Positions 1-64,000 of a DNA stretch of 64,000 bases are shown here, in pieces. The stretch is from an uncultured virus (IMG/VR IMGVR_UViG_3300028833_000147). Its lineage: Duplodnaviria > Heunggongvirae > Uroviricota > Caudoviricetes. The notes beneath the pieces are model-generated. The model was not told the DNA's origin. It did not search any database and saw only the letters and a list, made by a program, of their open reading frames with translations. Numbering within the stretch: the first letter of the stretch is position 1; every line of letters begins with the position of its first letter. The position numbers and the translations under genes are program-made. The stretch lies in the IMG/VR virus record IMGVR_UViG_3300028833_000147; one strand, written 5' to 3'.

Positions 1-7
1 ATGATAT

Positions 8-83
8 TGGTGGATCATACGGGACTCGAACCTGTGATCCTCGAGTTATGAGCTCGATGCCTTACCAACTTGGCCAATGTTCC
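8..83 (-). tRNA. tRNA with CAT anticodon (Met; initiator-like anticodon arm, Ile2 not excluded)
   Basis: Reverse complement folds as a cloverleaf: GGAACAT...ATGATCC-A-CCA, anticodon arm TCGAG-CTCATAA-CTCGA, T-loop TTCGAGT. One mismatch each in the acceptor and T stems. Confidence 0.88.
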
Positions 84-85
84 AA

Positions 86-162
86 TGGTCCGGATGACAG
101 GACTCGAACCTGCGGCATCTTGGTCCCAAACCAAGCACTCTGCCAAACTGAGTTACATCCGG
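86..162 (-). tRNA. tRNA-Pro(TGG)
   Basis: CCGGATG/CATCCGG acceptor stem, anticodon arm CTTGG-TTTGGGA-CCAAG, GGTTCGAGTCC T-arm, encoded CCA. Confidence 0.95.
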
Positions 163-170
163 ATATAAAA

Positions 171-255
171 TGGTGCTGCTTGTCGGATTTGAACCGACAC
201 GTCGTTAGACACAAGAACCTAAATCTTGCGCGTATGCCAATTTCGCCAAAGCAGC
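171..255 (-). tRNA. tRNA-Leu(TAG)
   Basis: GCTGCTT/AAGCAGC acceptor stem, anticodon arm CAAGA-TTTAGGT-TCTTG, long variable arm, encoded CCA. Confidence 0.95.
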
Positions 256-263
256 ACATATCT

Positions 264-807
264 ATCGATGATGTTCTTACATGACATCTATACAGGGATC
301 ATTGTCTATAGACTAATCCGTTGTACGATTCTTACTTGAACTACCGTACCTAACTTGATTATCAGGGTGACACTAACGATCAGGTCACATCTTCATCGAT
401 TCAATATGTTGATCCTATGTTGCGCTCGTGAGTTGACGAAACCCCGGCTTTCCCTTCAGGCTTAGGTTTAACCTGGCTTTGTGTAAGGTCGACGGTTTAA
501 CGTTCTTCCATACTGTCTACTACAGTGAGGACCGCCTCCCACATAGGCATCATGAGTTCGAACTATGATTCGCTACTAACGATGTGGCCACCATCCGGAC
601 CAAGATCATCGCCGTCATAATGGGTTAGTTGATTCCCACACACCCTCACGACCATTAACCAATAATTGCGCGGAGCCATATATCGTTTCAGGACATCGGC
701 GCAGTCCTCTTTGGTGTGTTCAAACTCTGAGAAACATCCATCGGTCCATGGTTCTTTTTTATAACGCACATGATGAGCGTGTCCTGTGATGTTTCTCTTG
801 GTCCGGA
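264..807 (-). ncRNA. Putative structured ncRNA domains (three stem-closed modules: 264-400, 414-547, 594-807)
   Basis: GC-richer non-coding stretch between tRNAs. Terminal inverted repeats are ATCGATGA/TCATCGAT, CCTATGT/ACATAGG and TCCGGACCAAGA/TCTTGGTCCGGA. Strand is assumed from the neighbouring tRNAs. Confidence 0.4.
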
Positions 808-890
808 GTTTCTTATCTGGGTCATCATGATGAATCTTTTCATTATACTAATCGATTGACATACGATTCAACCAACGCCGTATAACGATT

Positions 891-1006
891 CCAGATCTCC
901 GGTGGTAAATGATGGCAATGGATGCTCTCCCATATCCTGAGCTATCGAGGACCCGAGGGTCCCCGACCCCGATTCGAACGGGGGACTTACCGTACCATCA
1001 TTCTGG
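891..1006 (-). ncRNA. Circularly permuted tRNA-like RNA (T-arm, loop-closed acceptor stem, D-arm); YrlA/Y-RNA-like candidate
   Basis: Minus strand reads AATGATGGTA...AAGTC, CCCCG-TTCGAAT-CGGGG (T arm), TCGGGGAC-cctcgg-GTCCTCGA (closed acceptor), TA-GCTC-AGGATATGGGA-GAGC (D arm), then TGCCATCATT, which pairs back with the 5' segment. Confidence 0.65.
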
Positions 1007-1131
1007 TATGATATAGTATACGTTTTGTGTATCTTACAATTGTAAGAGACCTTGAGAAAGGCATGTGATACCGGCACAATGATAAAGGCAAATCAAACCG
1101 GATGTGGATATGAACAAATATACTATATCAT

Positions 1132-1218
1132 TGGTACCTGAGGTGGGACTCGAACCCACAGTTGTCTTTCGACACTTGATTTTGAGTCAAGCTCCTAAAC
1201 CAATTCGGATACTCAGGC
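1132..1218 (-). tRNA. tRNA-Leu(CAA)
   Basis: GCCTGAG/CTCAGGT acceptor stem, anticodon arm CTTGA-CTCAAAA-TCAAG, long variable arm, GGTTCGAGTCC, encoded CCA. Confidence 0.95.
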
Positions 1219-1236
1219 ATGTTTAAATATATCTCA

Positions 1237-1567
1237 ACCCGCATATGCCAGAGGGATGGTCTTATTGATCTTGCCATCTTTTAAACTGTCTATGAATGAC
1301 TGTTAAACATATGCGGGTGAAATATCACTGGATGCCGAGGGGCCATACACAGACCCTTGGAAATATCCTTGCGTTAAAAACGCCCTAGTCCATGTTAGCC
1401 AGTATTGTCGGCATCCACATCACTTATGGAGATATCTAAGTATCTCCAGTCTCCACCACAGCCCTCGGTAGCGGGATCGTTTTCCCTCACTATTTCCTCC
1501 GACAGGCCATGGATTCATCCCACCTGGATGTGCGCACATCCTACATGGGTATATACAACGGTGGAGA
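1237..1567 (-). ncRNA. Putative structured ncRNA domains (1237-1318, 1329-1417, 1450-1567)
   Basis: Terminal inverted repeats ACCCGCATATG/CATATGCGGGT, TGGATGCCGA/TCGGCATCCA and TCTCCACC/GGTGGAGA, each enclosing internal hairpins. No credible ORF. Confidence 0.4.
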
Positions 1568-1639
1568 AGATGGACGTTGCAACGAATAATCTTTCATCAT
1601 CTTCCCATTACCGATGTAAACTATAGTAGTGAATTTTGA

Positions 1640-1891
1640 TTAATTATTATTATTATCATTATTGATCTTTTCATTCAAATTAACTATCAAACCATCTATG
1701 ACGATTTTATTCAGAGGACCATCATATATCTCTTCAGCTTTGTCATCAATGACATATATTGACAATCCTTGTGCATTTGAATGAATGTCATATATAAATT
1801 TAATTTGTTCTATAAATGAGAAAGGGTCAGTCCTGTTCATCTGTGATCTGTATCCTTCCCAATACACCTGATATCTAATTTTACCAGACAT
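1640..1891 (-). CDS. hypothetical protein
   Basis: 83 aa ORF with an AGGAGG RBS, last gene of the leftward run. Confidence 0.7.
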   Translation of the reverse strand: MSGKIRYQVYWEGYRSQMNRTDPFSFIEQIKFIYDIHSNAQGLSIYVIDDKAEEIYDGPLNKIVIDGLIVNLNEKINNDNNNN

Positions 1892-1893
1892 TG

Positions 1894-2244
1894 TTATTCC
1901 TCCTGCCGTTTGGGATAATGATCTCCTACGTTGTACATCACATATTCCGATTCAGGAACATCGAAAGTGTATTCAACGTATTCACCATTCTTTTCACCTG
2001 ATATTGTTAATGTACATTTAGCCGGATGATATCGAGCTGGCGAGCCTTCTGAACCAGCCGATGTCCATGCACTTGTATAATCTTTGTAGACAACTGTTCC
2101 TTCAGATATTCTGTTTGATTCATTCTTAATACAAACAAACACTATTACACCAAGAACAGAAATAATTACAAGTGCAACGATTATTTCTATGAAGTTATAA
2201 CTGAAAAAGTTTCTCACTTTTCTGCGTTTAGTATCGACCTTCAT
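1894..2244 (-). CDS. hypothetical membrane-anchored protein
   Basis: N-terminal hydrophobic helix IIVALVIISVLGVIVFVCI; tightly packed in the operon. Confidence 0.75.
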   Translation of the reverse strand: MKVDTKRRKVRNFFSYNFIEIIVALVIISVLGVIVFVCIKNESNRISEGTVVYKDYTSAWTSAGSEGSPARYHPAKCTLTISGEKNGEYVEYTFDVPESEYVMYNVGDHYPKRQEE

Positions 2245-2247
2245 TGG

Positions 2248-2535
2248 TTAGCTCTCCATATTCTTGATTGAATTTAATATTGATACAACCGATGCAAGTG
2301 TCATATCTGATATTAAATCATTCTTTGCAGGCTCGTCATTAGAAAAGTTGACCTTTAACTTTATGCTAGAATCAACCATCATTCTATTAACGAGCTCCTG
2401 CTGTTTTGTTAACCGAACATCTTTGTCAATTGCGGGTTTGTGGCCCGCAATGACATTTTTGATTCCTTCCTCGACTGATAATAATCCTTTATCATTATCA
2501 TCGAAAGTGATTGTGATTTCAACTGTCTTTTTCAT
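2248..2535 (-). CDS. hypothetical protein
   Basis: 95 aa ORF overlapping the upstream stop, consistent with operon packing. Confidence 0.65.
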   Translation of the reverse strand: MKKTVEITITFDDNDKGLLSVEEGIKNVIAGHKPAIDKDVRLTKQQELVNRMMVDSSIKLKVNFSNDEPAKNDLISDMTLASVVSILNSIKNMES

Positions 2536-3637
2536 TATTTTCCAACCCCTTCTTTATTTCTTCATCAGTGATTGTTTCCGCATCATCACAGATAATAACT
2601 TTGACCCCAGTAGCAGATGAAAGTTTTTCAAGCTGTTCATTAAAGATCTTCTCAGCTATTGCGTCGGAGTCATTTTCAAAATTATCATCCAACTTTCTGT
2701 TCAGATCAATATATGCATCGTTAGGTGAATTACCAAATCCTTCTAACTGAGACCATGCGTCTTTATCATCCTTGGACTTTAATGATGCTTTAAAGAGATT
2801 AGGACCATCCACCATCTCGATCATTACATCTGCAATAGTATGTATATTGAAGAAATTCTCTTTCCAGAGTGCCATGAAGTAATCGTCATCATACTCCGAG
2901 TGATTCATACAGAATTCGATAAGATCACCCTGAGATATAATGGGAATCTCATATTCTTCACATATCTTGCGTTCCAACTTACAACCACGAGAATTCTCCC
3001 AATCCCCATAGAACAGAACTTCATCTGCTTGACCCAACATACCAATGGATCTACAGAAAGTATACTGGTTGAATGTTCGTGATCCAGGGGCTCCATAATG
3101 AATCTCATCGGGATCATACGGATCAAACTGATTGATGAGTTTTACATACTTAATGGGTCTTTCCGTATACAGAGCATACAGCTCATGGAGAAGCCTACGT
3201 TGCTTTCTTATTTCTTTTATATTCTTACCAGTGTATGGTTGAGATATAAAGAGATTTGTTGTATAATGAAAGATTCTGTTTTGTGGTATAAAGAATTTGT
3301 GACCACGCTGTTTATCTTTCAATTTTTCAATCTGTTTTGGATCTATTTTTTGATCATAAAGTATTTCAATATCATTGTCCTCAAGTGTCACACCATGATA
3401 TTTGAGATTGATTGGTAATTGATCGTATGATACAACTGTCATGCAGAAATTAACCATGACAGAATTACAGAGCTGAACCGGTTTTGTCCAGTCACCATCA
3501 TCATCATGACGCAACTCATATACATATGGGGATCCGGGTATATCACGTCTATCGATACGGTTTTCTGTAACAAATACAGGTGTACCAAACAATATAGCAT
3601 TATACCATGTTACCTCATCATACTTTCTTCGTCCCAT
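2519..3637 (-). CDS. LPD28-like domain fused to a DUF4406/nucleoside-deoxyribosyltransferase-like domain
   Basis: N-terminal RIDRRDIP..YVYELRHDDDGDW..P...VMVNF resembles LPD28. Central LFISQPYTG...ADEVLFYGDWENSRGCKLE resembles DUF4406/NDT-like folds. Confidence 0.6.
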   Translation of the reverse strand: MGRRKYDEVTWYNAILFGTPVFVTENRIDRRDIPGSPYVYELRHDDDGDWTKPVQLCNSVMVNFCMTVVSYDQLPINLKYHGVTLEDNDIEILYDQKIDPKQIEKLKDKQRGHKFFIPQNRIFHYTTNLFISQPYTGKNIKEIRKQRRLLHELYALYTERPIKYVKLINQFDPYDPDEIHYGAPGSRTFNQYTFCRSIGMLGQADEVLFYGDWENSRGCKLERKICEEYEIPIISQGDLIEFCMNHSEYDDDYFMALWKENFFNIHTIADVMIEMVDGPNLFKASLKSKDDKDAWSQLEGFGNSPNDAYIDLNRKLDDNFENDSDAIAEKIFNEQLEKLSSATGVKVIICDDAETITDEEIKKGLENNEKDS

Positions 3638-4349
3638 TATTTTCGTCCTCCTTGTTTAAACTTTCTTTGAATGCATTAAACCTCGACAAAAATGTATTGA
3701 AACTTTTCTTGTATGCCGATTTATATGCTTCATTGTATTTATTGATGATAAACTCTAAGAATTCACTATCGGTTGAACTACGTCTCGTATTAATGGTTTC
3801 ACTATCCATCCACAGAAGTCCACTGATAATCATGACGTATTGTTCATAACTATCAATAGATGGAGTGGCAATCTCATTTCCGTAGAGTTCATCAAACCAG
3901 AATGAATTGGTTATTGTCAACGGATGTGAATGCATCATAACATATCTTGGTCCGATATTAAACCCGGCTGGACACATGTAGTATTGATTGCAGTATTCTT
4001 TGATTGAGAGTTCTTTGAATTCTTTGAAAAATGGTTCACGTCCTTCATACTCAAGACCAATGATCTTGTACCAATCTTCAATGAATTCTTTGGCACCACA
4101 ACTCACGCGGAATGAATATAATTCAATACCTCTCGAGTATTGTTCTATATAGAAATATGCAGCATCGATATTGTTGGTGACAGCCATAAGTTCCGACTCA
4201 TCCAATATCACTGTATATGTTTTACCAGGTTGACGTGATATTTCAACCTGGTATGAATTGATAGAACCATCTGTCTTTTTGAAGATATCTGTTATCTTAT
4301 ATCCCGATTTAGATGGTGCCGTTATATTACATTTTTCACTGAGAATCAT
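3618..4349 (-). CDS. hypothetical protein
   Basis: 243 aa ORF overlapping both neighbours. Confidence 0.75.
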   Translation of the reverse strand: MILSEKCNITAPSKSGYKITDIFKKTDGSINSYQVEISRQPGKTYTVILDESELMAVTNNIDAAYFYIEQYSRGIELYSFRVSCGAKEFIEDWYKIIGLEYEGREPFFKEFKELSIKEYCNQYYMCPAGFNIGPRYVMMHSHPLTITNSFWFDELYGNEIATPSIDSYEQYVMIISGLLWMDSETINTRRSSTDSEFLEFIINKYNEAYKSAYKKSFNTFLSRFNAFKESLNKEDENNGTKKV

Positions 4350-5136
4350 CTATCTCACCCTTTTTCTTTCTTTTGACGCTAGCTCTATGTTCAGCCTGTC
4401 GGAAACGTTTGTTGTTTAATTTATTTGCTTCCTTAGTAACTCTTTTAAATATATTACGTCCACCAAAGTATCGTTTAGCAATTGCCATTGCAATACCGGT
4501 TTCAGTGTCAGGGTGTTCGGTTGCACATCCAGTTACTATGGTAACTTTATTCCGTCCTTTTGAATCTTTATCACTCCATATAACAGTCGTGATAGTGTCA
4601 CCGTTCTTTTCATTTATCTGGATATCTTTAATACCAGCAATACCAGGTATTTTATGATCAAATATATTAGGATAAACCTTTTTCTTCTGCTTTGGTCTCT
4701 CTGTAGGTACCTTTATTTTTGGCATTACTTTCTCCTCCTTTGAATTTTGACGTTTCATGTGATGGGCAACCATCTCTCTGTCATTCATGGCAAATACTAA
4801 TGTATCGATTACCCTAAAAGGAATATTCGATTCCCTGCTACACATATCATACATTTCCAATTCTTCATTCCACTTAATGATCGGGTTATAATTATCATCT
4901 GATATTTGGTCTATAGCCACATAGTCAAGCACACCTACTGTAACTCTGCGTGAGTGATATATGAATTTATAAACAACTTCATTACCACCGCCATTTGGGA
5001 TTCCTACGATGAGATAGGTATGATTTTCTTCATCATGAGTACATCTAACATGGGTATAGCATAATGGAGCGATCATTAAACATGGAAGACTCTTCCTTAT
5101 CACACCATCAAATTCATCTTTTGATAGCATCATCAT
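4336..5136 (-). CDS. hypothetical phage protein (possible internal start at 4725)
   Basis: The C-terminal TTVIWSD...DTETGIAMAIAKR motif is common in phage proteins. A strong AGGAGG precedes the in-frame MPKIKVP. Confidence 0.7.
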   Translation of the reverse strand: MMMLSKDEFDGVIRKSLPCLMIAPLCYTHVRCTHDEENHTYLIVGIPNGGGNEVVYKFIYHSRRVTVGVLDYVAIDQISDDNYNPIIKWNEELEMYDMCSRESNIPFRVIDTLVFAMNDREMVAHHMKRQNSKEEKVMPKIKVPTERPKQKKKVYPNIFDHKIPGIAGIKDIQINEKNGDTITTVIWSDKDSKGRNKVTIVTGCATEHPDTETGIAMAIAKRYFGGRNIFKRVTKEANKLNNKRFRQAEHRASVKRKKKGEIDDSQ

Positions 5137-5160
5137 ATTTTATACATCCTTTCAAGTTTC

Positions 5161-5928
5161 TCATTCAACTCTATCGAGCGCGTTGGATAAGCGTATATTC
5201 TCAAAACGGTCTCTTACTTCTTCAGCCTTACCACAGGTCATTTTTCCTTCACTGCATTTACCTGTAACGGCACATGATGGACCGGCATGCCTAAATATAT
5301 CTGGTGCTACATTCTCACAGAGTTTATACATTTCTATTGCTAAATCTCTTATTTCCCACTGCGCTCTATTACAGCAGCGGAGTTTGAAGAAGTTGAATAA
5401 TGAACGAACATTCATTGTTACAATGATAGATGTTTGACATGCATTCGGAAGAACCATACGAGCATCCTCATTCGCTTTCTTTTCAGCAGCTTTCTGATCC
5501 ATGCCCTGATTGATAAAGTCTTCTATCAAACAGCCTCTGATGCTTTCATAGTCAACCTGAATAGAAGCCATCAGATATTCATATGCCTGTAATGCCGCTG
5601 GACAATTCTTGATACTCTCGGGGATAACATAGTCAAACTGTGTCTCATCAACATAACGCTGAGACTTCTGAGAGTAAGAAGCGATACGATGACGAACCAG
5701 TTGGTGTGAACATGCCCTCGAGATACCTTCAATTGCAAAGGTAAATGTTACATGCTCTATTGGTGATTCATGACCAAGCTCAAACAGCATGTTCAAGAAC
5801 TTCTCCGTCTTCTCAGGGGTGAGTCCTTCCTGAAGAGACTCGATGTCTGAAGAAGAATAACACAGCTTTGCGGCTGTTGCTATTACTTTCTCTGGGTCAG
5901 GTGTGTGCGTAATAAGTTTAACTTTCAT
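5161..5928 (-). CDS. thyX: FAD-dependent thymidylate synthase ThyX
   Basis: GHESPIEH, the ThyX motif RHRIASYSQKSQRY, ARMVLP and AQWEIR. Confidence 0.97.
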   Translation of the reverse strand: MKVKLITHTPDPEKVIATAAKLCYSSSDIESLQEGLTPEKTEKFLNMLFELGHESPIEHVTFTFAIEGISRACSHQLVRHRIASYSQKSQRYVDETQFDYVIPESIKNCPAALQAYEYLMASIQVDYESIRGCLIEDFINQGMDQKAAEKKANEDARMVLPNACQTSIIVTMNVRSLFNFFKLRCCNRAQWEIRDLAIEMYKLCENVAPDIFRHAGPSCAVTGKCSEGKMTCGKAEEVRDRFENIRLSNALDRVE

Positions 5929-7343
5929 TTCTTTTCCTCCATATAATCATAGTCTTTTAAAAATATTCCATATAAAGCAAGTTTATCAACAAGCTCCTTT
6001 ATGGATTTTTTACCAAGGTTTCTAACATTCAACAGTTGTGAATACTGTAATGTCGACAATGTTGCTACATCATTTATACCTGCACGGTATAATGCGTTGT
6101 AGGTTCTTATTGACAAATTCATATCTTCCAATGTGGCCGGTATAAACAGTTTTACATCACCCGTTTTTGCAACACGTAACTCCTGGTTTGTTTTAATCAA
6201 ACCTTTTTCATATCCACACATGAGAATGTTATACATCAATGGGTTATCTGATATATATGAATAAATATCAGGAAGTGTTGCACCAACTGATGCAGGAATT
6301 ATCAGATTTGCAACAGTATAGAATTCATCAGATGGTCCTCTGAATAGTTCTTCAATTACGGGATCACCAACATTATCAGTTACCAATCTGAAACCATTGG
6401 TTATCAGTTTTCCGTACTTTGCAGCATTGCGTAATGTATGCAATGCTTTTACATAAATTTGCTGTAATCTTCCTGCTGACGGATAACCATGATGTGCTTC
6501 ACGTATAGCTGTTAAAGATTTCCCATCGACGAATTTTTCTTTTATAATTATGAACTCCCGTTCATTGAGTAACCTCCTACAGTTAAAAAGGATTACCTTT
6601 GATAGACTTTGTTCATGATTAATTATAAACTCGGTATCTGTTATGTTTTCATTTTTTATAAATGTATCAATGAACGTGTCGCTTGTGAAAACATTTGATT
6701 GTATTAAATTATCACTGTACATTGCTCTTATTACATTCCATGGGAAATACGAAACTAACGGAAATTTGATTTTGTCGTTAGTGATCACACGTAATGCATC
6801 TACGATATGCCTATACTGACACCATCCTGCTGCACCATGTTTGAGTTGATATTTAATAGCAAACATTTTGAAGTCATCTATTGTATGTACGTTGTTATAG
6901 TTGAGCTCCCGTATGGTTCCTTTCATTCTTGCATTACACATGATCTGGTTAATATGATTTATATTTGGATTCGTATACTCGGGTTGATTAAATACCCTTC
7001 TTGATATGTTCATATGTATTTTTTCAACATTTCTAAAGCTGACTACATACAAAAGAGGATATTCTTCCATATACGAATCCTTGATTGAAGGATTTGTCAT
7101 ACCGAAGTAATACTTCATTAAATATGCAACAACTTCGTCTGAATTATAACCCGAATCCCATAGAGACTGACTTATCGCATTATATATCTTTTCAAGATCG
7201 AAGTTATCGATATTTTCCCCATATAAATTTATGAGGTCACGGTCATTCAGTGTCTTGATGAACTCATCGACAGTAATCATTTTGTTTAACCCGAAAATGT
7301 TCTTACTGATATTATCAGCCATTTTTGTTAAATTGAATTTCAT
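5925..7343 (-). CDS. protein with a sigma70 region-4-like HTH and a C-terminal RNAP alpha-CTD-like domain
   Basis: LNEREFIIIKEKF..GKSLTAI...RLQQIYVKALHTLR is sigma4-like. LEDMNLSIRTYNALYRAGI...LLNVRNLGKKSIKEL is the alpha-CTD signature. Confidence 0.8.
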   Translation of the reverse strand: MKFNLTKMADNISKNIFGLNKMITVDEFIKTLNDRDLINLYGENIDNFDLEKIYNAISQSLWDSGYNSDEVVAYLMKYYFGMTNPSIKDSYMEEYPLLYVVSFRNVEKIHMNISRRVFNQPEYTNPNINHINQIMCNARMKGTIRELNYNNVHTIDDFKMFAIKYQLKHGAAGWCQYRHIVDALRVITNDKIKFPLVSYFPWNVIRAMYSDNLIQSNVFTSDTFIDTFIKNENITDTEFIINHEQSLSKVILFNCRRLLNEREFIIIKEKFVDGKSLTAIREAHHGYPSAGRLQQIYVKALHTLRNAAKYGKLITNGFRLVTDNVGDPVIEELFRGPSDEFYTVANLIIPASVGATLPDIYSYISDNPLMYNILMCGYEKGLIKTNQELRVAKTGDVKLFIPATLEDMNLSIRTYNALYRAGINDVATLSTLQYSQLLNVRNLGKKSIKELVDKLALYGIFLKDYDYMEEKK

Positions 7344-7407
7344 TTCTTTTTCCTCCAGTTTATTTTTATATGATGATCATTGTTTATTATATACTGATCA
7401 TCATATA

Positions 7408-7421
7408 AATAATATACATAT
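7408..7421 (-). promoter_or_regulatory. putative early-type promoter motif (TATATTATT-like)
   Basis: ATATGTATATTATT on the minus strand, upstream of 5925..7343; same motif family as 22457, 22481, 32495, 42703 and 50480. Confidence 0.5.
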
Positions 7422-7438
7422 GAAAATAATAAAAAAAA

Positions 7439-7461
7439 ATACGGGGCTTCACGCCCCGTAT
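7439..7461 (-). terminator. rho-independent terminator
   Basis: ATACGGGGC-ttcac-GCCCCGTAT hairpin followed by a long T-tract on the minus strand. Confidence 0.85.
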
Positions 7462-7475
7462 ATTATTCTTCTTTA

Positions 7476-7658
7476 TCACATTGCGAAGGGATCTATCGAT
7501 GGATCATATGGAATGTCCGGTTTCTCAACTTTCGGTGCTGAGGCTTCTTTAATCGTTTTGATTAATTCGATGATGTTGAGATTCAAATTATGTAATTCGC
7601 TCTCAATACCTATCAATGTTTCACTTGTATCATTCATCAGTATCGTCTCCTTTACCAT
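7476..7658 (-). CDS. small hypothetical protein
   Basis: 60 aa ORF ending just before the terminator; the true start may be the internal Met after AAGGAG. Confidence 0.55.
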   Translation of the reverse strand: MVKETILMNDTSETLIGIESELHNLNLNIIELIKTIKEASAPKVEKPDIPYDPSIDPFAM

Positions 7659-7983
7659 ATATTTTTTTAGCGAGATCTTCTACCCCAGAATCAAAGTCAA
7701 TCATCCTTTTTATTACAAAAGGATCAGCAGGTTGGTCCGGTTTTCGACATGTATAATAGTCATTCTTTTTGTCATTCTCTAACATACTGAAAACACCGAT
7801 GATTATTCCGAATATTATTACGGCACCAACGAATTCGAGTACAAGAGATATATTAATGACCCCATGTATCAATGCTGCGATGTTTCTATATCCGAGGACA
7901 CCTATTACAAATATAAACTGCATTGCCAATATGGCACACACAGCAGTCACAGTTGTTTTAACAAATGATTTCATTGCCATCAT
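7630..7983 (-). CDS. hypothetical membrane protein
   Basis: Two long hydrophobic segments; GAGGAG RBS. Confidence 0.7.
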   Translation of the reverse strand: MMAMKSFVKTTVTAVCAILAMQFIFVIGVLGYRNIAALIHGVINISLVLEFVGAVIIFGIIIGVFSMLENDKKNDYYTCRKPDQPADPFVIKRMIDFDSGVEDLAKKIYGKGDDTDE

Positions 7984-8257
7984 TCTCCTCTCTTATTCCC
8001 ATTGGAACAATTGTAAACCTGTCTGTATCTTCAATATCAATTGTTATATGGTCCGGTACCATGTTATCTCCTACTCGTGCGACAACGAAGAAATCCATGC
8101 GATTAGATAGCTTTGTCAAACCAAGATATATTGTAGGATATTGACCGAAAATTTTCTTTTCATTATCAAATATCATATATGCTTGACCTATCTTAAACGC
8201 AGAGGGAACAAATCTGCGTAACTGTACAACTTCCAAAAACTCTGGAGGAGTTTTCAT
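7958..8257 (-). CDS. hypothetical protein
   Basis: 99 aa ORF with an AAGGA RBS. Confidence 0.7.
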   Translation of the reverse strand: MKTPPEFLEVVQLRRFVPSAFKIGQAYMIFDNEKKIFGQYPTIYLGLTKLSNRMDFFVVARVGDNMVPDHITIDIEDTDRFTIVPMGIREENDGNEIIC

Positions 8258-8275
8258 TTTTAATCATCCTTTCCA

Positions 8276-8875
8276 TTAATAGACTTTACCTTGACCTTTC
8301 AGATAATCATATTCAACAGGTGGTTTCATATGGTCCTTCATGTTTCTCATACGATTCATGTATGCATCAGGATCTTTATCACATTCAAGAATCTCTCCAA
8401 TGTTCATTCTGATGATATGCTTTTCCTGACTGTCGGTTTCTTCATTATAATAGTGCATGACATACAGGTAGTCATCTTCAGATGTCTGTTGAACGAAACT
8501 GATACGATCACATGCATGACCATGTTTACACTGCATTACATATGGAATCGTATTAACCTTATCAACATGCTCAAGATAATACTTGAAGTAATTATCATGT
8601 GTGAAGAACTTTGCGTCTAATGTGAGAATATCATACATACAACTCTCATCAGTATCGAGATTCTTAACAAGGAATTTGTATTTTTCATTAGTTCCTTTAA
8701 GCTCATATTGATTCTCTAAATAATCAACAACATAGAATGGTTGAAATGTTTCCTTATCAAATATGATGCGTTCATTGTTGTCCGGTTTGTCACTTTCTCT
8801 GTGATATAAGAATTCTGGCTCAAAGCAACGTATCAAACCACCCCAATATTGGGTTAACTTGTCAATCAGATCCAT
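8276..8875 (-). CDS. hypothetical protein
   Basis: 199 aa ORF with an AAGGAGG RBS. Confidence 0.75.
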   Translation of the reverse strand: MDLIDKLTQYWGGLIRCFEPEFLYHRESDKPDNNERIIFDKETFQPFYVVDYLENQYELKGTNEKYKFLVKNLDTDESCMYDILTLDAKFFTHDNYFKYYLEHVDKVNTIPYVMQCKHGHACDRISFVQQTSEDDYLYVMHYYNEETDSQEKHIIRMNIGEILECDKDPDAYMNRMRNMKDHMKPPVEYDYLKGQGKVY

Positions 8876-9332
8876 GTTCAGCCTCCTTATATTCCTTTCT
8901 CAAATCCATGAGAATTATACCCAGCATGTTTTTACCCTTACCACCGGATACACCCCAGAACTTGTCATGCCATACATTACCTTCTATGAGACACCTGTCA
9001 CCAGTGGCGATCAGCTTCTCTCTGATTTCCGGGTTTTGATCAAACTTGGCTTTGACAACTTTTCTCATTATGTCAACCTTGACATCTTCCCAGTCCTCAC
9101 GGAGTTTAACCTTTTTGCCCAGTTTCTTTGCAGCACCTGGTGTTAGTTGTGAAAACTCAAGTTTCGTCTTAGTGTCTTCGCATTTCTGTGCCTGAAACGC
9201 TGCTTCCGAATTCTTATAATCTATACCATCAAATGTTATATCACATAGATAGAAATTTGACAGGAAGAAGAATTCACCCCTGAACTCAGTTATTGCATCT
9301 TCATCAATTGTCATTTTGGTGTTCCTCCTCAT
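8862..9332 (-). CDS. NADAR family protein (YbiA-like)
   Basis: FLSNFY, SEAAFQAQK, KAKFDQN, LIEGN.WHDKFWG and GKNMLG motifs. Likely start is MTIDEDA after GAGGAGG. Confidence 0.93.
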   Translation of the reverse strand: MRRNTKMTIDEDAITEFRGEFFFLSNFYLCDITFDGIDYKNSEAAFQAQKCEDTKTKLEFSQLTPGAAKKLGKKVKLREDWEDVKVDIMRKVVKAKFDQNPEIREKLIATGDRCLIEGNVWHDKFWGVSGGKGKNMLGIILMDLRKEYKEAEHGSD

Positions 9333-9966
9333 TTTCTGTTATAACATCATATTTCGGTGAATCATCATCGTCATCATCGTCAGGTGAGGATGGTTCATTG
9401 AGAAATGATGGTTTCTCAACTTTATGAAGAATTTCTATTCCAACGATAACTTTGTTATGTAATAAATCTCGTGCAAAGATGTTAATATTCCTGAGATTAT
9501 CACCATCCGGAATAGTTATCATGATAAAATTTCGAGTGATATCACATACAGTACCAGTGCATGAATATTCACCATGGCTCTTCCTACCATAATAATGTAT
9601 ACGAATATAATCTCCTATGCTGAGAACATCTTTGCGTATTTCAACAAGGTCTTCAGTTCTTTTGTAATCAGAGATGTTGATGGTTTCATCGCCAATTACC
9701 AATGACATGTTGAAACAGTTTTCAAAAGGTACTGTGATGCAAGTTCTTGTTGCTATGAATCCATCGATCATATCATACTTGACGGTATCATTACTATAAA
9801 AATCTAAGTGGTTGTTCCATACGGACAACGAATCAAAACCCTTGAAAGGTTTATTATCTACATACACATAGAACGTTCTATCATTTATTTTCTGTAACAA
9901 TTTGGTTTCATTAACAACTTCTCTCGAACCCAATTTATTTATCAAATCTTCATTCCTCAATATCAT
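9304..9966 (-). CDS. hypothetical protein
   Basis: 220 aa ORF with an acidic C-terminus, overlapping its neighbours. Confidence 0.7.
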   Translation of the reverse strand: MILRNEDLINKLGSREVVNETKLLQKINDRTFYVYVDNKPFKGFDSLSVWNNHLDFYSNDTVKYDMIDGFIATRTCITVPFENCFNMSLVIGDETINISDYKRTEDLVEIRKDVLSIGDYIRIHYYGRKSHGEYSCTGTVCDITRNFIMITIPDGDNLRNINIFARDLLHNKVIVGIEILHKVEKPSFLNEPSSPDDDDDDDSPKYDVITENEEEHQNDN

Positions 9967-10255
9967 CTAAAATCCCTCCTACAAATATGACATCGCCATG
10001 AGGATTGATTTGTTTAACATCAATCTTGATATCATGTCTGTTATTATAATACACTTTAATCTTATCATTGTTTGTTATATGGGATATGAATGTTTCATGT
10101 GGATCTATATGAGGAAATCCTTCAACTTCATTCACATGAAACAGAAACTTGGTTAATGCACCACGACGATTACCTGCATTAACCAAAGCATATATACTTT
10201 TTACTTCCGTCACAAGATTTATGTCACAACATACGACGTAAGTTTTCGTGAACAT
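9950..10255 (-). CDS. hypothetical protein
   Basis: 101 aa ORF whose start abuts the upstream stop. Confidence 0.7.
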   Translation of the reverse strand: MFTKTYVVCCDINLVTEVKSIYALVNAGNRRGALTKFLFHVNEVEGFPHIDPHETFISHITNNDKIKVYYNNRHDIKIDVKQINPHGDVIFVGGILDDIEE

Positions 10256-10824
10256 TATTCATCATCCTTTTCATTATTTGAGAATTGCTTTATCAATCTC
10301 ATTATTGTATCTTTGTGCATACCGATTGTATCTATTTCATCAATGAAACAGTATCCTTTGTATATCGGTTTTTTGTCCTTAAACTCAAATCTTGTACCTT
10401 CTTCCTGAGATACCATACTGGTTAATGCAAATCCTTGATAATTCAAAGAACTAAACCTGGGTCTCAGTTCAACATAGGTATTGAAATCTGCATGGATGGT
10501 ACCGAGATCAAAATTTTCATTATCATTATTAGGAATTTGAAATTCAATATATTTGAATTTCAAACCCATTGATTCTTTATCGATATATTCACATGCGTAT
10601 TCGGGATGTCTATACAACGTATTGAGTTCCTCCATGCTGCGAACAATGATATCATATTGGGCGACCGGTATGTCAGCCACACTTCTCAATGAATTAACAG
10701 GTCTCTTGAACACCTTGAGTTTATATCTGAAACGGTCACCGACAACTTCAACAAATTCAAATACATACTGAGTTTCAGTAGATCCATTTTCTGTTATAAT
10801 TCCATGCCTTGATAATGTATACAT
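10255..10824 (-). CDS. hypothetical protein
   Basis: The track gives 10255..10893, but that extension runs through a hairpin. The start is placed at MYTLSRH after an AAAGGA RBS. Confidence 0.7.
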   Translation of the reverse strand: MYTLSRHGIITENGSTETQYVFEFVEVVGDRFRYKLKVFKRPVNSLRSVADIPVAQYDIIVRSMEELNTLYRHPEYACEYIDKESMGLKFKYIEFQIPNNDNENFDLGTIHADFNTYVELRPRFSSLNYQGFALTSMVSQEEGTRFEFKDKKPIYKGYCFIDEIDTIGMHKDTIMRLIKQFSNNEKDDE

Positions 10825-10853
10825 AATAAAAATCCTTTCAAAATGAAATATTA

Positions 10854-10879
10854 TATAGCGGGGATAATTCCCCGCTATA
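10854..10879 (-). terminator. terminator-like hairpin downstream of the RNAP beta' gene
   Basis: TATAGCGGGGA-taat-TCCCCGCTATA. Confidence 0.65.
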
Positions 10880-10883
10880 ATAA

Positions 10884-12287
10884 TTATTGACATTCACTCA
10901 TGAGACCAAGACAAACATCACTCCATGACATCAGATCAATACTAACTTTCTCATTGATGTAGTTAGTCATGCATGAATAATGGAATGCTTCAAAGTGCTG
11001 AACTATTCCATCTTCTTCTGATCCAAGGAATAATACATTCAACTGATCTCCATCGAAGTCTGCATTGAATCCTGAAAGAACTTCAGGAGGGAGTGATATC
11101 GTATCATCGTTGAATTTGAATCTACGGATCTTTGCAACCTCTATGGATGCCATGTTGTTTGTTGGTTCTCGTAATATCATAATCCACTGTTCTTTATCAA
11201 TTACCTCCTGAAGTATTTCTATTACTTCCGGATGCAATTTATAATCCCTGACAGTAAGGTATGCCTGTTCCAATGTCAGGTTATAACGAACAGCGAGTAT
11301 GTGTGTAATCTTATAATGGAATGCCGTTATACACATCGGGAGAGGTAAATCAACTTCGTCTATATTAAGTGATATATCGAGTGTGATAACAGCACGACCT
11401 GAGAATGAGAAAGTTCCTCCGACTATTTCGGAACGAACAAATCCATCCTTCTTTGATACTTCATCTGTGATAAGATGTTCAGTCATATCAATCCAGTAAT
11501 TCTGAATAAAGTTCAATGCCTGAATTGTTTCACAAGGAAGTGTCATATCTTTCAACTTGCACTGGATAGCGACGATCTGAGAAAACCATTTGTTCGTCTT
11601 GTCATAGAACATTGTCTCTGATGTCTTAAGGACGGGTCTGAATGCTGTTGAATATACGGGAATCTTTGATGTGAAAACAGCATGTTTTTCATTTATCAAA
11701 GTCTGTAATTCTTCAGCTCCGTTCTTTGCACACGCAGTAACGACTTCCTCAAATCTTTCACAGAATTCATCATGACCCAATCCTTCATAGATCTGTTTAG
11801 ACTTGGGGATCTTCTTTTTGATTGCTTCGATATCGTTCTGTGCAAGTCTTCCCTTTTTACGATTCTTCTTATTCTCAAAGAAGTCTACATCGTTTTCATT
11901 ATATGGAACAGAAAGATCTGATTTATAATCACCAAGAATATATTTAAGCATATTTGGTGATAATACTCTCTTGAGCATTGAATAGTAGATTGGTGTTATT
12001 ACTTTATGAGGAGCAATATCAATCCAGCCGGTATATCCAAAGTTAAGAGATCTCAGAGTGATTTCTGTTTTACAACGAGGACATATTCTACCGAGTATGT
12101 CCTGTCCTGTGAAAGCACCACAGTCACAACGATATTCTACGTCCATAAACTTTGGAGAGTTTACGAGCTGATCAACGTTGGTTGGTGCATATTGGTCTTC
12201 ATTCTTTATAACGAATCCATTGTTTGTAATCATGTCAAGAATGTATTCATTCTCAAGATTTGTTCTTTCAAGACGCACTGATGACAT
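10884..12287 (-). CDS. phage multisubunit RNA polymerase beta'-like subunit, N-terminal/catalytic part (probably non-virion RNAP)
   Basis: Zn finger CDCG...CPRC, GWID, FSGRAVI, REPT and the catalytic NADFDGD. It ends ~50 aa after the catalytic motif, so the subunit is split. Confidence 0.93.
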   Translation of the reverse strand: MSSVRLERTNLENEYILDMITNNGFVIKNEDQYAPTNVDQLVNSPKFMDVEYRCDCGAFTGQDILGRICPRCKTEITLRSLNFGYTGWIDIAPHKVITPIYYSMLKRVLSPNMLKYILGDYKSDLSVPYNENDVDFFENKKNRKKGRLAQNDIEAIKKKIPKSKQIYEGLGHDEFCERFEEVVTACAKNGAEELQTLINEKHAVFTSKIPVYSTAFRPVLKTSETMFYDKTNKWFSQIVAIQCKLKDMTLPCETIQALNFIQNYWIDMTEHLITDEVSKKDGFVRSEIVGGTFSFSGRAVITLDISLNIDEVDLPLPMCITAFHYKITHILAVRYNLTLEQAYLTVRDYKLHPEVIEILQEVIDKEQWIMILREPTNNMASIEVAKIRRFKFNDDTISLPPEVLSGFNADFDGDQLNVLFLGSEEDGIVQHFEAFHYSCMTNYINEKVSIDLMSWSDVCLGLMSECQ

Positions 12288-12302
12288 TATTACAACACCC
12301 CC

Positions 12303-13931
12303 TTATTTCATTAATTCGAATAACTCAACGATCATGTCAAGTATTGCCATTGTCATGTTTCCGGTCTCATATATTAAAGGCGTATCCAGCAGTGAGGGAT
12401 CATTGTGGTTCACTATCGTGTATGATGATAACACACAATGCATTATACTTTCAACAAATACGTTTACATTATTCTCAGTAAGAAGATACTCCTTAAGATT
12501 GTTCAGCTTAACGTATTTCTTGATACTGTTTACATCTTTCTGTGTAAGAGACTTGGTCGCTGTTGTAACAGTTTTACCCATGAGAATATTTATAAGAGCA
12601 TTACCCTTTGTATCCTCTTCGGTTAAACCATATATATCCATTACGAGATGACGAATGTACAATAACAGAAGAATCTTCTGTCTCATACCGATCGTGTTAG
12701 TCGATAATGATGAATGGAATTTATTATAAAGAATTGCATCGATCAATATCGTTGATAGTTCATTCATCTGAGGCAGATGTTCCATGTAATAATCTACAGG
12801 TGAAACATCAATATCCAATGCAATATGAGCTATAATGATATTCAGATCCTTAAGCATACACTCATACTCACCGGGATTGAACGATCTTATCATTGATATT
12901 GGTGAATTTTGATTTATATTATCAGGCATTAACTGAGAAACATCATCCACATTTACCAGAGAATACCTGAGCTGTTTCTTTCTTGTCAGGAAAGACGCCT
13001 GCATGATTATAGCCTTAATGAGACCAACGCATGAATATGTTGGTCGCTTATTAATCTTATCCCATGCAGATGCGAATGTGAGTTTAATCAATCCATCACA
13101 AAGTAATATCTTTCTCATAACGAACTGCGTAGTTGTTGGAGCAGTTACTCCTTCAACAGCCTGCATGTCGTATATATTAGCATTTGATGATATTGACTGC
13201 ATGACATTCTTGTTGACGTAGTTGTACAAAAGAATGTACATATTCGGATTTATTTGATCCATTGCATGAGAGAAAGCACGTGCGAATAGTTCATACAAAT
13301 CCTTTGGTGAATTACCTGTGGCTATGATGAAATGTTCGATGAATATATGCATCACCTTTATCATGAATGAGACAATGTACATATCACGAAGGAAATCAAC
13401 AGGGAACAAACCTATTGTATCATCACCAACATCATTTTCATCAACCATCTTCTTTATCTTCTCCATTGTTTTAGGAGGAAACAAAGTGTCATACAATACC
13501 TTGTAATATTCATCAAAGGTATCAATGGTATATGTTTCAGAGTCAGTGATGTATTTCGCAATCATCATAGATGTTATTAAATCATTATCGTCATCATATA
13601 ATGCCGTGAAGAAATTTATCTGTTCACAGATATAATTCTGAAGATCATTTCTCTTAGCTCTGAGCTGGAATACTTCAAAAGCTGGATCAATGATATCCGG
13701 GAATAGTGCACTGAAATTCACGAAGATCTGTGATCCATTATGACGAATGATTATGTCTTCGGGTATGGGTTCCCAATTTATAAATCGGGTCTTCTTATAC
13801 CTCTTACCTTTCAATCCAGCAGGGAAACCATTATACGGATATTCCGTACCATGTTTTGCGTTATACTCATATTTCTCGTCTGGGTCATAAAGGTATAGAA
13901 GCGTTTTTGAAGATGGTTCCTTCTTTGCCAC
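12303..13931 (-). CDS. putative sigma-like promoter-specificity subunit of the non-virion RNAP (phiKZ gp68 / AR9 gp226-like)
   Basis: 542 aa helical protein next to beta'. Segments EQINFF, VSFMIKVMHIFIEHFI, YILLYNYV and the C-terminal SSYTIVNH...ILDMIVEL resemble phiKZ gp68 as I recall it; not verified by search. Confidence 0.6.
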   Translation of the reverse strand: MAKKEPSSKTLLYLYDPDEKYEYNAKHGTEYPYNGFPAGLKGKRYKKTRFINWEPIPEDIIIRHNGSQIFVNFSALFPDIIDPAFEVFQLRAKRNDLQNYICEQINFFTALYDDDNDLITSMMIAKYITDSETYTIDTFDEYYKVLYDTLFPPKTMEKIKKMVDENDVGDDTIGLFPVDFLRDMYIVSFMIKVMHIFIEHFIIATGNSPKDLYELFARAFSHAMDQINPNMYILLYNYVNKNVMQSISSNANIYDMQAVEGVTAPTTTQFVMRKILLCDGLIKLTFASAWDKINKRPTYSCVGLIKAIIMQASFLTRKKQLRYSLVNVDDVSQLMPDNINQNSPISMIRSFNPGEYECMLKDLNIIIAHIALDIDVSPVDYYMEHLPQMNELSTILIDAILYNKFHSSLSTNTIGMRQKILLLLYIRHLVMDIYGLTEEDTKGNALINILMGKTVTTATKSLTQKDVNSIKKYVKLNNLKEYLLTENNVNVFVESIMHCVLSSYTIVNHNDPSLLDTPLIYETGNMTMAILDMIVELFELMK

Positions 13932-13952
13932 CTTTGCATACCTCCCTTTTCC

Positions 13953-14582
13953 TTAAATAACTCCTGCTGATATCACGCTGGTATATCTTAGGAATATATT
14001 TTCTTTGTCAGATAATTCTTTATCTAGTTTATGTTTAGCCAAATGATCAATCGTATAACGATAGTCATCACATATAACCAAACATATTGGAGCATCAACA
14101 TTCTTAATGATATCAATACTTTTAGTAGATGCTGTTAAGAATGTTGAATTCGGATGTTCTTTTATGAATTTATAAATATCCCCGTAAATATATTGAACAC
14201 CCTTGAAACCGTATGATTGTATACATTCTTCGGCAATCTTTGAATATTTATCAGAATATATATAAAGATTGTCTTTACGTTCTTTATGAGATGCTTGAAA
14301 AACCTTATATGAATATAACAAGTTCGGTTGCATAGATAAAAAGCTTGATAACATTTCATCAGGATTGATGTCTATATTAAACTCTTTATGCAACCAAATT
14401 GAATAATCTTCATCTTCTCTATCGAGATAACTTGCTAATACGTCTTGTATTGACATACCAGCAAGTTTCTCAGATAGATTGTTGGATTTAAATTGCTTAG
14501 CAACATTATATCCAGTCATGCTGATGAGATCTTCATATTGGATTATCATTCCAGCCTCTCCAATCTCACCAAGACTAAACAT
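13953..14582 (-). CDS. hypothetical protein, possibly HAD-like fold
   Basis: 209 aa alpha/beta pattern within the replication/transcription block; catalytic Asp motif not clear. Confidence 0.55.
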   Translation of the reverse strand: MFSLGEIGEAGMIIQYEDLISMTGYNVAKQFKSNNLSEKLAGMSIQDVLASYLDREDEDYSIWLHKEFNIDINPDEMLSSFLSMQPNLLYSYKVFQASHKERKDNLYIYSDKYSKIAEECIQSYGFKGVQYIYGDIYKFIKEHPNSTFLTASTKSIDIIKNVDAPICLVICDDYRYTIDHLAKHKLDKELSDKENIFLRYTSVISAGVI

Positions 14583-14588
14583 GATGAA

Positions 14589-15188
14589 TTAGAAAGGTGT
14601 ATCTTCACCATCAGCCTGATCATCTGATGGTGTTACCATAGCAAACTCCTCCGGATCGAGTTTGTTATACAGAGCCTTCTTGTATGCAATCTCAAGATAC
14701 TTCTTAAGATTGTTGAAACGTGAATGAATGTTTTTGTTATTGCCTGTGATTGATTCGAGAGTGATTGTTCTTGTACCATTCTTGGGATCATCAAGAGTGA
14801 TTCTGACTTCGTTACCCTGACCGATCATTGAGAACTTGCCACCATTTTCCTTGGTCCATGATACATTAATTGTACCGGGATCTCCGCAAGTATCCATTGC
14901 AACAAGAAGTGCATTGAGATAATTGATGTCAAGGAAGTAACGAGGTGTGGTACCAGGCTTGTTCTGCTCAAGTACTGATGCACCGGTTGAAGGATCCTTA
15001 CCAACGATGCTCTTTGCACTGAGGATTGTTTTTACTCCTGTAGGTGCTACCCAGATTGATACTGTGAGTACACCTTCCTTGCCCCAAACCTTTTCACCAA
15101 TATTGAAATTGGTTTTCTTCTTGTCACCGTTCTGGCCATTGTTGAAGTTGTTTGAGTTGTTGAAATTGTTATTATTAGTAAATGACAT
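14589..15188 (-). CDS. putative single-stranded DNA-binding protein
   Basis: Beta-rich core, Asn-rich N-tail and acidic C-terminal tail DDQADGEDTPF (SSB-like ...PF end); lies near the DNA polymerase. Confidence 0.5.
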   Translation of the reverse strand: MSFTNNNNFNNSNNFNNGQNGDKKKTNFNIGEKVWGKEGVLTVSIWVAPTGVKTILSAKSIVGKDPSTGASVLEQNKPGTTPRYFLDINYLNALLVAMDTCGDPGTINVSWTKENGGKFSMIGQGNEVRITLDDPKNGTRTITLESITGNNKNIHSRFNNLKKYLEIAYKKALYNKLDPEEFAMVTPSDDQADGEDTPF

Positions 15189-15248
15189 AATAACTATTCC
15201 TCCTTTTCAATAATAAGTAAATTTTAGTTCCGAAATAAGAACATTATA

Positions 15249-15818
15249 TTATTCTGATTCTTCATCCAAAGACTCAAAATAATCCTGACGAATTGATTGT
15301 ACAGTCATTGAGAGATTCGGTACATCATTCTTGTGTAATCCAAATACTTCAACAAACTGATTATCATCATCCTCGTCTTCCCTTGATTCTGTTTCAAATA
15401 AATCCTCCGATAGGATTTCATCGAGAGAATTTTCTGATAACATAACAAGGAGAGTCTTCATTAATTCAACCTGTATTTCAAAATCTTCATAATTTGAAAT
15501 GTCTGTGTTGTCTATATGAAGAGCTCTCTTTATCTCATTAAGATTGCTGATCAATGCTCGAAGAACATATTGAGCAACTATCTTCTTGAGATCACTTTTA
15601 CTCGGCAGGTCATCTGTCAGATTATCACCATATTCATCAATACAGTCTAATGCCGCATTCAGATTGGTCATGATCATGTTAATCTTCATTGCCCATATCC
15701 GAGGAGAGATATATGCAAGTATACCATTTATCTCCTGGATGTCTGAACTGAAGTCATATGACACACCTGTGTATCTTGTGAAGAAGTCATAGATCTGTTC
15801 CCACATGACACATGTCAC
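15249..15818 (-). CDS. hypothetical acidic protein
   Basis: 189 aa ORF with a GGGG-type RBS; start codon uncertain. Confidence 0.7.
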   Translation of the reverse strand: MTCVMWEQIYDFFTRYTGVSYDFSSDIQEINGILAYISPRIWAMKINMIMTNLNAALDCIDEYGDNLTDDLPSKSDLKKIVAQYVLRALISNLNEIKRALHIDNTDISNYEDFEIQVELMKTLLVMLSENSLDEILSEDLFETESREDEDDDNQFVEVFGLHKNDVPNLSMTVQSIRQDYFESLDEESE

Positions 15819-15855
15819 CCCCTTTCATGAAAAGAATATATTTATTCTTTCCTTA

Positions 15856-17844
15856 TTAAATATATGCAAGATTGGTGGGCCTGAAACCACCAGGCACATC
15901 AACAACATAAACACCGAATGCATCCAATAACTGACGGAATGGCATTAACAGTTTATCTGCAGCATAATCAACATCAATTACCTTACTAATCCAGTCAGGT
16001 ATTGTGTGATAATGTTCGGGTATACATATATACGGATCATTCTTTTCTTTCTCATTATCAATCAATGAAATTCTCAAGATCTCATTTATTTTACCATCTT
16101 CATCTTTGTGCTGTTTTAATAGATCGAATGATAATGGAATGACAATAACTCTGTCGAGAGGCAGTATTTCTTCATCAGGCATTATTGCATTCCATACAAG
16201 TGCTCCTCGCATCTGTGCCGGGAGTACTTTTGTTTGATCATATGCATCAACACTTTTTATCGATAATACCTTGTGATATGATGGATCTGTTGCTATTGAT
16301 GTCAACAATGTATTTCTGAGATTGTTATACTCATCAAGTATTCCTGATAGAGATACCTTATCACAAGTTAATACATATTTGTCATATATGTTAACCATGA
16401 TCGGTTCAAGGAATTCTGCAGAATCTCTCTTCTTAAATGATAATCCTGATACGGCTATTTCATGAATATCACGAGGAGAACCTTCTTGAACAAACATTGC
16501 TGATGCATACATCTTCTTTGCTATGAGTGCCATCGCCAGAAATGCAAACTCATTCTTGAATACGAATTTCTTTCTATAATATTCATCTTTGATATTACAG
16601 AAGTTTGCAATGTCTTCAACCATTCTTGGTATTATATGTTCAATGAACAATCTCATTCCAAATGCAGATGCAACGAGACATCTATCTCTGAATGATAATG
16701 TTTGATCAAGAATCTGGAAGTCATCTATATAATGAGCAAACTGAACCATGAGTGAATCAGTATCAGTTACGCACACTATTTCCCTATCCATATTAGCTGC
16801 TCTCAACTCGGCATCATTTGGTACGAACGGATACACACAGTTGTCTACTATGATCTTCGATACTTCCTCTATCAGTCCAGCTATCTCTTCAGGTGGTTTA
16901 ACACCATAACCACAACGATGAATTGTATCTTTTAACTGAGCCACCTGTTCATCATTATGAAAATCGACGGTTGAAAATGTATCAATATCAATATGATGCA
17001 TACAGAGATACTCACTAATCTGAGTCACCTGACTCCTCACATATCTTTTCAGTACCAACCTTGGATTGAATGCTAACATGAGCTTACATAATTCATCTGC
17101 AGTTAATGTCTCAAGAAAGGTTCTTAAACATCTCTTATCACTACCATTAACATTTGAAACACGGGACAATAGCCATGTCAGTACATCATCAACATAGTAT
17201 ACATCATTGATTAGAACTCTATCTGTTCTCGTATCATTCAATACTGAATAAATCATATCGAATAATTCATTGATGTTCATGAGTCTTGCCCAATTGTCAT
17301 TATTACCAGAAATGAACTCCAAACAGCAGATTAAGCTCGTGGTTATGTTCTTTGCACTGCCAGTTGTGGCAGGAGGAATATAACACGAATAGAATGGTGA
17401 CAACGTTGTTCCAGACCCACCGTAGTCAGCATTCATAATGACCTTAATAGACAACTGTCCAACATTTGCATTGTTGTATTCAACTGTACCTTTTGGCCAT
17501 TGATACATCTCTTTCTTTTTCTTCTTTCTGTTAACTTGCAACTTCTCAAGCATTTTAACAGTAGGAGCCAAATATTCTTCATGTTGTTTGAAGAATGTTC
17601 CATTACCTGTTATGATCGGTTGTCTATTTTCGATCCACACAAATGTATCAATTACAGTTGTATCAATCTTTTCATGTGTGATGTTGTTGTGCAACTGACA
17701 AGGAATGTTTCTCATTCTCTCGTTAGTAAGTTCGATGACTTTCGACGCAACCATTGCACGATCAAAATTTGGGTGGGCTTTACAATACATATCAATTATT
17801 CTATCTTGATATCTATCAAGTACAGTTTCTCCCAAATCAATCAC
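15856..17844 (-). CDS. family B DNA polymerase, split subunit carrying motifs B and C
   Basis: KVIMNADYG (motif B), TDTDS (motif C), KKMYA and SGLSFKK. No exonuclease motifs or DxxSLYP motif A are visible. Confidence 0.9.
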   Translation of the reverse strand: MIDLGETVLDRYQDRIIDMYCKAHPNFDRAMVASKVIELTNERMRNIPCQLHNNITHEKIDTTVIDTFVWIENRQPIITGNGTFFKQHEEYLAPTVKMLEKLQVNRKKKKKEMYQWPKGTVEYNNANVGQLSIKVIMNADYGGSGTTLSPFYSCYIPPATTGSAKNITTSLICCLEFISGNNDNWARLMNINELFDMIYSVLNDTRTDRVLINDVYYVDDVLTWLLSRVSNVNGSDKRCLRTFLETLTADELCKLMLAFNPRLVLKRYVRSQVTQISEYLCMHHIDIDTFSTVDFHNDEQVAQLKDTIHRCGYGVKPPEEIAGLIEEVSKIIVDNCVYPFVPNDAELRAANMDREIVCVTDTDSLMVQFAHYIDDFQILDQTLSFRDRCLVASAFGMRLFIEHIIPRMVEDIANFCNIKDEYYRKKFVFKNEFAFLAMALIAKKMYASAMFVQEGSPRDIHEIAVSGLSFKKRDSAEFLEPIMVNIYDKYVLTCDKVSLSGILDEYNNLRNTLLTSIATDPSYHKVLSIKSVDAYDQTKVLPAQMRGALVWNAIMPDEEILPLDRVIVIPLSFDLLKQHKDEDGKINEILRISLIDNEKEKNDPYICIPEHYHTIPDWISKVIDVDYAADKLLMPFRQLLDAFGVYVVDVPGGFRPTNLAYI

Positions 17845-17878
17845 ATCCTTTCGTTAATTTTTAGAAGGGGGAGATTAT

Positions 17879-18031
17879 ATGGATGATTACAATCAGTTGG
17901 AGAATCTTCCAACTATAAATGGTATCGAGGTTAAAGGTGATTTAACCTTAAACGATATCGGAATACTTGAAATGACTCTTGAAGAAGTTAATGAAATCTT
18001 TCTGGAGACATTCGGATACTTATTATCATAA
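17879..18031 (+). CDS. small 50 aa protein not in the ORF track, with a DYNxLxNxPxING motif
   Basis: Translates to MDDYNQLENLPTINGIEVKGDLTLNDIGILEMTLEEVNEIFLETFGYLLS, preceded by a GAAGGGGGAG RBS. Confidence 0.7.
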   Translation: MDDYNQLENLPTINGIEVKGDLTLNDIGILEMTLEEVNEIFLETFGYLLS

Positions 18032-18134
18032 GTATTCTTTTGTTTAAAATTGATCAATGGGACTTATTGGTCCCATATCAATATAACGATATATTTCTTT
18101 ATATCTAAAAAATTTATGCAAAGGAGAAAAGAAT

Positions 18135-20792
18135 ATGCGAGATTTTATTAAGAAGCAGATTCAGGAAAGAATGAATGTAGCTTCAAAAAATAACGAACCT
18201 GAAGAAGTTTCCAATGAAGCAATTCTTGAGTATGCTTCATTATTCCAGGAACTCGATGATCTTTCACTCGAAGGTTCCGAAGACGGAAATGCAAGAAAAC
18301 TCAGTATGGATATGCCTCTCGATGATGATGCTGAGCTCGAGACCGTTGAGTTCGATCTTGGTAGTGGTAAAGTAAAGGACGTACCCGATACAGCATCCAT
18401 TCAGGAATCATACAACGGTATGAAGACTTTTGATAAGTTCTATCAGGAGGCTTATGAATCTTTGACACGTCTTCCTCGTGAAAGTGAGGGAGGATTTGAA
18501 AGAAGAGTACGTGATTATGCCGAGGAGATGTACAATGAATACTGTGCTGATGCAGAAGCATGTGGCTACTTCGGATTCGATAAGATCAACATCTCCAATG
18601 ACAAAGTTCCTTCAAAACTCAATGTGAACTTTGGTACCATGAATGAGGGTTCTACCGATAACTTCGTTACCAAAGTAAACGCATTCTTTGCAACAGATGC
18701 TGATCACAATATAACACAGAAGCAGCTCGATTCAGTTGAGCTTGTTAAGAATGGTGCCCTGAAGCATATGGGATCATCTCTTAAAGCATATATGGAGAGT
18801 ACTTATGATGTTGATAAAGAAAGATCAGTATGGGATGTATGTACGCCCAAGACTCTCATAGTTCCCAAGGGCAATGCTGATTCATTCTGTGTTGTAGTTG
18901 AGTATACTAATGAGGTTACTGGTAAAAACGAATACTTCGGTTGGACAGCACCTGTTTCCAATACAGATGATACTATCACCATGGAATCATGTGAGAAATT
19001 CAATATGGAATCTTTCATAAATGAAACTCAGTATGAAAATCATGACAAGTTCATTCAGGAACAGAAAGAACTTGCTGTTGAAGAGCATATCGCACGTAGA
19101 GTTCGTCCTCAGCGTTTCTTCCAGGAAGCTATTGATCTTGGTGGAGACACTTCTACAGAAGCTCCTGCTACTGACGATACAGCTTCAACTGATACTGGTT
19201 CAACAGAAGGAGATGCCGATGCTTCCACAGAAGCTCCCGCAGATGAAAATAAGGAAACTGCCGCAGTGAACAATGTTTCTACAGAGATCGCTGAGAAGGT
19301 TGCTAATGATACACAGAATGATGCTGAATCAAACGACGAGCAGGTGACATTCTCTGATGAGACAAATCCTGATGCAAACATAAATACTCCTGATGCAGGA
19401 AGCCTTGATGATGCACCGGTTGAAGATGATATGGTGGGTGACGAAGGTGCTCCAAGTGATGATGCTGATAACATGCTCAATGATCTTGACACAAGTACTG
19501 ACGCTGGTGATGTCGGCGATGATTCAAATCTTGATGAAGAGCCCATTGAAGGTACTGATGAAGAAGGTACAGACGATGGCTCGACAGGAGATATTGAAAA
19601 CATAGATGATATGTCAGTAAACGATCTTCTCAAGATGGGTACAGAGTCTCTCAAGAACATGAAGGTTGGAGATCTCAAGAATCTGATCGCTTCTGGTGAT
19701 AATGAAGCTATTCAGGAGGCTTTTATCATCACATCAAAAAACGTCAATAAGGAAGTTGACATCAAGCTGAGAAAGTGCCTCGGTATTCTCAATGACAATA
19801 AGGATTCTGCAGACAAGATTCTTGTAAAGTTCAAGGGTGAAGGACATAAGCTCAACAGACTTCTTTCAAAGGCTGCTAAGATGACCCCCAAGGTTTATTC
19901 TTCGGATGAAGTTGCTTCTATCAAGAAACTCAATTCATCTCTCGGTGAGTTACTTCTTGCTCTGAGAAAGAAGCCTGAAAATTATGCTGCTGCAATCAAG
20001 GGTAAGATTGCAGACTTCAATAAGGAAGCTAAGGTAGTTGGTGCTATCATTGAGGATAAGCTTGGTAAGCAGAGTGAGGATGGCGTTCTTCAGGAAGGCT
20101 TTGTTCAGGAAGGTTTATTCCTTTCTTCAAGCAATGCTAAGAAGCGCCTTGGCAGAAAGATCACTCCTGTATATACTGACATGATGAGTATCGTTAAGAT
20201 GGCTGATGCACAATTACTCAACAAGGGTAAAATAAACAAGATGTACAAACCAGTCACTCGTACATCTACAAGTGGATGGACATATGAACCTGGCCAGAAT
20301 GGCGGTTTCGGTCATCAAACATCACAAACCAATGTCGTTGAATATAATACTCCCCAGAGTGAAAATCTGAACGAACTCCAGAGAATTCTTACAAAAATCA
20401 TTAGAAAACCAAAGGTTCAAAAAGCTTTCACATCCGATGAGATGGGTATGATATCAGAACTCATGGATCGTCTTGACGATTTTGTTGATCTTGTTGAAGC
20501 TCTTATCTATGATAACAGCAAGAGTGACAACACAGCTCTGATCGAAAAGATCGGTGAATACGCTAAGAAGATCGTTGAACTTCTCAATGGTCTTGGTGAG
20601 AACACTGGTTCACCCATGACAGGTAACGCCACTGATGATACATCCGTTGAATCTGAAGAAGATATCGTAGATCCCGCTACTGATGTAGAGTCAGAGACCA
20701 AGGAAGAAGAAGTTGAGATACCTGAGGATGATGAGGGTATCGAAGAAGAACCCGACGTAGAAGATGATGAAGAGGAAGGAGAAGATGAATAA
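18135..20792 (+). CDS. acidic virion head/internal protein with multiple xQE/xME motifs
   Basis: 885 aa with long D/E-rich linkers and recurring IQES, YQEA, FQEA, IQEA, LQEG, VQEG, resembling prohead-protease cleavage sites. Confidence 0.6.
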   Translation: MRDFIKKQIQERMNVASKNNEPEEVSNEAILEYASLFQELDDLSLEGSEDGNARKLSMDMPLDDDAELETVEFDLGSGKVKDVPDTASIQESYNGMKTFDKFYQEAYESLTRLPRESEGGFERRVRDYAEEMYNEYCADAEACGYFGFDKINISNDKVPSKLNVNFGTMNEGSTDNFVTKVNAFFATDADHNITQKQLDSVELVKNGALKHMGSSLKAYMESTYDVDKERSVWDVCTPKTLIVPKGNADSFCVVVEYTNEVTGKNEYFGWTAPVSNTDDTITMESCEKFNMESFINETQYENHDKFIQEQKELAVEEHIARRVRPQRFFQEAIDLGGDTSTEAPATDDTASTDTGSTEGDADASTEAPADENKETAAVNNVSTEIAEKVANDTQNDAESNDEQVTFSDETNPDANINTPDAGSLDDAPVEDDMVGDEGAPSDDADNMLNDLDTSTDAGDVGDDSNLDEEPIEGTDEEGTDDGSTGDIENIDDMSVNDLLKMGTESLKNMKVGDLKNLIASGDNEAIQEAFIITSKNVNKEVDIKLRKCLGILNDNKDSADKILVKFKGEGHKLNRLLSKAAKMTPKVYSSDEVASIKKLNSSLGELLLALRKKPENYAAAIKGKIADFNKEAKVVGAIIEDKLGKQSEDGVLQEGFVQEGLFLSSSNAKKRLGRKITPVYTDMMSIVKMADAQLLNKGKINKMYKPVTRTSTSGWTYEPGQNGGFGHQTSQTNVVEYNTPQSENLNELQRILTKIIRKPKVQKAFTSDEMGMISELMDRLDDFVDLVEALIYDNSKSDNTALIEKIGEYAKKIVELLNGLGENTGSPMTGNATDDTSVESEEDIVDPATDVESETKEEEVEIPEDDEGIEEEPDVEDDEEEGEDE

Positions 20793-21598
20793 TGCCTAAC
20801 AATGTAAAAGACATGTTGGATTCAATTATCAATAACACAGATAATTCATATCCTGCTGATAAGGGTCCTGCAATAAAAAAGGATACTGTTGGAGCTACAA
20901 TCACAGCAAACAACTTTCATCCTCAGACTTTCGATTCTGGAAAGTTCAAGGAGAAGTTGAGTCTTTATGTACTTCATGATCTCGTAGATGCTATGATGGC
21001 TGATGATACTGCCGGTCTGGATGAAATGGTAGATAAGTCAATCATGAAGCATATCAATGATAACTATGATGGCTCATGCTATGGTTATCTTTGTGCTGCA
21101 AGAGATCGTCTCAAGTCACCTCTTCTTACTGGTGTAATCCAGGAAGTTGATGACATCACAGAAGAGACTGAGGATAAACTTACCGAAACAAAAGACGATG
21201 ATACTCTTGCTGGTGAGATCAATATCCAGCTTCTTCTCAAAGATGTAACAGACTATGATACATTCCGCGAGAAGTTGAAAGATGCTGTATCAAAGAAGGT
21301 TGTTGATGATGTATATGGCGTTGTAACAAAGAGTAACGATGCACCTGTATTCGATGACCTTGATGAGGAACTCGAGAAGAAGGATCAGGATGATGTTAAG
21401 AAGGAAGAAGATGTAACTGAAGAATCAGTTATAATGCGTCTTACCGGTGCTATTGTAACAGAATCAGCTATTGAGTCCAAGCGCATCTCTACTGAAGATG
21501 CTATGGATCAGGCAATAGTTGAGTACTGCTTACACGAACTTGATATGTGTTTCAAGTCTACACCAAAGACATCTTTCTGGGACAGCCATAAGTTCTAA
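20792..21598 (+). CDS. putative head-associated protein
   Basis: 268 aa acidic ORF coupled to the previous gene; contains IQE, VTES and IES. Confidence 0.6.
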   Translation: MPNNVKDMLDSIINNTDNSYPADKGPAIKKDTVGATITANNFHPQTFDSGKFKEKLSLYVLHDLVDAMMADDTAGLDEMVDKSIMKHINDNYDGSCYGYLCAARDRLKSPLLTGVIQEVDDITEETEDKLTETKDDDTLAGEINIQLLLKDVTDYDTFREKLKDAVSKKVVDDVYGVVTKSNDAPVFDDLDEELEKKDQDDVKKEEDVTEESVIMRLTGAIVTESAIESKRISTEDAMDQAIVEYCLHELDMCFKSTPKTSFWDSHKF

Positions 21599-21609
21599 GA
21601 AAAAAAAAT

Positions 21610-21636
21610 AATGACGGGGCATAATGCCCCGTCATT
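21610..21636. terminator. bidirectional terminator between convergent genes
   Basis: AATGACGGGGCA-taa-TGCCCCGTCATT flanked by A- and T-rich tracts. Confidence 0.85.
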
Positions 21637-21640
21637 TATA

Positions 21641-22051
21641 TTATTCATCATCCATTACCGCAATATCAACCACGTTTGCAACGTGATCAACTTTTGCGTT
21701 TATTATTTCATTCTGCATTGCTACATCGTCAATGCGCATTGCATCAATTCGTGCATTCAATGCATTTATCCTTGACTCATATGAAGCAAGTATGGTTTGC
21801 TGGTTTAATTTCAGCGCTTCCATACTTTTCTTATTTTCTCTTCTGTCTATTAGCTGCATTATCAATGATACTGCTGTTGTAGCTTCGAGAACAGAAACTT
21901 CAACCGTACGAATCTTATTTGATTTTTCGATTTTCTTGATTCGTCTATTGTTGAAGACGTGGTTTCCTGTTGAAAGGGCACCACCGGCTAAACCGATGGC
22001 ACCAAGTACGGCCATATCAATTATCATCTTCTGCTTCCTCCGCAAGAACAT
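21641..22051 (-). CDS. membrane-anchored coiled-coil protein
   Basis: Hydrophobic AVLGAIGLAGGAL segment followed by heptad-like helices; true start is probably MIIDM. Confidence 0.65.
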   Translation of the reverse strand: MFLRRKQKMIIDMAVLGAIGLAGGALSTGNHVFNNRRIKKIEKSNKIRTVEVSVLEATTAVSLIMQLIDRRENKKSMEALKLNQQTILASYESRINALNARIDAMRIDDVAMQNEIINAKVDHVANVVDIAVMDDE

Positions 22052-22406
22052 CGTCGACTGTTATATCGGATATCTCGATGTAATCATCATCATCGGCATT
22101 CGAGAACTTTTCTTTCATCTTATTGAATTTTTCGTTGACAACTTCTTTGTCGTTGGAGATAAGCTCACAGAACTTTTTCTCTGTGTTTTCGAGATCACTT
22201 TTAAGTTTGCTGAGTTTATCATCACTCTTTGATTTTATATGGAGCTGGTTTTTTGTCTTGTGTAACATGATACATTGTACAATGTATCCAATACCAAGAC
22301 CTATAAGGCCACCTGTCACGACCTTGTTTCTCTTGTTTACTCTGTCGAGCTCGGCCTTGTTTTTGTTCGCATTACGAACATTGTCAAATGTTTCTTTGAT
22401 TCCCAT
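22017..22406 (-). CDS. membrane-anchored coiled-coil protein
   Basis: Start MGIKETF after AAGGAGG (track starts at 22454); TM segment VVTGGLIGLGIGYIV and an acidic tail. Confidence 0.7.
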   Translation of the reverse strand: MGIKETFDNVRNANKNKAELDRVNKRNKVVTGGLIGLGIGYIVQCIMLHKTKNQLHIKSKSDDKLSKLKSDLENTEKKFCELISNDKEVVNEKFNKMKEKFSNADDDDYIEISDITVDDVLAEEAEDDN

Positions 22407-22456
22407 ATATGGTTCCTCCTTAGAATAGATACAAGATACGTCTACCTTGTTCATAT

Positions 22457-22495
22457 TAATAATATATATTTAAATTGAAGAAATATATATTATTA
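22457..22495. promoter_or_regulatory. back-to-back divergent promoter motifs (15-bp perfect inverted repeat)
   Basis: TAATAATATATATTT-aaattgaag-AAATATATATTATTA lies between divergent genes. Confidence 0.65.
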
Positions 22496-22516
22496 TCCAG
22501 AAAGGAGGAAGATATC

Positions 22517-23113
22517 ATGACAATAGAAGAGGCCAAAGCTTTGATATCTCAAGATAATGTTGATAGACTAAAGAATGTCGTTAGTCCAAAACCAACAGTT
22601 TCTATCAGTACTAAAACAAATATGGACATAATCATGTCTGCATTGTGTACAGCTGTTTCAAATGGAGTAATAAAAGAATCGTCTTTAGATATGTCAATAA
22701 TAAAATTATTGAATTCATCAACATCTACATTATCCGCAGTAAAGGTTGGTAAAATTTTATCAATACTTAGAAAAAATCAAAAGGATATGACTTGTACTAT
22801 TACACTTAAGACAGCTGATGCAAGAACTGTTGTTGAGGAGTGGGTATTTACTGGACCAGAGGTATATTTCAATAGAATCTTTGAATATGTCGTGGATAAG
22901 TTTGACATCACTCCTGCAAAAATACGTTCAGAGTTGGGAAAAATGTTTCAGATGACCATCGTGAATAATGTTGCTCAGTTCCTTGGTAAGTATGAAACAT
23001 TGAAAACTGATGAAGAACGTAAGAAAGAAAACATATCAATCTCTACAATAACAAGACTGGTGAATATGTCACACCATCTCTTGTATGCAGAATTTGTAGA
23101 AAGGAAATATTAA
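22517..23113 (+). CDS. hypothetical protein
   Basis: Start MTIEEAK after AAAGGAGG (track starts at 22475). Confidence 0.75.
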   Translation: MTIEEAKALISQDNVDRLKNVVSPKPTVSISTKTNMDIIMSALCTAVSNGVIKESSLDMSIIKLLNSSTSTLSAVKVGKILSILRKNQKDMTCTITLKTADARTVVEEWVFTGPEVYFNRIFEYVVDKFDITPAKIRSELGKMFQMTIVNNVAQFLGKYETLKTDEERKKENISISTITRLVNMSHHLLYAEFVERKY

Positions 23114-23139
23114 AAAGAGGGGGATTAACCCCCTCTTTT
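23113..23139. terminator. bidirectional terminator
   Basis: AAAAGAGGGGG-attaa-CCCCCTCTTTT between convergent genes. Confidence 0.8.
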
Positions 23140-23391
23140 ATTTTTTACTATTTGGCGTAATTCACTTGTGAATTCATCTAAATGATTAGCATCATATGAA
23201 GTTAATGATGCTAATTCTTCATTGGACAATTGTACATCAAATGCCTCTTTGATGTCATTGAACAATTTATCCGATATAATTGACGGATCATCAATGTTTG
23301 GATTATAAATCACTTTATTGAGATCCATCGGCACCCCTGTAATATCGTCTAAACAAACAAATGGAACACCACTCATATCCTTGAAAAACAC
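23125..23391 (-). CDS. small hypothetical protein
   Basis: 88 aa, GTG start with a GGAGGTGA RBS. Confidence 0.6.
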   Translation of the reverse strand: MFFKDMSGVPFVCLDDITGVPMDLNKVIYNPNIDDPSIISDKLFNDIKEAFDVQLSNEELASLTSYDANHLDEFTSELRQIVKNKRGG

Positions 23392-23464
23392 TTTAATTCA
23401 CCTCCGTTCGGACTGATTTGTAATTGTCATAAGACAAAAATTTATAACAAAGGAGAGTTGGTCA

Positions 23465-26400
23465 ATGATTCCTATGAAACAACCTGCGATTGATTTATCA
23501 CGTGGATTAAATTTTTTACCACAGAAAAATCGATATAATCTCCCTGATAAAAAGAATAATGTTTCAGTATTCTTAATATCAAATTCATTCGAATATGATA
23601 TCGAGTTAATTAAACACATGTCCACTGGTACTTCAATAAATTATAAAAATATAGCAATACCCAGAGTTGCATCAGTTAGCTTCGGTTCTAGCATTATGAA
23701 ATATAACCTGAACGAAAATGAAGCTCGTAGACGTGGTGAATATATTAGAGGAAAGAAAATCATTCCTCCAGTAACTCCAATTATCTCGGGATTCAACAAA
23801 GCGGATTCAACCAATGTTTATATTCCATTTTCAGATATCATGAAGAGTGCAACGGCAGCATTAAGAAACATGACTGAGGAAGCAGTATCGGAAAATATTA
23901 TTAATATATTTAATAATGTATTATCCGTGTTTGCATCAAATATGAAAGATAAAGTCGTTGTAATCGATACTACAAAATTCAAGTTATGCAAATCAGCATC
24001 TAAAGGAAATTACAAGTCTGATATAGTAAATGCTTTGTTGTCATCATGTGTACTTAATCCTTCTCCAAAAATAAGAAAGTTTAATACCATTCTTATATTC
24101 CATGCAAATGATGCGGATTATAAGTTCGACTTCAGATTATTTGAAGAACGTGATATTGATCGCATGAAATCAATGATGTCTGAAATCGGTACAATCGGAG
24201 AGATGACATCAACTAGCAATGATGAAGCCGGTGAATCATTTGATGATTTTGTTGATAATGAAAACTTGGATGCAGACATTGAGGCTAAACCTGATGATGA
24301 TACAAAACCAGAGGTTGATGATGAGGTTAAAAACATAAATGCTATCAATGATAATGCAACATCATCCATCAAAGATACATTGAACAAACTTGCTACATCT
24401 CTCAAACCAAAAGCCGATATCAATCCCGAAGGATCAGGTGATGATAACATTGAGAAGGATGCTTTGTACAATGTCAAAACAATGGATATTAATGCAAAGC
24501 TTATCCAGAAAATAACACCTGCAACCCAGACAGTCAATAGTTACAATAAACTATCAGCTGAACTTACTTCGACCCAGGGTAATACTGTTGAAGATAACAT
24601 TATGAAATCAACTGTAAAGACCATATCAAAGGATGTGGTTCCTGCGGATGAAACATCAGTAATGAATACAACAACCAGCGAGCGTGAACGTCAGATACGT
24701 GAGAAACTTGGTAAGGTTAAATTGAACAACGTAACGTTCAATACAATCACCTCAATAACTGATGTACCTAAACCAGCGGCATTAACACCCCTGCATCTGT
24801 CGACAACATCTACGGCCGCAGTAAAGGGTACAGGATTCACTCGTATAGCAAAGGAATATGAAGATAAACTACTTGATCGTGATATCGTTGCAACATTCAT
24901 GAACTTTTCTAAATTACCAGATGGATTCTATGTAACTGACGTAAATGTTACAGATGTTTCAACACCTCTAAGTTTGGTAAATAACTGGAAAGTCACATTA
25001 AAGAATAAGGCTAATGATCGTCAATCCATAATCAATATACGTATACCAAAAGTAATCAATGGTAGATTCTATAACAACGGCATCTGGTATAACATAGGTA
25101 AGCAAGACTTTCCTATTCCGATATTGAAGATAAACAAGAGAACTGTTATGCTGACAAGTAATTATAACAAGATTACTTGTGAAAGATATGATACACGTTC
25201 TCTCGTTGATTTGTCAATGGTTATGAAAATCATCGATAAATTAACAGATACCGAAGGTAGAAACAAATATGTTCGTGTTGGTAATTCATCAAACACGAAC
25301 TCAAGATTCGTATCTACAATCGAATACGATGAGTATGCTAGAAAGTGGGTTCAATTCATAAATAAAGAATCTGCTCTCGAAATACGATTCAATCGTGTTC
25401 AATGTCAAAAACAATATGGTTTCGTAACAGTACAACCCAATGAGTTCTGTTGTGGAATGATCAATCAGGTTCCGATAGTTGTTAATACTGAAACTGGATT
25501 GACACGTTCTGGAGAAACTATAACTGATATAATCATAAAGAGTCTTCCTCAGGATCTACAGCTCGAATACCGTAAACAGAAACCTGGTAAACTTGCAATG
25601 TATTCTCAGATCACAATCGGTGTAACAGTTCCTCTTGGTGTTACAATTGCTGCATGGGAAGGAATGTCATCTCTCTTAAAGAAAAGCGGGGTAACATACA
25701 AATTTGTCGAAGAAAAATTCGATGATGTTCATTTCTTTAAGATTCCTTTCAAAGATAGGATCCTTGCTATCGAAAACAGTGTTCCAAATCAGTTATTGTT
25801 TAACGGCTTCTATCGTATCAATACAAAGAATTATAACTTCTCAGAATTTGAAACTCCGATCATGAATTCTAATTCAGTATTCGTTGATATATACAACAAT
25901 CTATTCTTTAAACAATATTCACAATTAACAACATTCATCACATATTATAATTTCTTTGTTGATCCTATAACAGCTGATGTGTGTGATCATTATCATATTC
26001 CAAATGATATCGCTGGTATGCTGATATATGCATCTAATCTCTTGGCGGATAACAATCATACATCAGAAAATAATGCATCACTGTATAGAATACGTTCTTC
26101 TGAGATTATACCTGCTATAGTACATTACAGATTGGCATTTGCTATATCAAGATATAATAACAGTGTTGGATCAAAAGCAAGAGGTAATAATATTCCATTC
26201 AACCCAATGGAAGTAATTAATGAACTTCTTGCTGTACCAAACGTTGAACCGATGTCAGCATTGAATCCTATGGTAGAACTTCATATGCGTGAGAATATTA
26301 CCAAGAAGGGATTCAAAGGTGTTAACTCGGATAGATCATATACAGTTGACAAGAGAAACTATGAAGATACGATGATCGGCAAAATGGCTCTGTCATCACC

Positions 26401-27742
26401 AAACAATGCGAATGTTGGTATCAACCGTCAACTTGTTGCTGATCCGAAGATTGAATCTGTTCGTGGATATACATCTACAGCAGGTCCTGAAACCAATTTC
26501 AATGATCTTCAGTTAGCATCATTCTCCGAGTTACTCACTCCGGGTACAGTTACACGTGATGATGCTATCCGTACGGCAATTGCAACATCACAAACATCAC
26601 ATATCGTTCCAACAGTTGCTGCAGAACCAGTATTGATTTCGAATGGTGTTGATGAGATTGTATCTGCAAACTTAACAGAAGAATTCTCATATGTTGCACC
26701 AGAGGATGGTACAGTCATTGATAAGAATGATGATTATATCATACTCCAATTCAAATCAGGTAAAAAGAAAGCTGTCAATCTGGCACATAAACCATCATTC
26801 AACTCCGGTTCAGGTTTCTATGTAGACAACCATCTTATTACTGATTATGATGTCAATGATAAGTTCAAGAAGGGTGATGTTATCGCATACCATGAAAGGT
26901 TCTTCACAAAAGGCATTGATGGAGTCGTTCGTATGAATGTTGGTCCGTTGGCTAAATGTGTATTTGCGAATATCTATTCAACATATGAAGACGCTGGACT
27001 GATAACTCATAAGATGTCTAAGAAGTTAGGCACGTCACTATCAATGATGCAGTCTGTCCCGATTGATGCACTTGATGACATTGATTCAATCGTTAAGGTT
27101 GGAGATGAAGTTGAGATTGGTGATCCACTCATAGTATTCGGTATTGGTGATACAGGCGATAAGTCAGTGGACAACTTCTTGAAAGCTTTCCAGAATAAAG
27201 ACACCAATTCTGTTTTGGATAATGCAAAACGAGTTGTTCGTGCAAAGAACCCGGGTAGAGTATTTGATGTAAGAATGTATACAACAAAGAGTATGGATAA
27301 ACTATCACCATCGTTGTATAAACTTCTTGATGATTACTTCAAGAAAAATATACAGAGAAAGAAAATACTTGATAAGTATGATAAGACTGATTCTGTATAT
27401 AAACTTGATACATTATACACATTACCTACTGAACCATTGAAGGGCACTGCTATAAAGGGAAGAACATGTGATGTTCTGATAGAAATATATATCGAACATG
27501 AAGATGAAGCATCAGTTGGTGATAAACTTGCAATGTATGGTGCATCTAAACAGGTTCTTTCCGAGGTCATCCCTGAAGGTCTTGAACCATATGCTGAATC
27601 TGATCCAACAGAAGAAATATCATTGTTCGTATCAAACTCAGGTATTCTCAAACGTATGATTCCGTCCCTTGTTGTTACTGCATCAGGTAACAAAGTTTTA
27701 GTTAATCTGAAACGTAAGATGAAACAAATATGGGAAAGCTAA
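23465..27742 (+). CDS. phage multisubunit RNA polymerase beta-like subunit (probably virion RNAP, phiKZ gp178-like)
   Basis: SSPNNANVGINRQL, DDAIRTAIATSQTSH, YEDAGLI, VKVGDEVEIGDPL, GDKLAMYGASKQV and KRM. Has a long N-terminal extension and lacks the beta C-terminus (split). Lies among virion genes. Confidence 0.9.
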   Translation: MIPMKQPAIDLSRGLNFLPQKNRYNLPDKKNNVSVFLISNSFEYDIELIKHMSTGTSINYKNIAIPRVASVSFGSSIMKYNLNENEARRRGEYIRGKKIIPPVTPIISGFNKADSTNVYIPFSDIMKSATAALRNMTEEAVSENIINIFNNVLSVFASNMKDKVVVIDTTKFKLCKSASKGNYKSDIVNALLSSCVLNPSPKIRKFNTILIFHANDADYKFDFRLFEERDIDRMKSMMSEIGTIGEMTSTSNDEAGESFDDFVDNENLDADIEAKPDDDTKPEVDDEVKNINAINDNATSSIKDTLNKLATSLKPKADINPEGSGDDNIEKDALYNVKTMDINAKLIQKITPATQTVNSYNKLSAELTSTQGNTVEDNIMKSTVKTISKDVVPADETSVMNTTTSERERQIREKLGKVKLNNVTFNTITSITDVPKPAALTPLHLSTTSTAAVKGTGFTRIAKEYEDKLLDRDIVATFMNFSKLPDGFYVTDVNVTDVSTPLSLVNNWKVTLKNKANDRQSIINIRIPKVINGRFYNNGIWYNIGKQDFPIPILKINKRTVMLTSNYNKITCERYDTRSLVDLSMVMKIIDKLTDTEGRNKYVRVGNSSNTNSRFVSTIEYDEYARKWVQFINKESALEIRFNRVQCQKQYGFVTVQPNEFCCGMINQVPIVVNTETGLTRSGETITDIIIKSLPQDLQLEYRKQKPGKLAMYSQITIGVTVPLGVTIAAWEGMSSLLKKSGVTYKFVEEKFDDVHFFKIPFKDRILAIENSVPNQLLFNGFYRINTKNYNFSEFETPIMNSNSVFVDIYNNLFFKQYSQLTTFITYYNFFVDPITADVCDHYHIPNDIAGMLIYASNLLADNNHTSENNASLYRIRSSEIIPAIVHYRLAFAISRYNNSVGSKARGNNIPFNPMEVINELLAVPNVEPMSALNPMVELHMRENITKKGFKGVNSDRSYTVDKRNYEDTMIGKMALSSPNNANVGINRQLVADPKIESVRGYTSTAGPETNFNDLQLASFSELLTPGTVTRDDAIRTAIATSQTSHIVPTVAAEPVLISNGVDEIVSANLTEEFSYVAPEDGTVIDKNDDYIILQFKSGKKKAVNLAHKPSFNSGSGFYVDNHLITDYDVNDKFKKGDVIAYHERFFTKGIDGVVRMNVGPLAKCVFANIYSTYEDAGLITHKMSKKLGTSLSMMQSVPIDALDDIDSIVKVGDEVEIGDPLIVFGIGDTGDKSVDNFLKAFQNKDTNSVLDNAKRVVRAKNPGRVFDVRMYTTKSMDKLSPSLYKLLDDYFKKNIQRKKILDKYDKTDSVYKLDTLYTLPTEPLKGTAIKGRTCDVLIEIYIEHEDEASVGDKLAMYGASKQVLSEVIPEGLEPYAESDPTEEISLFVSNSGILKRMIPSLVVTASGNKVLVNLKRKMKQIWES

Positions 27743-27761
27743 TATAAGGAGTGAATGCTAA

Positions 27762-29081
27762 ATGATTACTAACGAAATACTTGAATCAATAGATGAAGTG
27801 TCAAATGTTACACTTGAATCTATGATAGATGTCTATACTTCATTATGTGCTGAATACGAAAAGAGTGCCGTTATAATGGAAGAGTGTTCTGGAGATATAT
27901 CTGGATATGCAATCTTCCAGGAAGGTGCTGTTTCGGATGAAGTAAAGAAACTCGGTGAGGGTCAGAATACGTTTGTACGTATTCTGACTTTGATCCCCCG
28001 AATCATAATGGCTCTATTCAAAGTCATAAAAAATAAACTCAGTAAATCTATCGAAAAGGCTGATAAGGAAAGTAAGCGTCTTGGTAAGACATTATCAAAA
28101 ATGACTGAAGATGTTAAACAGAAGCTTTTCGGCAAGACTGATAAGGGTACCAAAACAAAAGCTATCATGGCAGCAACAGGTCTCAGTATAATTGGAGCTG
28201 TCATTGGTGGTAAGAAAATCCATGAAAAGATCGATGAGAAAAATTGGAAGAATAAAACCGGTAAGTATGCTCCTGAAAAGATAAAAGAGAAGACTGATAA
28301 ACTGGTTGAGGATTCACTCAAGAATTCCAAGATCGTCGATAAGGATGGTAATCCTGTGGATATGACAAATGAAGAAAATAAAGAAAAACTCAAAAATCAT
28401 ATCGATGAAAAGAATAAGGGTGAAACTAAAGCAGCTGAGAAGCCTGCTGAGGAAAAGAAGGAACCTGAAGTTCCGGCAAACATAAATAAAGTAATCGAAG
28501 CTTTTGATGATCTTGACAAGTTCTATAAAAAATATGAAGAAGTTGGATCAAAATATAATACACCAATATCATATAAAAACGGACAAATATACATAGAAGA
28601 AGGAGTATCAAAAACCGTTGATAAAATTATATCAACACTAAATGATTTTGATAAGATAATGAATGGTGGTAATCCAAAAAAGTTGGGTGTGAAATATAAT
28701 GATAATAATACACTCGATGATTTGATAACCGAAGATACATTTGAAAAATGTGTATCAAGAATAAATAAAGCCACAAAAGATCTTGAAAACAATAGTGTTC
28801 GTCAAAAAGAAATAGAATCAAAAATAAAGGAATTTTCCGATAAATATGGAGCTATGAGTAAAGAAGAAAAGAAAAGTCTGAACAATAAGGAAAATTCAAA
28901 ATATATTTTGATTGCTAAGATTGGTGGACGACTCGGTGTATTACAGGATATAGTCAACATAAATATCCAGAAATGGACAAATGTTATTGCTGTAATAAAA
29001 ACTGTCAATGATTGTTTTGAAGTATCAGATACAAAAGACGACAGCTACAAAATCAACACAGATGAAGCAGACAAAAAATAA
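27762..29081 (+). CDS. putative internal head protein, paralog of 44108..45469
   Basis: Acidic N-terminal ~55 aa ending IFQEG, followed by IPRIIMALFKVI and a Lys-rich body. Confidence 0.6.
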   Translation: MITNEILESIDEVSNVTLESMIDVYTSLCAEYEKSAVIMEECSGDISGYAIFQEGAVSDEVKKLGEGQNTFVRILTLIPRIIMALFKVIKNKLSKSIEKADKESKRLGKTLSKMTEDVKQKLFGKTDKGTKTKAIMAATGLSIIGAVIGGKKIHEKIDEKNWKNKTGKYAPEKIKEKTDKLVEDSLKNSKIVDKDGNPVDMTNEENKEKLKNHIDEKNKGETKAAEKPAEEKKEPEVPANINKVIEAFDDLDKFYKKYEEVGSKYNTPISYKNGQIYIEEGVSKTVDKIISTLNDFDKIMNGGNPKKLGVKYNDNNTLDDLITEDTFEKCVSRINKATKDLENNSVRQKEIESKIKEFSDKYGAMSKEEKKSLNNKENSKYILIAKIGGRLGVLQDIVNINIQKWTNVIAVIKTVNDCFEVSDTKDDSYKINTDEADKK

Positions 29082-29086
29082 AATGG

Positions 29087-29110
29087 TAGAGGGGGATTTC
29101 TCCCCCTCTA
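29087..29110. terminator. bidirectional terminator
   Basis: TAGAGGGGGA-tttc-TCCCCCTCTA between convergent genes. Confidence 0.75.
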
Positions 29111-29683
29111 TTAAATATTAACTATGTCATATTTTCCTCTTATTTGCCTGAGTGCATGAACAACCATTGACTTGAAAGATTTTATAAGTTTATCATCATA
29201 TATCACCTTTGCGCTAGATGTAGTTATTTTGTATTCAGTAAAATGACCATCCCTTATAATGATATCTAGTAAATCGTCGACTGATATTTTTATATCGTTA
29301 TTAACTCTACATATATAAACATTTTTACCATTAAATGAGTTAGGAATCAATAATTCAAGTTCGACCACGAATTCCTCTATTGATATAACACTTTTCTTCT
29401 GTTTATTTTTCTTGACAGAGCGTTTTTCTATGTCAGTAAAATAGTCTATCACTAGATCAAGCTCATATTTGGCATCAAATTGATTATGATCAATCATTAT
29501 ATCCCTGACACGCCTTATAAGTTTTTTCTCTTTGTTCGAATAATGCTTATAGTCTTTGCTTTCATTAATTGTCACTGATAATCTTTTCATCGATAAGTTT
29601 GATGATAATTTATCATCACCACTGTCGATGATAATTGGTTCATCGATTTGTTTTAAAAGCTTAATAGCAGTATCTTTCGTCAT
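29111..29683 (-). CDS. hypothetical protein (190 aa)
   Basis: Start MTKDTAIK after AAGGAGG. The longer track ORF (to 29902) runs through a terminator and the repeat array. Confidence 0.7.
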   Translation of the reverse strand: MTKDTAIKLLKQIDEPIIIDSGDDKLSSNLSMKRLSVTINESKDYKHYSNKEKKLIRRVRDIMIDHNQFDAKYELDLVIDYFTDIEKRSVKKNKQKKSVISIEEFVVELELLIPNSFNGKNVYICRVNNDIKISVDDLLDIIIRDGHFTEYKITTSSAKVIYDDKLIKSFKSMVVHALRQIRGKYDIVNI

Positions 29684-29703
29684 AATATAAAACCTCCTTA
29701 AAG

Positions 29704-29736
29704 AATAAAAAATATTCCGGGGCGAAATGCCCCGGA
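29704..29736 (-). terminator. rho-independent terminator closing the repeat array
   Basis: TCCGGGGC-gaaat-GCCCCGGA followed on the minus strand by ATATTTTTTATT. Confidence 0.8.
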
Positions 29737-29745
29737 TAATATTTT

Positions 29746-30910
29746 GCCGAAACGATAGGACCCTCGATATAGCAATACCTATACCAGGTACGACGCTGGG
29801 CGACAAGACCTGAACACACGAAACCTTTACCGCATCGAACTGAACGGTACGGCACTGACCTATACCACCGCTGCCCGAAACCGGATATGACATTACCAAC
29901 ACATCATATCACAGCTCACTGCCCTACCTTACCGCAACTTGACAGAGCCACACCGTATGTTGCTGCACCGAAACAACACCTCATGTTATTCCACGAGACG
30001 CCACCAGAACCTAACCTGACCGCTCGGATCGTGACCTAGCCCAACCATAACCGCGAGTGACTTAACTCAACCCGTACCGAAACAATACGCACAAGACGCC
30101 ACATAACCGCGACAATAATAGCACAGGACTAAACATCACCATACCATCACTATACCTGGCCACACATGATATGACTGTACCTATACAAGACCTGACACTA
30201 CAGAACTCGACATTGTTATACCGAAACAACGCTTGACGACACCCCACTAAACCGTCACTAAACCATCCCATACTAAACCATTACTGGACAGAACGTTACC
30301 AAACATTACCCTCACAAAACGTTGATGGACCACATGCGACGTTACCGACACGCGATGAAGCTGCACGCTACGAACCTGTCCCTCGCCTTACGGTACCATA
30401 CAATACCATACCGCAACAGGACCTTATGACACCTAATCTGGCCATACCGGAACTTGACCCTGCTGGATCTAACTTGGCAATACCGCAACCACACAAAGCT
30501 GCACAGTACTCTGCCGCACCATTACTATACATATCAGCAACTTGCGGTACAATACCACCGCACTACACACAAAACTCAGTATTACATTACGACACCATAA
30601 CTTAGCACGACTCACACAACCGCACACTACGGCACCCTGACGAAAGTATGGATAACGCAACTTAACCCAACCGTCACAGCATCTAACCAATCCGAAGAAT
30701 GTGTAACCGTACCAAGACTGGACTATACATTACCGTACCCCGCCGTACCAGTACCAAACAGTGTACTACTCTACCTTGCTTTACCAGAACACTACCGATC
30801 AAAACCTCTGCAAATCGATAAATCACATTGTTGTACCAACACAATATGATGCGATGCGGTGCTGAACCGTTACTATGTGAAACATTACCATGCCAAACGA
30901 CACGTCGCCT
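29746..30910 (-). repeat. 5-nt-period degenerate repeat array (NN-xGY units on the minus strand) punctuated by 6-nt units; candidate guide-RNA array
   Basis: Plus strand parses as ACnnn/GCnnn pentamers, e.g. from 30410: accgca acagg acctt atgac accta atctg gccat | accgga acttg accct gctgg atcta acttg gcaat | accgca accac acaaa gctgc acagt actct gccgc. Strong A/C skew, non-coding. Confidence 0.9.
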
Positions 30911-30919
30911 GCACTTTAC

Positions 30920-30950
30920 GTCTCACGTCGGGGATGTAATCCCCGGAGAC
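30920..30950 (-). other. hairpin at the 5' boundary of the repeat array
   Basis: GTCTC..CGGGGAT-gta-ATCCCCG-GAGAC with no U-tract, so more likely a leader or processing element than a terminator. Confidence 0.55.
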
Positions 30951-30985
30951 AACGCGTGGTTTAACGTTCCACGAGAACGTTTACT

Positions 30986-31429
30986 TTATTTAACATATTT
31001 TCTCTTCCAACGGAGATTTGCGGGTTTTAAATTCCATGGATCTCCGTCAAGGTATTCTATCTCCCATTCGGAAGCATTTGAACCTAGAGGTAGAGGATCG
31101 AAACATGCAAGTACTGCTGCAGCTGCAGGTATCTTGGTCTTTCGACCGTTATAGGCTATCATGACTTTTCCGTCGATTTCTCGGAGTTCAAATTTTACTC
31201 CGACTACTTTGATTTCACCATTGATTGTACATCTTATTTTTGGTATGAAAGGATGTACTCTTTCATACGGATTAGCACTGCCGACATAATCCGTGATGTT
31301 ATTTATGGCTTCATCAAATGAAGAATCCATCCGTCTTAATACTTCCACATCCTGTGGTGACATGGATGACAATGTCTTCGATAACTTGATAGCCTTCTTT
31401 CTCAGTTTCAGAATATCTTTTTCAGTCAT
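30986..31429 (-). CDS. protein with a degenerate C-terminal HNH-like motif
   Basis: IEYLDGDPWNLKPANLRW resembles the HNH_3 pattern (V.H.DG...NN...NL.W) without the catalytic His; GGAGG RBS. Confidence 0.6.
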   Translation of the reverse strand: MTEKDILKLRKKAIKLSKTLSSMSPQDVEVLRRMDSSFDEAINNITDYVGSANPYERVHPFIPKIRCTINGEIKVVGVKFELREIDGKVMIAYNGRKTKIPAAAAVLACFDPLPLGSNASEWEIEYLDGDPWNLKPANLRWKRKYVK

Positions 31430-31460
31430 TTCTTTTACCTCCGTTTATTAAAAATTAAAT

Positions 31461-31490
31461 TTATTGGGCGGGGATAACCCCGCCCAATAA
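31461..31490 (-). terminator. hairpin (terminator or processing site) after the RAMP gene
   Basis: TTATTGGGCGGGG-ataa-CCCCGCCCAATAA with an imperfect U-tract. Confidence 0.6.
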
Positions 31491-31508
31491 TAATGAATGT
31501 GTATCTTA

Positions 31509-32435
31509 TTAGAGACAAGTCTCCTCGATATAAGCATTGAGATTATCGAGGAATTCAGGATCATCTGATGTACAACCAATAATCTCTTCAGTATTATTAG
31601 CTACCATTTCACCTGTTACAGAATTTCTTATTTCTGCAACAAATGAACCATACTCCTGTGAACCTCTCCACTGACCTGTGCCGTGATCGATTCCTCTGAG
31701 TATTGTCTGTATGAGTGCTTCATCGATAGGATCCGAGTTGAGCTTGTCAACAGTAAGCGTGTACCTTATTACTGTACCCGCAGGAGCCATCTCAGACGAA
31801 GCTATTGAAGTTATCTTTCCCTGCGCTGTGTCAGCCTGTAAAGGTCTGTCACATGTAGGAAGTACATGTTTCTGAAAACGTCCTTCCTTGGGGAAACGAA
31901 CAACTGCATAGTGTCCGAAGCCATCCTTCTTGAACTCCTTCTCTGTACAGTCTTTTATGAGTTCCTCAGGGAACTCAAGGTTTACAAAGATTGGTGTGAT
32001 TGTTGTATTACCAACAATCTTTGACTTATGACTGGTGACAGAAACGCCACCGTCCTGCCTCTTAGTGGCAGTGATGCTTTCCTTGTAGAAGCCCTTGATA
32101 GTATGGCTACCAACACAAGGAATTCCTGTTACAGATCTTCTCAGGAACACGTTTGTGCCTTTTGCGGCAACGTTTTCCACTGTGTTTGTGAGAAGTTCCT
32201 CCTCTTTGGTCGGAGCATCCGGAGCCTTAGAAGCAATAAACTTCTTGTATATATCCGGATCGCCAGGTGCGGAACCGAGAAGCGGCTGCACGAACCACAT
32301 AGTTACATCATATGATGTTTTCTGAGGATCGATGACCTTAGCCTTCTTTGTCTTCTTAGCCTTTACCTCTGTTGCTACCTCTTCTGTTTTACATGCGGGA
32401 GTAGCGTTCTCCACATTTTTCTTAGTTCTTGCCAT
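31509..32435 (-). CDS. stand-alone Cas7-like RAMP superfamily protein
   Basis: RAMP hallmarks in order: beta1 + PLLGS, PCVGSHTIKGFYKE, EMAPAGTVIRYTL and the Gly-rich loop GTGQWRGSQEYGSF; GGAGG RBS. Confidence 0.8.
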   Translation of the reverse strand: MARTKKNVENATPACKTEEVATEVKAKKTKKAKVIDPQKTSYDVTMWFVQPLLGSAPGDPDIYKKFIASKAPDAPTKEEELLTNTVENVAAKGTNVFLRRSVTGIPCVGSHTIKGFYKESITATKRQDGGVSVTSHKSKIVGNTTITPIFVNLEFPEELIKDCTEKEFKKDGFGHYAVVRFPKEGRFQKHVLPTCDRPLQADTAQGKITSIASSEMAPAGTVIRYTLTVDKLNSDPIDEALIQTILRGIDHGTGQWRGSQEYGSFVAEIRNSVTGEMVANNTEEIIGCTSDDPEFLDNLNAYIEETCL

Positions 32436-32494
32436 GATTCATAACCTCCGTTATTTATTTTTTTTGATAAAGATATGGCTTCCTTTATCATAAA

Positions 32495-32508
32495 AATAAT
32501 ATGTGTTT
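32495..32508 (-). promoter_or_regulatory. putative early-type promoter motif upstream of the RAMP gene
   Basis: AAACACATATTATT on the minus strand. Confidence 0.5.
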
Positions 32509-32547
32509 CAAAAACAAGAAAAATAGAAATGATATGTTGTAAAAACA

Positions 32548-32561
32548 AAACGCCAAAGTAA
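32548..32561 (+). promoter_or_regulatory. putative late promoter AAAC(G/C)-N6-TAA
   Basis: AAACG-CCAAAG-TAA upstream of the 2318 aa gene; also found at 42749, 50517 and 54978. Confidence 0.6.
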
Positions 32562-32597
32562 GTGTTCGCATTGAATATTTAATCATTTACGAAAGGA

Positions 32598-35500
32598 ATG
32601 ATGACTTTGAAAATGAATTATAATGCCTGGTTCTATAATCAGTATAAATATCGTACTAGTAAAAGGAATGGTATCGAATCATTTACTGATACAAAGTGGG
32701 TTGATATACATAACAGATTCAGAAAGTTACAGGATATGCATTCTGATCTATTGAGAGAACAACCTTCATTGGTTCAAGGTAACAATAAAGGATTCGATAT
32801 GTTATTGGATCTCATGGCCAGATCCAATTATACATTTGAAGATCTTGATGCTTCGATGGTTGAAACATTCAGGACATCTTTACAGAATGCCATGGGATAC
32901 AATCTCGTGAATACCCATGCTGTCATGTTCCACACAAATAACCGTGATACAAAGAATGTCACTGCCGAAAAGTTCACTCATTATAAAATCATCGATGCAC
33001 CATTTAATCAGTTGCATTTCGGTCATAGAGATGAATTCATTCGTCAGAAAATACATGAGATGCACATAACCGAAAACGACTACTATATCGATATTGACAA
33101 ATTTAATACATCTACTATATCGGACGTATTGGATTTCTGTATATTGTGTACTGTCAATGGTTACATCTCAAATGATTGCAAAGTAGCAATCGATGATCAT
33201 GGCTTCAAATTCAAGGTGGGTTGGAAATCAAATGATGATGTGGACTTCATCGTTTATAAACTCGATAAATCAAAAGTCTACAAAACAAAAATCACTGTTC
33301 CTGATGATATGTCGGTAATCACATATAATGATCTTGGAATTGACAAGAACCAAGTAAACGGTTTGAAATGTATAGTAAACATATACAATGAATCATACAG
33401 AACAACCATTCCAACAGTACCGAATTTTGGTATATTCACCGATAAGGGTCTTGAGATGAGAAGTGTTCAAAATGGAACAACTGCAATGATCATCAACAAT
33501 GGAATGAATACTGTTGATCTCACAATATATGTTATTAAATATTTCCATGAAGTACCGAATATATTCCCTGCTGTCAATTATTATGACATCATGGAAAGTA
33601 AATTGGTATATGATGAAAAGTATGAAAAACTTCGTACACCCGATGGTTCATTGGTTGTTGAATCAACATACTCCGAGTCAAACAATCTGGAAATCTGTAC
33701 ACCTCCTATCACGATCGATAGGGATACATCATATACGTTTGATACAATCGTGAAATGTTTATCATTAAAAGAAACATTGATGTCTTTTAAAGAAACACTT
33801 TTGAAGATTGGTACTTTCATAAATTCATCAGCTGGTAATATGTATGAATATAACAGAACTCTTCGTCCGGAGTTGTATCATGTATACACAAACATGTCAG
33901 CAGCATTGAATTCATATAAGCGAGGTGCTATAATAACATCTCTTGTTCCTGCAGAAGATATACGTGTATTCGATAAGCTATATGACAATGTAAAAAGACT
34001 CTATAATGAATTCATCGATTTTGATGATGCTAATAAGTTTTATGACTTCCAGGAGTTGTATGGTAACAACTATGATTACACTGTAAATAGAATATGCAGA
34101 CCATTCATGAATGAGAAACTCAAACAGTTCACAAAAGCCACCGATATATCATCAAACTTTTTCGATGTTGAATCATCAACAAGATTCAATAGACCTGTGT
34201 CAGAACAGTGTTTCATATCATTGAGATACTCAGAAGAAGATCAGTCATGGTTATTTGCATATCCGAAAATAAATCATTTCCATGGTATAGGAAATACATT
34301 CTATATCAATGAGAATCTGACGGGTAAAGAAATCTTCAAGTTCTTTGTTCTGTATACAGATACAATGGATCCATCAAATAAGTATATTGAACATTTTGAT
34401 CTCAATACTGTTATTGACTTTGATCTGTTCTATGATGAGATGAATAAGTACAATGGATGTATTCGTTACTGGGACGCTGAAAGCAGACTGGCTAAAATAT
34501 CCAAAATGCTTTATAGGAAATATGACGATGAGACAGCAATCCATGTTCTGTCAAAGATGTTGAAACGAAAGATCGATGGTGATGATCTCATAAACGTATA
34601 TCCTTCAGATATCAATTATGACGCCGCAAATGTAACAAGTGACAACGTTGAAGATTATGATGAGTATTCTTACAGAGGTCCTTTCTCAATAAACTTCTTA
34701 TTCTATACTTTATCATTGTTGAATGATAACGTTGATAAACTACAAGCGTATTTCTATAGGACTCTTACTGGTAACAAATACAGCAATAGATATTCTGATA
34801 TCGACGTATCATCTGTTGTTAATTCAGATGAAAGATTTCCTCTATCATATTCTCAATATACTATATCACCATCGAGATTCCCTGATGATACGGTAACACC
34901 CATTGGTGCACAATCATTGGCATTTTATGGATTGCCGTTGTTAACAAATGGAAGTGGTTCAACAAATCTGTGTGATCCGTATAGATTCGTGTTAAACGTT
35001 TATGATGATACTACTGAATTTCCATTGATAACATCAAGTGGTTTAAATCCTGAGTATCATGTAAATTATTCAGACATAACCGAATACAATGGTGTCGTTG
35101 TATCGTATAAAGATACTATAGAATTTGGCCGTCTGATAACGAACTATATCGGATGTATGTATGATTACATTTCCAAATTGCAGACCAACTATCAATCATC
35201 ATATAATGTATCATTGGTATGTGATAAAGCCATCGAGTCGATAGACACTATTAAAAATGATATAATGTCTCTGGTGGATTCTGGTGATATTGCTGATATA
35301 GAAATTGATGATAACGTATATACGACAGACATCATTGATATCATAAACAATGATGAGTTCAAAAATAAAATGATTATCATCAAGGATTTATGCAATCAGA
35401 TAAACAGAATATCATATAACAATACAACCGATATCATTGGTTTCATTAATAAAGAACTGATATACGTATTAAAATACATATATGTCATGTTTGGTTTCGA

Positions 35501-38500
35501 TGATAATGTCAATGATAGAGTACATGCATTATATGATCATTTGAAGAAGATAAATTCTCCGATGAATCAGTATGTTTTCAACAAATGGTTGCATGACATA
35601 GATTTACACATACTTGAAACACTGGATCAACATGTTGCTTTTAATGAGAATAACAATTATTCAGATACATTGTTCAAAGATCTTCATGATGTACTTGCTG
35701 AATATATCGAACGGGTTACTCCTATGCTGCTCATGCTTAAATCCGAGATTGCTTCATTGACAGATTCTTTCTATACATCACATACTTCCAAACTGGTCAA
35801 GTTCTGTGATAAAATAATATCGGATGTGGTATTTGACATATTCACAATCTCATTCATTGATGTTGATTTTTCATCAACATCTTATTCTTCAAATCCGATG
35901 TATTTAATAATACCAATGCCGAATGATGAACATGTGGTTGCACCTTTTGGTCCAAGTATACCTGGAAATCATAATCTAGTGTTTAAGTTAGATACGTTTG
36001 TTGATAATGGTAGATACAAGATATCATCCATGTCAAATATATGTGAATATGTTTTCTTTAACGGGGAAGATATAAATAACGTATCTGCAACAGTTCTTTC
36101 TGAGAATGGTTCATCTTTAGGTAATGTTACATGTAACATTAGATTCTTACGTGCTGGATCAACAGCTGACAAGGGAGGTGTATTGGACTTCTTACCAAAC
36201 ATAGGAAGTTCAACCATTGACTTTGAGAATCATCATGAAACATTCGAAGTTGTTGATGGTAAGGTTGTTAATGAAAAGACTGCCGATATGAACTATGAAC
36301 TTCTCATAGGTAATAATTTTGAAACCCTCGACCATGTTTCAGAATATATTCTTAATCCATCAACATGGAATCCTGGTTCAATTGATAGAATCATTCTTAA
36401 TAATCAAACGATAAACAGAATGATTATTCTCGATCATGGACATAAAGAATGCATGAAGGTTTTCTTTAAACCATCACAAATATTACATACTGATCCAATC
36501 AATGGAAAATACTTCCCTGGTGAAAAGGTTTATGTTAAATTAACTGATGGATCATATATGTTTCCTATTAAAATCACCACAGTTTCTCATTCTATAGAGA
36601 AAGGATTGATTGAAGCTGAGGTTGATGAATGGAACACATCATGGTTACAAATAACCGATAAAGACATGATTCATGATTTCTTGATGGATACAGTTGAATG
36701 TGAAGTTATAGATGACAGTATCAGAAACTTCATGGATGAATATTCCAATGGAGACTATATGTCTTTCTATAATCCAGGATACAATAATGATTCATATATA
36801 ATGGATGATAACTTTGAGTCATGTTATAATCTTCCCGGTGACCCAATATATGTCACTTCAAATGCACCATTTGTTTATACACGTTTGAATTGGATGTTCA
36901 ACGAAGATGTTCCAAACAGATTCATTGATGAAGAACATAAACAATATAGATTCATCTATATTGGTGAAGGATTCATTAATGATGAAGATGGTATCAAGAT
37001 TAATATGATTAATCATGATTTCAATGATAAAACTCTTCCTGAAAAATATCCGATATTAAAAAATGAACCCAATGATCATATCATAAGAAGAGCTGAGATT
37101 GTTAAATTTAATCAAGTGATTGAAGATAACATGGCAAAAATTGTTGGTAGTGATGATTATGAAGGAATCAAACCAAGAATTGCAAAGCTACAAGAACAGT
37201 ATGATCGATCAGAAGACTACTACGAAAAGAAGAAAATCTTCGGTGAGATTAACGATCTTGAAATAAAAGAGAAGATGTGTGAAGACACAATTGCTCGTAT
37301 GAAAGAATTGTTATTCCAACCAGAAGGCATGACGACATGGTACAATGTTGGATCACAGGATACAGCATTGGTATATATCGATAATGGTCGTGCTGAAAAG
37401 TTCTCTCCAATCTTCTTATCAAACATCCGTGATATATGTTATGATGATAAAATTAATGTGTTCCTATATGACTGGGAAAATAAACATTGGATTGATCCTT
37501 CAACATACACAATCACATATGAGATCGTGGATGGTGTACAAATCGATGAACGAGATGATTACACAACAAATGATGTTATGACATCATTAACAATATCACC
37601 TACAACTGGATTCATTCCTTCGAGAAAGATTCTTGTATATTTTGGATATAATAAATCTGATATATATGATGATATCGAGATGAAACCAAAAACAATCAAT
37701 GTTAGATTTAAACCATTAATGATCCTTGACAAACCTGAAGATTATAACGATCCATATCGTGCGGTCAAAATAAGGAAACATTTTGATGGGTATGAGAAAT
37801 ACTCAACAACGACAAACGAGAATGGGGAAATAATCATAAAGAGAATCAAGCGTAGTGGTAAATTTAACTATGCTGCGGGATTTAGGTTATGTGATGTATC
37901 AGTTCATGATGATAATGGTGATCATAGTTATAATGACATTGTTGAGATGAAGGTTAAATCTCCATTCAAAGGATTCTCAACAAAAAGCAAGTTCCATCAA
38001 TTGACATATTCGGCAACTGTTAATGCACCAATAGATTCTTTCTCATCTAATCAGACAATCAAATTGATTTGTATTTCCAATAATGAAAATAATTCATATG
38101 ATGGAAACATTTCAACGGTTATGTTTGAAGGAACAACATCAATGGATGGTTTAAACCAATCAATCAACATAACAAAGTCATCATTGTCGAATTATGAGTC
38201 GGGTAAATTCATATGTACAGTTCTTAAAGATGACAAATATGATTGTGTCGGTGGTGTAATAACTGTCAATGTTACAAGCACTACAAAAGACATATACGGT
38301 GATTGGGTCACAGTGCCTTCTGAATATATGATCACTCGAGAATTACCTGACGAATTCATGATAAAGTTGGCCAATGCAATTCCAGATAGTAATGTAACTG
38401 TTACGTTAGAGAATAAATATATCAAAGATATGGATGACATTGTATATGAAGATAATCATAGCATATATAATCCATATGAGTATTATTATGATTCTCATAA

Positions 38501-39554
38501 TAAAAAACGTGTTCCAATATCAGATGTGAAAACAGGTTCACATGATAGACGTCTGGTTATCGATACAACTATCAATCCAAATATCCATTTGATCAAATCC
38601 ACGTATATGGGAATATGTAGATATTCTTTAACTCATATTCCTGCAGACGGAATCATTGATATGACAGGTTATTTACCAACACCTTTATCAAGAGAACGTT
38701 ATGAATTCTGGGTAAATGGAAGATGTGTATCTGATAAGAAAGATCTATTAATACTTTCACCAACATCAATTCAGCTATGCAACATGAAATCATTAAAGAA
38801 TTTCGAATGCATTGAGCTAATCGATGATGTTGATAATGATAATGATTTATTCCATCAGGGTCCTGTCTATGTTGATATCAATGGAAATACATATTCCAAT
38901 TACAAATTGGCCATGTTGAGTAATTCGAAGATCAACAAACAAAATCTATCATTTATATTCAATGCGAATAACCATGAAAAAATAAATGATTATTCCAAAT
39001 GCATTGTTGATCCAAACAATCACGATATGGAAGCTGATATACTCTCAACCATAACATTTGATGATAGTAATGTCGACTACAATAAGCTCAGTAACATCCC
39101 ATCAATAAACGGAGTTTCGTTGTTCCATACTAAGCTTGACAATATAGGTTTATCTGAAATAGATAATATAGACATAATAAAAGCATTTGATAGAGTATGG
39201 AAACGTGAAGCTGCAACAAATCCATTCTTTATTAACACACATAGATGTGATACAAACATTACAAACAACAAATCTGGATCGGTTATACATATAAAGAAGA
39301 TTACCGAACCCAATTGGCATGGTTTGGACATTGACACAACAAATATGTTTGCTGTTCATGTTACAGGCCCAATTGATAAGTATTTCTCATTGTATGTATC
39401 TAATCTGGAGGATGGTGTGATCGATGATATTAATAATACATTGAAAATCATTCCATTCGTTTCATCAAGTGTTTATATTCTACTTGATTCATCTTATGAT
39501 GGATTATGGTTACATTCAACATATCCAAACACTAATCCAATTCACATAATTTAA
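32598..39554 (+). CDS. very large virion structural protein (baseplate/tail-associated)
   Basis: 2318 aa, follows a late-type promoter motif, beta-rich segments such as RYEFWVNGR. Function inferred from size and context only. Confidence 0.6.
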   Translation: MMTLKMNYNAWFYNQYKYRTSKRNGIESFTDTKWVDIHNRFRKLQDMHSDLLREQPSLVQGNNKGFDMLLDLMARSNYTFEDLDASMVETFRTSLQNAMGYNLVNTHAVMFHTNNRDTKNVTAEKFTHYKIIDAPFNQLHFGHRDEFIRQKIHEMHITENDYYIDIDKFNTSTISDVLDFCILCTVNGYISNDCKVAIDDHGFKFKVGWKSNDDVDFIVYKLDKSKVYKTKITVPDDMSVITYNDLGIDKNQVNGLKCIVNIYNESYRTTIPTVPNFGIFTDKGLEMRSVQNGTTAMIINNGMNTVDLTIYVIKYFHEVPNIFPAVNYYDIMESKLVYDEKYEKLRTPDGSLVVESTYSESNNLEICTPPITIDRDTSYTFDTIVKCLSLKETLMSFKETLLKIGTFINSSAGNMYEYNRTLRPELYHVYTNMSAALNSYKRGAIITSLVPAEDIRVFDKLYDNVKRLYNEFIDFDDANKFYDFQELYGNNYDYTVNRICRPFMNEKLKQFTKATDISSNFFDVESSTRFNRPVSEQCFISLRYSEEDQSWLFAYPKINHFHGIGNTFYINENLTGKEIFKFFVLYTDTMDPSNKYIEHFDLNTVIDFDLFYDEMNKYNGCIRYWDAESRLAKISKMLYRKYDDETAIHVLSKMLKRKIDGDDLINVYPSDINYDAANVTSDNVEDYDEYSYRGPFSINFLFYTLSLLNDNVDKLQAYFYRTLTGNKYSNRYSDIDVSSVVNSDERFPLSYSQYTISPSRFPDDTVTPIGAQSLAFYGLPLLTNGSGSTNLCDPYRFVLNVYDDTTEFPLITSSGLNPEYHVNYSDITEYNGVVVSYKDTIEFGRLITNYIGCMYDYISKLQTNYQSSYNVSLVCDKAIESIDTIKNDIMSLVDSGDIADIEIDDNVYTTDIIDIINNDEFKNKMIIIKDLCNQINRISYNNTTDIIGFINKELIYVLKYIYVMFGFDDNVNDRVHALYDHLKKINSPMNQYVFNKWLHDIDLHILETLDQHVAFNENNNYSDTLFKDLHDVLAEYIERVTPMLLMLKSEIASLTDSFYTSHTSKLVKFCDKIISDVVFDIFTISFIDVDFSSTSYSSNPMYLIIPMPNDEHVVAPFGPSIPGNHNLVFKLDTFVDNGRYKISSMSNICEYVFFNGEDINNVSATVLSENGSSLGNVTCNIRFLRAGSTADKGGVLDFLPNIGSSTIDFENHHETFEVVDGKVVNEKTADMNYELLIGNNFETLDHVSEYILNPSTWNPGSIDRIILNNQTINRMIILDHGHKECMKVFFKPSQILHTDPINGKYFPGEKVYVKLTDGSYMFPIKITTVSHSIEKGLIEAEVDEWNTSWLQITDKDMIHDFLMDTVECEVIDDSIRNFMDEYSNGDYMSFYNPGYNNDSYIMDDNFESCYNLPGDPIYVTSNAPFVYTRLNWMFNEDVPNRFIDEEHKQYRFIYIGEGFINDEDGIKINMINHDFNDKTLPEKYPILKNEPNDHIIRRAEIVKFNQVIEDNMAKIVGSDDYEGIKPRIAKLQEQYDRSEDYYEKKKIFGEINDLEIKEKMCEDTIARMKELLFQPEGMTTWYNVGSQDTALVYIDNGRAEKFSPIFLSNIRDICYDDKINVFLYDWENKHWIDPSTYTITYEIVDGVQIDERDDYTTNDVMTSLTISPTTGFIPSRKILVYFGYNKSDIYDDIEMKPKTINVRFKPLMILDKPEDYNDPYRAVKIRKHFDGYEKYSTTTNENGEIIIKRIKRSGKFNYAAGFRLCDVSVHDDNGDHSYNDIVEMKVKSPFKGFSTKSKFHQLTYSATVNAPIDSFSSNQTIKLICISNNENNSYDGNISTVMFEGTTSMDGLNQSINITKSSLSNYESGKFICTVLKDDKYDCVGGVITVNVTSTTKDIYGDWVTVPSEYMITRELPDEFMIKLANAIPDSNVTVTLENKYIKDMDDIVYEDNHSIYNPYEYYYDSHNKKRVPISDVKTGSHDRRLVIDTTINPNIHLIKSTYMGICRYSLTHIPADGIIDMTGYLPTPLSRERYEFWVNGRCVSDKKDLLILSPTSIQLCNMKSLKNFECIELIDDVDNDNDLFHQGPVYVDINGNTYSNYKLAMLSNSKINKQNLSFIFNANNHEKINDYSKCIVDPNNHDMEADILSTITFDDSNVDYNKLSNIPSINGVSLFHTKLDNIGLSEIDNIDIIKAFDRVWKREAATNPFFINTHRCDTNITNNKSGSVIHIKKITEPNWHGLDIDTTNMFAVHVTGPIDKYFSLYVSNLEDGVIDDINNTLKIIPFVSSSVYILLDSSYDGLWLHSTYPNTNPIHII

Positions 39555-39568
39555 AAATGTATAGATTC

Positions 39569-39590
39569 GTTGGGGCCATATGGCCCCAAC
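39569..39590. terminator. terminator-like perfect palindrome
   Basis: GTTGGGGCCATATGGCCCCAAC directly after the 2318 aa gene. Confidence 0.6.
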
Positions 39591-39921
39591 TTATCCATAC
39601 TTCAAAGGAGATGTCACTGTGGGACTCACATCATCAACACTCCCAAGATGAAGGAGTCCCTATATAAATATTCGGATACACAATTAATACAAGGAGTACT
39701 CAGTAAATCTTATCAAAGGGGGCTTTTCATCGAGAAGCTCAAAGCAAGAGATTGTAAAGTATATCCGAATATTACGCATATGTTAAAGATAAAAGCATTC
39801 TTTAGGGGGAGAGTTCTCCCCCATTAGAATTATATAAGAAAAGGAAGGTTCACATAAAGCATGATCATATCACACTTTATGGAATATTATTCATAAGTAA
39901 ATCAAAAAATAATAAAAAAGA

Positions 39922-39943
39922 AACCGGGGTATGAACCCCGGTT
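39922..39943 (-). terminator. rho-independent terminator
   Basis: AACCGGGGT-atga-ACCCCGGTT with a T-tract on the minus strand. Confidence 0.75.
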
Positions 39944-40123
39944 AATTAAGGAAAAGGTGTGTAGTTATGCTGTACACATGGAAAGAGAGATTGGAGTATT
40001 TGAATACTCCGAGAACAAAAGAAAGATCGGAGACACAATATAATTGTGACCCTACTATGTTGCATATTGGGTTTGAAATTTACAACATAGAATATTACAC
40101 TGGGCCTGACTTTCCCAGGAATA

Positions 40124-40525
40124 TTAATTATTTGTGATTGGATTTGTATTATCTATATGGATACCATTAATCATCAAATCTGCATGAGCATAAAGGAGTT
40201 TTATATCTTTCATTAATTCCTCTTCACTCCATCCAAGATTTTTGAGAAGTATTGTCTTTACTTTGTCTCTCATCTTTTCATTTACAACCTTGATATCCTG
40301 ATACTTTATTAATGCCATTGTATATCCTTTAGCAAAGTTTTCAACGACATCTTGATCAATACCTTGTAAAGGATTATTCTTGTCTGTTTCTAATGATTTA
40401 GGTGATGCCATCATGATATGAGACATTATATGTTCCCAACATTTTTCAGGATTGTCATTACAATATTCGAATGTTGCAAGTAGATGTCTCATCCAAAGCA
40501 ACGTTATTAACTTTTTCCTAGTCAT
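40124..40525 (-). CDS. hypothetical protein
   Basis: 133 aa ORF with an AGGAGG RBS. Confidence 0.7.
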   Translation of the reverse strand: MTRKKLITLLWMRHLLATFEYCNDNPEKCWEHIMSHIMMASPKSLETDKNNPLQGIDQDVVENFAKGYTMALIKYQDIKVVNEKMRDKVKTILLKNLGWSEEELMKDIKLLYAHADLMINGIHIDNTNPITNN

Positions 40526-40535
40526 AACGACCCTC

Positions 40536-41774
40536 CTATCTATTCATTGTAATAGATGCAAGTAACTGTCTTTCTATAGTTGCTGCATCTTCATTGAACT
40601 TTAATGGATTTTCAGTTGGTTGAACAAAGTTTGGTAAATTATAATTATAACCACCACTGTTGTCATTATGCTGAACAGCCATGCTCTTTAAGAACTGATT
40701 CATATTGGATGATACAATTGGATTGATAAGATTGTCATTATTTGAATTGATAAGAGAATAGATGTCATTTGACTTGGTTTTACGACCATGAAGAATTTCA
40801 TAATATTCCTCACCAGCGCCTTCTTTACTCCAATCAAATAATAGTGGCTTGTTCTGATCAATATTATTATTGGATATACCAAATATACTAGAGAATGGTA
40901 TAGCAGATGGATCATAAGAAGTGTTCTTATATTTGATCGCAGTTGACCAAGGTGTATCATAACCCGCTTTGTGTGCAGAAACCATCTGGTTATATGATGC
41001 ATCTCCTTCAACATTATAATCAACATTGATCGGTTTATAATTTGCATTACGCTTCTTATTGATCTTTCTGAGATTATCCTCATCATCAGATCTGTTAAGA
41101 ATCATAACATCGCCGTTCATTACACCCTTTAAGATTTCAGGGTCTCCAATTGGTGTAACTCTGTTGATTATGAGTTTTGGAATAGCACACCAACCAAACT
41201 TGATCTTACCACTATTGAACTGATTTACTGCTTCCTTATAAGACATCCATGGATATTCACCATGACCAGACTTACCCAATGAGAATTCGATTGCATCGAA
41301 TATGATACCCATTGCATTCATATAGTCAGTTTGATTATAATAACAATTCTTGATACCTTTTAATCTCTCATGTATCTCTTTGGTTTCCTTATTTCTGAAT
41401 AGATCTTCATCGGGAGTATTATAAGATTTATTCGGATCCGGTCTTACGATTGATACAGACATCTGTTCACGTATCGTTTTCTTTTGCTCTTCAGATACGT
41501 TTATCACCATGACATCTTTTGTTGAAGCTTTTCTTCTTTCTTTTTCAAGTTTGGCTTTCAACATACGCTGTCTCAACATTACAGATGTTTGATCATCATT
41601 GTGTAATATTGGATCGTCATCATCGAACGTCTCTTCCTCCATCTCCTTTTGAAGAAGTTTTATCTCCTCCATTACGTCATCAGATACAAGGGGTACAATA
41701 CCTGATTGCATCTGAGCCAACAGTTTCTCAAGTTCTTCCTTGGGATACTGATAAACATACTTTTCATCTGACAT
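40536..41774 (-). CDS. hypothetical protein
   Basis: 412 aa ORF with an AAAGGAGG RBS. Confidence 0.8.
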   Translation of the reverse strand: MSDEKYVYQYPKEELEKLLAQMQSGIVPLVSDDVMEEIKLLQKEMEEETFDDDDPILHNDDQTSVMLRQRMLKAKLEKERRKASTKDVMVINVSEEQKKTIREQMSVSIVRPDPNKSYNTPDEDLFRNKETKEIHERLKGIKNCYYNQTDYMNAMGIIFDAIEFSLGKSGHGEYPWMSYKEAVNQFNSGKIKFGWCAIPKLIINRVTPIGDPEILKGVMNGDVMILNRSDDEDNLRKINKKRNANYKPINVDYNVEGDASYNQMVSAHKAGYDTPWSTAIKYKNTSYDPSAIPFSSIFGISNNNIDQNKPLLFDWSKEGAGEEYYEILHGRKTKSNDIYSLINSNNDNLINPIVSSNMNQFLKSMAVQHNDNSGGYNYNLPNFVQPTENPLKFNEDAATIERQLLASITMNR

Positions 41775-41820
41775 GACGAAACCCTCCTTTGATTATTTCA
41801 TAATAAACATATATGTTTGA

Positions 41821-42219
41821 TCATAACAAATGCTCGATTCTGGCATCTTCGAAGCATTCCTGGATTGGTATAACATCACCATATTGATCACATATTTCTC
41901 TGACTTTTATACACACATTGGCACTGTTATTCATATACTGATACCAACCAAATATGTTCTTTGACACAAATCTGAAATCAGCATTACGGTATGTATGTTC
42001 GTACCATTCATCAACAGACCCTTTTCCTTTGTTATTCCTATCGAACATATATGATTTGAATCTGATGATTGCATCATCATGTGATAAAGCTGACAGAATG
42101 ATTGCACCGAAACCGGTGCAATCATCATAATCATACTTAATCACATACCACTTCATTTCCTCCATCGGTTTCTGCAGTATGTTCATTTTCTTCACCTTCC
42201 TCTTTATTGTCATCAACAT
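41821..42219 (-). CDS. hypothetical protein
   Basis: 132 aa track ORF; true start is probably internal (MNILQ or MKWY). Confidence 0.6.
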   Translation of the reverse strand: MLMTIKRKVKKMNILQKPMEEMKWYVIKYDYDDCTGFGAIILSALSHDDAIIRFKSYMFDRNNKGKGSVDEWYEHTYRNADFRFVSKNIFGWYQYMNNSANVCIKVREICDQYGDVIPIQECFEDARIEHLL

Positions 42220-42394
42220 CGGAAGATAATACTTCCTCTAAGGCATCCTTTAACATCATAGCTTCTATCATATTTTTGGTTCGCTCTGATAACTCTGGAG
42301 CGTTATTATATATTTCTCCATGTGGTCCTATGGTGTATTTGCCTACATTAGTTTTCTTGCGTACTTTCATTAGACATATCCTCCTCATAATCAT
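42137..42394 (-). CDS. small hypothetical protein
   Basis: Overlapping ORF in the leftward run; likely start MKVRKK. Confidence 0.5.
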   Translation of the reverse strand: MIMRRICLMKVRKKTNVGKYTIGPHGEIYNNAPELSERTKNMIEAMMLKDALEEVLSSDVDDNKEEGEENEHTAETDGGNEVVCD

Positions 42395-42650
42395 TTAACA
42401 CGATACGGTTTATTCGTATCATTAATATTACTTTGTATGACATAGTTTTATTAAAAACATGAACATACTTTTCGACCAAAGATTCATCAGATTCTCTATC
42501 TGACATTCTTCTTGCTAATTTACATCCCCTATGTTTTCGTAGAATATAATTCCTACATTCTTCAAGATCTGAAGATGCAAATGCATAAGTCTTTTTCTTG
42601 GTCATTAAGTTTTCAATTGTAACTACATATCTTGTATCATCGTTATTCAT
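42348..42650 (-). CDS. hypothetical protein
   Basis: 100 aa ORF with an AAAGGAG RBS. Confidence 0.65.
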   Translation of the reverse strand: MNNDDTRYVVTIENLMTKKKTYAFASSDLEECRNYILRKHRGCKLARRMSDRESDESLVEKYVHVFNKTMSYKVILMIRINRIVLNDYEEDMSNESTQEN

Positions 42651-42748
42651 TCCTTTAACTCCTTTTCTGTTTTATCTATATTATATATACCCCCGTCTTT
42701 TTAATTATGTATATTTTTTAAAATAAGAAAAATAGAAATGTATATATT

Positions 42749-42762
42749 AAACCGAATCATAA
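42749..42762 (+). promoter_or_regulatory. putative late promoter
   Basis: AAACC-GAATCA-TAA. Confidence 0.55.
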
Positions 42763-42788
42763 GTGTATTTATACATTAATTTCACAAT

Positions 42789-44093
42789 ATGAAAGTAGAG
42801 GTGAATATAAATATGTCAGGATTAGTATATGATGAACAAGCACTCATAGATCAGAGTGTGTATAAATATGATGAGTTTTTACATTCCAGAATAAATAAGT
42901 ATACAGGCGCTGGAAGAATCACTGTAACATATTTCAACATAAATGATCAGTTCACAACTGATTCTCTTGGATTGAATACTCATTATCAGATACTCGGTCC
43001 GGATTCTCCTTTAAGATATGATAAAATTGAGAAGTTCCCTATGTTGGGAATGTCTCCTTTGCAGACAGAGGACAAACAAGCATCAACTACCAATGTCAGA
43101 GATCTATCAACATCGGGTGAAGCATTCATTATTCCGGGCACAATAATGCCAAAGGAAAATGATTTCTTTATTGTAAATCATTTAAAGATGAATCATCTTC
43201 TTCGTGTCACACAGGTATCACAAGATAGCTTTAATACTGATGGATCATATAAGATAAACTATGATCTATTTTCAACAAATCCAAATGATTTGGAGATGTT
43301 GAACCATCAAACTGTTAAAGAATATGTGGTTGACTTTAAAACAGTTGGTGGTACTGATCTTACCCCAGTTATTGGTAAAGAAGATTACAATCACAGATCT
43401 CGTCTGATAAAGATGGTTGATGATATGGTTGAGAATTACGTTGCAAGATTCTATGATCATACTCACAATTGTTTTATATTACATCTTAATGGAAGATCAT
43501 TATTTGATCCATGTGGAAACATGTTTATGGCTAAACATGGCATTATGATTAATGATCGTAAGAACGGTAATATCGTTTTAAAAGAAAACAAAATCAATGA
43601 TCCTCGTCTTGACATGTTCTACCAGAAATCTGTTTATAAATGGATTGAACGTGATGCGCCATTGAGATATCTGGAATCATTTAAGTTCAGATCATTAAAG
43701 GGATGGGATTATCCTGATTCATCGTTTGCCATGTATGGTACGGATGTAGATGTTATCATACCGGTGGATGCATGGTGCGAATCGGATTATTGTATGAAAT
43801 TATTCCCTGATGATCTTGTGATGATACTCGATGAAGATGTGGATACTCGTGCATGTAAGGTTGCTGATTGTAAATGTTGTAATAAAAAGGCAACATGTCC
43901 TAGACATTATAAATGTCAAAGATACGACTATGTTTCCATTATTCATGATTACATTCATGGATATCTTACAAGTATCGATAAACTATCTCTCTATACTGGT
44001 GACCAGTTATTTGATAATGCCAATAGAGAAGAAATTTTCTTATGGTCACCAATCATCATATATATCATTAAGCAAGTGCTTAAAATACAATAA
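42789..44093 (+). CDS. conserved jumbo-phage virion structural protein
   Basis: VTYFNIN...SPLRYDKI...IIPGTIMPKENDFF...RVTQV resembles structural proteins of AR9-like phages as I recall them; Cys-rich insert near the C-terminus. Likely start 42813. Confidence 0.6.
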   Translation: MKVEVNINMSGLVYDEQALIDQSVYKYDEFLHSRINKYTGAGRITVTYFNINDQFTTDSLGLNTHYQILGPDSPLRYDKIEKFPMLGMSPLQTEDKQASTTNVRDLSTSGEAFIIPGTIMPKENDFFIVNHLKMNHLLRVTQVSQDSFNTDGSYKINYDLFSTNPNDLEMLNHQTVKEYVVDFKTVGGTDLTPVIGKEDYNHRSRLIKMVDDMVENYVARFYDHTHNCFILHLNGRSLFDPCGNMFMAKHGIMINDRKNGNIVLKENKINDPRLDMFYQKSVYKWIERDAPLRYLESFKFRSLKGWDYPDSSFAMYGTDVDVIIPVDAWCESDYCMKLFPDDLVMILDEDVDTRACKVADCKCCNKKATCPRHYKCQRYDYVSIIHDYIHGYLTSIDKLSLYTGDQLFDNANREEIFLWSPIIIYIIKQVLKIQ

Positions 44094-44107
44094 AGGAGGT
44101 AGATATC

Positions 44108-45469
44108 ATGGAATATGTCTTAGAAACTGCTATATTCGATGAAATTACATTCGCGAAAAATGAAGCAGTGTTAGATGTAATAGATGCTCTTGTTGTTGAA
44201 TACGACAAGATGGACTACATCATGTCACATACAGATTGTTCGGATGAATTCTCTATCGTTCAGGAATCCTTCACAAAACCGAAGAAGGATGAAGGTACTG
44301 TTACCAAAATAGCATTAGCTGTACCAAGGGCAATATATGCACTCATAAAAGCAATCGTCGATGGTTTCAAGAATGCCTTTGGTAAAAAAGAGAGCTTTAT
44401 GACTCCTGAACGTATAGATCAGTCATTCAAGATCGTAAATAATCTCACAAAGGATAAAGAATTCATGAAACTTGCATGTGGTGTAGTCGTTGGTACTTTT
44501 GCATATATTAAACTTTTCTGCAAAAATAAACATGAACAGTTTGTAGAAGCCAGGAATGAAAGGGCTGAAATGAAAACTAAGAAATTCAACGCTGCATTTG
44601 ATTTTGAGAATAATCGTAGAAAAGCCATTGACAACGTAAATAAAATGTTTGCATTTTATGTTAATGAGGATGACACAGTTGGTCTGGTAATGTTCGTAGA
44701 TCTTCATAAGTTGAAAGGAAAAGTTATTGATGACTTTCTTAGAGGTATCGAAGATCATATTGGGGCTTACTGTAGACAGGCATCGACATGTAAAACACCA
44801 GCAGATTTTGATAAGATTATGGAGAATGCACTGTATGATGTAGATCACAATGATGGTCTTTTCAAGGCGATGGGTTTCGTCGATACTATAGTACCAAAGG
44901 ATTATACTTTCAAAGAGTATGAATCATGCATGAAAAAGTTTATGGAAGCAAACTTTTCAAACAGTATAAGTGACATATGTACTAATATCAATCGGATGAT
45001 TTGTTCAACCTATAAAGCTTTTGAAAGTAAAGTTGAAGAGGCTGATAAAAAAGAAGAGAAGCTCACTGAAAGAGCTGACAACAAGTATGGAACTAAAATA
45101 CAGAAAATTCTTGAATCTCGTATGACATTCCTCAAAGAATGGCTCGTTTTATTGAATAAAACTATAAATACTGCTATTGAAGAATACAACAAGACCATGA
45201 AAGATAAAGTTGAAAAATTATCACCAACAACAAATGGTGGTGAAGAACTTGATGAGTGGACAACACAGCAATGGATGGCAGACAAATCTGAAAAGGATGA
45301 AGTCAGAAACAAGGCCAAGAAACTGAAAGATTCATCAAAGGATGAAAAGCCTGAAGAAGCTTCCAAGGAAAACAAGGAAGAAGCAAAGGAAGAAAAGTCC
45401 ACTGAAAAAGAGTCTCCTGAAGAGAAGAAGGATAATAATAAAAAAGAAGAAAAGGAGAGTGATGATTGA
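44108..45469 (+). CDS. putative internal head protein, paralog of 27762..29081
   Basis: Acidic N-terminus ending IVQES, then VPRAIYALIKAI; K/E-rich tail. Confidence 0.6.
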   Translation: MEYVLETAIFDEITFAKNEAVLDVIDALVVEYDKMDYIMSHTDCSDEFSIVQESFTKPKKDEGTVTKIALAVPRAIYALIKAIVDGFKNAFGKKESFMTPERIDQSFKIVNNLTKDKEFMKLACGVVVGTFAYIKLFCKNKHEQFVEARNERAEMKTKKFNAAFDFENNRRKAIDNVNKMFAFYVNEDDTVGLVMFVDLHKLKGKVIDDFLRGIEDHIGAYCRQASTCKTPADFDKIMENALYDVDHNDGLFKAMGFVDTIVPKDYTFKEYESCMKKFMEANFSNSISDICTNINRMICSTYKAFESKVEEADKKEEKLTERADNKYGTKIQKILESRMTFLKEWLVLLNKTINTAIEEYNKTMKDKVEKLSPTTNGGEELDEWTTQQWMADKSEKDEVRNKAKKLKDSSKDEKPEEASKENKEEAKEEKSTEKESPEEKKDNNKKEEKESDD

Positions 45470-47703
45470 TGAACACCACTAACTGCAATTGCTGTGGATT
45501 TGTTGTTAATACAGATCCTTGTAAATGTAACGTGATACCGCCAGAGTATCCGTACAACAGACCTGCACGTGATTCATACACGTTCTGTTGCTGTGGTGGA
45601 ACAACACCACCAATCAATCAATACCCGTCATCCGGTCCATTCGTTGGTTCCGCATTTATGATGAATGATGGTAATCCATTCCTCATGGATTCTACACAGA
45701 TGACATATGGTACAGTACTTTCATATTCAGAAAGTGTTTACACCCATATCTCGAAACGTGATGATTTATCTTGTATAAATCTTTCGGGTGTTATTGATAT
45801 GACTGATACTTCTCTGACAAATACTGTTAGAAATGATTTTCTTAAACAGTATATATCCAGAAAGTATGAGGAACTTTCAGGTGTTCTTCCTATCGTGAAG
45901 ACAACAATGAAGTTCCGTATCTATTACACCATCAGAGATATATACGGTGGAACAATGCAGCAGAATCACTGTGACACAAACGTTACAGATTCTAAGTTCC
46001 ACTTCACTGATATTCGTGATAGATATGTTCAGTCTGCAAAGGGTCTTGTTATAGACAATATCCCTGCTATTACATATCAGGGTCTCTATAATATAACCAT
46101 TGACAGAGTGGATTTGATCATGGGTTATATTGATACTAAGGAACATTTGGTTGATGCAATGAATCCTTTCTATCAGTTCACTGATAACAATCAGAAGATA
46201 ACTCTTCAGAGTGATACGATTAAGAATACTCTTCCTGATAACGAGCTTGTTGTTGCAACATGTGATATCAATAAGTCATTTGACTATCAGGCCAATGTAA
46301 CAAACAGACTCAGATTCACATTCACTGCATTTACTTCACTGCCGATAGCTTGTGGTGATACAATGGGTATCTGGAATGCTCTTAATGAACCAACAGATGC
46401 TGTTATCACTCAGCTCAGAAATGAAGTTACTGCAATGGAAGAAGAAATACGTCTTCTTCATGAAAAGGATCAGGAACAGGATACAAGAATCGAAGCACTT
46501 GAAGGTCAGGTTGAACTCAATAAGAACAACATTGCTTCATTGACAGCAAGAGTTACAACCCTCGAAGCAGCAAATACTGCCAAGGATAATATCATTGCTG
46601 ATATTATTGCACGTCTTGAAGCACTCGAGTCAATTCATCGTGCTCTTGTACATTATGAAGCAGGAAAACAATTCTATCAGGCACAGCTTACATGGAGAAA
46701 ACATGGTGAACTCTTCCAGGCAACTAAGGACTTTGTTGCAAATGGTTCATTTGATGTTGATCTCGCAAATGGAAATCTGGTTCCCGTGCAGGCTGGTGAA
46801 ATCGATATGTCTGCTATCATCGAGAGAATCGATACTGTTGAACAGACTGCAAATGATGCTGATTCAACTGCAACTGCAGCAGCTGAAGCTATCGATGGAA
46901 TGGCAGAGCAGCTTGGCTCACTCGATGAAAGAGTTACTGAGTTGGAAGACAAATCCCTTGAAAAGAACAAGGTTGTTGTAAAGAATCTTGATACAGGTGA
47001 AAAGCAGTATGTTAACTCATATGGTGCTGCCGCTACAATTCTGAAGGAAGATCTCGATGGAGAATATAAGGTATATCCCGGTGAAGGATATGCACAAAGT
47101 ACTCTTACAGCAAATACATTCGAGGATGTTTCTTCACTGAAGGAAATAGAATTCCCTGAAAGCATGACATCAATTGGTAATTCAGCATTCAAGGGTTCTG
47201 GTATCAGAAGTCTGCATATTCCATCACATATTACATCTAGTGGATCTAATATTTGTAATGGTTGTACCGATATAACATCGGTTACCATTGAATCACCAAA
47301 TATTGTTATCCAGAATGGTTCATTCCAGAACTGTACGAACCTTGCAACTATCAATATCATATCTGCATATAAGCTCATGACAGCAGTATTTGCCAAAACG
47401 GCAATAACAAGTATCGTACTTCCCGACACATTGGAGATGATGGATACAGCAGCATTCAATGCTTGTCCTAATCTTGAATATGTTGAGGTTAAATCAGGCT
47501 CTATAGGAGATCATTGCTTTGGTTCGTGTCCTAATCTTAAGACAGTTAGACTTCAGCGTAATGTAACAACTATAGCTGATTCTGGATTCGGCGATGGTAA
47601 TGATGGTATTACGTTCAATATTGCAAAGGTGACAAACGGTATCTCTGGTTCACCATGGGGTTGTACAAATGCAACTGTAAATTGGGCCGTATGGGATACT
47701 TAA
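45466..47703 (+). CDS. virion protein with coiled-coil stalk and C-terminal BspA-type leucine-rich repeats (LRR_5)
   Basis: Cys-rich N-terminus, heptad repeats (RIEALEGQV...RVTTLEAAN) and repeats such as SIGNSAFKGSGIRSLHIP and MDTAAFNACPNLEYV. Confidence 0.75.
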   Translation: MMNTTNCNCCGFVVNTDPCKCNVIPPEYPYNRPARDSYTFCCCGGTTPPINQYPSSGPFVGSAFMMNDGNPFLMDSTQMTYGTVLSYSESVYTHISKRDDLSCINLSGVIDMTDTSLTNTVRNDFLKQYISRKYEELSGVLPIVKTTMKFRIYYTIRDIYGGTMQQNHCDTNVTDSKFHFTDIRDRYVQSAKGLVIDNIPAITYQGLYNITIDRVDLIMGYIDTKEHLVDAMNPFYQFTDNNQKITLQSDTIKNTLPDNELVVATCDINKSFDYQANVTNRLRFTFTAFTSLPIACGDTMGIWNALNEPTDAVITQLRNEVTAMEEEIRLLHEKDQEQDTRIEALEGQVELNKNNIASLTARVTTLEAANTAKDNIIADIIARLEALESIHRALVHYEAGKQFYQAQLTWRKHGELFQATKDFVANGSFDVDLANGNLVPVQAGEIDMSAIIERIDTVEQTANDADSTATAAAEAIDGMAEQLGSLDERVTELEDKSLEKNKVVVKNLDTGEKQYVNSYGAAATILKEDLDGEYKVYPGEGYAQSTLTANTFEDVSSLKEIEFPESMTSIGNSAFKGSGIRSLHIPSHITSSGSNICNGCTDITSVTIESPNIVIQNGSFQNCTNLATINIISAYKLMTAVFAKTAITSIVLPDTLEMMDTAAFNACPNLEYVEVKSGSIGDHCFGSCPNLKTVRLQRNVTTIADSGFGDGNDGITFNIAKVTNGISGSPWGCTNATVNWAVWDT

Positions 47704-47730
47704 AATCAAATTAAAAAGGAGAAATGAATT

Positions 47731-48114
47731 ATGAAGCCTACAATTGAAGAAAGAATGCAACGTCAGATAGGTCTTACAACAAAATACAATGAGTTGTTCG
47801 ACATTATCGTTACAACTGTTGAGACATCAATGGAAGTTACTGCAACAAATCCCGCTGAAAATCAGTGGGATGCAACAACTGAGTTGGTTGGTGTAAATGT
47901 TATATGTAATGACACCCAGTACAACACAATCACTGTATATGTCAATGATATAGCAGCAACAATGAATCCTCAGATCGGTGTAGTCAATATTGGTATTGAC
48001 GGCGGTATCGATGAGTCACTGCATAACGTTCCTCGTGCTATACGTAGAACAGTTACTGGACTCATAGATGATATATACGATGCAGTAGATGCATGGATAA
48101 ACGATAATGAGTAA
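47731..48114 (+). CDS. hypothetical protein
   Basis: 127 aa ORF with an AAAGGAG RBS, last gene of the operon. Confidence 0.75.
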   Translation: MKPTIEERMQRQIGLTTKYNELFDIIVTTVETSMEVTATNPAENQWDATTELVGVNVICNDTQYNTITVYVNDIAATMNPQIGVVNIGIDGGIDESLHNVPRAIRRTVTGLIDDIYDAVDAWINDNE

Positions 48115-48121
48115 TAAAAAA

Positions 48122-48152
48122 AAATATGGGGGCCGCAATGGCCCCCATATTT
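48122..48152. terminator. bidirectional terminator
   Basis: AAATATGGGGGCC-gcaat-GGCCCCCATATTT. Confidence 0.85.
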
Positions 48153-48155
48153 CTA

Positions 48156-48545
48156 TTAATTTTCCATTGCTTTGATTACGTCATCGATTGAATGATATAG
48201 AGTAAATTTCTTAGTTCCACATATGCTTATAATTGTATATGCGCTATTCTCCATAGCAGAAATACATTTTACATATTTCTTATTTACGAACAGCGTATAA
48301 AAATAGCCATCATCTGTTTTTGCATTGAATCGTATTAAATCATTTCCCACGATTTTTTCTATTGATTCGGGGTCAATGATTATCATTTTTAAATAGAATG
48401 GATCTTCTTCTTCTGTATGGATAACCAATGTTGTTTCCATTTTATCGGTGTCTGCACGTGTGCATATACACGCTATTCTGTCAGACGGTACGGCAACTGT
48501 CCGATTGCCAAAGGTTCCATGTTCGTTAAATATATACATTTTCAT
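48156..48545 (-). CDS. hypothetical protein
   Basis: 129 aa ORF with an AAAGGAGG RBS. Confidence 0.7.
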   Translation of the reverse strand: MKMYIFNEHGTFGNRTVAVPSDRIACICTRADTDKMETTLVIHTEEEDPFYLKMIIIDPESIEKIVGNDLIRFNAKTDDGYFYTLFVNKKYVKCISAMENSAYTIISICGTKKFTLYHSIDDVIKAMEN

Positions 48546-48546
48546 A

Positions 48547-48891
48547 TTAATCCTCCTTTGGAATTATTGGATGCTGCACCAACAGATGCTTGGCTGAAAG
48601 AAACATCTGTTTTGGATAATATGCTTCATCAACTCTTTCGGACCATTTTTCTTCTGAGGAGTGAAGGAAGAACCAATGAACATAACTCCGTACATTGAGT
48701 TTATAGTCCGGCTTTGGAGTGATTCCTGAATACGAAATTTTTCTCCAAATATGCCGAGCTATTTTATTTGCACAATAATTAAAACCGGTACGTTTAGCGC
48801 CGAGCCAATTGTGTTTCTTTTTAATTCTTTTATTCATATTAACCCTCCCCATCTGGGAATGTATCCCAATAACGTTTCTTAAAAGACTCAA
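48547..48891 (-). CDS. basic hypothetical protein
   Basis: Likely start MNKRIKKK after GGGAGG. Confidence 0.6.
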   Translation of the reverse strand: MSLLRNVIGIHSQMGRVNMNKRIKKKHNWLGAKRTGFNYCANKIARHIWRKISYSGITPKPDYKLNVRSYVHWFFLHSSEEKWSERVDEAYYPKQMFLSAKHLLVQHPIIPKED

Positions 48892-49246
48892 TGTCTTCCT
48901 GATGATACTCTACTCTATTGAGATCGATATCCATCTTTTTGAGATTCTCTTTGAATTCGTCGGATGTGAGTTTCTTACCAAACATTTCTGATGTTGAAGA
49001 AAACATCACAACCTTTTCGAATACTCTTTTACAGAATTCTTCATCCATACCTTCTGCAACTAATGCGGAAAAGAACAGTGTGAAATCATATTCACGGATG
49101 TTCTCACCCGCTGTTTGTCTGAATTCAGAGAAGAGATTGTATTCCATCTCAAGAGTCTGATCAGTCACCTGCTTTTCAAACTCTTTCTTCAGGTTATCCA
49201 AACATCTTTTGCATTTTGTTTCTTTGTGTGTTTTCAAAGCATTCAT
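48839..49246 (-). CDS. hypothetical protein
   Basis: 135 aa ORF with a GGAGG RBS. Confidence 0.75.
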   Translation of the reverse strand: MNALKTHKETKCKRCLDNLKKEFEKQVTDQTLEMEYNLFSEFRQTAGENIREYDFTLFFSALVAEGMDEEFCKRVFEKVVMFSSTSEMFGKKLTSDEFKENLKKMDIDLNRVEYHQEDIESFKKRYWDTFPDGEG

Positions 49247-49276
49247 TTTATTTAACCTCCATCGTTTTATTATTTC

Positions 49277-49546
49277 TTAATCGTAACATTCACATGAATT
49301 TGATGCATATCTTACTACAGGACGCCCAAAGAGTCTCTTTATTTCATCCTGTAACTGAAGAATCTGGTTGAATAACAGTTCCTGCTCGAAAATTGAATCA
49401 GTTCTATAATACTTGTACATTAACCGATTCCGTTTCTTATATGCGTTATACAAGGCCTTCCAATTCGTATCACCCTTGAATTTATGCATACCCAGGACTG
49501 AGTTTCCATAATCCTTCATTATCTTCTTTTTATTCCGTGTTTTCAT
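49277..49546 (-). CDS. hypothetical protein
   Basis: 89 aa ORF with a GGGGG RBS. Confidence 0.65.
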   Translation of the reverse strand: MKTRNKKKIMKDYGNSVLGMHKFKGDTNWKALYNAYKKRNRLMYKYYRTDSIFEQELLFNQILQLQDEIKRLFGRPVVRYASNSCECYD

Positions 49547-49594
49547 TGTTCACATCCCCCTTATGATTCGACCCACCATGTTTTGCATCCTTTG

Positions 49595-49909
49595 TCATTC
49601 TAATACCTCCAATTCAAAACATTCCATATTACATATGATATCATTGAATGTGAATCTAATATCTGACATACGATTCATCTCTCGATCATTTACGATTATA
49701 ATGATATAATCCTTGTTTCCACCGGCACCATAGACAAATGTACCTGTTCCTGAAATCCTGGATCCACACCACATTTTGATTTTGAACCGTACGACTCTAC
49801 ACAATAAGCTCTCAAGTATATCGGTTCTTATTGTGAACCCACCCCATCCATTGTGTTCAATGAAAGGCTTCTCTTCACCTTTGTTGATTATAACATACTG
49901 ATGATTCAT
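49595..49909 (-). CDS. hypothetical protein
   Basis: 104 aa ORF with an ATGA overlap to the upstream gene. Confidence 0.65.
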   Translation of the reverse strand: MNHQYVIINKGEEKPFIEHNGWGGFTIRTDILESLLCRVVRFKIKMWCGSRISGTGTFVYGAGGNKDYIIIIVNDREMNRMSDIRFTFNDIICNMECFELEVLE

Positions 49910-50466
49910 TTTTCTTTAACCTCCTCATATTCCACGTCAATGATATCTTCTTCTGATACATGACGTGATGGTTTTGCTGTTGTTTCTATTTGTTTAACGC
50001 CATTATTTGTTGATACCCATTTAGGCATCAATATATCATGAATGATACGTCCTGCTTCACCGGGTGTCATCTCAACACATCCAATCGGCATCATTTCATA
50101 ATATTTATCATCGGGAGACGAAATACGATGCCATGCTGTCTCTAGTTGAATGATTTCATTGGCTTTCATGTTTACCGCATAATCACCCATTCTTTTCTTT
50201 TTGAATGATAGATTTAATGTCAATACAATATTATGTAATTCGGATATATCATAATTTGAATTCAGATATAAAGTATAATATTCACCGTCATACGTTTCAT
50301 CCAATACTTCAACCTCATTACTGTCAATCGTAATCTGCCATGAATAATAAAACAGAGATGTTTGCTGATTGAATATGTCGAGTATCATTTGATGAAGATT
50401 TACGAACTTTATCAATATTGCATTATCCGAAGGATAAACTAATTTTTCAATGTACATTTTATACAT
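49906..50466 (-). CDS. hypothetical protein
   Basis: 186 aa ORF with an AAAGGAG RBS, first gene after an early-type motif. Confidence 0.7.
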   Translation of the reverse strand: MYKMYIEKLVYPSDNAILIKFVNLHQMILDIFNQQTSLFYYSWQITIDSNEVEVLDETYDGEYYTLYLNSNYDISELHNIVLTLNLSFKKKRMGDYAVNMKANEIIQLETAWHRISSPDDKYYEMMPIGCVEMTPGEAGRIIHDILMPKWVSTNNGVKQIETTAKPSRHVSEEDIIDVEYEEVKEK

Positions 50467-50479
50467 CTCCTTTCATATT

Positions 50480-50493
50480 AATAATGTATATTT
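50480..50493 (-). promoter_or_regulatory. putative early-type promoter motif
   Basis: AAATATACATTATT on the minus strand. Confidence 0.55.
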
Positions 50494-50516
50494 GAACATA
50501 TGAAATATCACATCCA

Positions 50517-50530
50517 AAACGACACTGTAA
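50517..50530 (+). promoter_or_regulatory. putative late promoter
   Basis: AAACG-ACACTG-TAA. Confidence 0.6.
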
Positions 50531-50549
50531 CTCTTGTAAGAAAGGAGAG

Positions 50550-53500
50550 ATGATTTATATGCCAAATAATGATTCACATCAGCATGTTGTCAAAACAACT
50601 TCGCAATGGGAAGAACGTTCTGTTGAATATTGGGTTGTGCCTCGAGGATGTCTGTGTGTTGAACTTACTCCTTTTGGTAAAACCAAATTAAAGGTTGGAG
50701 AAGGAAACAAATACTTCAAACAGCTTCCATATATCTGTGATCATGAAGATTTATCAAATTACTATACAAAAGAAGAAATTGATGTATTACTGGATAATCT
50801 GAATCGAATGGCAATTGTATCTACTGATGAATATGATTCAAAGGACGATTTACCATTAGATGGAAATAAACTGGGCGATGTAAGATTTGTTAAATCTACA
50901 GAACCTGATTCAGATCCAGATATATACATTTGGAATGGCGCCAAATGGATCACAGCCAAGTCTGATACAGATCTATCGGAGTATGTAACTAAAACGGAAT
51001 TCGAACCTGTCAAAGATAAAGTCGATGAAATATATCCGAAGGCACATACTCATGACAATAAAGATATATTAGATGGTATTACTCAAGCGGATCGTGATAA
51101 ATTTGATGATCTTCATAATTATGATGATACCGAAATCCGTGAACTAATCAAAGAAACAGGACACACCCATCCAAATAAAGAAATACTCGATACAATAACT
51201 CAACAATCTATATTGAGTCCATCCGATAGAGAAAAGTTTGATTCTCTTCATAACTATGATGACACTGATGTCCAGAATAGATTAAGTGACGTTGAATCAA
51301 AAGCTCATACTCACGATAACAAATCTGTTTTGGATAACATTACGCAAGAGAAGATGGATGCCATTGATGAACTTGCGGAAACATATGTTATCGTAAAAAC
51401 AGAAATAGCTGAGTTACAAAGTAAATCCCATACTCATGATAATTATTACATTCTGGCAGACACAACTGCGTCATACACTGTTGATCAACAGAATGAACTT
51501 ATACGATTATCTCAAATAGGTACATTTATTGGAGCTGGTCCTGATTGGGATGGCGTCTCTGGTTATGTACCAGCACCAATACAAGGTGAAGAAACATACT
51601 ACCTTCGTGGAGATGGTACATGGGCCAAAGTAAAAAGTGGTGGAGATAAATACAAAGCTGGGGAAGGAATCTATATTCTTTCAGGTGAAGCAACGGCTGA
51701 TACTTTTCCATTCGATATATACTCCAGTGGCAGTCAAGTTAAACAGTATATCATATATGGTAACACAGGCGGTGTGGGAGAATTGGTTAATGGTGAATAC
51801 CATATTCCAGTTGTTGTATCCGCACCTGGTCACCCCAATAGAACATCCGTAATCATTCTCAGTGAACCGATGTACGATGGTGATTATATCGATTTTGAAA
51901 AACAAATATTTGCACATTACAGAACCGATATAACATCACAAGTTCAGCATACGGATACTGATACACAACAAACCGGAATATCATCATCAGGTAACCTATA
52001 CTGGAAAAGATCGTATCAAGGTTGGGGTGGTTCTCCACGCGTAACGGATTATTTTGAGTTAGAGTCTGATGCTAGTTATGAAATATCGAAAGTATACTCA
52101 AACAGTGACTTTTCTGATTCATTAAATATAAATTTATATGATGAAAATAAAAACCGTACTCGTACGATAGTCACATCCACAACGACATCAACTGCGTTTA
52201 CTCCTACTGAGAATGAAAAGTATATGCGTCAATCATATACTGGTGTACAAGATGGATACTGCCATGTTTTCAAACTCAAACCAACAGAGACACCATGTAT
52301 TCTTCAGGAAGTGGTGTTGTATCCCAATGCGATAAACACCATTGATATAGATACAACTGTTAAACCGGCTGAAGTATATTTCGAAGTTCTTGAACCGGAA
52401 GATCCTGATCCAGATGATCCAATGTCAAAATACACTGGTATCATCTATAACGATGGTGTATTGGATGTTACTCAAGAAGACCCAAATGCTTTAAATGAGT
52501 TGACATTCCATTATCGTGATAACGTTGATAAGACATTAACTATTCCTACATATGAATTACCAATAGCTTCAGATACAACGCTTGGCGGTATTAAGGTTGG
52601 TAATAATCTCACGATTGATCCAGCGACCGGTGTCCTCTCCGCTACAGGTGGTGGAGGCGGCGGTGAAGAATATACTGCTGGAAGAGGTATTAATATTGAC
52701 AGCACCCTTATTGCGCAACCATTCTCTTATTCAAGTTTCATCAATAGCGTAACCGGAGTAAGTCGTGGTACTATTGTCAAAAACAACGATAACAGCTTCA
52801 CGATAACTGCATCTGAAAACGATTGTTTTACTGAACCATATAATTTGGATCAGGGTGTAAGTGGAGTATATGTTTTCTCACCAGTTACTGGAAATAAAAA
52901 ATACCGTTTGACATGGACGTCTTCGGATCGTTCAATCAGTGGTCGTATATTTGTATTTGAGAATGCACGAAGCACACCTTTGCACCAAGTGGATCAATCT
53001 TTAAATGAGTATCTCGAATTTACGACAGCTGAAACAACAACATCTCTCAGTTTCAGATTTGGCGTTGAGACGGCTGGTGACACTTTAACATACTCTAACA
53101 TAGCTTTGTATCTTGTATCCGAAGACGGACATACTATCGAAGCCAAACTCGGTGATGGTCTGCATTTTGATTCTAATAATGCAATCACTGTTGATAATGT
53201 CGTTCCACAATATGTCAGAGTAAACACATCGGATTCGTATGTATTATTACATACCAAACCATCCGATTGGGATGATACATGGTATAAATATTACAGATTA
53301 TTGTATGATGAAATAACTACAGAACCCGCCAATTGGGATCCAACAAAACACTACAAATACATGAATGACAACTATGTGCTTGGTTCACCTGGTGACACAT
53401 TTGTAAGCACAATATGGTATGACAAACACTATACTGCATTGGACCCGAGTACTCCTGTGATATTTGATACTGACGTTTATTATACCGGAGAGTTAAATTT

Positions 53501-53660
53501 GATCAAAGACGGTGAAACATATGACACCGCATTCGAGAAAGTTAACGAAGCAATAGAGCATGTTGAACGGTTGGAGAAAAATGTCCAATTCTTGCATGAT
53601 AACAAAGTTGATGTTCGTGAAACATCTGACCCTGAACGTATAGAGTTTTATTATTCATAA
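50550..53660 (+). CDS. tail fibre-like protein with Mtd_N/hyaluronidase-N-like N-terminus and HTHxN repeats
   Basis: KLKVGEG..YFKQLPY; repeated HTHDNKDILD, HTHPNKEILD, HTHDNKSVLD; LPIASDTTLGGIKVG motif. Confidence 0.75.
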   Translation: MIYMPNNDSHQHVVKTTSQWEERSVEYWVVPRGCLCVELTPFGKTKLKVGEGNKYFKQLPYICDHEDLSNYYTKEEIDVLLDNLNRMAIVSTDEYDSKDDLPLDGNKLGDVRFVKSTEPDSDPDIYIWNGAKWITAKSDTDLSEYVTKTEFEPVKDKVDEIYPKAHTHDNKDILDGITQADRDKFDDLHNYDDTEIRELIKETGHTHPNKEILDTITQQSILSPSDREKFDSLHNYDDTDVQNRLSDVESKAHTHDNKSVLDNITQEKMDAIDELAETYVIVKTEIAELQSKSHTHDNYYILADTTASYTVDQQNELIRLSQIGTFIGAGPDWDGVSGYVPAPIQGEETYYLRGDGTWAKVKSGGDKYKAGEGIYILSGEATADTFPFDIYSSGSQVKQYIIYGNTGGVGELVNGEYHIPVVVSAPGHPNRTSVIILSEPMYDGDYIDFEKQIFAHYRTDITSQVQHTDTDTQQTGISSSGNLYWKRSYQGWGGSPRVTDYFELESDASYEISKVYSNSDFSDSLNINLYDENKNRTRTIVTSTTTSTAFTPTENEKYMRQSYTGVQDGYCHVFKLKPTETPCILQEVVLYPNAINTIDIDTTVKPAEVYFEVLEPEDPDPDDPMSKYTGIIYNDGVLDVTQEDPNALNELTFHYRDNVDKTLTIPTYELPIASDTTLGGIKVGNNLTIDPATGVLSATGGGGGGEEYTAGRGINIDSTLIAQPFSYSSFINSVTGVSRGTIVKNNDNSFTITASENDCFTEPYNLDQGVSGVYVFSPVTGNKKYRLTWTSSDRSISGRIFVFENARSTPLHQVDQSLNEYLEFTTAETTTSLSFRFGVETAGDTLTYSNIALYLVSEDGHTIEAKLGDGLHFDSNNAITVDNVVPQYVRVNTSDSYVLLHTKPSDWDDTWYKYYRLLYDEITTEPANWDPTKHYKYMNDNYVLGSPGDTFVSTIWYDKHYTALDPSTPVIFDTDVYYTGELNLIKDGETYDTAFEKVNEAIEHVERLEKNVQFLHDNKVDVRETSDPERIEFYYS

Positions 53661-53674
53661 ATGAAAGGTAGGTA

Positions 53675-54910
53675 ATGAATATGCCAAATCCATTAATATC
53701 GCAAGTTACGTTACCCAACGGAACGACGTATGATATAAAAGACGGTTGGTCTAGAGATCAAATAGCCGCTATATATGAACTCATTGAAGGCGGAGTAAAC
53801 TTCATTGGTGTTGTTGCCGATGCACCGGCACATCAGATCACTGATGGAGATACAACAAACCCGATTACTGTTAAAGACGGTGCGTCAACAAAGAGTGTTA
53901 CTGCAACAGCCGGTGACATTGTTATCCAGGGTACTACCGAATTTATCTTTGATGGAGCCGCATGGCGTGAGTTCGGTGATATCACAGGACTTGGTGATCT
54001 TGCATTTGCTGACACTGCTTCTGGTCCGTTTACACCCGCTGGTACTGTGTCCAAACCAACATTCACAGGTTCACAATCAACTGTTACTATCACAGCAGCA
54101 GATAACACTTCTGGAAACTATCAACCGAAGGGTACAGTTTCACAACCAACATTCTCAGGTACTAAGGTTAAAATATCTGGTACAGTTACACCAACTGGTT
54201 CTGTTTCAGGTTCATTTACGGGCACAGGTGTTAGACTCGTCACAAGCAATATCTCCGTACCAACATCTGCACAAACAACAACAGCCTCTACTGAAAACAA
54301 AACAACCACTGTATCACAAGCCGCTTCTGGTGAAGCTACTTATACTCCATCTGGTCAAATAAGTGGTACTGCTGTCGAATTGAACACAACAACTGTCAAT
54401 AGTATAACCGAAATTGGTACACCACCGTCATGGACAGCGACAGTTCCTTCTGGTACGGAGAATCTTACATTCGCATGGAGTGCAGGAACGCCCCCCAAAA
54501 AAGGTGAAGCACAAACAGTTGCCACATCTGTTAAGCGTGTAACTGACCCAACATTCGCCGGTGATGGTGCTCGTCTTGTTACAGGTGATATCGCAGTACC
54601 AAAGACATATACTACTACATTTACCAATACAAATAAGACAGCAACAGTATCTGCGGCTTCCTCTGGAGAAGCAACGTACACACCTGCTGGATCTGTCAGT
54701 GGAACGTTCACTGGCGAATCAGACACAGTTGTAATCACCGTTGCTGCTGATGCTAACGGAAACTACACCCCTGCTGGTACAGTTTCACAACCAACATTCT
54801 CTGGTACAAAAGTTCAGCTTTCTGGTACAACTACTGCATCAGGTTCTGTATCTCAGCCAACCTTTACTGGTACGGCAGGAACAGTTACTGTTACACCGGA
54901 TACTCCTTAA
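53675..54910 (+). CDS. Thr/Ser/Gly-rich fibre protein with TPxGTVSQPTFxG repeats
   Basis: N-terminal ISQVTLPNGTTYDIKD (shared with the next gene) and internal repeats. Confidence 0.7.
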   Translation: MNMPNPLISQVTLPNGTTYDIKDGWSRDQIAAIYELIEGGVNFIGVVADAPAHQITDGDTTNPITVKDGASTKSVTATAGDIVIQGTTEFIFDGAAWREFGDITGLGDLAFADTASGPFTPAGTVSKPTFTGSQSTVTITAADNTSGNYQPKGTVSQPTFSGTKVKISGTVTPTGSVSGSFTGTGVRLVTSNISVPTSAQTTTASTENKTTTVSQAASGEATYTPSGQISGTAVELNTTTVNSITEIGTPPSWTATVPSGTENLTFAWSAGTPPKKGEAQTVATSVKRVTDPTFAGDGARLVTGDIAVPKTYTTTFTNTNKTATVSAASSGEATYTPAGSVSGTFTGESDTVVITVAADANGNYTPAGTVSQPTFSGTKVQLSGTTTASGSVSQPTFTGTAGTVTVTPDTP

Positions 54911-54927
54911 CGCAATATGTATTGAAT

Positions 54928-54952
54928 TATGTGGGGCTTTACGCCCCACATA
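54928..54952 (+). terminator. terminator-like hairpin
   Basis: TATGTGGGGC-tttac-GCCCCACATA. Confidence 0.65.
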
Positions 54953-54977
54953 TTCCTTACTATTATTCGCATGAGTC

Positions 54978-54991
54978 AAACGTTCATGTAA
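54978..54991 (+). promoter_or_regulatory. putative late promoter
   Basis: AAACG-TTCATG-TAA. Confidence 0.6.
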
Positions 54992-55024
54992 GCTTTCCTA
55001 TAACATAAGAAAGGAGTTTTAACA

Positions 55025-57397
55025 ATGGCAAATTATATTTCTCAGGTAACATTACCATCCGGAGCGGAATATAATGTTAGAGAATTATTTCCCCATGTTG
55101 GTAATTGTACTGATGCTGCTGCGACCGCAGCAAAGGCAGTTACTATAGGGAATTTTAAATTATACACTGGCGCATGGGTTGTTGTCAAGTTTTCTTATAC
55201 CAATTCTGCTGCGGTTGCATCATTGACATTGAACGTTGATGGAACTGGTGCTAAACCAATTAAATATAGAAATGCGAATCTTGGTTCGGCTGGACAATTA
55301 ATAGCAAATAGATACACTTATTTCATATATGATGGAACGAACTATCAAATCGTCGGTGATTTCGATACGAACAATTATGATCGTACATCTCAACAGACGA
55401 GAATATATGCTGGTACAGTTGGTGTATTCAATTATTCACTGTGTGCACTTGACAACAATCAGAGGATGCAATCGTTTACAACAACCTCGGGAACAGGTAC
55501 ATCTAAGGCTTTCAATACATCTGCAAAATTCATGTATCCTGCCGTGATAATGTACAACTCTTCAAACTCGACATATGCAAATGGAACTGCAATAACAAAC
55601 AATGTTTTGTATGAACAGTATCCAAGTTTAGATCTACGATATAGCTGTAACAAAACGACATCCGCTGGATTTACACAGTATAAACCGGTGTATCTCGAAT
55701 GTACACTTAATTCTGATGACACATTATCAATTACCACGGATGGTTTGACACAAACATTTGTATCAGGTAAATATTATCTGTTACTTGGCTGCATGTACAA
55801 TACAAGTGTATATCAGTTGGCTCTATTTGCACAACATCCATTGTTTTATTATGACGGAACGAATCTATGTGGTGTAAAGGGTGCCAAAGGCGATAAAGGA
55901 GATAAAGGTGATAAGGGCGACAAAGGCGAACAAGGTGATCCTGGAACGAATGCTACGATAACCGGTGCAACTGCTACTATTGATGCAAACACTGGTACAC
56001 CAAGTGTCACTGTTACTGCTGGAGGAACAGCATCCGCTCGTTCATTCGCGTTTGCATTCAAAAACCTCAAAGGTGCCAAAGGAGATAAAGGAGATAAGGG
56101 TGACCAAGGTGATCCAGGTCTTTTGGATCATAAGACAGTTACCTCCTCAACACTTGATTCAACTGCCGGAGATTTCGCATTCTCTGGTTCAAATGAGCCT
56201 TGGAGCGGAACCGATTGGGTTGGTCTTCAGATAGGTGATAGTAAGGATAAATTCCAACTTACTATGAATTCCGGCAATCTATTGGTAAGGCAAAACGACT
56301 CTGGTGGAACTAGTACGGCAGACTGGACCGATTGGAAAACACTTGTACCAGTAGAGGGTTCATCTGCAAATGGAAAAATCAAAATAAACGGTATTGATAC
56401 AAATGTTTACACACATCCAACATATACATCAAAAACATCAGGGTTGTACAAAATAACAGTTGATTCAACGGGTCACGTTTCTGGAACTGAAAGTGTATCT
56501 GCAAGTGATATACCTGCTTTGAATTATGTTCCAAATACTCAAGCTGGTGTAAATGCAGCAATTAACCTTCTGGGTACAGGATCCACAACACCAACCGATG
56601 CAGATTATTATATATCTCAATATGTCGGTGGTGGTACAACTACAACAACATATCATAGAAGACCAATGTCTGCATTGTGGTCATATGTTAAAGGTAAAGC
56701 AGATTCTGTATACTCACCAATTGGGCATACCCATCCATTATCTATTGCAACTGATAGTGGAACTAATCAACTTGCTCTTTCAGCGAGTACAAAATACAAG
56801 TTGACTGCAGGTGGTAGCACATTTGTATTTACAACCCCTGCTGATAATGATACAAAGGTTACATCATCCGCAAATCATTACACACCATCTACCGAATCTG
56901 GAAGTGATAAATCCGCGAGTGCTTCCGGTGCAACTGCATCATGGGGTATAGATGTTGTCAAGGGTGTAACATTGAATACAGATGGAAAAGGACATGTTAC
57001 TGGCATGAGTGTCATAAGTGGAAAAATTCCAGCAAATCCAGTTCCATCAAATAATGTAACTGGTAGTGGTACCTCGGGTTATCTTACAAAATGGAATGGT
57101 ACGAATACGATCACGAATGGCCCTCAACTTGGTTCATCCACTACCACATATCTTAATAACGCTGGAAACTGGGCAACACCTCCAGATACAAAGAATACCG
57201 CGGGCTCAACAGATACATCTTCAAAAATATATTTGATAGGTGCAACATCACAGGCTACAAACCCGCAAACATATTCGGATAACGAAGTATATACAACCAG
57301 TGGTGTTCTTACAACAAAGAAGGTCCAAGTCGGTGGCGGGTCTTGTACAATGGAATACAATTCCACGACAGAAACATTAGATTTCGTATTCACATAA
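55025..57397 (+). CDS. tail fibre protein with short collagen-like repeats
   Basis: [22 protein letters not shown] and a second Gly-X-Y run; YTHP, VDSTGHV and HTH fibre motifs. Confidence 0.8.
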
Positions 57398-57414
57398 GAA
57401 ATGGAAGTGATTGA

Positions 57415-59475
57415 ATGAGTCTTCAGATATGGTTACCATTAACAGAGAATGCTTTGAATTACGGAGTTCATCCAAGCAATATCACCGTATCAAATGCAAC
57501 TTTAAATTCAAATGGTAAACTTGGAGGATGTTATTCTTTCAATGGATCATCTTCTCACATATATGGAACACAAACTGTTATCAGCAATGATACGAATAAT
57601 TGGACATTTACATGTTGGATGAAACTGAATGTGGTGAATAAAACTCAAACATTGTTTTCATGTAGAAATTCAGTAAATTCATATGGAATAACGATATTTT
57701 TCAATGGCAGTTATTGGTTAATCGATGACGGGGTTCGATGGCAACGAACAAATTCCGTCGTATCAGCAAATACATGGTATCACATATGTATTGTTCGCAA
57801 AAAAGGTATAGGTAAATATTTATATATTGATGGTACTCTTGTAAGTTCCACAACAACAGTTGGTACACAGAGTAATGTGAATACTACCAATTTTGTAATC
57901 GGGCTTTGTCACCAATCAGTTTCATCGTATAGTGACAATCCTCTCAATGGATATCTGAATGATGTTCGTTTTTATGATCATGCATTATCCGAGGTGGAAA
58001 TAAAAGAACTTGCCAAGGGATTAGTTTGTCACTATAAATTGGATGATGTTCAATCATCGGATAATCTTATTATAAATGGCTTCGGTGAACTTGGTTCTGA
58101 AAATTGGAACGATAGTTCAAAAATTTCAACTACTGAAATACCTTCGGGATATCCGGAAATAAAGGCTAGTGCTTACGGTGGTAATATGACAAAAGAATAT
58201 ATACCGATATCACAAAACCATACATATACAATCAGTGGTTATGTAAAAGCCATGGCCAATCAATCAGGAAATAAGTATCCATCTATATTTCCATACGATG
58301 TTGATAAGAAATTCATCGACTATCACAAAAGTCAAGCTGGTTTTAATACAGCAACAGCAACTACATTGAGACAACCCCTCCACAAAGGTGACAAAATTAT
58401 CTATGCAACAGATTTGAGCAGTTGGAGTACATCTTCGACCAACTATTATTTTTATGCCGCCATATTTGGTTATAAAAATTCCTATGGTGAAGTTTATCCA
58501 GATTTCTTTTATACTCAAGACGCACCACAATTTGGAACATACAGTGATAAGAGTCATATAGATAAGACTAATAACACCATAACTTTGAATTCAGCTTTTA
58601 CTGGTGAAGATAGACCTGCTGGCACAACAATATGTCAATCGACTCAAGGAGCAACATATTTCTATCCGTGGAATGCAATACCAGTTACAACAATAACTGA
58701 TTGGGTATTTAAGTCTGCTAGCTTTAAACCATCTTCATTAGCAAGATTGCGAGCTGCCAAATATGTTAGATGGAATACTTATAATGGTTTGTATATAGCT
58801 GGAAGTAAGTTAGTTGATAACTTCTTTAACGATGACAGAATTATCGATAGTAGTGGTTATGGAAATCACGGAATCAAAAATGGAAATGTAACAATGTCAT
58901 CGGATACGAGTCGTCATAGTGCGTCAACCATGTTTGACGGTTCAACTGCTTATATCGAAGCCCCCAGTTTACCATCGGAAACAAAAACAATCAGCGTATG
59001 GGTTAAAACAGCATGGGTTACTCCTCCCTCGTCAGCGTACAAACATATTATGCTCGATAAACAAAGTGGCTTATCCCTTGGATGGGGAGCAGCAAATGGT
59101 AACTTTATAACATACGTCGGTTCTACTGCTGGTGGAACTGGTTCATGTGTAGATATAAGAACAACAACATATTCTGCAAATCAATGGAATCATATTGTCG
59201 TCGTCAAAACAGGAGATACAACTCGTGACGTGTATGTGAATGGAGTCAAAGCGACACCTTCAACAAACAACTACTGGAGTGGTGATCAGAATACTTTAAA
59301 TATTGGCTGTCGCCATTCAGGTGGTGTATATAAAGACTATTTTGATGGGCGTATTGCCGATTTTCGCGCATATGTAACAGCTTTATCGGCAGATGATGTT
59401 AAACGATTATATGAAGTATCCGCCAGTGTATCCAAGAACGGTTCCATGTTAGGATATGAAATGAAGGAGGGTTAA
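57415..59475 (+). CDS. tail-associated protein with two LamG/concanavalin-A-like domains
   Basis: FNGSSS...WYHICIV...YIDG...LNDVRFYDHALS and FDGSTAYI...WNHIVVV...YVNG...IADFRAYVTALS. Confidence 0.85.
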   Translation: MSLQIWLPLTENALNYGVHPSNITVSNATLNSNGKLGGCYSFNGSSSHIYGTQTVISNDTNNWTFTCWMKLNVVNKTQTLFSCRNSVNSYGITIFFNGSYWLIDDGVRWQRTNSVVSANTWYHICIVRKKGIGKYLYIDGTLVSSTTTVGTQSNVNTTNFVIGLCHQSVSSYSDNPLNGYLNDVRFYDHALSEVEIKELAKGLVCHYKLDDVQSSDNLIINGFGELGSENWNDSSKISTTEIPSGYPEIKASAYGGNMTKEYIPISQNHTYTISGYVKAMANQSGNKYPSIFPYDVDKKFIDYHKSQAGFNTATATTLRQPLHKGDKIIYATDLSSWSTSSTNYYFYAAIFGYKNSYGEVYPDFFYTQDAPQFGTYSDKSHIDKTNNTITLNSAFTGEDRPAGTTICQSTQGATYFYPWNAIPVTTITDWVFKSASFKPSSLARLRAAKYVRWNTYNGLYIAGSKLVDNFFNDDRIIDSSGYGNHGIKNGNVTMSSDTSRHSASTMFDGSTAYIEAPSLPSETKTISVWVKTAWVTPPSSAYKHIMLDKQSGLSLGWGAANGNFITYVGSTAGGTGSCVDIRTTTYSANQWNHIVVVKTGDTTRDVYVNGVKATPSTNNYWSGDQNTLNIGCRHSGGVYKDYFDGRIADFRAYVTALSADDVKRLYEVSASVSKNGSMLGYEMKEG

Positions 59476-59476
59476 T

Positions 59477-59686
59477 ATGGCAAATATTTCTAAGCAGGGT
59501 ATTGTCACAGCTACAGGAATAACAAATCAAACTCTTGTAGACATATATGACACAGAACATGATTTATCCCCCAATCAACCTGAATCACAAAATGAAGATA
59601 CTAGGTCAAATATGTTTGAGATAAATGACATATGTAAAATACATAAAAAAGGTAACATACAATCGTATGCATTTATAGAAATATGA
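59477..59686 (+). CDS. small tail-associated protein
   Basis: 69 aa with an AAGGAGG RBS; ANISKQGIV and KIHKKGNI echo the C-terminal ASVSKNGSM of the preceding gene. Confidence 0.65.
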   Translation: MANISKQGIVTATGITNQTLVDIYDTEHDLSPNQPESQNEDTRSNMFEINDICKIHKKGNIQSYAFIEI

Positions 59687-59702
59687 GAGGAGTCTTTAAA
59701 AC

Positions 59703-62700
59703 ATGGCACAATTAAAAGATAGCATTGTATCAGGAAATCTTAGGGTAACCGATACCACTTTGACCGATACATTGCAAACGACAACAATATGGGCTCCATC
59801 AACATCCGGTGGGACCACATATGGTCCTGGTACAAATGGTCAGGTTTTAAAAAGTAATGGTACCACGACATATTGGGCATCTGATTCCAACACGGATGAA
59901 AAAGTCAAATCAACAAAACTTGCCCAATCAACTGCCGCAGCAACATATTATCCAACACTGATGACTGGTGCTGCAACTGCAGGTGTTGACATATTCGAAT
60001 CAATGAAATTTTTACATACACCCGGTACAACTTCGGCCGTGGGAAATTCTAGATTAGTATTAGGAAATGCAACTGCATCGGGTACAGCCAACAATGAGGA
60101 AGGACTCGTACGACTGTATTCTCCTGGCACTGCGTATCATACTATAAAAGGTGCTTCTACATCGTCTAATGTTGATCATACATTACCAGCTACAAGTGGT
60201 ACGGTATTGAATACTGGTACAACATCTGTTACTGCAGTATATGGATCAACAGGAACTCATATTGCAACTGTTAAAGTGAATGGTAGTGATACGAAAATCT
60301 ATGCTCCCACACCTCAAACGCCAACAACATACTCGGCTGGTACGGGTTTGTCATTATCTGGTACAACTTTTAACCATTCAAACAGTGTTACTGCAGGAAC
60401 TGCCAAAGGTGATGATTCAAAAACATTGACGTTTGGTGGTACTTTTACAATACCATCGGTAACATATGATGCACAAGGTCATATAACTGCAAAAGGAACA
60501 ACAACGATGACAATGCCTTCGAATCCGAATACTGATACGAAGGTAAATGTCACACTTGGAAAAACAACCATAGCGTATTTGTTAGGAACAACAACTACAC
60601 CGACAAACACGGCTCAAGCCGTAACAAGTATTGCGGACACTGGTGTATATCTCGGTACTACAGCGGGTTCATTATATGCAACATCATTCTATGAGAATGG
60701 TACTGCTTTGTCGTCTAAGTATGCTGCAGCATCTCATTCACATGATAATTTAACATCGAAAACACTAACAGCATCAACATTTGATTCCACAAGTGGAAAC
60801 TTCTTTTTCAAAGGTGGTTCATTGTTTGGTGGAACAGATAATGCTGACTGGGTTGGTATACAATCGGATGCTTCCAACGATAAGTTTCAACTCGTTGCTG
60901 GTGGTGGAAATGGTGTATTTTTCCGCGAAAGTGATGACACATGGGGTCAATGGCATTCTTTGTTAACTAATAATATGATTACCGGATCATCGGGTATAAC
61001 AGTAACACCAAAAACAATAACGATTGGTGGTGATGATGGTACAACCATCAACGCCGGACTTGGTATATCTCATTCAAATTCTGTTACTGCTGTAACATCT
61101 AATGCATTTAAGAAAGTAGCATATGATGCAAATGGCCATATTACAGGATCATCAGATGTTGCTAAGTCGGATATCACTGCATTGGGTATACCGGGACAAG
61201 ACACAAAGTATGGTCTATCTGGCGCATACGGTTCCAATAGTAATACATGGGTTACAACATTGACGGCCGGTGGAAGTGGAACCACATCAACAGTTCCAAC
61301 AGCATCCACAAGTGTGTATGGTATCACAAAACTATACAACGGCGTTGATTCAACATCAACCGGATTAGCGGCAACTGCAAATGCAGTTAAGACTGCATAT
61401 GATAAAGGAAATCATTCTCATCCATATCTACCATTATCAGGTGGAACGTTAACTGGTACGGTTACATTGGGATCCACGACATCTTCAATTAACGCATTCA
61501 AACAGCCTACCCGTAATGAATCAAACTATGCAAGATTTGCAATATGGTCATATGGTGATACCTGGGGAACATATGGTGCCGAGATCGGTTATTGGAATCA
61601 GTATAATGGTACAACTCCTGGTACAAAGGGATCTATTACAATACTTCCATATCAAACTACATCTAATCCATGGGACGGACAAGTCGGTCTACACATAACA
61701 AAAGATCATGGATATATAGATGGCAATGAGATTCTGGTGCATAAAGATGTCACATCATCCACATTGAATAGTTCATCAGGAAGTTTCTCATTCTCCGGCT
61801 CAGGTGATCCTTGGGGTAGTTCAGACTGGGTTGGTCTTCAGATAGGTGATAATGTTGATAAATTCCAATTAACTATGAATTCCGGTAATCTGCTGGTAAG
61901 GCAAAACGATAACGGTGGAACCTCATCAACCGGTTGGACTGAGTGGAAAACTTTGTCAGATACAACTCATACTCATAGTGAATATGTGCCATTCTCCGGT
62001 GGTACAATGGACAACAATGTGTCTCTTTCATTCCCTAAAGCAGATGCTGACGGTAGGTACACATCAATTAATACGAATGGTATCGATTGTCACGGCTCAC
62101 CTTCTTTAGGATGGGCGATGGGTCTTCGATATTACGTTGGTGAGACATCACAAAATATGGATTTTGGTGGATATGGTTCTGGTGGAGAACTTAAGCATCT
62201 TTATATTGGTACATGGGATGATCCGATAGTTAAAATAACCCCTGATAAGGTTTCCGAATTCTCCGGAAATGTTATACTACATTCAGCATCTGGAAACTCA
62301 CCATCACTTACATTCCAACATGGCACAACAATTGATTCGTTATTGGATTGGCGAATGATGGCCGTTGGTAGTGATTTGAAACTGTATTCATCAACATCAG
62401 GATCTACTGAATCATGGAGTAACATATTGACATTTGGTGGCGGTGGTATCACAATCAACAAAAAAATTGGTGGTTTATGGGTTACTGATTACAAAGGTAC
62501 ATCATATCCAATGATGCGTGATAATGGAGAAAACTTGTGGATTGGAACCATGTCCACAACATCATATCATCATAACGGTGGAACATATATTTCTACCGGA
62601 TGGGATCATTACGGTTCTTTACCAACTACAGCCAATGAAACTTTGCATGGTAATGAGACCATAAAAATATGTGTACCAAGATATTCAACTAATGACGGTT

Positions 62701-63950
62701 GGAATGGAGTGAATTATAATGCTATTCATGATGGTCCACAACTAACGAACACTCGTTATCTGGTAAATTCTTCAAGTGCTATACCATCAATACATCGAGC
62801 AATGTTCCCAAATATACGCGGTAATAAATTATCATTCGTTTCTGCATCAAATGTTGTGGTTGAATATTCAACCAATAATGGATCTACATGGGTAAATATG
62901 AGTACTACTGTATCAGGAACCAATAATGCAATTTCAGATGCTATGAAAGCACAACTGACAACAGGTAGATGGGATTGCAACATTCCTATTGGACCAAATA
63001 ACACCTCTGTTGCGAGAACAACATCAATGCAGACACGTATAACACTCACTCTCACCGACAGAGACTGTATGATCGATCAAATTTATATGCAACTAAATCC
63101 AGGATATCACTCGTTTCAGTACACAATTCAATATGCAACAACCACATCCCCATCGGATTCTGATTGGATTGATTGGAAAAAAGATTTTGCCGTTTCTACA
63201 TGGATGTACGAAGACACTGTTAATGGTAAACCCATACGTATAGGAAACACTGCTAAAAAATTGCGTTTTATTTTTAAACAAGCAACTGTTAATGCAGCAT
63301 ATAACAAGAATCTGTCAACGATCAAAGATATAGCAGCATACGGTGGTCAGGGTTCATGGACATCACCAAACGAGATGTTCAGATATGATCACATGTATTC
63401 ATGGGACTATAACAAGAATGTTGATTTCCCTGCTGACGTGTCAGGAAATAGTTTAACATCACCCACTGTGAATGTTTCATCAGGAGCTTCATACAAAGCA
63501 TCTATAAATGCATCGGGTTTGACACAGAATCGAACAATTACAATTGGTGACGTATCTGGTAATGTTGGAATAGTTAAGGTGTTGCATGATAATTCCAGCT
63601 ATGCAGCAGGTCAATCTGTTTCAATAACGACATCTGAAACATTCAAATATTTCATTGTCACAATAAAGCCAAACAACACATTTGGTGAAAAAACAGAAAT
63701 AATTCGTATAACAAACGATACAACTGTATCCACAAAATATATTTCATTCACTGGTGACATAGGCCCAGCTCCATCACAACCAACAATCACATTGGGAGGT
63801 TACATTACTCATCAATATAACACAACGAACAAAACATACACTATTGGAGCAGGTCATGCAGCAAACTATATTCTGTGCAACAATAATCTTTCGTCAGTCA
63901 ATGCCGATAGTATTACTCTCGCTATAACAAAAATTGTTGGTCTTGCATAA
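59703..63950 (+). CDS. long tail fibre / receptor-binding protein
   Basis: 1415 aa, T/S/G-rich; YDAQGHIT, ASTSVYGITKL...AATANAVKTAYD, YLPLSGGTLTG fibre motifs and knob-like modules. Confidence 0.85.
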   Translation: MAQLKDSIVSGNLRVTDTTLTDTLQTTTIWAPSTSGGTTYGPGTNGQVLKSNGTTTYWASDSNTDEKVKSTKLAQSTAAATYYPTLMTGAATAGVDIFESMKFLHTPGTTSAVGNSRLVLGNATASGTANNEEGLVRLYSPGTAYHTIKGASTSSNVDHTLPATSGTVLNTGTTSVTAVYGSTGTHIATVKVNGSDTKIYAPTPQTPTTYSAGTGLSLSGTTFNHSNSVTAGTAKGDDSKTLTFGGTFTIPSVTYDAQGHITAKGTTTMTMPSNPNTDTKVNVTLGKTTIAYLLGTTTTPTNTAQAVTSIADTGVYLGTTAGSLYATSFYENGTALSSKYAAASHSHDNLTSKTLTASTFDSTSGNFFFKGGSLFGGTDNADWVGIQSDASNDKFQLVAGGGNGVFFRESDDTWGQWHSLLTNNMITGSSGITVTPKTITIGGDDGTTINAGLGISHSNSVTAVTSNAFKKVAYDANGHITGSSDVAKSDITALGIPGQDTKYGLSGAYGSNSNTWVTTLTAGGSGTTSTVPTASTSVYGITKLYNGVDSTSTGLAATANAVKTAYDKGNHSHPYLPLSGGTLTGTVTLGSTTSSINAFKQPTRNESNYARFAIWSYGDTWGTYGAEIGYWNQYNGTTPGTKGSITILPYQTTSNPWDGQVGLHITKDHGYIDGNEILVHKDVTSSTLNSSSGSFSFSGSGDPWGSSDWVGLQIGDNVDKFQLTMNSGNLLVRQNDNGGTSSTGWTEWKTLSDTTHTHSEYVPFSGGTMDNNVSLSFPKADADGRYTSINTNGIDCHGSPSLGWAMGLRYYVGETSQNMDFGGYGSGGELKHLYIGTWDDPIVKITPDKVSEFSGNVILHSASGNSPSLTFQHGTTIDSLLDWRMMAVGSDLKLYSSTSGSTESWSNILTFGGGGITINKKIGGLWVTDYKGTSYPMMRDNGENLWIGTMSTTSYHHNGGTYISTGWDHYGSLPTTANETLHGNETIKICVPRYSTNDGWNGVNYNAIHDGPQLTNTRYLVNSSSAIPSIHRAMFPNIRGNKLSFVSASNVVVEYSTNNGSTWVNMSTTVSGTNNAISDAMKAQLTTGRWDCNIPIGPNNTSVARTTSMQTRITLTLTDRDCMIDQIYMQLNPGYHSFQYTIQYATTTSPSDSDWIDWKKDFAVSTWMYEDTVNGKPIRIGNTAKKLRFIFKQATVNAAYNKNLSTIKDIAAYGGQGSWTSPNEMFRYDHMYSWDYNKNVDFPADVSGNSLTSPTVNVSSGASYKASINASGLTQNRTITIGDVSGNVGIVKVLHDNSSYAAGQSVSITTSETFKYFIVTIKPNNTFGEKTEIIRITNDTTVSTKYISFTGDIGPAPSQPTITLGGYITHQYNTTNKTYTIGAGHAANYILCNNNLSSVNADSITLAITKIVGLA

Positions 63951-63966
63951 TACAAAAAAAAAGAAT

Positions 63967-63991
63967 TATCCGGGGCATTATGCCCCGGATA
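63967..63991. terminator. terminator hairpin
   Basis: TATCCGGGGCA-tta-TGCCCCGGATA after the last gene. Confidence 0.75.
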
Positions 63992-64000
63992 TATTATATT

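Follow-up and report, generated by a model that had tools for sequence, protein, structure and literature searches.

A one-base-offset array of five-nucleotide repeats beside a solo RAMP-fold gene in a gut jumbo phage, a probable guide array of a VIPR system

The window analysed here is a 64,000-nt stretch of DNA from an uncultured virus of the Caudoviricetes (IMG/VR record IMGVR_UViG_3300028833_000147). It carries jumbo-phage genes, including two RNA-polymerase-beta-like genes and genes for a DNA polymerase, a thymidylate synthase, virion proteins and a tail fibre, and the runs in which the locus is found are gut metagenomes, several of them recorded as sheep or goat. On a single strand, the minus strand, lie in order a 308-aa gene for a solo RAMP-fold protein (vipr), a hairpin, a 147-aa accessory gene, a structured leader, an array of about 33 units and a terminator-like hairpin (Table 1). 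Within the 64-kb window no CRISPR array or other cas genes accompany vipr and the accessory gene, and neither of the two operon genes matches a cas family. The 5-nt AC/GT periodicity that marks the array is confined to 29.6-30.8 kb of the window. A single contig from an independent sample (X4) crosses positions 29500-30971 with four differences, and the array is therefore not an assembly artefact. A coding explanation for the end of the array was rejected: a 263-aa ORF with a GTG start (29111-29902) overlaps it, and an in-frame ATG at 29686 avoids the overlap.

Table 1. Features of the vipr locus, in window coordinates
Feature	Position	Strand	Remark
Intrinsic-terminator-like hairpin and U-run closing the array	29716..29736	minus	
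vrRNA (VIPR guide) array, putative	29749..30909	minus	about 33 units of G+(GY-NNN)n, mostly 5-9 repeats
Junctions, part 1	29777, 29823, 29864, 29895, 29931, 29967, 30003, 30044	plus	just 3′ of ACC
Junctions, part 2	30076, 30106, 30143, 30179, 30220, 30251, 30277, 30308	plus	just 3′ of ACC
Junctions, part 3	30344, 30410, 30446, 30482, 30518, 30554, 30594, 30634	plus	just 3′ of ACC
Junctions, part 4	30670, 30711, 30747, 30783, 30804, 30835, 30866	plus	just 3′ of ACC
Eroded junction, presumed	near 30382		in the array; from a homologous unit in L139
Conserved structured leader 5′ of the array	30920..30979	minus	predicted small pseudoknot and stem-loop
Accessory (vap-like) gene, 147 aa	30986..31429	minus	weak C-terminal HNH_3-like motif
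G+C-rich terminator-like hairpin between vipr and accessory gene	31461..31490	minus	
vipr, solo RAMP (Cas7/Csm3-like) protein, 308 aa	31509..32435	minus	from fold and G-loop alignment

Searches of Pfam, PHROGs and PADLOC gave the RAMP protein no name. Its assignment comes from structure prediction, for which 73 homologues (20 long and 53 short) raised the pLDDT from 32.8 for the single sequence to 83.5, and the resulting model matches the Csm3/Cas7 RAMPs (Foldseek E 9e-7; Z 11.6, rmsd 4.2, 175 residues aligned). The G-loop aligns with that of the SUSP1 Vipr (E 1.7e-4, probability 49.5) over only the C-terminal 46 columns, and in this alignment D177-W178-R179 of SUSP1 corresponds to Q255-W256-R257. 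Conservation of these residues among the 73 homologues is high, with Q255 in 73, W256 in 70 and R257 in 68; by inspection of the motif, the counterpart of SUSP1 H17 is probably S/T55. The published account of the SUSP1 protein, so far as its available text goes, has D177 and H17 reading the first G of the scaffold and W178 the second, with R179 helping to hold the pyrimidine (bioRxiv 10.64898/2026.04.26.720927). The database record of SUSP1 Vipr (L141:28474-29061) has V at residue 175 where the structure preprint has T175, and its remaining numbered residues agree with that preprint. Vipr proteins of the long clade carry an insertion of about 35 residues before the thumb (window positions roughly 31970-32100, the coordinates being approximate) and a C-terminal extension, and the short homologues are without both.

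The accessory protein matches HNH_3 at E 0.004, which is below the cut-off, and has a tyrosine at what we take to be the first histidine of the HNH_3 motif, so that a nuclease activity is doubtful. A protein with 35-46% identity to it is encoded at the same place in three related loci (L001, L002, L003). The leader that follows also heads all three arrays of a related phage record, G001; L002 and L003 have a different leader from that of the window and G001. In the predicted pseudoknot and stem, 70 of 70 cells are paired and 4 of 18 pairs are compensatory, in four sequences only, which are the same four from which the structure was derived. A search of Rfam gave no match near the gathering level. 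The operon arrays of L001, L002 and L003 end in the same hairpin as that of the window.

Several observations concern the surroundings of the operon. Other contigs of samples X4, X7 and X9 share the leader (window 30908-30980) and then run into different array-like sequence. The second leader copy in X4 has a depth of 52.5 against 47.6, and these similar depths suggest either that the same phage has further arrays beyond the window or that turnover takes place at the leader end. A 2318-aa ORF (window 32598-39554), transcribed away from vipr, has no Pfam match and one weak PHROG match, and its homologue occupies the same place in L001, L002, L003 and L006. No acquisition-type gene is shared among the 7 neighbour proteins scanned (from five clusters of many, plus the G001 flanks), which matched SSB, SMC-like, integrase, RecT and HNH proteins. 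One RNA run, X5, contains contigs over parts of the array and of vipr at a depth of 3-12; those over the distal array are 216-231 nt long, have a depth of 3-4.6 and each cover several units, as a precursor, uncut RNA or DNA carry-over would. As contigs only, the X5 data carry no information on transcription, ends or strand, and the gap in their cover at 30332-31267 has no evidential weight.

The array itself is best described on the minus strand. Its autocorrelation has peaks at lags 5, 10, 15/16, 21, 26, 31, 36 and 41, which indicate a 5-nt period with a slip of one additional base about every 36 nt. A segmentation model with no boundary-specific state divides the array into 193 pentamers, 35 hexamers and 3 tetramers. 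The pentamer consensus is YNNNG, with G at position 2 in 160 of the 193 and T or C at position 3 in 178, and the first position is free (the internal first base is G in 47 of 159 repeats). The simplest description of a unit is G+(GY-NNN)n, with a length of 1+5n. A model-free check supports the additional G: for two GT 6 nt apart, G stands before the second GT in 31 of 32, and for two GT 5 nt apart in 16 of 75 (Fisher p 5e-14). Spacings between slips are mostly 26-41 nt (36 nt in 12 of 30), and their coefficient of variation is 0.31, compared with 0.88 for random placement. Segments of 5-9 repeats number 29 of 33, against 9.7 expected with random slip placement (0 of 20,000 simulations), and make up 18 of 25, 56 of 70 and 38 of 51 segments in three related arrays. 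Some erosion is also visible, in the form of three 1-nt deletions, some eroded repeats and two units fused in register in a 66-nt block at 30347-30412, where the presumed boundary now lacks its extra base. Agreement between NN pairs at a distance of three repeats is slightly above that of shuffled pairs (0.626 vs 0.524, p 0.007, one of six lags, over 29749-30909).

These figures bear out the two-level grammar that the preliminary description had proposed, and the segmentation that it suggested places the hexamers at a regular spacing, unlike random indels in a 5-mer satellite. Its estimate of 30-35 units agrees with the present count. Its details stand up in part. All ten of the hexamer positions that it listed begin with ACC, and nine of the ten are true net slips; the tenth, 30374, is none, since the array is in register from 30344 to 30374. 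The runs, described as 4-6 pentamers, contain 3-8 pentamers plus the slip. Hexamers that recur are no special words: 20 distinct hexamers among 31 is close to the 22.9 obtained by column shuffling (p 0.07). Of the hexamer only its ACC (GGT on the minus strand) is fixed. The proposed analogy with a CRISPR repeat does not hold as worded: the hexamer consists of an ordinary repeat plus one invariant extra G, and this single G is the mark.

Arrays of related phages were compared, as had also been suggested, and they reveal that the units behave as modules. There are three distinct long-clade operon arrays, in L001 (the same as in L005, L007 and L135), in L002 and in L003/L004. In addition, G001 has two further arrays (L132:17130-18000 and L139:15270-16499) that lie far from vipr and have the same leader and grammar, and the latter has three units in common with the window array. 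Among 129 clean units, 22 homologous pairs were found, against 0-1 in 20 shuffles; the alignment coincides with the 3′ slip in 21 of these pairs and with the 5′ start in 18. A search blind to unit calls returned 8 runs shared by the window and distant arrays. In both arrays a slip closes 7 of these runs and opens 4, and a weak one among the 8 is probably due to chance. The order of units is not kept (the first unit of the window lies near the end of L001), and units are common to phages whose Vipr proteins are only 57-65% identical. Whole units are duplicated in tandem in L003, and a 10-repeat unit of L001 includes a 7-repeat unit of the window. In samples X7 and X9, which belong to two studies, 76 nt are missing at 30516-30593 (with 6 ambiguous letters in X7), and the deletion corresponds to two whole units, 30521-30556 and 30557-30596. 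A replacement in X9 (29970-30090) starts at a junction and ends inside a unit. Units are thus discrete modules that are deleted, duplicated and reordered whole between relatives, and gain and loss of units, including a deletion of exactly two, is seen.

With a solo RAMP-fold gene and an HNH-like accessory gene upstream of it in a jumbo phage, the array points to a VIPR system, a CRISPR-related DNA-targeting device described in 2026 (bioRxiv 10.64898/2026.04.26.720920). According to the available texts, one SUSP1 Vipr binds each 5-nt repeat and pairing with DNA is gapped (10.64898/2026.04.26.720920; 10.64898/2026.04.26.720927), and VIPR represses transcription of rival elements (10.64898/2026.04.26.720920; 10.64898/2026.10.15.759431). 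On the SUSP1 model, the array here would be transcribed as one precursor, on which Vipr would polymerise with a subunit on each 5-nt repeat; Vipr would grip the G-Y bases and offer the variable bases to double-stranded DNA at a 3-nt period, and binding would repress genes of rival mobile elements or of the host. Two features would be peculiar to this form. The residues that read the first G are replaced (D177 by Q, H17 by S/T), which may be what leaves the first scaffold position free inside a unit; a free first base would fit a loss of G1 contacts in the 308-aa Vipr. The extra G shifts the register by one base, so that a filament could not run through it, and each unit is probably one short guide. 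We give a probability of about 0.78 to the reading of the locus as the guide array of a VIPR system in a ruminant-gut jumbo phage, with the mechanism proposed. Cutting of the RNA at or next to the extra G is slightly favoured, the remaining weight falling on units that act as beads on uncut RNA. Against the reading as VIPR guides stand the target searches, which yielded none, the length of the units, which are shorter than the published 9-16 repeats, the lack of a 3′ tail on each guide, the short span of the similarity to SUSP1 Vipr and the X9 replacement with its end inside a unit.

The features that connect the locus with VIPR are a solo RAMP protein with an RRM core, thumb and G-loop, a minimal locus of vipr and a vap-like gene, and YNNNG pentamers. 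The discovery paper lists the repeat variants NNNGG, YNNNG and NNNNG beside GGY/NN (bioRxiv 10.64898/2026.04.26.720920), and in its available text it mentions 'staggered arrays', with vrRNAs from '1 nt overlapping' positions. Compared by text, the array is most like these YNNNG or staggered VIPR arrays: both have a solo RAMP protein with one accessory gene in a phage and a 5-nt scaffold with a fixed G-Y. The junctions here have 1-nt offsets with no intervening sequence and no separate tail, which may be the same arrangement as the back-to-back guides of staggered arrays. The two differ in that each junction in the window adds one base, compared with the '1 nt overlapping' of a figure legend in that paper, and the available text gives no unit length, invariant-G rule or type for staggered arrays. 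In comparison with published VIPR more generally, the protein is larger (308 aa vs about 20 kDa) and the units are shorter (5-9 repeats vs 9-16). Type II VIPR, as in SUSP1, has the same RAMP fold with a G-x-W-R G-loop and the same arrangement of vipr, accessory gene and array on one strand, and stand-alone arrays elsewhere, of which G001 has two, are a further likeness; orphan vrRNAs are reported in the available text of 10.64898/2026.10.15.759431. The window has neither the 9-16 GGY/NN repeats per guide nor the structured 3′ tails between units of type II. The guides of SUSP1 measure about 100 nt and each carry a pseudoknot 3′ tail, in contrast to some 33 units without tails that follow a single 5′ leader here; the window also has a free first scaffold base and Q in place of D177, and its accessory protein shows no similarity to SUSP1 Vap1.

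Two other kinds of guide array were considered, and both differ from the one in the window in its basic repeat. Class 1 CRISPR arrays likewise have a leader, modular units, a terminator, deletion of whole units and a RAMP protein. A CRISPR array is defined by near-identical direct repeats of 23-47 nt between its spacers, in contrast to the boundary of a single base seen here, where there are no such direct repeats and no cas family matches in either operon gene. TIGR-Tas systems combine a Nop-domain Tas protein with a phage guide array that has a unit of about 36 nt, a length similar to that of the units here. The present array differs in its 5-nt period, in unit lengths that vary in multiples of 5 and in its partner, which is a RAMP and not a Nop-domain Tas protein, and its autocorrelation has no peak at lag 18 (0.227), the period given, along with dual repeats, for TIGR-Tas in the available text of bioRxiv 10.64898/2026.10.21.760802. 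The same language-model paper reports non-canonical 5-mer VIPR arrays, and its available text mentions neither staggering, hexamers nor register (10.64898/2026.10.21.760802).

The locus is a new member of VIPR in the least-described array form of that system. Tail-less, offset arrays occupy one sentence and a figure legend in the available text of the discovery paper (bioRxiv 10.64898/2026.04.26.720920). The available texts of four preprints (720920, 720927, 759431, 760802) do not state the invariant-G rule or the turnover of whole units, which their figures or supplements may show; among them staggering is named in 720920 alone, as is YNNNG among the first three. The locus supplies an exact and testable grammar, with one invariant G for each guide and three free bases in each repeat. 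It also supplies evidence from populations that gain, loss and reordering affect whole units, and it links the freed scaffold base to a changed residue in the G-loop of Vipr. A tail-less guide unit of 36 nt would also make multiplexed VIPR arrays simple to build.

Within the VIPR reading, the pairing code has to be considered. The published two-base, skip-one code is the probable one and serves as our default. In class-blind counts of long-clade changes, in contexts that are not fully independent, the extra G changed in 0 of 88 cases, G2 in 6 of 523 and Y3 in 28 of 517; the two NN bases changed in 43 of 519 and 32 of 531 (75 of 1050 together) and the third variable base in 67 of 433. The higher rate at the third base agrees with an NN-plus-skip rule. 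Within the 22 homologous pairs NN conservation is by construction, because these were picked by NN identity. An alternative, which we hold to be doubtful, is that three bases are read per repeat, each unit being an unbroken target copy of 15-27 nt into which GY is inserted after each third base; the base opposite the skip position would then be stored and would pair. A fuller version, a shade less probable again, is that this clade dropped the G1 pocket and reads all three bases, with units that are verbatim target copies of 15-27 nt, added singly and closed by a lone G.

Units do parse exactly as G+(GY-NNN)n, as a three-base code would have it. Variation at the final hexamer base resembles that at other third bases (12 of 89 vs 67 of 433), distant arrays have the same third base at 35 of 46 positions, and all 73 homologues have Q in place of the aspartate that reads G1. 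The retention between arrays may, however, reflect common descent, as scaffold variants are shared too, and in the jumbo clade the third base is the least constrained position. Decoded units also have more stop-free wobble frames than expected (117 of 125 vs 111.6, p 0.038, and in a second count 335 of 360 vs 326.7, p 0.04), and 19 of 23 third-base changes are synonymous in the sense frame. These signals are weak and several tests were run; most of the synonymous changes are transitions, four-fold boxes show no surplus of third-base transversions (8 of 12; 18 of 29), and NN shows no association with the following third base (p 0.27; p 0.22). Start codons and RBS are not significantly enriched in decoded units, and local searches yielded no contiguous target. 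A third base that pairs with the target or records it would have a bearing on the acquisition of VIPR guides. A three-base code, if true, would be a contiguous form of VIPR intermediate between the published gapped code and CRISPR, and it would open the writing of these guides to direct test.

Searches for targets in the window and the fetched loci, by skip and contiguous codes, gave none. With 84 units against 260,114 bases (skip-0, skip-1 and contiguous), real units performed about as well as shuffled ones, a larger local search matched 4 of 469 units against 4 of 469 shuffled, and 117 units including the extra arrays of G001 again gave no target, real equalling shuffled. Six exact-match scans of collections, one unit each, returned 45, 0, 0, 9, 0 and 2 matches, exact matching being blind to targets with one mismatch. 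In the scan with 45 matches, 0-3 of 7 third bases agree and no second unit lies nearby; the corresponding figures are 0-3 of 7 in the scan with 9 matches and 1-2 of 8 in that with 2. Agreement at third bases is thus at chance level throughout, none of the matches has a second unit close by, and all are treated as chance.

The failure of every single-unit target search is one of the points in favour of a second alternative, namely that the slips are evolutionary seams, left by insertion or recombination, and that the working guide is longer or is a sliding window on uncut RNA. Modular gain and loss shows only that whole units move, RNA contigs span several units, and both the in-register fusion at 30347-30412 and the 10-repeat unit of L001 with a 7-repeat window unit inside it are compatible with joints that do not delimit guides. 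Yet a shift of one base would break a filament of the SUSP1 type with its one subunit per 5 nt, and the extra G does not vary. Arrays with a unit in common differ in the neighbouring units, so that a longer guide would not be conserved, and processed vrRNA boundaries are reported for staggered arrays in a legend within the available text of bioRxiv 10.64898/2026.04.26.720920. Seams of this kind are improbable as the explanation of the slips, and one guide per unit is preferred.

That the array is a functionless, degenerate 5-nt satellite with random one-base indels, for which the three 1-nt deletions and eroded repeats might speak, is next to untenable given non-random slip spacing in 4 of 4 arrays tested, neighbouring repeats that are not alike (similarity 0.509 vs 0.525), no identical units among the 30 window units compared, an array that in related phages is linked to a RAMP gene, a leader and a terminator, and units common to phages with such divergent Vipr proteins. 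The preliminary description had likewise argued against microsatellite slippage from its units, and homologous units that are reordered between arrays, with a similarity that stops at slips, strengthen that argument.

The same punctuation extends to more distant relatives of the 308-aa protein. A scored array on the strand of the gene is present at 46 of 79 distant homologue loci, a redundant set with many near-duplicate phages in which weak arrays fall below the scoring threshold, and each of the 46 has an array in which GG follows 70% or more of the slips. Rates of change at the third base and at NN are similar in the short clade (227 of 1368 and 470 of 3412, respectively). An array at L046:5093-8563 is at least 3.4 kb long, has about 100 slips and reaches the end of the locus, with GG after only 52 of 103 slips and TG after many. 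In arrays of the short-Vipr clade (L008-L086) the third scaffold base is often A, and the last triplet of a unit is strongly A-rich, its final base being G in 26 of 353 cases.
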